A DNA stretch of 64,000 bases from Octopus vulgaris. Taxonomy: Eukaryota. The notes under the pieces are model-generated. The model saw only the letters and a program-made list of their open reading frames with translations. It was not told where the DNA came from and did no database searches. The stretch is from NCBI GenBank assembly GCA_951406725.2, contig OX597816.1, forward strand, positions 47,306,001-47,370,000. The letters run 5' to 3'. Positions within the stretch are counted from its first letter, which is position 1. Each line of letters opens with the position of its first letter. Position numbers and translations under genes: made by a program. Positions 1 through 64,000 of this stretch are shown piece by piece.

Positions 1-12715: not shown

Positions 12716-14179
12716 TATTATTATTATTGTTATTATTATCATTATCAGCATCAGCATCATCTGGTAGCCCTCCTGGGCATTAGTTGGACAATTTTGCAAA
12801 ACATTTTCTGGACCAATGTCATCTCACTTGTAAGGCATCTGACAATCTGAACTCTGTACTTCTTTCTACGCCATCCTTGCTCTTTCTCTGCCTTGGATGT
12901 AATATCTACCATCTACCATTACAAACATATGACAGTTTTGTGCCCAACACATAATTGCTATAGCATACAACAATATGCAATAAAGATTTTCAAGTTAAAT
13001 ATCAACTTGGGAAGATGTACAATGCTTCATAAACTTCACACCAGACAATATATAACATATAATATATACACACATACTTATACATACATATGATTTTTCA
13101 AAAGAACAAGTGATATGAATCTGAATATTTATGGCAGTTATAGTTAATAGATAGTAATCTGACCAAAGAAGTTACTTTGAGTACTTTGTAGTTCTGTTTC
13201 CTCTTTTCAGACACAATGTAATCTCAAGCAAATTTTATGTCCATGATTCATAGAAATATCCCTGTCAATTTAATTACATCCATGGTAAATATACTTTCTC
13301 AAAAGCCAAATTGCTTCAACTTCAGTCATGGTTAATAAACACCATATAACACTTATATTTTTGTTACATTTTTGTTTGTATATCAGAGTGTGCTTATAGG
13401 AGATAGCTTTGTAGTTGTCTAGTTTTTATTTTTATCTTTTTCCTCTGAAGATAAAACATGGTAGAATTAATCAGATAAAGGATTATTTCTTGTTTATTAT
13501 ACATTGGCACTAGAAACAATATATTTGTATTTATTATATATTATATTACATATCATATATATGTGTGTATATATACATACATATTATATATGTATGTATG
13601 TAAGTATGTATGTGTGAATGTATGTGTGTGTGATGATACAAGGTATTTTGTTTATTCTTTGGTTTTCCTGTAATATTGGGCATTGCGAACTCTTTTGTAC
13701 ATCAATATTATGTCAGAGACAAAGATGAATTCATTGATTCGATAGAATATTTTTACATTGATTTTGGTTTTATCATCTTAATGAAGAAACACTGAGATAA
13801 AATCTCTGCATATTATTGAAAAAGATAAAACATATATATACGTGTGTGTATATATACAAAAAAATATGTGTAGTGAAGTCTATTGAAACAAACTCAGTAA
13901 TACAGCTGAAGAGAATATACAATGAGACAACACACACACATACACACACACACATGCATACATACATGCGCATGCACACATATTCTCTCTCTTGCCCCAG
14001 CCACTTACCAGCCATATTGAATGTTTTTGATTTGAAATGAATCTGGTTTTGCTTTGATCAAATATGCTCAGAATTGTTAACTAGATATTAGAGTATGACC
14101 ACTACAGTAACTGTAGCATACCAAGTAGATGTGGCATGTGACAGAGCAAAACTTTTTAAACTTATATAATTACAAAATA

Positions 14180-14330
<151 letters not shown>

Positions 14331-14913
14331 TGAATATATAAATAAATAATGAATAATTGCAGGTTTGAATATTTGATAAACTTAAATAAATTCAACTCTT
14401 ATTTAAGATGGAATGGTATACTGTGGTAGCAGCATTCTGCTAAGATTTCATTAATAACAATTAATAGTGACCAAATGTCAGTCTAATGTATACTATCAAA
14501 CGTAAGCTTACAACACACCAGCATACATATTGTTTGCTCTCTGAATGTATTATTTATAAAATTAAAAATTAAAAAAACAACAACAACGGAAACAACAGAA
14601 GAAAAAAAAACAATGATATATTACAGTTCTTAAGAAGCATTTTATTTGATGCAGTATTGATTGTTTTCATCACATTATAGCATACAATTAATTAAATTAC
14701 ATTTTTACTCACCCGCCTTTTCTAATTCATTGTTTCAAGTCTGCAATACGTTTTTCTTCTTTCTTTCTTTCTTTTTTTTTCTTCCTAAATGTTTAAATAT
14801 AATGAATACATACTGCTTTGCTGGTTTATTACCTTGACTTTCTTGTGATATATATATATGTATGTATGTATGTATGCATGTATGTATATGTATATTATAT
14901 ATATATCTATATA

Positions 14914-14988
<75 letters not shown>

Positions 14989-15339
14989 CTTTGCTTGAAA
15001 TGTTGCCTTGTGATTTTTAATTTACATATCACATGATATGTAAATTTGTATCATTATCTTATTCTTTTGTTCATTTACTAGTTTTAGTCACCTCTACAAT
15101 GTACTCACCTTTTTTCCTCTACTTATCTCTTTTGTGTCTCAACAATTGGGCCCTGCACTAATCATTTAGTGGACATTTTAACTCCTCTTCTGTAAACTCT
15201 AGCACTCTATAACTACTGCTCAGTAAGTATTTTTTTTTCTGGGCATCTTTTTAAATTCCTTATGTCTAAAATTCATAGACATGCTTGCAAAATCAAAAAA
15301 CAACACTGCACCTATGACTTCCAGAAACATTTTTTCACA

Positions 15340-15617
15340 GACCTTTGGCAATATACCACGCTTGAGAAGACCTGCCAAGCCAAGTGACATCATAGTTGTG
15401 GTCGATGCCAGTGTTTTGTAACTGGCCCCCATGCTGGCAGCAAGTAGAAGGCAGCCATTACACTCTTTGGAGTGGTTGGTATTAGGGAGGGCATCCGGCT
15501 GTAGAAATCACGCCAAAACAGTTTGGAATCTGGTGCAGCTCTCCAGCTTACCAGTTTTCAGTCAGACTGTCCAACACATATCAGCATGGAAAACAGACGT
15601 TAAATAATGATGATGAT
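15340..15617 (+). mobile_element. RTE-type LINE 3' UTR fragment
   Basis: 'gagtggttggtattagg..gcatccggctgtagaaa..agcatggaaaacagacgttaaa(tga)n'. Confidence 0.75.
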
Positions 15618-16018
15618 GGCGTAGGAGTGGCTCTGTGGTAAGTAGCTTGCTTACGAACCACATGGTTTCGAGTTCAGTCCCACTGCGTGGCACCTTGGGC
15701 AAGTGTCTTCTACTATAGCCTCGACCCAACCAAAGCCTTGTGAGTGGATTTGGTAGATGGAAACTGAAAGAAGCCAGTTGTATATATGTATATATATATA
15801 TATGTATGTATGTGTATATGTTTGTGTGTCTGTGTTTGTTCCCCCAACATCGCTTGACAACTGATGCTTGTGTGTTTACGTCTCTGTCACTTAGCAGTTC
15901 GACAAAAGAGCTGATAGAATAAGTACTAGGCTTACAAAGGCTGGGTCAATTTTCTCGGCTAAAGGCATGGCCACAGTCACATGACTGAAGCAAGTAAAAG
16001 AGTAAAGAGTAAAGAGTA
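15618..16018 (+). mobile_element. SINE group A, full length, inserted in a (GAT)n LINE tail
   Basis: Complete head and tail; GAT repeats on both sides. Confidence 0.92.
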
Positions 16019-16029
16019 TGATGATGATG

Positions 16030-16290
16030 AGAATTGTTGAACCACAGAATCAACTAACTGCATCAGGTGTTAGCTGTTGAGACACTACATCCTTCAAAAC
16101 ATCCATGCTGCCTGAAATTCACCGACAGTACACCTGATGTGCGCCACTCCTGTTTCTTCTGCTTTTTTTTAAAGACTTTTACACTGTTCACTCACTGTGT
16201 GTATTCTATGTACTGTTAATGCAGTTTTGGTTACTTTTTCTGATGAGTTGTAGCACACCTGAGTACTGTATAAATTAAGTTAATTATATT
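16030..16290 (+). mobile_element. CR1/L2-like LINE 3' end
   Basis: RIVEPQNQLTASGVSC*DTTSFKTSML resembles the RVV..WN.LP..VV....FK C-terminal motif. Confidence 0.5.
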
Positions 16291-16419
16291 ATAAAGATCA
16301 TAAGCATTGAGCTACCTCTACCTTGACATTAATAGCAATAATAATTGAAAAAAACTCAACAGCAATAAAGTTGACATTGAAAAATTTGCTAGCAGTGACA
16401 AAAGAGAGAGTTAACATAA

Positions 16420-16692
16420 TGTCCCACATGATCATGTGACTGATCAAGTTATCAGATGTTGTTACACATCGCTGGTCACAATGTGCTTTTGCATTGTTTA
16501 AGCCTTCAAATGACACCAACCTGCTGGCTAGGCGAGTAGGTCAATAATTCTCCCTGATCGAAGGGGGACTGGAGCAATGTGAAATGAAGTGTTTTGCTCA
16601 AGAACACAATGCACCACCTAGTGAGGGAATTGAACCCATGATATAGCGATTGTGAGTGCAGCAGCTTAACCACTAGGCCACACACACCTTCA
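16420..16692 (-). mobile_element. tRNA-derived SINE group B variant
   Basis: Head 'tggcctagtggttaag..gggttcaattccc', core 'ttcttgagcaaaacacttcatttcac', tail shared with 49553-49810. Confidence 0.8.
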
Positions 16693-16914
16693 CATAATTA
16701 ACGTAGTGAACAATAAAAGAATGATGTAAATATTTTATTTTTTAAGTTTCATTTCACTTCATTTAAATACAAAGAAACTGGAAAATAGCGAGATAAGAAA
16801 AAAAGAAAAAAGATAAGAAAGAAAAAAAAAGAAAAAATGAAAAAGGTAGAAGATGGAGGAGGAGGGGGTATTGGGCTTCAGACTCCAAAACAAATGGTGT
16901 GCTCAGCTGTGTCC

Positions 16915-17095
16915 TGTGGTAATAACTGCAGTAGCATTGCTGTGGAGAATGGCCAGCAACATCCACTCCACTGCATTAGGCTCATTCTCTGAAGGGCCAC
17001 TGTTATTTTGTAGAAGAAATTGGTAGTATGAAACTCAAGAACACCTGATGTATCAACAGCAAATGGCACAAACAAGAATTGTAGACCAATTAAAG
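16915..17095 (-). mobile_element. Relic of a restriction-like-endonuclease non-LTR element (CRE-like C-terminus)
   Basis: FLFVPFAVDTSGV, then after a frameshift EWM..LAILHSNATAVI, resembling F.P.A.ET.G..S.A..RGNA. Confidence 0.5.
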
Positions 17096-17392
17096 TGACA
17101 CTCCTAATTAGTTCTAATATAGACAAATGGTTAGAAATTGGTTGGAGGAGGGGTTAATTGAGTAAATATATTCTATTATTTGATTGATACTTTATTTGAT
17201 CGATCCTTGTGGGGGACATAAAGCAAAGCTGACCTTTGGTTGGATTTGAACTCATAATGTAAAGAGTTAGAAGAAATACCACAAAACATTGTGTCTGACA
17301 TTAACAATTCTGCCAATCTACTGCCCTTAATTGTTTCTAGTATAGGCACAAAGCATGAGGGAGGAGAATAGTTGATTACCTATATAGTTGAT

Positions 17393-17889
17393 TACCGAGT
17401 ATAATCTGCATTTTTTTCCCAAAATTTAAAGGTCAAAATCCCTAGTGCGTATTATACACGAGGTTAAAAATGAAAATTATTTTCTAAGCAATGTTCAAGT
17501 CTCTATTTGCTGTCCCGCAATGTTTATTGAGACCCATTTTGTAATGTCAGGTGCGAAAATACCTTAAGCTAAGCCTGAAAGCAATGAAGTCATAAAAGAA
17601 TTATCCATAACTTGCAGTAAGCAACATTTATTAAACGTTATTACTGTTATTTTTTTATTTTCTGCAAACAAAATACACAAAAATGCTACATGTTTGCATC
17701 ATGTTATATATACAATAATAATAAAGAACGTTACCGTATACATTTTTACAAACCAAGGACGTTATATTGACTCAAGTTAGAGAAGGGTTGCGTATTATAC
17801 ACAAGGTTTAGGTTTTTCAGAGGTACAGCCCCCTAAAAATCCCCTGCATTTTATACTCAAGGGCAGACTATACTCGAGGATTTACGGTA
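17393..17889. mobile_element. Tc1/pogo-type MITE nested at a TA inside a SINE C
   Basis: Right end 'tatactcgaggatttacggta'; internal repeats 'tgcgtattatacac'; SINE C sequence resumes on both sides. Confidence 0.75.
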
Positions 17890-19584
17890 TATCAACCTCA
17901 ATAACTGACTGGTACTTTATGTTATTGACACCCCAAAATGAAAGGGAAAGTTGATCTCAGTGAGATCTGAACTCAAAACATTAAGGGCCAGAACTAATAT
18001 CTCACAGCACTTTTTTTCAACATTCTAATGATGCAGCCAATCCCTTGCCTGAAATTACATGTGTAATTGTTTCCAATTTAGGAAAAAGGTGAGGAATTTT
18101 GAGGAAGGAGTTAAGTTGATAACAATGGCACCAGTATTTGGCTGGAACTTTTTTTTTATTAACCTTGAAAAGATAAAAGGCAATATTGACCTCAACAGAA
18201 TTTGATCTTCCCTGTATGTAAAGCATTGAAGCAATGTCCACAGGGCATTTTCCTGGTGAGAAGTAAAGTTAAATAACAAAATGTTATCATTTTGTAATTC
18301 AGCAGGGTTGTTTAATGACAGTTGCTTCTGATAGGATCCTATGGAGAGAGTGCTTGAGGAGCCTACCCCTACGGCCTTATCTGGAATAGTGGGTGGTGAA
18401 AACGGGTGGCTGGATGGAAGAAATAAAGTTATTGGCTGATGAAGGAGAAAGAACTGAACTTCTAGATAACCACACTAGAAGGACCACTGATCATATGTTT
18501 CATTTTATCAAATGTCTTCATGTCAGAGGTTTCTATTCTGCAGCAAACATTACAGCAACAATAACAACAATGCAATAACAACAACAACAACAACACTGTT
18601 ACCATTACAACAATATCGGCAATACAGCTGCAACAAAAAAGCAACAACTACAATGATAAATTCATTATTCTAATGTTGGGTCTGTCAGTAACATTTACTA
18701 AAACAGAATTTTACGTGACTATCATCGCAACAGTGGAAATATTAGCAGTTGTAACATACTACCAGCATAGACTACAAACACAATAGCAAGCTGATTGCTT
18801 ATCAATAACAGAAGACACATATATAAATAATGAATAAGGAAGGGTTGAGATGTTGAAATTAGATAATGCTACAGTAAACGTCTCAAATAACGGCAGGCAA
18901 CCCTGGGGATTTAAGATGCTGTTATTGTAAGAATTTTCCATTGCCTAGGATGTTATTTATTTTTTTTTAAATGTATTTATTATGTAAATAAAGGAGATAC
19001 AGTAAATAACAAACTAGATATATATATATACATATAAAGTATAAAGATTACTACTATATTAGCTGCTAAATGTACAACAAATAATTTTGGGAAGAAAACA
19101 CAACAATATGTTTTGAAATGAACAGCGAATAAACTAAAGAACAACAAAAAAGAAAAATTGACAAAAAACAAAACAGACCAAATAAACAAACCAAAAAGCA
19201 AAAACAATAGAAGCATTTTTGAAACTGCAGAAGTGGATGAAAGCAAACCAGCATGTTACTGGCAGTTTTCTTTAGTGTATGACAACTTTCAAAAGTGCCG
19301 CTAGCTTGGGTATTTTCTGTTATTCTGGATGGTGTTATTTTGGGAGTTTATTGTACTGTGATTAGTTTGTTGTAAGTTAGCTGAACAGAGTTATTGTTAA
19401 TATATTTTATACACCTCTGCCTATGCATTTGGGAACCATTCATGTAAACAATAAGCTACATCAAATGTAAATGTAAAAATCTGAGATAAACAACCAAATA
19501 TACAATATACGGTGAAATATTTATTTGAATATTTTATAGAGGAAAAACCTCTAGGTGGATACATACATACATGCATAAATATAT

Positions 19585-19673
<89 letters not shown>

Positions 19674-19992
19674 GTATATATGTTGTTTGTATGTACATAC
19701 ACACAAATGTGCATGCAGACACACTCACATGTGTATGTATATCTATTCTCCTGGGACTAACAAGTTCAAAGAAGCTATATCTAGCTACATAAAATAAAGA
19801 ACTCAAAGATAAGTCTGGGAGTAAATAATGATGTAATCCATAATAATTAATTTCACAAAATGTATTTTATGAAACTAATGATAATGGATTAAATGTTTTC
19901 ATATATAGTATAGTAAATATATATAGAAATATATATGTGCAAGTGAGTGGACAAATGAAAGAGTGGCACTCTATATATTTGGTTGGAGTTAC

Positions 19993-20415
19993 ATACATCA
20001 TCATCATCATCTTCATCGTTTAATGTTTGTTTTCCATACTGGCATGGGTTGAATGGTTTGATCAGAGCTGGCAAGCCGGAGAGCTACACCAGTCAAATTT
20101 GGCATGGTTTCTACAGCTGGATGCCCTTTCTAATGCCAACAACATTATAGTGTGTGCTGGGTGCTTTTAATGTGACACCACACGAGTGCTCTTACATGGC
20201 ACTGGCATGTGTGCTTTTCCCAAGACACTGGTACAGGACTCTTGCAGGCCAATCCCCTTCACCAGGGGGAGTTGCCTTAATACTTCTGTCCTGGAGTATG
20301 GACCTTCTTGCATACAGCAAGCTGCCAGGTGTCTCAGACTTTTGTCATCTTGCCTGAAAGGTTCAACATCATGAAGTCATCCTTCAGTACTACCTCCCAT
20401 ATCTTCCTGGGTCTC
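19993..20415 (-). mobile_element. RTE-type LINE 3' end
   Basis: (CAT)n tail, UTR motif, RPRKIWEVVLKDDF ORF remnant. Confidence 0.75.
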
Positions 20416-20417
20416 AT

Positions 20418-20587
20418 TTGACTTAGTTCCTTACAACTTAAAGGGCTCAGCTTCATACATCTTAAAGTTTCATAGACTTGTAGGATGAACCTGACTCATC
20501 AGGCATTTAGAGAAGGACTTTTGCTAAATGCCTGATGGAGTCATTATATGAGCCTACAAAACTTTAACTTGCATGGAACTGAGTCAA
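20418..20587. mobile_element. Fold-back element with two decayed hammerhead motifs
   Basis: Inverted arms; minus 20455-20506 reads atgc-CTGATGA-..-GAAA-ctttaag; plus 20528-20574 reads atgc-CTGATGG-..-AAAA-ctttaac-TT-gcat. Confidence 0.6.
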
Positions 20588-20743
20588 CTTATTATTTAAT
20601 AATATAAATATATTATATTTAGTATAGTAAGTATAAATGTCACTAGTCTGGCAGAAAGGTCAGCAAAATTTATGTTTCCAGTCTTTCTCCATCAGGATAA
20701 AAATAAAAGAAGGCTGTGTCATTGAAAAGTTTGTTTCACAACC

Positions 20744-20744
<1 letters not shown>

Positions 20745-20829
<85 letters not shown>

Positions 20830-20849
20830 GTGAGAGTGTGAGAGTGTGT

Positions 20850-20880
<31 letters not shown>
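20745..20880. repeat. (GA)n microsatellite
   Basis: Direct reading. Confidence 0.95.
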
Positions 20881-20884
<4 letters not shown>

Positions 20885-22016
20885 CCTAAAAAGTCAGCTG
20901 GTGTGAGAGGTGGATATATTTATTTTAACACTTGCCACTTGCCTTCATCATTTGATAACAATTTCAGTGTATAATAAATTATTCCACATGTCTGCACCAA
21001 TATGCATGCTACACATTGCACAATACAATTGTACAATTACACATCAATGTGGATATAGAAGGCTTGCTCTTCAGATCACCAGAACATCATGGGTACACTA
21101 ATGCTTCAACTCTGTAACCACACACACACACACAAACACACATACATATGCATATACACACACATGTGTATGTATATATATATATATGCACACAAGCAAA
21201 TATGACAGATTTCCCTTGGTTTCCCTCTACCAAATCCACAAACAAAGCTTTGGTCAGCCTAGGGCTCTGGTAGAAAACATTTGCCTAAGCTGTCATTCAG
21301 TAGTACAGAATCAATAACCATGAAGCTGCAAAGCAAATTTCTTATCACATAATTTTGCATGCATGTGTGCCTACATATATGCGTCTGTAAGAATCTTTAA
21401 AATCTGTGAGTGTATGAGCTTTGATTTTCGCTTACCATTTTCATTTCCCTGTTGACAAATCATCTGGTAATTTTGTGCTTTTGTGGAATGAAAATCTCTC
21501 TAGCTTGAAAAACAAATGAGGGTTAGAGGCAAAAAAAATATCCAGGTAAAACAATACTTTGACAATATGTATTTCGTCTGATCGATGCTAGCATGGAAAA
21601 ACAAACAAAATAAACAAGATACCTTCTACTAATGTCTTTAAGCCTTAGATAATGCTCTGCTTTCAGTATAAATATTCTGAACAAACAATAAATCCTATTT
21701 AACTCATTTTCTCCCTTGGTTTGCATAAGATATTCAGCATTCAACGCACAAATCTTACTACCACACAAAATGACACTCTTTAAACTTTAAAAGCTGAAAT
21801 GAATAAGTACCAGGATGGATTATGTCCTTTTAACATTTACCATTTCACCAATCCTGCTGAGGCCAACTTTGCAATTTATCCTTTGAGGGTCAGTTAAAAA
21901 GTACTAATCCAATGTCTGGTGGTATTTGCTCTAGTTCTTTGCATTCTGAATTCAAATTTTGTCATGACTTGCTTAAGTAGTAAACTTAAACTGTCCTCTG
22001 GTTTAACACCACTAAC

Positions 22017-22160
22017 TAGCATCTTGGATATTTTTAGTGGAGACCACTTCACTGCTGGCTTTTGGGATATGTCTCTGGTTTGAGGATATGTTCTCTCTGG
22101 TTCTTTTCTGCTGCTCTTCAAGGCTCTGTAAGGGGTCATGCATGCTGCCTTCCTTCCTGA
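22017..22160 (-). other. Candidate 144-nt internal exon of an unidentified host gene
   Basis: Pyrimidine tract plus TTTAG acceptor, GTTAGT donor, open symmetric frame (RKEGSMHDPLQSLEEQQKR..NIQDA); no homology recognised. Confidence 0.3.
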
Positions 22161-23052
22161 CTAAAGATAAAAGAGAGGGAGAGAGAGAATGCAAAAAGAT
22201 AACCTATGATTAAGACAATATTGATATGCCATTGTTTTTCCCCTTAATCTAAAGCATTGACTGGCCACTTGCACAATTTAATTTGCTTTTTTTAATTATC
22301 CCTTTAAAAAGTTTGATTTCTTAAGGTATTTAATATAATAATTGCTAATAGTTAATTTAATCTTCTGTTAATGTTTAAATGACTATGACTGGAGGACAGT
22401 GTAAAAAACTCAACGAATCTTTTGAAAGCGAAACTGTAGGAAGACATTTCTAAAGAAAATATAAAACAAAAGATACACTCCTGAGACTCATAAAACAAAA
22501 ATAAAATATAATTACTCCATAAGATAAGTCATCAGAACAATTATAACGGAAGACAGGAAACATAAAATAATAAAACTGAGCACAAAATATTATATTATAA
22601 CTACAACTTTTCTGAATAAACAGCAAAACTTTGTTGAACTAACTTTTAGTACATTAATTGTAAAAATATCTATTTTTGTATAACTTAGTTTAAGAGTGAA
22701 AATAACCAGAAATAATTCGATATTTTAGTCTATTTTATGCTGGTGCTCTTTAAATTGGAAGAAAAATGAACTAGTATCAATGAGAATACCTCAGTGGAAC
22801 CTGTTGTAGAATTTTGATCAGAAACTATTCTGGAATATGAACAATATCTGAAACACACTTCTGCAGATCTTCTGGTGAAAATTGTATTACATATTAAGAG
22901 AGCTTGCAGCAATGTATGGGAATGCATTGAGGAGTATGTATTTTAAAACAATTATTTGTCTAAGGAAGAAGAAATTCATAACATTGTCAGGTTCTCTTAC
23001 ACCAAAGCAAAATGTGCAAAACAGGTGTATGGTGCTTTGCTTTTCAAGTGTT

Positions 23053-23113
<61 letters not shown>

Positions 23114-23135
23114 TATAATAATCATCATCATCAGC

Positions 23136-23169
<34 letters not shown>

Positions 23170-23467
23170 TCATTTAACATCTGCTTTCCATGCTGGCATG
23201 GGTTGGACAGTTTAACAAGAGCTGCCCGGGCTCCATGTCTGTTTTGGCATGGTTTCTATGACTGGATGTCCTTCCTAATGCCAACTGCTTTGCATATATA
23301 TATATATATATATATATATTACCTTACTTTGAAGCAGGTGGAGGTTGGTGACAGAAAAGACAGCTGGCTGTCAAAAATTTGCCTCTGCAAAGTCTGTTTA
23401 ACCCATGCAAGCATGGAAAAGTGGACATTAAACCAACGATGATGATGAGGAGGATATATACAAACAA

Positions 23468-23535
<68 letters not shown>

Positions 23536-23611
23536 AATTTAATAAATACAACATATGCATATATACATACATATATGTACATACCTACATCTATATGTAT
23601 ACATACATGCA

Positions 23612-23768
23612 TATATGAGTACAGGACACACAAATAAACGTAGAACACGAGAAACGAAAACATAAAATCAAACATCGAAATGGACTTTTTTTAACAATGA
23701 AAAAACAGAGTACAAGACAAACAATACAAGGAATATTCCCCTTCATCAGCTGCCCCTGTTTCGACTCA

Positions 23769-23772
<4 letters not shown>
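23612..23772 (-). mobile_element. Interspersed repeat shared with 54685-54985, probably Penelope pLTR-derived
   Basis: High identity to 54685-54850; flanked by (TA)n; contains CTGATGA and GAAAC boxes. Confidence 0.6.
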
Positions 23773-23834
<62 letters not shown>

Positions 23835-23854
23835 CTACATATATATATATATAC

Positions 23855-23887
<33 letters not shown>

Positions 23888-24781
23888 TATGTGTGTGTGT
23901 GCATATGTGTGTATGTATATATATATATGTGTGTGTGTGTATGTGTGTATGTATGTGTGCATATATACATACATATGTGTGTATGCATGTGAAGACTCCT
24001 TCATTGGTTTATGTTATAAAAATATAGTTACTATCAAAGGACCATAGAAATCTTAATGTCAAGTATGTGTAGAGAGTGTGAAGGTTTTAGAAGTGCTTTT
24101 ATTCATGAAACAAGTTGTAGTGCCTGGGTTTATTTTCTTGGTACTGCTATATGAGACTTGCTTGCTATGAAATTATTACAGGATATTCTTAAAGACTCCA
24201 TTTTATTCAGATAACACTGTTTAACACGATGTTTTTTGTCCTTGGATGGGGTATTTGCTTACCCCTAGAAAGTATGAAAAATGGCTAATGTTTCCTTCAA
24301 ACTTTGCTTTTGTTACATTTATTGAAATACCAAGGAATTCCTCTCAACACATGGCTATGATGCTCCTCCACTACTCCTTCTCTTGATCAGAGATGCACAT
24401 GTTTTCTACAACTAAGGGACATACTTAAGTGATTTAGGTCAAGCAACTGACAAGCAGGTCTGTGATATTGAACAGAATATTTGCTATAATGATATTTCTG
24501 CTTCAGCAACCAGTGCTGAATCTGTCTAAAATGTAATGGAAAATTGGTCAGTTTCAAATCATTGATGCCCGGGTCACAAAAGCAAAGTCTGAAGGGAATA
24601 GTAGTAATTTCCTTTGATTTGTAAATAGAAGCAAATAGGAGATAACACTTACTGACAAAAGACAAAAAAAAATTACACTGTGTTATGCATGCCCTATAAA
24701 AGGTGTAAACTTTGTGCATATACAGCATTCCTACAAGGAATATTAGGGTGAACTGTGGATTGTTATAAACTATATAGTAGT

Positions 24782-25091
24782 TTGGAGGCGCAATGGCCCA
24801 GTGGTTAGGGCAGCGAACTTGCGGTCGGAGGATCGTGGTTTCGATTCCCAGACTGGGCATTGTGTGTGTTTATTGTGCAAAAACACCTAAAAGCTCCACG
24901 AGGCTCTGGCAGGGGGATGGTGGTGACCCCTGTTGTACTCTTTCACCACAACTTTCTCTTGCTCTCTCTTCCTGTTTCTTGAGTAATGCTGCAATGGACT
25001 GGCATCCCGTCCAGCTGGGGGGAACACATATGCCACAGAAACTGGGAAACTGGGCCCATGAGCCTGGCTAAGCTTGAAAAGGCATAGAAGA
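24782..25091 (+). mobile_element. tRNA-derived SINE group B, full length with 10-bp TSD
   Basis: A/B boxes TGGCCCAGTGG and GTTTCGATTCC; TSD atatagtagt at 24772-24781 and 25092-25101. Confidence 0.92.
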
Positions 25092-26337
25092 ATATAGTAG
25101 TGTATAGAGATGACAGCAAAGTATGGCGAATTGTTAGAGACACAACTCAACCTTGAAGTACAAATGAACTGACAAAATAAAATCAGAGAAGACTCCATAG
25201 ACAAATATGGAAATGGAAGAGTCAAACTAGAAACTTTTAATTCAAAACATAATGAACATGTTAAGTACATACATATGCTGACAGAAATTTTGAAACAAGA
25301 TTCTCATGTCAGATGGAAATGAAAGCTTTTTTTGATGTCAAGAACAACAGATATATTTTTGTCAACATTGGAAGTTAAGAGACGTGTGTTGTGTGACGGT
25401 GATGCAGTCTATCTTCCAATTCAATAAAAAAAAAAATTAATGTTTCCATCCATCTTTCAATGTTTTTTTTTTCTTACTCAGAAATGTTACTGCTTTCTGT
25501 AATGGAGTGAGATTTGATCTTCAAAATACAGAGTTGGAGCAGGTATCACAAAGCATCCCATCCAATGCCCCAATAATTCTACTAATCTGTCATTCTAGAC
25601 TGGTACTTTTTAATCAATCCTGAAAAAAAAAAAAAAAATGAAAGGCAAAGTTGACCCATGGCAAGATTTGAACTCGACATGCAGAGAATCAGAACAAATT
25701 TTTCAAGGTGTTCTATCCAACATTCTAATGACTCTGCCAAGGTGTGATATATGTCGGTTTCCATTAGATTTGGTTTGAGAGAACTATACTAGTGGTCACT
25801 AAACAGAGAAAAGGACTTGGACTATCAAGAGCTAGTTCATAATAATTTCCATTATCTCTGAGACATTGGAATTAAAGCTGACATCAATTCCCAATTCTGC
25901 TACCAAATATTTATGGTTGTTTCAATTACACATGATAATTACATCAAAGAGAACAAGAGCATTCAATATTCCAACAGATTAACAGCATATATTTGAGTCT
26001 TTGTTGTTGTCATTATCATCATGATTTTAACACCTACATTTCCATACTTGCATGTGTCAGGCGAGAATATAATGCGTTAGAATTTTCTACAATCAGATGT
26101 CCTCCCTGATATCAACCTCCACTTCTTTCCAAGGGAGGTAATAATCTCCCTGCCTTTCAACCAACAGTCTGGATGTGTTTTATGCTCAGAACAAAGAAAC
26201 AAATGATACAGTGCAAATAAACTTTTTGCTTACAACAACTGATCACACAACATATCAAAACATGTTAAGAAGCCTGGAAATGCTTTCAAGGTGGACTTCA
26301 AGTAGATGACACTATTGTTTGAGTCAAGCAACAAGTG

Positions 26338-26375
<38 letters not shown>

Positions 26376-26770
26376 TTCTTATATTCTTTTATTCTTTTAC
26401 TTGTTTCAGTCATTTGACTGCAGCCATGCTGGAGCACCACCTTTAGTTGAGCAAATAGACCCCAGGATTTATTCTTTGTAAGCCTAGTGCTTATCCTATT
26501 GGTCTCTTTTGCTGAACCGTTAAGTTATGGGGACATAAACGCACCATCATCTGTTGTCAAGCAATGGTGGAGGGACAAGTGCTGACACACAAACACACAC
26601 ACACACATACGATGGGCTTCTTTCAGTTTCCATCTACCAAATCCACTCACAAAGATTTGGATGGCCCAAGGCTATAGTAGATGACACTTGCCCAAGATGT
26701 CATGCAGTGGGACTGAACCTGGAACTATGTGGTCGGTAAACAAGCTACTTACCACAGAGCCACACCTGCA
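26376..26770 (-). mobile_element. SINE group A, full length
   Basis: Reverse complement of 9373-9852. Confidence 0.9.
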
Positions 26771-26894
26771 CATCCATATATATTCATATACATGTATGTA
26801 TACACATACATATATGTATATGCATACTCACATACACACTCATACACACACACACACTCACACACACACACACACATACATACACACACACACA

Positions 26895-27052
26895 CGAAGG
26901 GCTTCTTTCAGTTTCTACCTAATAAAAATCCGCTTAAAGGCTAGATTGGTCCAGGGCTATAGTGGAAGACACTCACCCAAGATGCCATGCAATGGCACTG
27001 AATCCAAAACCATGTGATTGAGAAGCAAACTTCTTAAGCACAAGTCATGCTT
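26895..27052 (-). mobile_element. SINE group A, diverged 5' part
   Basis: Head motif. Confidence 0.7.
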
Positions 27053-40280: not shown

Positions 40281-40666
40281 TGTGGAGGTGCAATGGCCCA
40301 GTGGTTAGGGCAGCGGACTCGCGGTCGTAGGATCACGGTTTCGATTCCCAGACCGGGCGTTGTGAGTGTTTATTGAGCGAAAACACCTAAAGCTCCACGA
40401 GGCTCCGGCAGGGGATGGTAGTGATCCCTGCTGTACTCTTTCACTACAACTTTCTCTCACTCTTACTTCCTGTTTCTGTTGTACCTGTATTTCAAAGGGC
40501 CGGCCTTGTCACTCTCTGTGTCATGCTGAATATCCCCGAGAATTACGTTAAGGGTACACGTGTCTGTGGAGTGCTCAGCCACTTACACGTTAATTTCACG
40601 AGCAGGCTGTTCCGTTGATCGGATCAACCGAAACCCTCGTCGTCGTAACCGACGGAGTGCTTCCAC
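40281..40666 (+). mobile_element. tRNA-derived SINE group B, young full-length copy with 12-bp TSD
   Basis: TSD acataaattata at 40269-40280 and 40667-40678; CpGs retained. Confidence 0.93.
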
Positions 40667-41035
40667 ACATAAATTATAAAGAACGACCACTAATTTCAGG
40701 ATATGTTCTGTAATTTTGTCCTTACAAAAACTTGGATAAACTTTAAGAATTTAAAAACTTCCTCTTCCTTTTTAGTCGAATGGTTGCTTCTTGACATAAT
40801 ACTCAGATCAAAGTTAAGAATTTGAAAAACTACAATCCTGATACATAGATACATGTGTGTGTGTATGTATTTGTTTGTGCATGTGTGTGTGTGTGAGAGA
40901 GACTGCACACGCACATGTGTATTTATGAAAGTATTTGTTTATGTGTCACTTCAAGTACTTATGGAATGTGAAGTGGAGTTTTTCACTGAATAATTTTGCA
41001 TGTTTGTATACTTTTTTGTGTGTTACAATGAGTGA

Positions 41036-41105
<70 letters not shown>

Positions 41106-41240
41106 GTCTATCTGTCTATCTGTCTATCTGTCTATCTATCTATCCATCTATTAATCCATCCATCCATCCATCCATCCATCCATCTATCTGTCTATCTATC
41201 TATCCATCTATTATCCATCTATCCATCTGTCCGTCCGTCC

Positions 41241-41304
<64 letters not shown>

Positions 41305-41344
41305 GCCTGTATAGCTATCTATCCACCTATTTATCCATCCATCT

Positions 41345-41404
<60 letters not shown>
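41036..41404. repeat. (TATC)n/(TCCA)n/(TA)n microsatellite
   Basis: Direct reading. Confidence 0.95.
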
Positions 41405-41407
<3 letters not shown>

Positions 41408-41511
41408 GCACCCAGCCTCAACAGGAGTTGTTCCCTGTGCCATCTTGCAGTGAATCTGGCAAACAAACAAAGCACATACATTGAGTATTCAAAATCAATA
41501 ATATATATATG

Positions 41512-41548
<37 letters not shown>

Positions 41549-42394
41549 GTATGTATATGCATATTTACAAGTCTGTTAGTATGTGTGTGAGTGTGTCTCT
41601 ATACTTGTCAATTGGTGTTGGTGTGTTTTCTTTGCCATAATATGGGGTTCAGGCAAAAAGGTGCCAATGAAATAAGTACTTGACTTAAAATATGTACTAG
41701 GGATCGAGTTGATTGACTAAACCTTTCATTTGGCAGCTGAGACTCATTTCAAGCTGAGTAGATTGAAGTCTCTGAATTGAGCCCTTGACTTCATGATCAT
41801 TGACCGAATACCCTAAACACTCACCCACATGCCTTTATAGAAGTATAAAGAATAAACTAATGTTGAGTATGAAAATCAACAACATGGCAGATGAAAAATA
41901 GTGTTCTACATACCAAACAGACATTAAACCCAAGAGGGAGTTTTCATCTACTAATTGCTCAAATATTTTCACTTGATCAAAATTTCTCAGCTCATTATAT
42001 TACATATGTGAGATCCTGATGTATTTGTATTTTGTATATAGAACATTCCCCCAGGGTATTTTTCCTCAACGACATTATTGATATTACAAATATTTAACAG
42101 AGAATTCAGATCTCATGAATGTTATATTGTGTGTATTTTGTTTTCTGATATGTGATTATGACATTCTCTTGCTGTCAACCGGAGCGTGCTTATACAACTG
42201 ACTCTTCTCTCATCGACCTTACCAACTATGTCGCATCTCTCATATCAAGCAATAAGTACTTGTGGTTTCAGATTTAATCTATTACTTGGCATCTTAAGTA
42301 TCTTCTACTGTATATCATCGACCCAACTAATGCTTTGTGAGGGAACATCATCGTATGTATGTGTATATATATATATATATAAATATATGTGTAT

Positions 42395-42446
<52 letters not shown>

Positions 42447-42689
42447 TTAAAAATCATTGTGAAAATTACTTGATACAGTATTACTAAGTATAAGAAAGAT
42501 TTTTTTTAAAATTATTTTTTTAAAGGAAAGTTATAAATTCTTTATCATAATGTCACCAATTTTTGTGGAAGAAGTTTCTTTCTCATGTATGTGCGAGGGT
42601 TGGCAGCCAGACATGAAGGAGAATGGTGGCAACAGCAAACCTGGGCCATGGACACTGCTGTACTACTGGAAATTGCATTAATTGATGTG

Positions 42690-42774
42690 CTATATATATC
42701 TATCTAACTATCTATCTATCTACCTACCTGTCTGTCTGCTTGCTTGTCTCTGTCTGTTTGTCTGCTTGACTGTC

Positions 42775-42813
<39 letters not shown>

Positions 42814-43009
42814 GTCTATCTATCTCTCTATCTCTCTATCTATCTATCTATCTATCAATCTATCTGTCTGTCTGTCTGTCTGTCTGTCTGCCTGTCTGCC
42901 TGTCTGTTTGTCTATATGTCTGTCTATCTGTCTGTGTATCTGTCTGTTTGTCTGCCTGCCTACCTACCTACCTACCTCCTCTACCTACCTGTCTGTCTGT
43001 CTGTCTGTA

Positions 43010-43094
<85 letters not shown>

Positions 43095-43130
43095 GTTTGT
43101 CTGTTTGTCTGTCAGTCTGTTTATCTATAT
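42690..43130. repeat. (TCTG)n/(TATC)n microsatellite
   Basis: Direct reading. Confidence 0.95.
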
Positions 43131-43552
43131 AGGTATCTATGTAGGTGTGTGTGTATATGTGTGTATGTATGTGTGTGTGTGTATGTGTATTTCTGTGCTT
43201 AACATCTGGTGTTGGTGTGTTTACATCCCCATAACTTGGGGGTTACCCACAGAATAAGTACTTGACTTAAAATATGTACTAGGGGGTTGTACATAAAATA
43301 CGTCCTAGGGATTGACTAAAGCCTTCAAAGAGAGGTCTCTGTGTAGCTGCAGTCCAATGACTGTAACAAATAAAAGAATAAAAGAATAAAAGAATACAAG
43401 AATACTCTAGGTTTTAGTGTTTTAATGAAAGATCTGTAACTTTAAATATGAACATTTCATGCATGTAAGTCTTATTAAGAAACAATGTCTATTATTACAT
43501 GCTTAATGTGCATTCAACTGATTCTTTTAGCAAAATACCCAGTGAAAGACTC

Positions 43553-43800
43553 ATCATCAGCACCCCTCCTCCTCCTCCCCTCTCCCTCCCCCTCCCCGTC
43601 GTCCTCCTCCTCACCACCACCACCACCACCACCACCATGGCCACGGCCACGGCTGCTGCTGCTGCTGCCGCTGCCGCAGCTACTGCCACCACTGGCGCAG
43701 CTGTCGTTGTCATCATCATCATCATCATCACCACCACCACCACCACCACCACCACCACCACCACCATCATCATCATCACTGTCGTCGTCATCATTTTCAT
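43553..43800. repeat. Compound trinucleotide tract (CCT/CAC/GCT/CAT)
   Basis: Direct reading; runs into an RTE 3' UTR remnant. Confidence 0.9.
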
Positions 43801-44126
43801 GCCTTGGCATGATTGGTTTCTCTGGCTGGATGCCCTTCCTAATGCGAACCACTTTACAGAGTTTACTGGGAGCTTTTTTTTTGTGTGTGCTACCAGTACT
43901 AGTTGGGTTGCCAAATAATTTTCAAGGGAGAATAAAAAATATAACAATAAAGGATAAAGCTGCCATGACTAAGTTGGTGGGGTGGGCTATTGGGGATTGA
44001 GAGGTAATTTTATACTAGGTGCTGAGAGGTTAAAGTATGATAGGACAAGGACAAGCGCAAGTGTCTAGCTACAGCAGAGATACACAGCTATCCCACATTA
44101 TATAAGGGTGAGTAGTTGTAACTGGG

Positions 44127-44445
44127 TGGAGGCACATGGCCTAGTGGTTAGAGCAGCAGACTCGAGGTCAAAGGATTGCGGGTTCGAATCTCAGACCAGG
44201 CGATGTGTGTGTTTATGAGTGAAACACCTAAGCTCCACGCAGCTCCGGCAGAAGGTAATGGTGAACTTCTGCTGACTCTTTTGCCACAACTTTCTCTCAC
44301 TCTTTCCTCCTGCATCTTGCAGCTCACCTGCAATGGACCGGCGTCCTGTCCAGGTGAGGAACCTATACGCCAAGGAAACTGGGAAAACGGGAAACCGGCC
44401 CTATGAGCCAGGGATGGCTGAAGAAGGAACAAACAACAAACAAGA
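44127..44445 (+). mobile_element. tRNA-derived SINE group B, full length with 13-bp TSD
   Basis: TSD agttgtaactggg at 44114-44126 and 44446-44458; B box GGTTCGAATCT. Confidence 0.93.
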
Positions 44446-45402
44446 AGTTGTAACTGGGAAGAAGATATCATTTATCAAAAGTCTAACTTAAAATTATACA
44501 AAGAATTTTGTTGAAATTAAATGAGTTCCAGTCACCAGTCACAAGATTCATAAACATATTTTTAAGATGAAGAAGAAACAAAACATTTATAAGTATTAAT
44601 TCTAGTTATTAGAATTAGATATTATTTTGAAAATGATAAAAAAACTATAAAGAAACTTTATTTAGCAATAAACTGTAAACTGAAAAGCATTAAATTACCA
44701 ATTCCCATATTTATAGATTATTACCAATTTAATTAGAAATAAGAAAGTAGTAAACATAATTTTTCTAGCTATTATATTGTCTATATAAATATCATATTTT
44801 TGCTGCTGGATAATTACATATATTTAATATTTTTTGCAGATAGTGTGGCTTGGTGGTTAAGAAACTTGCTTGATAACCATATGGTTTCAGGTTCAGTCCC
44901 ACTGCATAGCATTTTGGGTAAGTGTCTTCTATTATAGCTCCAGATCAAATAATGCTTCTGAGTGAATTTGGTAAATGGAAATGCTGGTCCCCCAGATGAA
45001 AATGATTGGCCTGCAAGACCCCTGTGCTGGTTCCATGGAAAAAGCATGCATGTGGGTGCCACATAAAAGCGTTCATGCCAATGCCATGTTGAAATCACCC
45101 AGCACACACTATAGTGGTTGGTGTTAGGAAGGACATCCATCTGTAGAAACCAAGCCAAATCAGACAGGAATTTCATACAGCTCGCCTGCTCGCCAGCTCT
45201 GGTCAAACCGCCCAGTCCATGCTAGCATGGAAAACTGATGTTAAAGGATGATGATGATGATGATGATGGTGATGGTAGCGATGATGTTGTTGTTAGTAGT
45301 CTCTCAAGTCTAAGAAAAACGGCTCCATAATTTCTTGTTGAACATCTCACTCAGATGATTTTGATTATAATGATCAAATGTTTGTGTGGTACATTAAACT
45401 CA

Positions 45403-45629
45403 CTCTCTTTTACTTGTTTCAGTCATTTGACTGTGGCCATGCTGGAGCACCACCTTTCGTCGAGCAAATCAACCCCAGGTCTTATTCTTTGCAAGCCTAG
45501 TACTTATTCTATTGGTCTCTTTTTGCTGAACTGCTAAGTTATGGGGACGTAAACACACCAGCATCGGTTGTCAAGTGATGTTGGGGGGGGGGAAGAAAAA
45601 TACAGACATACAAACATATACACACTCAT

Positions 45630-45664
<35 letters not shown>

Positions 45665-45833
45665 CATATATACGATGGGCTTCTTTCAGTTTTCGTCTAT
45701 CAAATCCACTCACAAGGCTTTGGTCGGCCCAAGGCTATAGTAGAAGACACTTGCCCAAGGTGTCATGCAGTGGGACTGAACCTGGAACCATGTGGTTCAT
45801 AAGTAAGCTACTTACCACACAGTCACTCCTACA
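45403..45833 (-). mobile_element. SINE group A, full length
   Basis: Reverse copy. Confidence 0.92.
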
Positions 45834-46011
45834 CCCCATCAAATCAACATTGCCTGCACAAATACATGATGTGCCACATGTCAGATGCTCAAGTAATTGC
45901 TGAGCATTGCAAAACAAAACTTTCTACTCAAGAACACAATGTGTGTGTATTTGTGTGTGCGTGTGTGTGTGTGTTTTGTCTGTGTTGTCCCACTTCCACT
46001 ACATGACAACT

Positions 46012-46281
46012 GTGGAAGCACCTGGCTTAGTGGTTAGGGTGTCGGACTCATGATTGTATGATTGTGGTTTCAATTCCTGGACCAGGCAATGTGTTGTGTT
46101 CTTGAGCAAAACATTTCATATTGTTCCAGTCCACTCAGCTATCAAAAATGAGTAACTCTGCTACAGACTGGCATCCTATCCAGGTGGGGAATATATACGC
46201 CATAGAAACCGGGAGACTGGGAAACTAGTTGTTATGAATCTGTATAACACAAGAAGGTAACTTTACCTTAACTTTACCTTA
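46012..46281 (+). mobile_element. SINE group B variant nested inside a SINE A tail
   Basis: tRNA-like head; SINE A sequence on both sides; degenerate TSD tgacaactg/cgacaagtg. Confidence 0.75.
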
Positions 46282-46650
46282 CTGTACGACAAGTGGTGAT
46301 GATTTGTTTACATCTCCATAACTTCCATAACTTAGCAGTTCAGCAAATGAGACCAATAAAATATGTGCCAAGCTTAAAAACTAAGTACTATAACTAGTTT
46401 GTTTGACTAGCATTCCCCAAGGTGGTGTCCCAGCATTGACCACAATTCAATGCCTGAAACATGTTTAAAATAAAAAATAAAGTAGCTTTGAGATTATTAT
46501 TTTGCTTGTTGTTTAGATCAACAAACCTATGATCAAAGGAGTTCCAGCCATGACTATCCAATCTTATTTTTGGCTGATTGGATGTGATTTGAGAAAGATT
46601 TGGTTGCTACATTCTACAGGTTAAGTAACCATATCGAGACTATCTTACTG

Positions 46651-47001
46651 ATTTGTATTGCTGAGTTACTGAGCACTTGCCTAAGTGCATTGCTGAGTTA
46701 CTGTGCACTTGGTTATTTATATTACTGAGTCACTGAGTACTTGGTTATTTGCATTGCTGAGTTACTGAGCACTTGTTTAATTGCATTGCTGAGTTACTGA
46801 GTACTTGGCCATTTGTATTGCTGACTTACTGAGCACTTGGTTATTTATATTGCTGAGTCACTGAGCACTTGGTTATTCGTATTGCTGAGTTACTGTGCTC
46901 TTGGTTATTTTATTGCTGAGTTACTGCACATTTGGTTATTTGTATTGCTGAGCCACTGAGCATTTGGTTATTTGTATTACTGAGTTATTGAGCACTTGTT
47001 T
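46651..47001. repeat. 32-bp minisatellite, 11 units
   Basis: Consensus atttgtattgctgagttactgagcacttggtt, no spacers. Confidence 0.95.
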
Positions 47002-47212
47002 ATAAATAAAAATGTTCTTCCCTGAATGTTCTGTGCTAGTCTCTGAGGCAAGCACACATATAGATATATTCACTTCAGTCTGCCTGTTTGACAATGAAGT
47101 TGCACTCTAGCTTACATGATAAAGTGGCTCTTGACAGAATGGCCACCCAATAGTTAAAAAAACAAAAAAACAAAACAAAATCAAAAAGACATTGCTTAAA
47201 GTAATAAGTATA

Positions 47213-47374
47213 AGGCATGGCTCTGTGGTAAGAAGCTTGCTTCCCAACAACATGGTTCAGAATTCAGTCCCACTCTGTGACACCCTTGGCAAGTATCTTC
47301 TACTTTAGCCTCAGGCTGAGCAAAAGCTTTGTCAATGGATTTGGTAGATGGAAACTGAAAGAAGCCCATCGTAC

Positions 47375-47455
<81 letters not shown>

Positions 47456-47801
47456 CATATATATATATATACACATACATATATATATATTCTATACAAA
47501 GGGGTGCTGAAAAGATCCTGGCTTTGAGTAAAAGAAAATACATGAGGATTAGTTAATTATGATTTTATTGAACATATTCCCCACTCAGATTCATGCACTC
47601 CTTGTGTTAGTTCTTCAGTTTTGCTAAGCCCTTTAAAAGAACTTAGAAGGTTGGGCCTTCAGCCAGACCTTTTGTGACACCCTTAAAGCTAGGAATTTTT
47701 CAGTACTTCCCCCCATATCTATGTGTGTGTGTGTGTTTGTCTTTGTGTTTGTTCTCCCCCACCACTGCTTGACAACCAGTGTACGTGTGTTTACATCCCT
47801 G
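47213..47801 (+). mobile_element. SINE group A interrupted by a MITE
   Basis: Head at 47213-47372; the body resumes at about 47720. Confidence 0.8.
47495..47717. mobile_element. Mariner-derived MITE
   Basis: TIRs ggggtgctgaaaagatcctggcttt / aaagctaggaatttttcagtacttcccccc, TA at both ends. Confidence 0.75.
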
Positions 47802-49253
47802 AAAATTAAATGTTAGCAACAATCAAGATGAGGACACCAGCTTGACTAATGTAAACAGTGTACATAATTCTGAACCACTCAAGATAATTTTGTCCTTAAG
47901 CAAGATCTTTCATTTCATGTTGTTTCAATCAACTCAGCTGTGAATGACTATTAGCAAGTTGCTGGTGAAACCCTTTCCTCCTCCAGTTGTTACATCCTAG
48001 ATGTTCTGCTGGGTTCAAGTTGAGGAGGACAACAGGGTCTATGTCTACTCACTACTACTCAGGCACCTAAAACAATAAGTAAAAACATGGTGCAATTTAC
48101 TCGTCCATAATTATTCATAAGTGATGGCTGACAGTACTGCACATGCAGCAATAATGGTGAAAAAATTCCTAGAATTATGGTATACAGTTAGCACTGAAAT
48201 TATTTTTGACAATTTATTGCAAGAAAATTTATACACACGCACAAACACACGCATGCTTCCATTTATTATTGGGGAAAAAAACAACAACAAAAAACAAAAC
48301 AATAAACAAAAACAAAAACACACAAAGAAACAATCTTTGAAATGTCAAGCTATTCAATGAAGATCAAGGCATTTAAAATCTAAGAATCAATTTTTGTTAC
48401 TTTCCAAATTTCACCGATATTAGTTTGAACATTTCTGAACATATGAGAGAAATAACTATGCAGCTATGGACATAAAGAATTTTAATATTCCAAATCCCAA
48501 CAGACATAAAATATCTCATTAGCAGACAAGAGGAAAATACAAATGATATAATATGAATGTGTGTGTGTGTGAGTGTTTGTGTGTGTGCGTGTGTGTGTAT
48601 TTGTATATGTATATATACACATACATATACACACACACGCATATGTATTTATTGATGCAGAACAATTATATTTATTGATGCAAAACAGTTACACATATTT
48701 TCATATGTATATATGTATACACACACATATATATATATACATACACACATATATACATACATACACATACACACACACAGAGATATGTTATATATATATA
48801 CATATATACATGTCTGTTTGTGTGTGTGTGTGTGCATGTATTTTCTATCTTTATGTATGTGTCTTTTGTTCTTTAATTCTGTTACATGTTTTAATCAATG
48901 GACTGTCGTCATACAGGGATGTCAGTTTGAAGGGCTTAGTCAAATAAATCTGCCTCAGTACTTATTTTAATTTAGGCATTTTACTATGTCAGTATCATTT
49001 TGGTAAACCACTAGGTTATGGAGATGTAAACAAACCAGCAACAGTTGTCAAGCGGTGTGGATACAAGCACAAAGATATATATGCATACAAACACACACTC
49101 ATGCACACACACATAAACACATATATCCATATATAGACATACACACACAAACACACCCACATGCACACTCATACTAACATACATGCACATATGTTTGAAG
49201 AAAGATTTTCTTGAGTCAAAAATTGTTAATTAAATAAAAATGTCCTAGAATAT

Positions 49254-49295
49254 GTGTGTCTGAAAAGCTGTAAATAGTGAAAGCACTTAACACAT
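49254..49295 (+). ncRNA. Decayed minimal hammerhead ribozyme motif
   Basis: gtgtgt-CTGAAAA-gctgt(aa)atagt-GAAA-gcact-TA-acacat; G8 mutated. Confidence 0.5.
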
Positions 49296-49552
49296 TACAA
49301 AAAAATTTCTCAAAAAAGATTTCATGTCATTCTGTTTTTATAAATTTTCTAATATAATTTAATATGATTAAGGAATGTTTTAAATATTAGTAAATCTTTC
49401 TTCAAATATTGTGACTGCATCACGTATTCTTTGTTAAAACAGTTTTTAAATATATATGTACATGTGGGTGTGTGCACATATATTTATGTGTGTGTGTGAT
49501 GTGTGTGTGTATATATATATATATATATAATTGTATGTATACACATATCACG

Positions 49553-49810
49553 AAGGCTTAGTGATTAAAGAGTTGTACTCATGATTGCCATATCATGGGT
49601 TCACTTCCTGAACCAGGCAGATCGTGTTCTTGAGAAAAAACATTTCCTTTCACTTTGCTCCACTCCACTCACTTGCAAATGGGTAACCCTACGATGGGGT
49701 AACCTTTTGATCAGGAGTGGCATCATTTGAAAGCTAAAATGATGTGAAGTGCATTGTGAGCAGCAATGTATAACATCTGATTGTTTGGTCAGTCATATGA
49801 TCATGTGATA
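49553..49810 (+). mobile_element. SINE group B variant
   Basis: Colinear with the reverse complement of 16420-16692. Confidence 0.7.
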
Positions 49811-49959
49811 CATATGTATTATCATCATCATTTAACATCCACTCTTCAATGGTAGCATGAATTGTTGGACTTTATTTGAGGCAAATTTTCTATGGCCAAT
49901 TGCCTTTCATATTGCCAACCTTTAGCTGCTTCCAAGCATATGTATGTGTATGTATGTAT

Positions 49960-50362
49960 TTTTTTATTCTTTTACTTGTTTCAGTCATTTGACTGTGGCC
50001 AAACTGGAGCACTGCCTTTAGTCGAGCAAATCGACTCCAGGACTTATTCTTTGTAAGCCTAGTACTTATTCTATCTGTCTCTTATGCCGAACTACAAAGT
50101 TATGAGGACATAAACTCACCAGCATTGGTTGTCAAGTGATGTTGGGGGGGGGGGACAAACACAGGCATACGAACATATACACACACATACATATATATGT
50201 ATATACATATATACGACAGGCTTCTTTCAGTTTCCATCTACCAAATTCACTCACAAGGCTTTGGTCGGCCTGAGGGTATAGTAGAAGACACTTGCCTAGT
50301 GAGACTGAACCCGGAACCATGTGGTTGGTAAGCAAGCTACTTACAACACAGCCACTCCTGCA
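49960..50362 (-). mobile_element. SINE group A, full length
   Basis: Reverse copy. Confidence 0.9.
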
Positions 50363-50874
50363 CTACAAAATGGGATGAGAACGCAAAACATCCGGACAAC
50401 TAGGTGATACAAAAAGGGCACAACAAAACATCCAGATAGACGATATAAAAAACATGGACGAGTCATTCGAAGCCTTTTATCTTCAGTCAAGAACCGGATC
50501 ATCCTAGCAACTTAGGCTGATTAATCTCGAGATTGCTCCAACCTGGCCAGCCCCAAACTGAGCTAAGAGCATTAGATTCTTTTGAAAAAAAGCATCGAAT
50601 GTATACGAAACAAGGACAGAAAAACAGACGATGTTACACGAATATAAATACAAAAATACAATAAAATCAATAATAATAATAATAACAAGACATAACAAAA
50701 GGCGTCTTTCGACTGGAGACGAATTGAATTCAGCTGGCGTGTATGGAAATGAAGCCTTACAGCAGAGGGAAGAATATCGATGTGGCAATGACCACTGTCA
50801 AACGCAAAAGGGCTAGCAGTCGGCCAACAGTCACATGAGAAGAGGAGAAAAAGAGGAACAAAGGAATTAAGGAG

Positions 50875-50905
<31 letters not shown>

Positions 50906-50996
50906 CAAGAGAGAGTGTGTAGCAGTAGATAGATGGAAGAATCAAGAAGTGGCAAGAAAAAAAGAGAGAAGTGCATATAAAGTGCATATAAATGTG

Positions 50997-51032
<36 letters not shown>

Positions 51033-51560
51033 TATTTGGGCACAGGGTGTCACGAAACGTGTACAACAAAAAAGTACAAACCAAGGATGCATGGAACATG
51101 AACTATTCTTTTGAACAACAAATGACACAAATGGAAAACAAAACAAACAACATAAAGAATGATCCTTCATCAATTGTTGGCTGTTTTTCTAGTCTTGTAT
51201 TTCGAGCATTTAACAACAATATACACTTTTAATAAAACAGTTGCTCCCGCAAAGCTTATCAAATAAAATTTGGGATTTTGTGAAGGGTCAAAATAGGTAA
51301 CACAAACAGGACAGTGAGTAAGCCTAAACGAGGTTGTGGTGGCGAATGTGTAAATCAAGCTAGGACAGGAGACAAACAAGAACACATCTTCCTTGATCCA
51401 GCTATAATGGAGAGAAAAGAGAAAGATGGCCAATGGTCACCTGGGAGCCATGTGAGCAAGGGAGGAGGAGTAAGGGAGAGAGAGAGAGACAATAAAAAAG
51501 TGGAGCAGTTAACAGTGAGAAGTGGATCATTGGTCATTATTTAATTATGATGAGAGTATG

Positions 51561-51638
51561 TTTACAGCTGTTTCTGTATATCAAGCTGGGGTAAATTTGT
51601 ATTAACCTCATTACAATTGATAGATATCTTCAGAAGGG
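51561..51638 (-). ncRNA. Minimal type I hammerhead ribozyme, intact core, short stem I
   Basis: ccctt-CTGAAGA-tatctatcaa..ttgatataca-GAAA-cagctg-TA-aa; palindromic stem III acagctgt. Confidence 0.7.
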
Positions 51639-51877
51639 TTATATGGCAAAAGATAAATAGAAGGAAAATAGAAAGAAAATATAAGGAAAGGAAAGGAAAA
51701 AGGAAAAATGTTTGTTAATTCAATAGTCTTACATTTTAGTGACTTCCATAATTTATTATATCAGTTGGAGGATAGAAGAGAAGAGGGTTTGTTATATCCA
51801 TGGTCTTATAATTAGTTAGTTTCATAATTTCACATCTATCCCTTAGGAGGTTACATTACCTCTAACTTATATCTTAC

Positions 51878-51964
<87 letters not shown>

Positions 51965-51998
51965 ATAGTTGAAAAAAAATCAAATTTTTATATATAAA

Positions 51999-52932
<934 letters not shown>

Positions 52933-52964
52933 ACATATATGTTATATATACTTCCACCACCATC

Positions 52965-53450
<486 letters not shown>

Positions 53451-53597
53451 CTGTATCTTTCAATACATCTCAACACTTCTAAAGCAAACACTGTTGACTT
53501 TCAACGTAAGTTGAATTAAACACACACATACACATATGTGTGCGTGTGTGTATGTGTATTATGTATGTATGTATGTATGTATGTATGCATGTATGTG

Positions 53598-53653
<56 letters not shown>

Positions 53654-53656
53654 TAT

Positions 53657-53955
53657 ATCGTGAGATTGTGAGTTCGATTCCCAGACTGGGGCGCGTGTTG
53701 TGTTCTTGAGCAAGACACTTTATTTCCCGTTGCTCCAGTTCACTCAGCTGTAGAAATGAGTTGCAACGTCACTGGTGCCAAGCTGTATCGGCCTTTGCCT
53801 TTCCCTTGGACAACACTGGTGGCGTGGAGAGGGGAGGCCGATATGCATGAGTAACTGCCAGTCTTCCATAAACAACCTTGCTCGGACTGGTGCCTAGGAG
53901 GCTAACTTTCTAGGTGCAATCCCCTGATCATTCATGACCAAATGGGGTCTCCTCC
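53657..53955 (+). mobile_element. SINE group B variant, 5'-truncated
   Basis: B box GAGTTCGATTCCC, core 'ttcttgagcaagacac..gctccagttcactcagctg', distinct tail. Confidence 0.8.
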
Positions 53956-54147
53956 TATATAAAATTATTAGAGTTAGAGGTTGGAATAACTGTCTAAGGG
54001 GTAAAAGTATCCATTTTACTACTGGTTTAATTACCTATGTTAACCTTGGACATACATATGCAAGCATATTATGCTCACAGATTAAAAGTAATAATTGATG
54101 CTAGTCAATTTTTGTTGATCAATATTTCTCCAGTTTGTGTTTACTTT

Positions 54148-54218
<71 letters not shown>

Positions 54219-54273
54219 CGGAGATGTACTTGCATAGCAAGTGACTTGATCTGAGATCGTGTGTTGGAACGAA

Positions 54274-54540
54274 AACAATTGCAGCATGGAAGGTGTTTAT
54301 AAGCCATTTAAGAAACACCAAAAACCATTAGATTCACTTCAATATTTAAATTTAAATTGTCATAATATTTTCATCGCTTTGAGATCGCAACCTGTTCGCT
54401 GACATGCAGCACGAAGTGAACAGGTCACGGTCTCAAATCAACGAAAATATTTTGACAAATAAAATTTAAATGTTGAAATGAATCTAACGGTTTTTGTGTG
54501 TTTCTTAAATTGCTTATAAACACCTTCCACACTGCAATTG

Positions 54541-54542
<2 letters not shown>
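54274..54542. mobile_element. Fold-back element with paired G3-C8 hammerhead motifs
   Basis: About 127-bp arms; minus 54358-54404 reads tgtca-GCGAACA-g-gttgc..gcgat-GAAA-atat-TA-tgaca; plus copy has core GTGAACA at 54416-54422. Confidence 0.75.
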
Positions 54543-54578
<36 letters not shown>

Positions 54579-54651
54579 CTTACTTGGAGAAAAGAAACGA
54601 AACGACGCGAGGGCGCTCAGTCATATAATAATTTAATAAATAAAATATATG

Positions 54652-54684
<33 letters not shown>

Positions 54685-54691
<7 letters not shown>

Positions 54692-54985
54692 TACAGGACA
54701 CCACAAATAAACATAGAACACAACGAGAAACGGAAACATAAAAACAAACTAGGAAATGGACTTTTTTTAACAACAAAAAAACAGAGTACAAGACAAACAA
54801 TACAAGGAATATTCCCCTCCATCAGCTGTCCATGGTTCGACTCAATGTGTGTTTTGAAGGTAAGGACAGAATACGATCCGGCTGAAGCAGTCCTTCCTTC
54901 AAAAGAATTAAATAAAATTCTTTTGCAGAGGGGTAAAACAAGGAAAGAAAAAAATGTGACAAGAACGGGACGTAGAAGCAATACG
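54685..54985 (-). mobile_element. Interspersed repeat shared with 23612-23772, hammerhead-like junction
   Basis: Stem gaaggaaggac/gtccttaccttc followed by AAAA-cacaca-TT. Confidence 0.55.
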
Positions 54986-55457
54986 TAAAAGCAAGTTTCT
55001 CACTTAAACTATATAATAGGAAGAATTATCGGATTAAGGCAGTAGGGTGTTTTGAAGGAGATTTGGTTGCTATTTTTAGCAGGTCTAGCTACCATGTAGA
55101 GGTCTGCCTCATTGATATTATATATTCCTTATGCTTTCCAAAACCAAGTTACAGATTTTGACGTATGGGGTGTCAAAAGATTCAGTACTATTTTGGCTAC
55201 AAATTAAACTTTCATTCACACATTTGCATTTCAAAAGTTTAACATAATCTTTTCCATAAATCAACTATCGTAAAAATTTTATACTATTATGTCACATTTT
55301 CTATATGTGTGTGTATGTTAAAAGATGTCAGTCATCATGACACACACTTTCACTCACTCACTCCATCTCTCTTTCTTACCTGCTTTCTCTCTCACATATA
55401 CACATGCAAGCATGCATGCACGCGCACACCCACACACTCAGGCACACACATACGCAT

Positions 55458-55494
<37 letters not shown>

Positions 55495-55730
55495 CATTTC
55501 ATATAGACTTACATACATCTTTCAGTTTCTTTCTCTGTTCTTTTTGCTTATCTTCTTTCAATTTCTGCTCTCTTGAAATAAAATTTTTATGGATACAACT
55601 GCTTACAAAAATAGGGATTAATGTATAATTTCTTTCTATGTTCATAATTTGTTGTTTACAACATTGGCGGGATTAATGTATAATTTCTTTCTATGTTCAT
55701 AATTTTTTTGTTTACAATATTGGGAAAAAT

Positions 55731-56400
55731 ATGCCACCAAAGAAAAGACGATATCTCTCCAGAAACAAGTATAAAGCAAGGAGGATTGTAGAAAACCGAA
55801 AGTGAGAGTCTGAAGAGAGAAGCTAGATGAGATTTTCTCAACAGCAGCAAATGCATGTTGTAGCACTTAATGCTGGATCATTAAATCAATGTTTTAATGA
55901 TTAGACAGAGGTCCAATAGAATAGCTCTCAGAAACAGACTACGTACAAATTCGTTCTTCACAAATCCTGAAGCTGTTTTCTGATATGATTCATCCCATTC
56001 TTATAAAAATAATAACTCTGTCCAAATTGGTGTGCTAAACACAAATAGTCTTTTCTGTAGAGCTTTAAAATTTTCAAATGAAACAAATGGTATGTGCTGC
56101 TCAGGTGGTCAGGTAACATTGCCAGTACTACTAGCTCCTTCTCAACCTCTTATGGATCTTCTAGAAGGCATTTCCATCCAGTCAAAGGATTTTCTGAACT
56201 ATATCAGACAATACAACTCTGCAAATGACATTGTTTGGTGCATCTAAGAAGATAGATAAACATGAATTTATGATGACATCAAAGATTAAGGGCAAGTCTA
56301 TCACTGCATTGGTTCCCTGTTACCCACAAATGAACAATCACAGTTCCTCCAAATTTACTTTATGAGTGATGTAGAACACCAAACCCGAAGTGGGTGTCAA
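55731..56400 (+). mobile_element. Helitron Rep/Hel ORF relic (N-terminal region)
   Basis: MPPKKR start; FCRALKFSNETNGMCCSGGQVTLP..FLNYIRQYNS, QMTLFG, VYHCIGSLLP, QFLQIYF with stops and frameshifts. Confidence 0.88.
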
Positions 56401-56650
56401 CATTTCAGATGATGGGTTGTGTTAGACACAGTGCTGACTGCTGCAAAAGAGAGTATATCCACTGACAGCTTCTCGGTGTGTTCAAAAATCATATAACTCG
56501 CCATCCAGGTTAGGGACTGAAATACTCCAAACAGATGCATAACATGTTGCTTAGTTGAATTAGCCCATCATTTACTCCACAAATGTTTTGTTGTCAATGC
56601 TGCACTTTCCCATATTACCTGTTTCAATATAACTGTAATAAATTATCAAA

Positions 56651-57403
56651 TAAGAAGCATTGGATGTGGCATGCAAGAGAGACATCTGCACTGGTATGGT
56701 CATGTACTACGGATGGATGAGGGGAGATGTGTGAAGAAGTGCCACTCCCAAACAGTTGAAGGAATCTGGGGTAGAGGTAGACCCAGGAAGACATGGGATG
56801 AAGTGGTCAAGCATGACCTTCGAACGTTGGGTCTCACAGAGGCAATGACGAAAGACCAAGACCTCTGGAGATATGCTGTGACTGTGAAAACCTGACAAAT
56901 AACGTGAGTTCATGGCTGTTTCCTGCACCAGCTTCACATGAAGCTCCAGCCCATCCAAAGTACCCTGGATCGCAGGACAGCCTGCTGTGCTTACCTTGGA
57001 TTATAGGGCGACCTGCTGTGCTTGAGGAGACCTATTGAGTCAAGTACATCAACATCAAAAAACCAAATGGAAATTGTAGTTGCGATACCTGTGCCAGTGG
57101 CATGTAAAAAGCACCATCCGAACGTGGCTGATGCCAGCGCCACCTTGACTCGCTTCCATGTCAGTGGTATGTAAAAAGCACCAACTGATCGTGGCTATGG
57201 CCATCCTCCTCTGGTACCTGTGCCGGTGGCTCGTAAAAAGCACCCACTACACTCATGGAGTGGTTGGTGTTAGGAAGAGCATCCAGCTGTAGAAACACTG
57301 CAAGATCAGACTGGAGCCTGGTGAGGCCTCCTGGCTTCCCAGAGCCTGGTCGAACCATCCAACCCATGCTAGCATGGAAAACGGACATTAAACGATGATG
57401 ATG
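56651..57403 (+). mobile_element. 5'-truncated RTE-clade LINE
   Basis: QERHLHWYGHVLRM..GRGRPRKTWDEVVKHDL..LWRYAV*, 3' UTR, (GAT)n tail. Confidence 0.9.
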
Positions 57404-57438
57404 AAACTATGCCCTTTATCTATCTATCTATCTAACTA

Positions 57439-57476
<38 letters not shown>

Positions 57477-57491
57477 AATATATACTTTATT

Positions 57492-57643
57492 AATAAAGCT
57501 GCAAAAACATCACAAAAACTGTTACTCAGAGTTTCCCATTCCTGTTTGTCGGACAGTTTTGTTTGAGAAAACCAAACCTATCTGACAAACAGGAACATGA
57601 AACTCTGAGTAACAATCTTTTTGATGTCTTTTGCAGCTTTATT
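57492..57643. mobile_element. Fold-back element with paired decayed hammerhead motifs
   Basis: About 70-bp arms; ctgt-CYGACAA-acaggaa..-GAAA-ctctgag-TA-aca at 57519-57556 (-) and 57578-57615 (+). Confidence 0.75.
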
Positions 57644-58044
57644 TATAAAGCATATTACTCTACCTGCGGTATTCAAGTACTATATTTGTCCACCTTGTGC
57701 TTACTCTGGTATATAAATATATATATGTATATATCTATGTGTGCGTGTGTTTGTATCCATGTTTTTACACCCGCCCCATCACTTGACAGCCAATTCTGGT
57801 GTGTTTAGATCCTTGTAATTTAGCAGATCAGCTAAGACCGATAGAATAAGTAATAGGTTTCAAAAACAAAATATAAAAAAAATAATAAGTACTGGACTTG
57901 ATACATTCTTCAAAGTGGTGTCCCAGCATGGCCTCATGGCCCCAATCTAATGACAGAAACAAATGAAAGATAAAAGAAGAAAGATATCCCTCTCTCTCTT
58001 TCGGAGAGGCACTGAGCAGCTATACACACACATACACACACGGC

Positions 58045-58185
58045 AGTAACTTCCACCTACCGAATTCAATCACAAAGCTCCGGTCGGCTCGGGGCTATAG
58101 TGGAAGACACCTACCCAAAGTGCCACGCAGTGGGACTGAACTCGAAACCATGTAGCTAGAAGCAAGCTCCCTAACCACACAGCCA
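58045..58185 (-). mobile_element. SINE group A, 5' part
   Basis: Head motif. Confidence 0.8.
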
Positions 58186-58361
58186 TATATATTTATATAT
58201 TTATATATATATATATATATACATGTGTGTGTGCATGTGTGTGTGAGTGTGTGAGCATGTGTGTGTATATGTATAAATAGATATATGTCTATGTGTATGT
58301 ATATATATATATATACATGCACATACTCACTCATGTACTCTAATACATTTAGTAATGCTGC

Positions 58362-58396
<35 letters not shown>

Positions 58397-58450
58397 TGTA
58401 TGTATGTATGTATGTATGTATGTATGTATGTATGTATGTATGTATGTATG

Positions 58451-58559
<109 letters not shown>

Positions 58560-59396
58560 TCATCATCATATATATATATATATGCACACAGTCAAATGAA
58601 ATGACATTGTGTGCAAATGTGTATAATATTTATTAAACCTACAATTTTGCATTTCATTTTATTCCCTGTTAGAATTTGTTCAATAATTTGGCAGTCTATT
58701 TCATAATAAATTGTTGGTTGAAGGAAATGTTTGCAGTGCTAGAGAGTTCTGCTAACATTAAAAGCTCAACTCAGAAATGAAAATATCTATTTCTTCACTT
58801 AGGTTAATGGAAAGAATTAAAATAATATACCTTTTCTTGGAGAAAATAATAACTGAAGCACAGCATAAGGTCAGGAGTTAGATAGGAAAACTTTGCAATG
58901 AGAGAAAATCATATAGTTGCTAGCTTTGCTGAATGTGTTAGAGTGTGTGTGTGTGTCTATGTATGGGTGTGTGTGTGCATGGGTGTGTGTGTGTGTGTTT
59001 GCAAATATATACATTTATAGAGTTATATATGTGTGTATGTATATTACATGTACTCATATGAATATGGCAGCACACATGCATGCACACACATGCATGCACA
59101 CACATGCATGCACACACATGCATACACACACACACAGACAGACAGACACACACACACACTATTATGCTTACATATATCATAACCATCATCATCATCATCA
59201 TTTTGCATGAGTATTCCATGCTGCTGTTGATACACATACACACACACACACACACATACACACACACACATACACACACACACACACACACATATATACG
59301 TATATATACCAATATAAAGACACATACATAAATATGTGTCTATATATGTGTGTGTATATATATATATATTCATATTCATACATAAATGTGTGTATG

Positions 59397-59427
<31 letters not shown>

Positions 59428-59500
59428 TTGTATAAATCATATAGTATATGTATACACATATATATATATATATGTATATATATTTGTATATATCATATAG

Positions 59501-59549
<49 letters not shown>

Positions 59550-59610
59550 TTGTATATATATACATATAGTATATGTATTTGTATATATATACATATAGTA
59601 TATGTATTTG

Positions 59611-59641
<31 letters not shown>

Positions 59642-60357
59642 GCATATGCATATATATATATATATATTATGTATACATATGTATATATATTATATATATA
59701 TTATATATATATATTATATATATATATTATATATATATATACACACACACACATACATACACATATATAAATATATACACACACATATATACATCTATAT
59801 GTACATACACATATGCATACACACACACTAACACATACACATGTACTAACATAAAACGAACATGAACATGTATTTATTAGGTTACATGGTGTACAGATGG
59901 CATGTAATAAATGTGGCATGCTTAATATTGGAAATGCCATGTTCACAAACTGAACACCTGAATTAAGGAAGACACTCATGCAAATATTACTTCTGTGCAA
60001 AAAAAATAGTAAGAAGACATAAGCAGCATATCTCAGTTATCATCAAAACACCACGAATTATGTATGTATATATATATATATATATATAGTTATGTGCTAA
60101 TCAGTGGTTTTACACACTCATACACACACACATGCAGACATGCACATATATATATATATATATATTTGTATGTATGAATGTATGAATTTGTGCATATATT
60201 AATATGTGTGTGTGAGTGTGAGTATATATACAAATTATGTAACAGGAGAAAAGTATATTTATTCAAAATTTCATCGCTCTGCAATTGTTTCAGCAGCAGT
60301 AGTAACAGCTGCATCCATCAATACATGCCTACACACACACACTTGTAAACATATGAA

Positions 60358-60458
<101 letters not shown>

Positions 60459-60720
60459 CTACCTATATATATATATATATATATTTATATATGCATATGT
60501 ATATATATATATACTTGTGATATTTTGTTGTTTTCCCTCCATCTGAATTATTTTTGAGTAAGCACTTTCAGGGAGATTCTTCTTAAAGTTGTAGAAATGG
60601 CTAAATAAAAATTTTTTTTGGCTGCTATTTCTAAAAATTTCAGTATGTGGCAAAGTAAATTATTTTACTGAGACCTTAGTTATATAAACTAATATATATA
60701 TATATATATATATCTATATA

Positions 60721-60813
<93 letters not shown>

Positions 60814-61019
60814 AAATAGATGTGTGTATTTTTCCCTTGTTAATAATTAACACGGAAAAACTATATAAATAGTTACCAGGGTAGCAAAAAATCACACAAG
60901 TAAAAAGGGTGTAACACCTTGTTTTTAAAGGTAGAAACTCCAGTTTTACTTGAAATATTTTGTATGATATATATAAATAGATAAATGGAGTTAAACGCAG
61001 GTGTTATTCAAATTCTTTT

Positions 61020-61108
61020 ACTTCCGACACATGTTTCGAAGATATCACTAGTATTATTTCAAAGGAATAAAATGGTGTAAAACAATGTAATCTTCTCTTC
61101 AGGGAAAT
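61020..61108 (-). ncRNA. Type I hammerhead ribozyme, canonical core
   Basis: atttcc-CTGAAGA-gaagat..atcttc-GAAA-catgtg-TC-ggaagt; all three stems pair; GUC triplet. Confidence 0.88.
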
Positions 61109-61358
61109 GAAGAAATATAACTCGTCAATAAGACATTTTAACAGAATATGATGGATATGTATAGTGATTAACTGAATGCTATTAAGCTTTTTCAAAATAA
61201 CGTTATAGGATATAATGTCAAAGGTAGCCTATAGAAAGAGGGGGGATATATATTTATATAGTTATGTGCTCATCAATGGTTTTACACCCCTTCCATACAT
61301 GCATACATGCACATATATATATTTGTATGTATGAATGTATGAATCTGTGCATATATTA

Positions 61359-61395
<37 letters not shown>

Positions 61396-61515
61396 TATAC
61401 CTTTGATGTTATATCCATAACGTTTTTTTGAAACAATCTTAATAGCGTTCAGTTAATCACTATACATATCCATCATTTTCTGTTAAAATGTCCTTCTGAT
61501 GAGTTTCATTTCTTC

Positions 61516-61604
61516 ATTTCCCTGAAGAGAAGATTGTATTGTTTTACACCATTTTATTCCTTTGGAATAATACCAGTGATATCTTTGAAACATGTGTTGG
61601 AAGT
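61516..61604 (+). ncRNA. Type I hammerhead ribozyme, partner copy
   Basis: atttcc-CTGAAGA-gaagat..atcttt-GAAA-catgtg-TT-ggaagt; two C-to-T changes at CpG sites. Confidence 0.8.
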
Positions 61605-61637
61605 TAAAGAATTTGGATAACACTCACATTTAACTCC

Positions 61638-61701
<64 letters not shown>

Positions 61702-61904
61702 ATATATATAAATTCTCACTACATATATACCTGTATGTATATATATATATATATAGATATATGCATGCACATGTATATATATATATATATATATATAAAC
61801 ATATAAACATATAAACATATATATGTATGTGTACATAAGTCTAAGATAATTTATGTATATTTATTAATTTATCTAATTAATTATTTCATTATTGTTGTTA
61901 TCTT

Positions 61905-62008
61905 TAACCTGAAGAGTGGCTATATTTATATTGAAGTGATTTTACTACTACTACTATTATTATTACTATTATCATTTCTTAAACATAGCCATGAAACAAG
62001 TGTCATTA
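61905..62008 (+). ncRNA. Type I hammerhead ribozyme of a different family
   Basis: taac-CTGAAGA-gtggctat..atagccat-GAAA-caagtg-TC-atta. Confidence 0.75.
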
Positions 62009-62182
62009 TTCTACCAAATATATAAGTTTTATTTATTATTTTGCACATTACTTAATCATTGTTTTATGGTTTATCTTATATTTAATCTTTCTATAATATG
62101 TAATTTTTCTAAATGGTATAATTTAATTTTTCATTATTGAATTGATAAAAGGTGATTTTTTTGTAATTTATATATACATACC

Positions 62183-62219
<37 letters not shown>

Positions 62220-62221
<2 letters not shown>

Positions 62222-63527
62222 TCATCATCATCATCATCATCATCGTTTAACGTCTGCTTTCCATGCTAGCATGGGTTGGACGGTTCAACTGGGTCTGGGA
62301 AGCCAGGAGGCTGCGCCAGGCCCAGTCTGATCTGGCAGTGTTTCTACTGCTGGATGTCCTTCCTAACGCCAACCACTCCGAGAGTGTAGTGGGTGCTTTT
62401 TATGTGTCACCTGCACAGGTGCCAGACGAGGCTGGCAAACGGCCATGATCGGATGGTGCCTTTTACGTGCCACCTGCACAGGTGCCAGACGAGGCTGGCA
62501 AACGGCCACGATCGGATGGTGCTTTTTAAATGCCACCAGCACAGAGGCCAGTCGGGGCAGCGCTGGCAAAGGCCATGTTCGGACGGTTCTCTTACATGTC
62601 ACCAGCACTGGTATCTCAGCTACAATTTCCATTGATGTTGAAAGATTTCGATTTCGATTTTGATTTTCACTTGCCTCAACAGGTCTTCACAAGTAGGGTT
62701 TGTGTCACAAGAAGGAACGGTATGCATAAGTGGGCTGGCTACATCCCAGGTAGAGGTTACGGGTTATGGTCTCACTTGTCCTGCTGGGTCTTCCCACGCA
62801 CAGCATACTTCCAGAGGTCTCGGTCTCCGGTCATTTCCTCAGTGAGACCTAAAGTTCGAAGGTCGTTCTTCACCACCTCGTCCCAGGTTTTCCTGGGTCT
62901 ACCTCTTCCCACAGGTTCCCTCAACCGCCAGGGTGTGGCACTTTTTCACACAACTATCTTAATCCATTCTCGCTACATGACCATACCAGCGCAAATGTCT
63001 CTCTTGCACACCAGAACTGATGCTTCTTAGGTCCAACTTTTCTCTCAAAGAACTTACACTCTGTCGAGTATGAACACTGACATTACACATCCATCAGAGC
63101 ATACTGGCTTCATTTCTTGCAAGGTTACGCATATCCTCAGCAGTCATGGCCCATGTTTCACTGCCTGTAGCATGGCTGTTCGTACACATGCGTCAAACAG
63201 TCTGCCTTTTGTTCTGAGCGAGAGGCCTTTTGTCACCAGCAGAAGTAAGAGCTCTCTGAACTTTGCCCAAGCTATTCTTACTCTAGCAGTTACACTTTCA
63301 GCACACCTGCCCCCGCTACTGACTTGGTCACCTAGGTAACGGAAGCTATCAACTACTTCTAGTTTTTCTCCCTGGAATGTGGCGGAAGTTGGTCTCTGAG
63401 CATTTTCAGTGTTTATTGCTCCTGAGCATCTGCCACATATAAAAACTATCTTCCCAGTTAGCCTTCCTTTGACATTGCTGCACCTCTTATGTGTCCATAG
63501 CTTACACTTGGTGCATCTTATAGAGTT
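62220..63527 (-). mobile_element. 5'-truncated RTE-clade LINE, pseudogenised
   Basis: LEVVDSFRYLG..AWAKFREL..GSETW..WYGHV..GRPRKTW with a frameshift near 63166 and in-frame stops; 3' UTR and (GAT)n tail. Confidence 0.92.
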
Positions 63528-63566
63528 ATAGAGTTATATATATATATATATATATACATATATACA

Positions 63567-63700
63567 TATATTCATACAAGGTTGATTGCTATGGCCAGTC
63601 AGAACATGACCATTGGTTTCACACTTATAAAGTGCTTTGTAGATACAAAATCAATGGTCACTCTCTGACTGGCCCTAGCAACCAACCTTGTATAAATATA
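63567..63700. mobile_element. Short fold-back element with hammerhead 3' halves
   Basis: About 54-bp arms; minus strand reads gcactt(tat)aagtgt-GAAA-ccaatgg-TC. Confidence 0.6.
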
Positions 63701-63722
63701 TAACTGCACTAATGTTTTATAG

Positions 63723-63995
63723 CAGTGACTCCCAAAGTTGGTCTTACTGCCCCCTCTGGGGGTGGTTGAAGAAAAGTAGAGACGATAATGGGTGGCCAAA
63801 AGGGGGCAATGTGTGTAAAGACAACAAAATAATGGGTTGATTAAGTTAAGTTTTATTTGTGAAATACAGCTGTTTTGAATTTGACATGGAAATGGTCTAT
63901 ATTTATGGTGGTAAGTGGGCGGGGTGGGGGATTGCACTAGGAATGTGGGCTGGGTACCAAAGGCATAGCAGCTCAAAGTAGTTTGGGATCCATAT
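63723..63995. mobile_element. Possible hAT-type MITE
   Basis: cagtgactcccaaa ... tttgggatcca termini. Confidence 0.35.
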
Positions 63996-64000
63996 TTCCA

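Follow-up and report, generated by a model that had tools for sequence, protein, structure and literature searches.

The palindrome that lies between two (TA)n runs at positions 54274–54542 of the window, by which we mean the whole stretch of 64,000 nucleotides of Octopus vulgaris DNA (contig OX597816.1) that was analysed, is, judging from its sequence, one decayed insertion of a Penelope-like element (PLE), in which two end-pieces, composed of pLTR and first codons, are joined 5′-to-5′; it is an ordinary dead insertion. The family to which it belongs carries a hammerhead motif with G at position 3 and C at position 8, and this swap is a fixed trait of the family, not the noise of a single copy. 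Our reading, to which we give a probability of roughly 0.65, is that the palindrome is such a decayed end-piece insertion and that the fixed G3-C8 hammerhead of its family is likely a slow self-cutting RNA, assisted by protein or by dimerization.

The two arms of the palindrome are ~87% identical, and a 20-nt probe gave 2 matches against 0.02 expected. The motif cores, GCGAACA at 54399–54393 on the minus strand and GTGAACA at 54416–54422 on the plus strand, both read outward and both have the G3 and C8 that the original prediction had seen in them. The left, or long, arm (54217–54404, minus strand) runs from stem I via what we call the tail to the long 3′ end, with 93.7% identity to family copy L010 (element positions 20–208); its 3′ end at 54217, which fits the long end class described below, lies 57 nt beyond the 54274 at which the stretch had been thought to start. 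Its hammerhead motif (54358–54404, minus strand) consists of stem I (54404–54400/54362–54358), the core at 54399–54393 with G3, C4 and C8, an extra G at 54392, stem II (54391–54387/54377–54373), GAA, the palindrome at 54369–54364 and A17 at 54363. In a descriptor scan, stem I (TGTCA/TGACA), a five-pair stem II after one extra G, and the palindrome AATATT of stem III are in register, as had been predicted, although stem II includes two G-U/U-G pairs, and these wobbles are CpG-type decay, not compensation. This arm also carries C4 and A17 in place of the U4 and U17 of the family; none of 62 sampled family arms deviates at position 4. Positions 54217–54307 (minus strand) hold the first ~30 codons of the PLE ORF, which continue into a long ORF in L210, L209 and L270 and align with the N-termini of sister families, and both the short end and the tail lie inside this ORF start.

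The right, or short, arm (54404–54542, plus strand; 93.0% identity to L010, positions 24–151) starts at the common 5′ end of the family and finishes at the short 3′ end, a short deletion having taken the 5′ strand of stem I. What is left of its hammerhead (54416–54457, plus strand) keeps the core GTGAACA intact, with stem II broken and stem I unpaired, and no hammerhead fold was obtained for this arm. The canonical pairs kept are 14/14 in L010, 12/14 in the left arm and 5/14 in the right arm. The (TA)n target runs occupy 54152–54216 on the left and 54543–54573 on the right, and a target-site duplication is unreadable within them. It is extremely improbable that the inverted pair itself would be a working ribozyme dimer maintained by selection: G3 and C8 are found in both cores and each arm has its palindromic stem III intact, but the motifs lie on opposite strands, the right arm is without stem I, the left arm has U4C and the CpG-type decay, the divergence of either arm from a typical family copy is ~7%, and an RNA that read through both would be one hairpin of 269 nt (−145 kcal/mol); moreover, the inverted layout is a common one, as will be seen, in this family. 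Both copies in the window are likely inactive.

At the level of the genome, the exact 47-nt motif is present in 443 copies and a downstream 35-mer in 3175, while a 35-nt pattern gave 1183 matches, 1147 with G3 and 36 with another letter; of the first 100 with G3, 97 also have C8. From these counts, G3-C8 would be the master state and the remaining ~3% scattered decay. A C3-G8 subfamily inside the family was considered and rejected, given that 0/36 of the non-G3 matches have G8. The consensus and copy count that the original prediction had proposed as a check thus place the swap throughout the family, and the variability of positions 3 and 8 across copies, which it had named as evidence against itself, was not seen beyond this scattered decay. 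Over core positions 3–9, no other letter reached the threshold of 4–5% in the contigs of the runs labelled organisms A, B, C and D; those of organism E barely cover the core. The family core, GUGAACA, departs from the CUGANGA consensus of the minimal type I hammerheads of PLEs, so that a CUGANGA descriptor would miss it, as had been anticipated. The intact copy L010 has all the rest: stems I and II, GAAA, U16.1-H17, the palindromic stem III and the extra base between 9 and 10.1. Between a young (28 arms) and an old (18 arms) subfamily, 0/42 structured positions differ, against 9/66 of the others (one-sided p 0.009); 7/9 of these differences fall in the leader and loop II, and the downstream 44 nt are likewise well conserved.

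On sequence grounds the family belongs to an autonomous PLE with reverse transcriptase (RT) and GIY-YIG endonuclease (EN), and the hammerhead motif is located in its pLTR. At least 170 copies extend upstream, and 2 of the 30 that were fetched (L133, L115) reach the end of the GIY-YIG coding region ~1.1 kb upstream. In a younger subfamily (~85% RT identity; L160, L161, L162, L174), open frames of 718–1025 aa precede a motif with the same core and stems, which comes ~1 kb after the intact RT-GIY-YIG ORFs. The pLTR is found on both sides of the coding region: in L210 it leads directly into the ORF, the first 30 codons of which are the 3′ part of the long arm in the window, and in L160 it follows the ORF, a 1025-aa open frame with a YVDD motif and EN. 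A GIY-YIG match above the Pfam cut-off was obtained in L139; for the RT, no Pfam family was matched at E 0.1, and there was a weak tblastn match to another PLE RT. A CX2-5CxxC linker and a CCHH motif, a trait of the Neptune/Nematis type (PMC8557442), can be read in the translations of L160 and L163. The first GIY-YIG search had led to other PLE families, with 1/30 loci holding a piece of the G3-C8 element, upstream of the match. The possibility of a non-LTR retrozyme was rejected, since the sampled insertions are single or inverted, not head-to-tail tandem, and include the ORF start. A metagenome scan returned relatives in 2/67 candidate stretches (41–46% identity), one of which ends ~55 nt past the match; in the other (L390:1500–1861, 41% identity), a canonical-looking CUGAAGA core with a short stem stands downstream of the ORF.

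The ends of the insertions were surveyed in 87 arms, recognized by a downstream anchor among the first 100 matches on contig C1. Their 3′ ends fall into two classes, 44 at a short site and 42 at a long one, 57 nt beyond it, with 1 elsewhere; their starts lie in 38/87 within −3 to +6 of one AG ~20 nt before the core, while 14/87 extend upstream. Inverted pairs make up 40/82 of the sampled insertions, and their composition is long plus short in 36/40 and long plus long in 0/40. Of 29 loci, 26 could be parsed, and 11/26 have a non-TA direct repeat of at least 8 nt, which we read as target duplications. In the scheme that we propose, the protein of the element would nick both strands of AT-rich DNA, reverse transcription would start at two internal sites of the RNA, giving the long and the short ends, each cDNA would extend to the 5′ end of the RNA, which lies ~20 nt upstream of the core, and the cDNAs would be joined 5′-to-5′ to each other. 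A comparable behavior has been seen in vitro with PAc, a Poseidon-clade PLE of Anolis, where both strands are cut and then extended and where RT starts at two internal sites (PMC11167929), and the octopus family is like PAc in having two internal RT starts that bound the tail in the ORF start, and in its AT-rich targets. Because the end classes fit the two-internal-start scheme of PAc, the short copies would probably be, by analogy, cDNAs that began at the 5′ copy of the priming site and ran off at the RNA start. Two convergent pairs 2.7 kb apart proved to be inverted segmental duplicates. L101 and L102 are nested inverted segmental duplications of ~2–5 kb, each with a palindromic copy of the G3-C8 element, and on contig C16, at ~4.8–7.4 Mb, at least ~19 upstream-extended copies are clustered, probably by local duplication.

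The original prediction had based its argument for selection on three 3-8 pairings within 10 kb of one another. Of these neighbours the C-G motif is real, whereas the U-A motif is without GAAA in both arms, and the comparison fails because neither the C-G nor the U-A motif, near 61.5 and 52.8 kb respectively, has DNA homology to the element (no significant match, best E 0.43); local covariation was therefore rejected. It is in homologous sister families that the pair does covary. Two of these, a sister and a third family, have an ORF N-terminus in common with the G3-C8 family, and the motif at the same place, 92–135 nt before the ATG. The sister, with 57% RT identity and a 1312-aa ORF, gave 4244 matches, of which the first 100 include 93 with C3 and G8; position 9 is C in 84/100 sampled copies and A in 15. 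The third gave 1886 matches, with U3 and A8 in 89 of the first 100 and a C3·A8 mismatch in 9 of 100. The C-G sister (family B, for example L163:1130–1178 and 5718–5766) is young and abundant, with many near-identical 1312-aa ORFs that carry an Asn-rich insert.

An alignment of 15 rows, which included both arms of the window, distributes the 3-8 pair as CG 5, GC 5, UA 4 and other 1, so that the Watson-Crick pair, as had been claimed, is kept, as G3-C8 here and as C-G and U-A in the homologues; 3/5 pairs of stem II change on both sides. The covariation score was 0.589, against 0.274 when shuffled and at most 0.181 in slid controls, although it corresponds to three lineages and not to 15 events, and the related rows inflate the shuffle test. 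Stems I and III covary between the G-C and C-G families, the U-A rows not being in register over these stems. Across the 15 rows U4 (14/15), G5, A6, A13, A14 and an H17 residue are kept. A tree of the N-termini separates the G-C and U-A groups (100/100, 99/98); it has 24 rows, after two matches of 70 residues or fewer were dropped, and being unrooted gives no order of the changes. By comparison of these sequences, then, a real 3-8 covariation holds among homologous sister families, with compensatory changes in the stems, and the hammerhead fold is likely under selection. That the likeness to a hammerhead would be accidental, or that G3 would owe its fixation to an overlapping DNA signal (promoter or splice region) rather than to RNA structure, seems to us very improbable: the motif does lie ~20 nt downstream of a strong cluster of 5′ ends preceded by promoter-like or splice-acceptor-like sequence, and no hammerhead family figures among the best 150 of 284 Rfam matches, but against this stand the compensatory changes that homologues show in all three stems and in the 3-8 pair, a position equal to that of the published PLE hammerheads, and an intact copy with every one of its pairs canonical, in which stems I and II form in the minimum-energy fold.

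As to catalysis, the 3-8 pair belongs to the cleavage-competent core of the hammerhead, and so its joint change in three lineages is what catalysis would predict; changes at A9, for their part, impair cleavage. We consider it rather unlikely that the same element and fold would have had their catalysis relaxed or lost in this clade, the shape being kept as a protein-binding or translation element in which any 3-8 pair, and even C9, would be tolerated. The C9 of 84/100 copies in a sister that has many intact 1312-aa ORFs would agree with this, as would the fact that copy starts do not pile up at the cut, 70/87 arms running through the predicted site, and the results in the lizard PLE, where mutants with a dead ribozyme showed normal insertion in vitro and RNA-seq gave no read ending at the cut (PMC11167929). 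It is opposed by that joint change and by the retention of U4 (14/15 rows), G5, A6, A13, A14 and H17. A group of copies that start at the cut (3/87, nominal p 0.005) was looked at in this respect and was explained by an internal deletion, a microhomology junction and a doubtful short alignment. The C3·A8 mismatches in 9/100 of the U-A family likewise count against catalysis. Nearest-neighbour calculation gives −25.4 kcal/mol for a double-hammerhead dimer against −24.8 kcal/mol for two monomers, and −30.6 kcal/mol for the minimum-energy dimer; in this model the double hammerhead is barely favoured over the monomers and is not the minimum-energy dimer. Returning to the assisted, slowly self-cutting RNA that we prefer, measurable cleavage by an intact copy of the family is reasonably probable, by the left arm of the window improbable, and by the right arm hardly to be expected at all. 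The broader proposal, that of a natural, high-copy, catalytically active G3-C8 hammerhead in a PLE clade with three 3-8 pairings and a C9 core, we advance tentatively, at a little short of an even chance. The selection that had been claimed from covariation therefore stands on the homologous families and not on the local motifs, and as selection on ribozyme function it is supported with respect to the fold, whereas cleavage is a further inference against which some of these results weigh.

The place of the motif in the RNA depends on what the common 5′ end represents. Ahead of it there is a TATA-like run (−30) with an initiator-like TCAG, but equally a branch-point-like CTAAC with pyrimidines and AG; a transcription start is favoured, with a splice acceptor as the less probable reading. 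The Penelope element itself has been described with an internal promoter plus a pLTR intron (PMC2377424). In L112, L160 and L210, copy starts cluster at the AG, and the adjoining ATG opens a short frame through the ribozyme. The ATG of the family is 92 nt downstream of the core. The motif would stand in a 5′ leader that extends ~58 nt from the RNA start to the predicted cut, and a further 56 nt from there to the ORF ATG. A minority of the RNAs would be cut, for translation or for processing to unit length, and the uncut ones would be the templates. A role of cleavage in translation is a lead that we take, by analogy, from the hammerheads of viral 5′-UTRs (PMC13725137).

Minimal hammerheads in the pLTR, with the extra base, U17 and the U3-A8 variant, have already been published (Cervera and de la Peña, 2014, PMC4209133), and the octopus motif is like those of metazoan PLEs in its type I layout, its pLTR position, the extra nucleotide between 9 and 10.1, G10.1-C11.1, the short palindromic stem III and the common U17 (PMC4209133). 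It differs in its core, GUGAACA against CUGANGA, no G3-C8 being found among the alignment rows of that work seen here, and in its extra base, which is G against the consensus H, although the Nasonia row there has G (PMC4209133). Natural U3-A8 covariation is also described by Perreault et al. (2011, PMC3088659), together with a natural U4C that is less active in vitro; G3-C8 is not named in the portions of the text of that article that were available. In the laboratory, G3-C8 has appeared as a rescue or a variant (PMC11167929; PMC8495972; PMC3884650). The hammerhead of PAc is protein-assisted, C3G/G8C partly rescues it, cleavage is dispensable for insertion in vitro, and the main template is uncut RNA (PMC11167929). 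In contrast to the octopus family, with its natural G3-C8, its ATG 92 nt downstream and its Cys-rich RT-EN linker, PAc has a canonical core and an ORF that starts within the ribozyme. Compared with the EN+ PLEs of the Neptune/Nematis type (Craig et al., 2021, PMC8557442), the sister ORF is longer (1312 aa, with the Asn-rich insert) and the tail is ~57 nt against 30–40. No report of a natural G3-C8 was found in the literature searched, the coverage of which was partial, and so the natural G3-C8 hammerhead of a PLE is provisionally new.

The chemistry of the swap is not in itself surprising, as it partly works in the laboratory; as for the purpose of the PLE hammerheads, the cut is unneeded for insertion in vitro (PMC11167929). 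Here three homologous and successful families are distinguished by their 3-8 pair, one of them also by position 9, and since two have intact ORFs, cleavage rate could be compared with mobility and translation. If the proposal is true, the clade would be a natural mutational scan of the hammerhead core with which to ask directly whether PLEs need cleavage, possibly for turning on translation of the ORF. At a practical level, the CUGANGA and UUGANAA descriptors undercount genomic hammerheads, with more than 1100 exact-pattern copies in the octopus genome.

Other features accompany the palindrome in the window and in the genome. The inverted pair at 60967–61657 holds a canonical CUGAAGA hammerhead whose stem II carries a ~55-nt insert; the C-G motif cores are at 61522 (plus) and 61102 (minus), and the minus arm looks intact. 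At 52051–52879, another inverted pair has a decayed U3-A8 hammerhead-like motif (core at 52807), with GAAA damaged in both arms. Two short opposite-strand pieces of the end of the C-G sister lie at 27944–28335. Minisatellites are found at 46651–47003 (32 bp, 11 copies) and 28819–29079 (54 bp, 4.8 copies). We also take the repeat at ~44130–44400 to have a tRNA-like head, and the two opposite-strand copies at 56769–56913 and 62766–62910 are presumably the 3′ end of a LINE. Finally, a further PLE family (L067, L072 and similar) has many intact 781-aa frames, and the tandem repeats of its 3′ region are rich in boxes that resemble CCAAT and TGACGTCA.

Follow-up and report, generated by a model that had tools for sequence, protein, structure and literature searches.

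The two hammerhead motifs in the 64-kb window (the whole stretch of Octopus vulgaris DNA that was analysed) are, with high confidence, copies of the pLTR ribozyme of a high-copy Penelope-like element (PLE). They lie in two 5′-truncated copies of the element placed back to back in a (TA)n microsatellite, likely through one insertion in which both cut target strands primed reverse transcription, and they are predicted to be silent, with the ribozyme buried by its own antisense. The features are listed in Table 1.

Hammerhead motifs in the window

The motif at this locus is, judged from its sequence, a real hammerhead of the dimer-type metazoan form, and its cleavage is predicted. In the minus copy, positions 61108-61103 pair with 61025-61020 to form stem I (6 bp, one of them U-G), CUGAAGA at 61102-61096 and GAAA at 61037-61034 form the core, and 61095-61090 pair with 61043-61038 to form stem II (6 bp, with a G10.1-C11.1 pair). 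Stem III consists of A-U, C-G and A-U pairs with a 2-nt UG loop, and the triplet is GUC. The original prediction of a minus-strand hammerhead with a full core, 6-bp stems I and II and a GUC triplet was therefore correct in every position, and the descriptor scan placed the cut where it had been predicted. The type I core (C3-A9, G12-A15.1 and U16.1-H17, with helices I-III) is present in both window copies. In the plus copy, the GUU triplet and the G10.1-U11.1 pair are both CpG-type C-to-T changes, as had been proposed.

Table 1. Coordinates of the locus features and of the youngest copies of the family.
Feature	Position	Strand	Description	Basis
Type I hammerhead	61108-61020	minus	intact core, GUC triplet, predicted cut 61026/61025, extended helix II, self-complementary stem III	descriptor scan and folding
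Second hammerhead copy	61516-61604	plus	intact core, GUU triplet, G10.1-U11.1 wobble, predicted cut 61598/61599	descriptor scan
Long arm	60813..61249	minus	5′-truncated pLTR of Hydra-like Penelope element, reaches far 3′ terminus (site 2, ~+205 to +211 nt past predicted cut) at (TG)n/(TA)n microsatellite	
Short arm	61398..61643	plus	5′-truncated pLTR, stops at near 3′ terminus (site 1, ~+45 nt past predicted cut), into (TA)n	
Non-element spacer	61250..61397	plus	148 nt, 81% identical to local flank 60078-60223	
Flanking DNA	60074..60223	plus	likely template of spacer	
Left microsatellite	60690..60812	no strand	(TA)n/(TG)n, part of insertion target	sequence
Right microsatellite	61644..61700	no strand	(TA)n/(TG)n, part of insertion target	sequence
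Youngest-subfamily U4C copies	L157, L158, L166-L195 (e.g. G000:C1:75008000-75015000)		U4C, GUA, palindromic stem III, G-U closing pair, intact 778-codon ORFs	

The two strands of stem II in the minus copy are separated by 46 nt, which had been described as a loop of about that size. The length stands, and folding together with the comparison of subfamilies indicates that the insert is mostly an extension of helix II, with a conserved inner helix of 4-5 bp, rather than an open loop. The minus copy carries two private changes, both of which weaken this extended helix. The 2-nt loop of stem III had been taken as the mark of a minimal form that works as a dimer, and this agrees with our results: stem III and its loop are self-complementary over 8 nt (predicted duplex energy −6.0 kcal/mol), and a two-copy helix model of the hammerhead scores −18.7 versus about −4 per monomer. 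The two-copy score and the self-complementary stem III are in line with activity as a dimer.

According to the available portion of PMC4209133, the metazoan PLE hammerheads and minimal hammerheads (min-HHRs) share with the present motif the type I form, a long helix II, a small palindromic helix III and presumed dimer activity, and were found to be inactive as monomers and weak as dimers. The motif described here differs from the min-HHRs of that portion in its 6-bp stem I, its retained 3-bp stem III and its long helix II insert, and in our present reading it has no bulged base before stem II.

The motif is extremely unlikely to be AT-rich DNA that happens to resemble the hammerhead consensus. 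The results that would fit such a chance origin are that Rfam, which had been proposed as a check of the original prediction, gave no hammerhead in the 64 kb at the gathering score and none among 35 weak matches down to E 10 on 801 nt, and that the folding energy of a single copy was no better than that of shuffled sequences (z 0.31). The Rfam miss is likely due to the long helix II insert and the tiny stem III. Against chance, the descriptor scan of the 64 kb returned these two motifs only, 0 of 60 dinucleotide-type shuffles gave a match of equal stringency, the subfamilies differ by compensatory changes (below), and the motif is placed in a pLTR, as in published Hydra PLEs. A candidate second hammerhead starting from CUGAUGA at ~61496 was dropped by eye, as it has neither stem I nor stem II and was missed by the descriptor scan.

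Two opposite-orientation copies of another interspersed repeat (56769-57244 and 62212-63030), with internal tandem units of 63-67 nt, lie 5.8 kb apart and bracket the hammerhead locus. This repeat may be an RTE-type or SINE repeat of octopus.

The repeat family and its parent element

The arm that carries the hammerhead is a dispersed repeat. A first look gave 3117 candidates; with the self match set aside, the 40 that were scored were 92-95% identical to the arm. The 23-nt 3′ half of the ribozyme had 365 exact matches in the genome versus 0 for the reversed control. The copies have fixed 3′ ends and ragged 5′ ends, and other copies carry, upstream of the hammerhead, coding sequence for RT motifs and a GIY-YIG-type end. 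From 266 matches we obtained 218 distinct copies, comprising 88 of the window subfamily, 48 of a sister subfamily and 82 of a young subfamily, a sample that favours query-like copies.

Two copies, L157 and L158, contain open frames of 778 codons with RT and C-terminal GIY-YIG motifs. Partial tandems with hammerhead-bearing pLTRs were found at L061, L158, L159 and L160, and that of L061 has the order pLTR-ORF-pLTR with a hammerhead in each pLTR. The element unit is ~2.9 kb long, and the pLTR-to-pLTR distance in L158 is 2863 nt. The RT and endonuclease were assigned from motifs read against PMC8557442. A Pfam search with the 775-aa protein gave no family at E 0.1, Pfam searches with protein fragments gave weak GIY-YIG matches (E 0.011-0.014, below the cut-off), and a PDB sequence search with the element protein matched no solved structure. 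In a representative protein library there were 8224 relatives at E 0.001 or better, the best of them 35-41% identical, and among those with a name, Octopus and Argonauta proteins came nearest.

The family has much in common with the Hydra-clade PLEs described in PMC8557442, which include Hydra-1_Obim of Octopus bimaculoides: a single ORF with RT followed by a C-terminal GIY-YIG; DKT instead of DKG; CxxC and CxH beside a conserved E and N, without CCHH (from a motif scan and by eye); a unit shorter than 3 kb; 3′ junctions in (TA)n; a canonical type I hammerhead near the 3′ end; and an inverted, 5′-truncated partner. Hydra-1_Obim itself has, by eye, another N-terminus and other hammerhead stems, and is a separate family. 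The octopus element described here also differs from the Hydra clade in that its N-terminal motif is RWL where the clade has RWK, in its 46-nt helix II extension compared with the 3-10-nt loops of the listed Hydra hammerheads, and in a one-sided tail of ~150-170 nt compared with 30-40. Furthermore, L158 (2296-4620) and older copies have no CxCx5C linker ahead of the endonuclease, whereas 51 of 54 near full-length relatives do. Judging from these motifs, the parent is a Hydra-like PLE family, and because the linker is missing, we do not file it as a full member of the Hydra clade. The copies without the linker still end in (TA)n, which argues against a requirement for the linker in microsatellite targeting. 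A Neptune reading of the protein motifs was dropped when compared with the description in PMC8557442.

A description of the family was not found in a literature search. It may be in the supplements or repeat library of PMC13282606, a study that reports 31 Penelope-like families in O. vulgaris and that, in the portion of its main text available, makes no mention of hammerheads.

The alternative that the repeat is a non-autonomous retrozyme or SINE-like element, circulating as a ribozyme-cut RNA circle, is very improbable. Most sampled copies are indeed short and without an ORF, and bioRxiv 10.64898/2026.07.22.740005, as far as its accessible text goes, ties animal retrozymes to PLE pLTRs, the type I hammerhead of the non-LTR retrozymes being related to those of the pLTRs. 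In contrast to those retrozymes, no head-to-tail array of short monomers was seen in the fetched loci, and the copies described here are truncations of an autonomous element: their 5′ ends spread continuously and, in longer copies, into the ORF, and their 3′ ends lie at two places away from the cut site (given below). Of the 88 5′ ends mapped within 200 nt, 2 were at 0/+1 of the cut (L059 and L027), where 2.4 were expected within 5 nt, which is not significant.

L085 holds, at ~232, a compact type I hammerhead that is unrelated to the present one; it has a GUC triplet and a stem III of 5 bp and belongs to another family.

Inverted pairs and the insertion that may have formed them

The original prediction that the hammerhead faces its own antisense was borne out, as the arms at 60967-61226 and 61398-61657 are 87% complementary over 260 nt and lie 171 nt apart. 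The minus arm extends to ~60813, which is ~170 nt beyond the extent of the plus arm. The unique part of the spacer between them had no other match in a genome search.

This inverted hammerhead pair is the usual insertion form of a PLE. When the first 100 of the 506 listed matches to the U4C form of the motif (below) were counted by hand, there were 24 loci with a minus-then-plus order within 5 kb and 0 with a plus-then-minus order, and the first 100 of the 365 listed matches to the window's own motif contained 4 minus-then-plus pairs. The arms of divergent junctions are separated by 25 nt or less in 92 of 132 rows. Mapping of the 3′ termini on 88 older and 80 young copies showed that copies end about +45 to +52 nt (site 1) or +204 to +211 nt (site 2) past the predicted cut, and (TA)n or a related microsatellite nearly always follows. 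The two termini (window 60813-60980; L166-L225) are ~155 nt apart; both are AU-rich and resemble (TA)n over 3-4 nt.

The two termini are combined in a regular way. Of 47 inverted pairs, 40 had site 1 in one arm and site 2 in its partner, 7 were of the 1/1 type, and 0 were of the 2/2 type, with 46% mixed pairs expected (p 4e-8); this count was made on 152 merged loci, with 30 sister-subfamily loci left out, and at least 2 of the 7 site 1/1 pairs (L060 and L164) are split BLAST hits that terminus mapping shows to be mixed. The window follows the same rule of one long and one short arm, with the minus arm at the far end and the plus arm at the near end.

Similar arrangements have been published. 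PMC8557442 describes inverted pLTRs that stand head to head and have a tail on one side, as does the portion of PMC3846280 available, with a 31-nt tail, and the corresponding portion of PMC4209133 reports opposite-strand motif pairs 100-700 bp apart in Schistosoma. For PAc in vitro, the accessible part of PMC11167929 reports that both target strands are cut and extended and that RT starts at two internal sites. As far as these parts of PMC3846280 and PMC11167929 go, the insertions have in common with ours the head-to-head arms, the tail on one arm, the two internal 3′ termini and the AT-rich target. They differ in that the termini described here are at AU-rich spots with (TA)n similarity and lie ~155 nt apart, and in that their junctions are direct or palindromic whereas the window has a flank-derived spacer.

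These likenesses suggest an insertion in which both cut strands of the target DNA would prime reverse transcription. Site 1 would presumably serve one strand and site 2 its complement, and the two resulting cDNA ends may then have been joined after an excursion of 148 nt onto nearby flanking DNA.

The arms themselves are 5.1% and 8.3% from the subfamily majority, which would give them an age of roughly 14-23 million years by a rough transfer of the scale in the available text of PMC13282606 (0.09 = 25 My). They are 11.7% apart and have 0 shared non-majority alleles, in comparison to 1-16 shared in the 8 other pairs or tandem units tested, and so two source RNAs or two events are possible. It could thus be that the same element inserted twice, independently or from two template RNAs, at a single (TA)n hot spot, and that the spacer is a separate local duplication; we consider this unlikely, although it is the most serious of the alternatives. 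In addition to having no derived allele in common, the arms are further apart than the median pair of subfamily copies (10.2%) and differ at a site that is polymorphic in the subfamily (A in 26 of 74, T in 47 of 74), and a long non-element spacer is rare. On the other hand, the orientation and the combination of site 1 with site 2 match those of single-event pairs, the 5′ truncation points of both arms are within ~20 nt of each other, and flank-templated spacers were also found at L049:1066-1220 and L124:1378-1489, in a set of 17 junction rows whose gaps measure 26-400 nt. The sources of such spacers lie 150-750 nt beyond the 3′ end of one arm, and the spacer is in direct orientation in the window and inverted in L049 and L124.

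Two other inverted arrangements were seen. A young pair at L159:1164-1736, directly upstream of an ORF, has two canonical hammerheads in arms that are 99% identical and is a cleaner example than the window. The loci L204 and L205 are identical element ends with identical flanks, inverted and 3.3 kb apart, likely a segmental inverted duplication and not an insertion.

Decay of the locus and divergence of the ribozyme among subfamilies

The hammerhead core is kept in 57 of the 88 copies of the window subfamily, and 26 of the 88 are as intact as the minus copy. Departures from the subfamily majority amounted to 3.3% at non-CpG core positions versus 4.2% in the loop (Fisher p 0.26) and 11% at CpG positions. 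Therefore, the core decays no slower than the loop, which is neutral decay. The family has hundreds to thousands of copies, and the minus copy, old and without an ORF, is not special among them.

In a read-through RNA from either strand, the antisense arm is made first, and the predicted hairpin pairs 84 (minus copy) or 88 of the 89 hammerhead nucleotides. Forcing the hammerhead fold in such an RNA is predicted to cost 109 (minus) or 118 (plus) kcal/mol; the hairpin that would enclose the ribozyme is thus predicted to be ~110 kcal/mol more stable, by folding energies that ignore tertiary contacts and proteins. Even with the antisense absent, the predicted probability of the hammerhead fold with its natural flanks is about 3e-5. 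The neighbour is antisense only, so the locus has no dimer partner. Although the minus copy had been put forward as the best experimental target, an old relic in neutral decay that would be buried in its read-through hairpin is a poor one, and the young tandem elements and the U4C ladder (below) are better targets.

Three RNA runs, probably from another species, were compared with 60830-61645 and gave 85, 90 and 48 reads, none of them 99% or more alike; 61250-61277 had no coverage, and read ends did not accumulate at the cut. Against a young element, the same runs gave 33, 39 and 27 reads, all 90-95% alike. Given their probable origin, these runs carry no weight for or against transcription or editing of the locus.

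The locus might instead have been exapted and retained for the host as a regulatory unit, either an antisense-silenced ribozyme or a dsRNA source that feeds editing or small RNAs. This would agree with the intact minus core and with the long hairpin that would form if the region were transcribed. We regard it as highly unlikely: intact cores are expected under neutral decay, both arms have private changes, an equal layout occurs at dozens of sampled loci, and no host ORF was evident in the window among stop-to-stop frames of at least 150 aa.

The comparison of subfamilies gives evidence, drawn from sequence changes, for past selection on the hammerhead structure in the parent element. Compensatory changes were found in stem I (C-G to U-A), stem II (U-A to C-G) and the inner helix (U-A to A-U), together with shifts to or from wobble pairs; they were counted on related subfamilies and represent few independent events. 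The 15 core-adjacent positions had 0 changes between subfamilies over 17% divergence (p 0.06 alone). In the parent, the self-complementary stem III would let the ribozyme act as a dimer and cut a tandem precursor RNA, although probably at a low rate or aided by protein.

The GUU triplet of the plus copy is present in 45 of the 48 sister-subfamily copies and is thus a natural triplet in this family, not disabling by itself; many Hydra-clade hammerheads likewise cut after U (PMC8557442). Copies of this sister subfamily (L126-L155), in which GUU is fixed, frequently have inverted partners, and some are 97-99% alike.

In the young subfamily, 506 exact matches had U4C compared with 426 that had the canonical core, and an independent run had the T-to-C change at the U4 position in ~57% of contig depth. 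Of 170 aligned copies, 26 were dropped as truncated or distant, and a tree of the other 144 nests the changes in the order U4C, GUA, palindromic stem III, U11.1 and, finally, a stem I that has lost its last pair; the branches are short, and their supports are 0.77-0.94. The U4C clade contains 36 of 38 U4C copies and one canonical copy, divergence falls along this ladder from 3.6% to ~1%, and the intact-ORF copies L157 and L158 are in the most changed group. Changes in the young subfamily fell in the 15 core-adjacent positions in 2 of 13 cases, with no significant excess (p 0.18), which fits relaxed selection.

We tentatively suggest, as a reading that falls somewhat short of even odds, that this lineage records a hammerhead tuned down or abandoned while the element spread: from canonical to U4C, then from GUC to GUA, with a perfect palindromic stem III, G10.1-U11.1 and a shortened stem I, the most changed copies being the youngest. 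In the part of PMC3088659 available, a viroid U4C variant has much lower activity in vitro and is still sufficient in vivo; this, and the stronger dimer that a perfect palindrome would give, argue against loss of function.

The window locus is an ordinary old PLE relic with a real hammerhead, of a new family and an already known kind. As debris of that kind, it has little weight in itself. The use of the family lies in the question of what PLE hammerheads do: their role is called unclear in PMC8557442, where mere parasitism on PLEs is allowed, and in the accessible text of PMC11167929, hammerhead mutants did not block insertion in vitro and cleavage was protein-dependent. The three subfamilies are natural variants (GUC, GUU or GUA; U4 or C4; two stem III forms) for which copy counts, ages and intact ORFs are available, and they allow cleavage rate to be compared with success in vivo, while the regular long and short arms are a genomic test of two-strand priming. 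If the tentative reading of the U4C ladder is true, the family would be a natural allelic series in which ribozyme cleavage is dispensable or costly for the spread of a PLE in vivo, and one that also targets (TA)n without the proposed targeting zinc finger, priming each strand at its own site ~155 nt apart.
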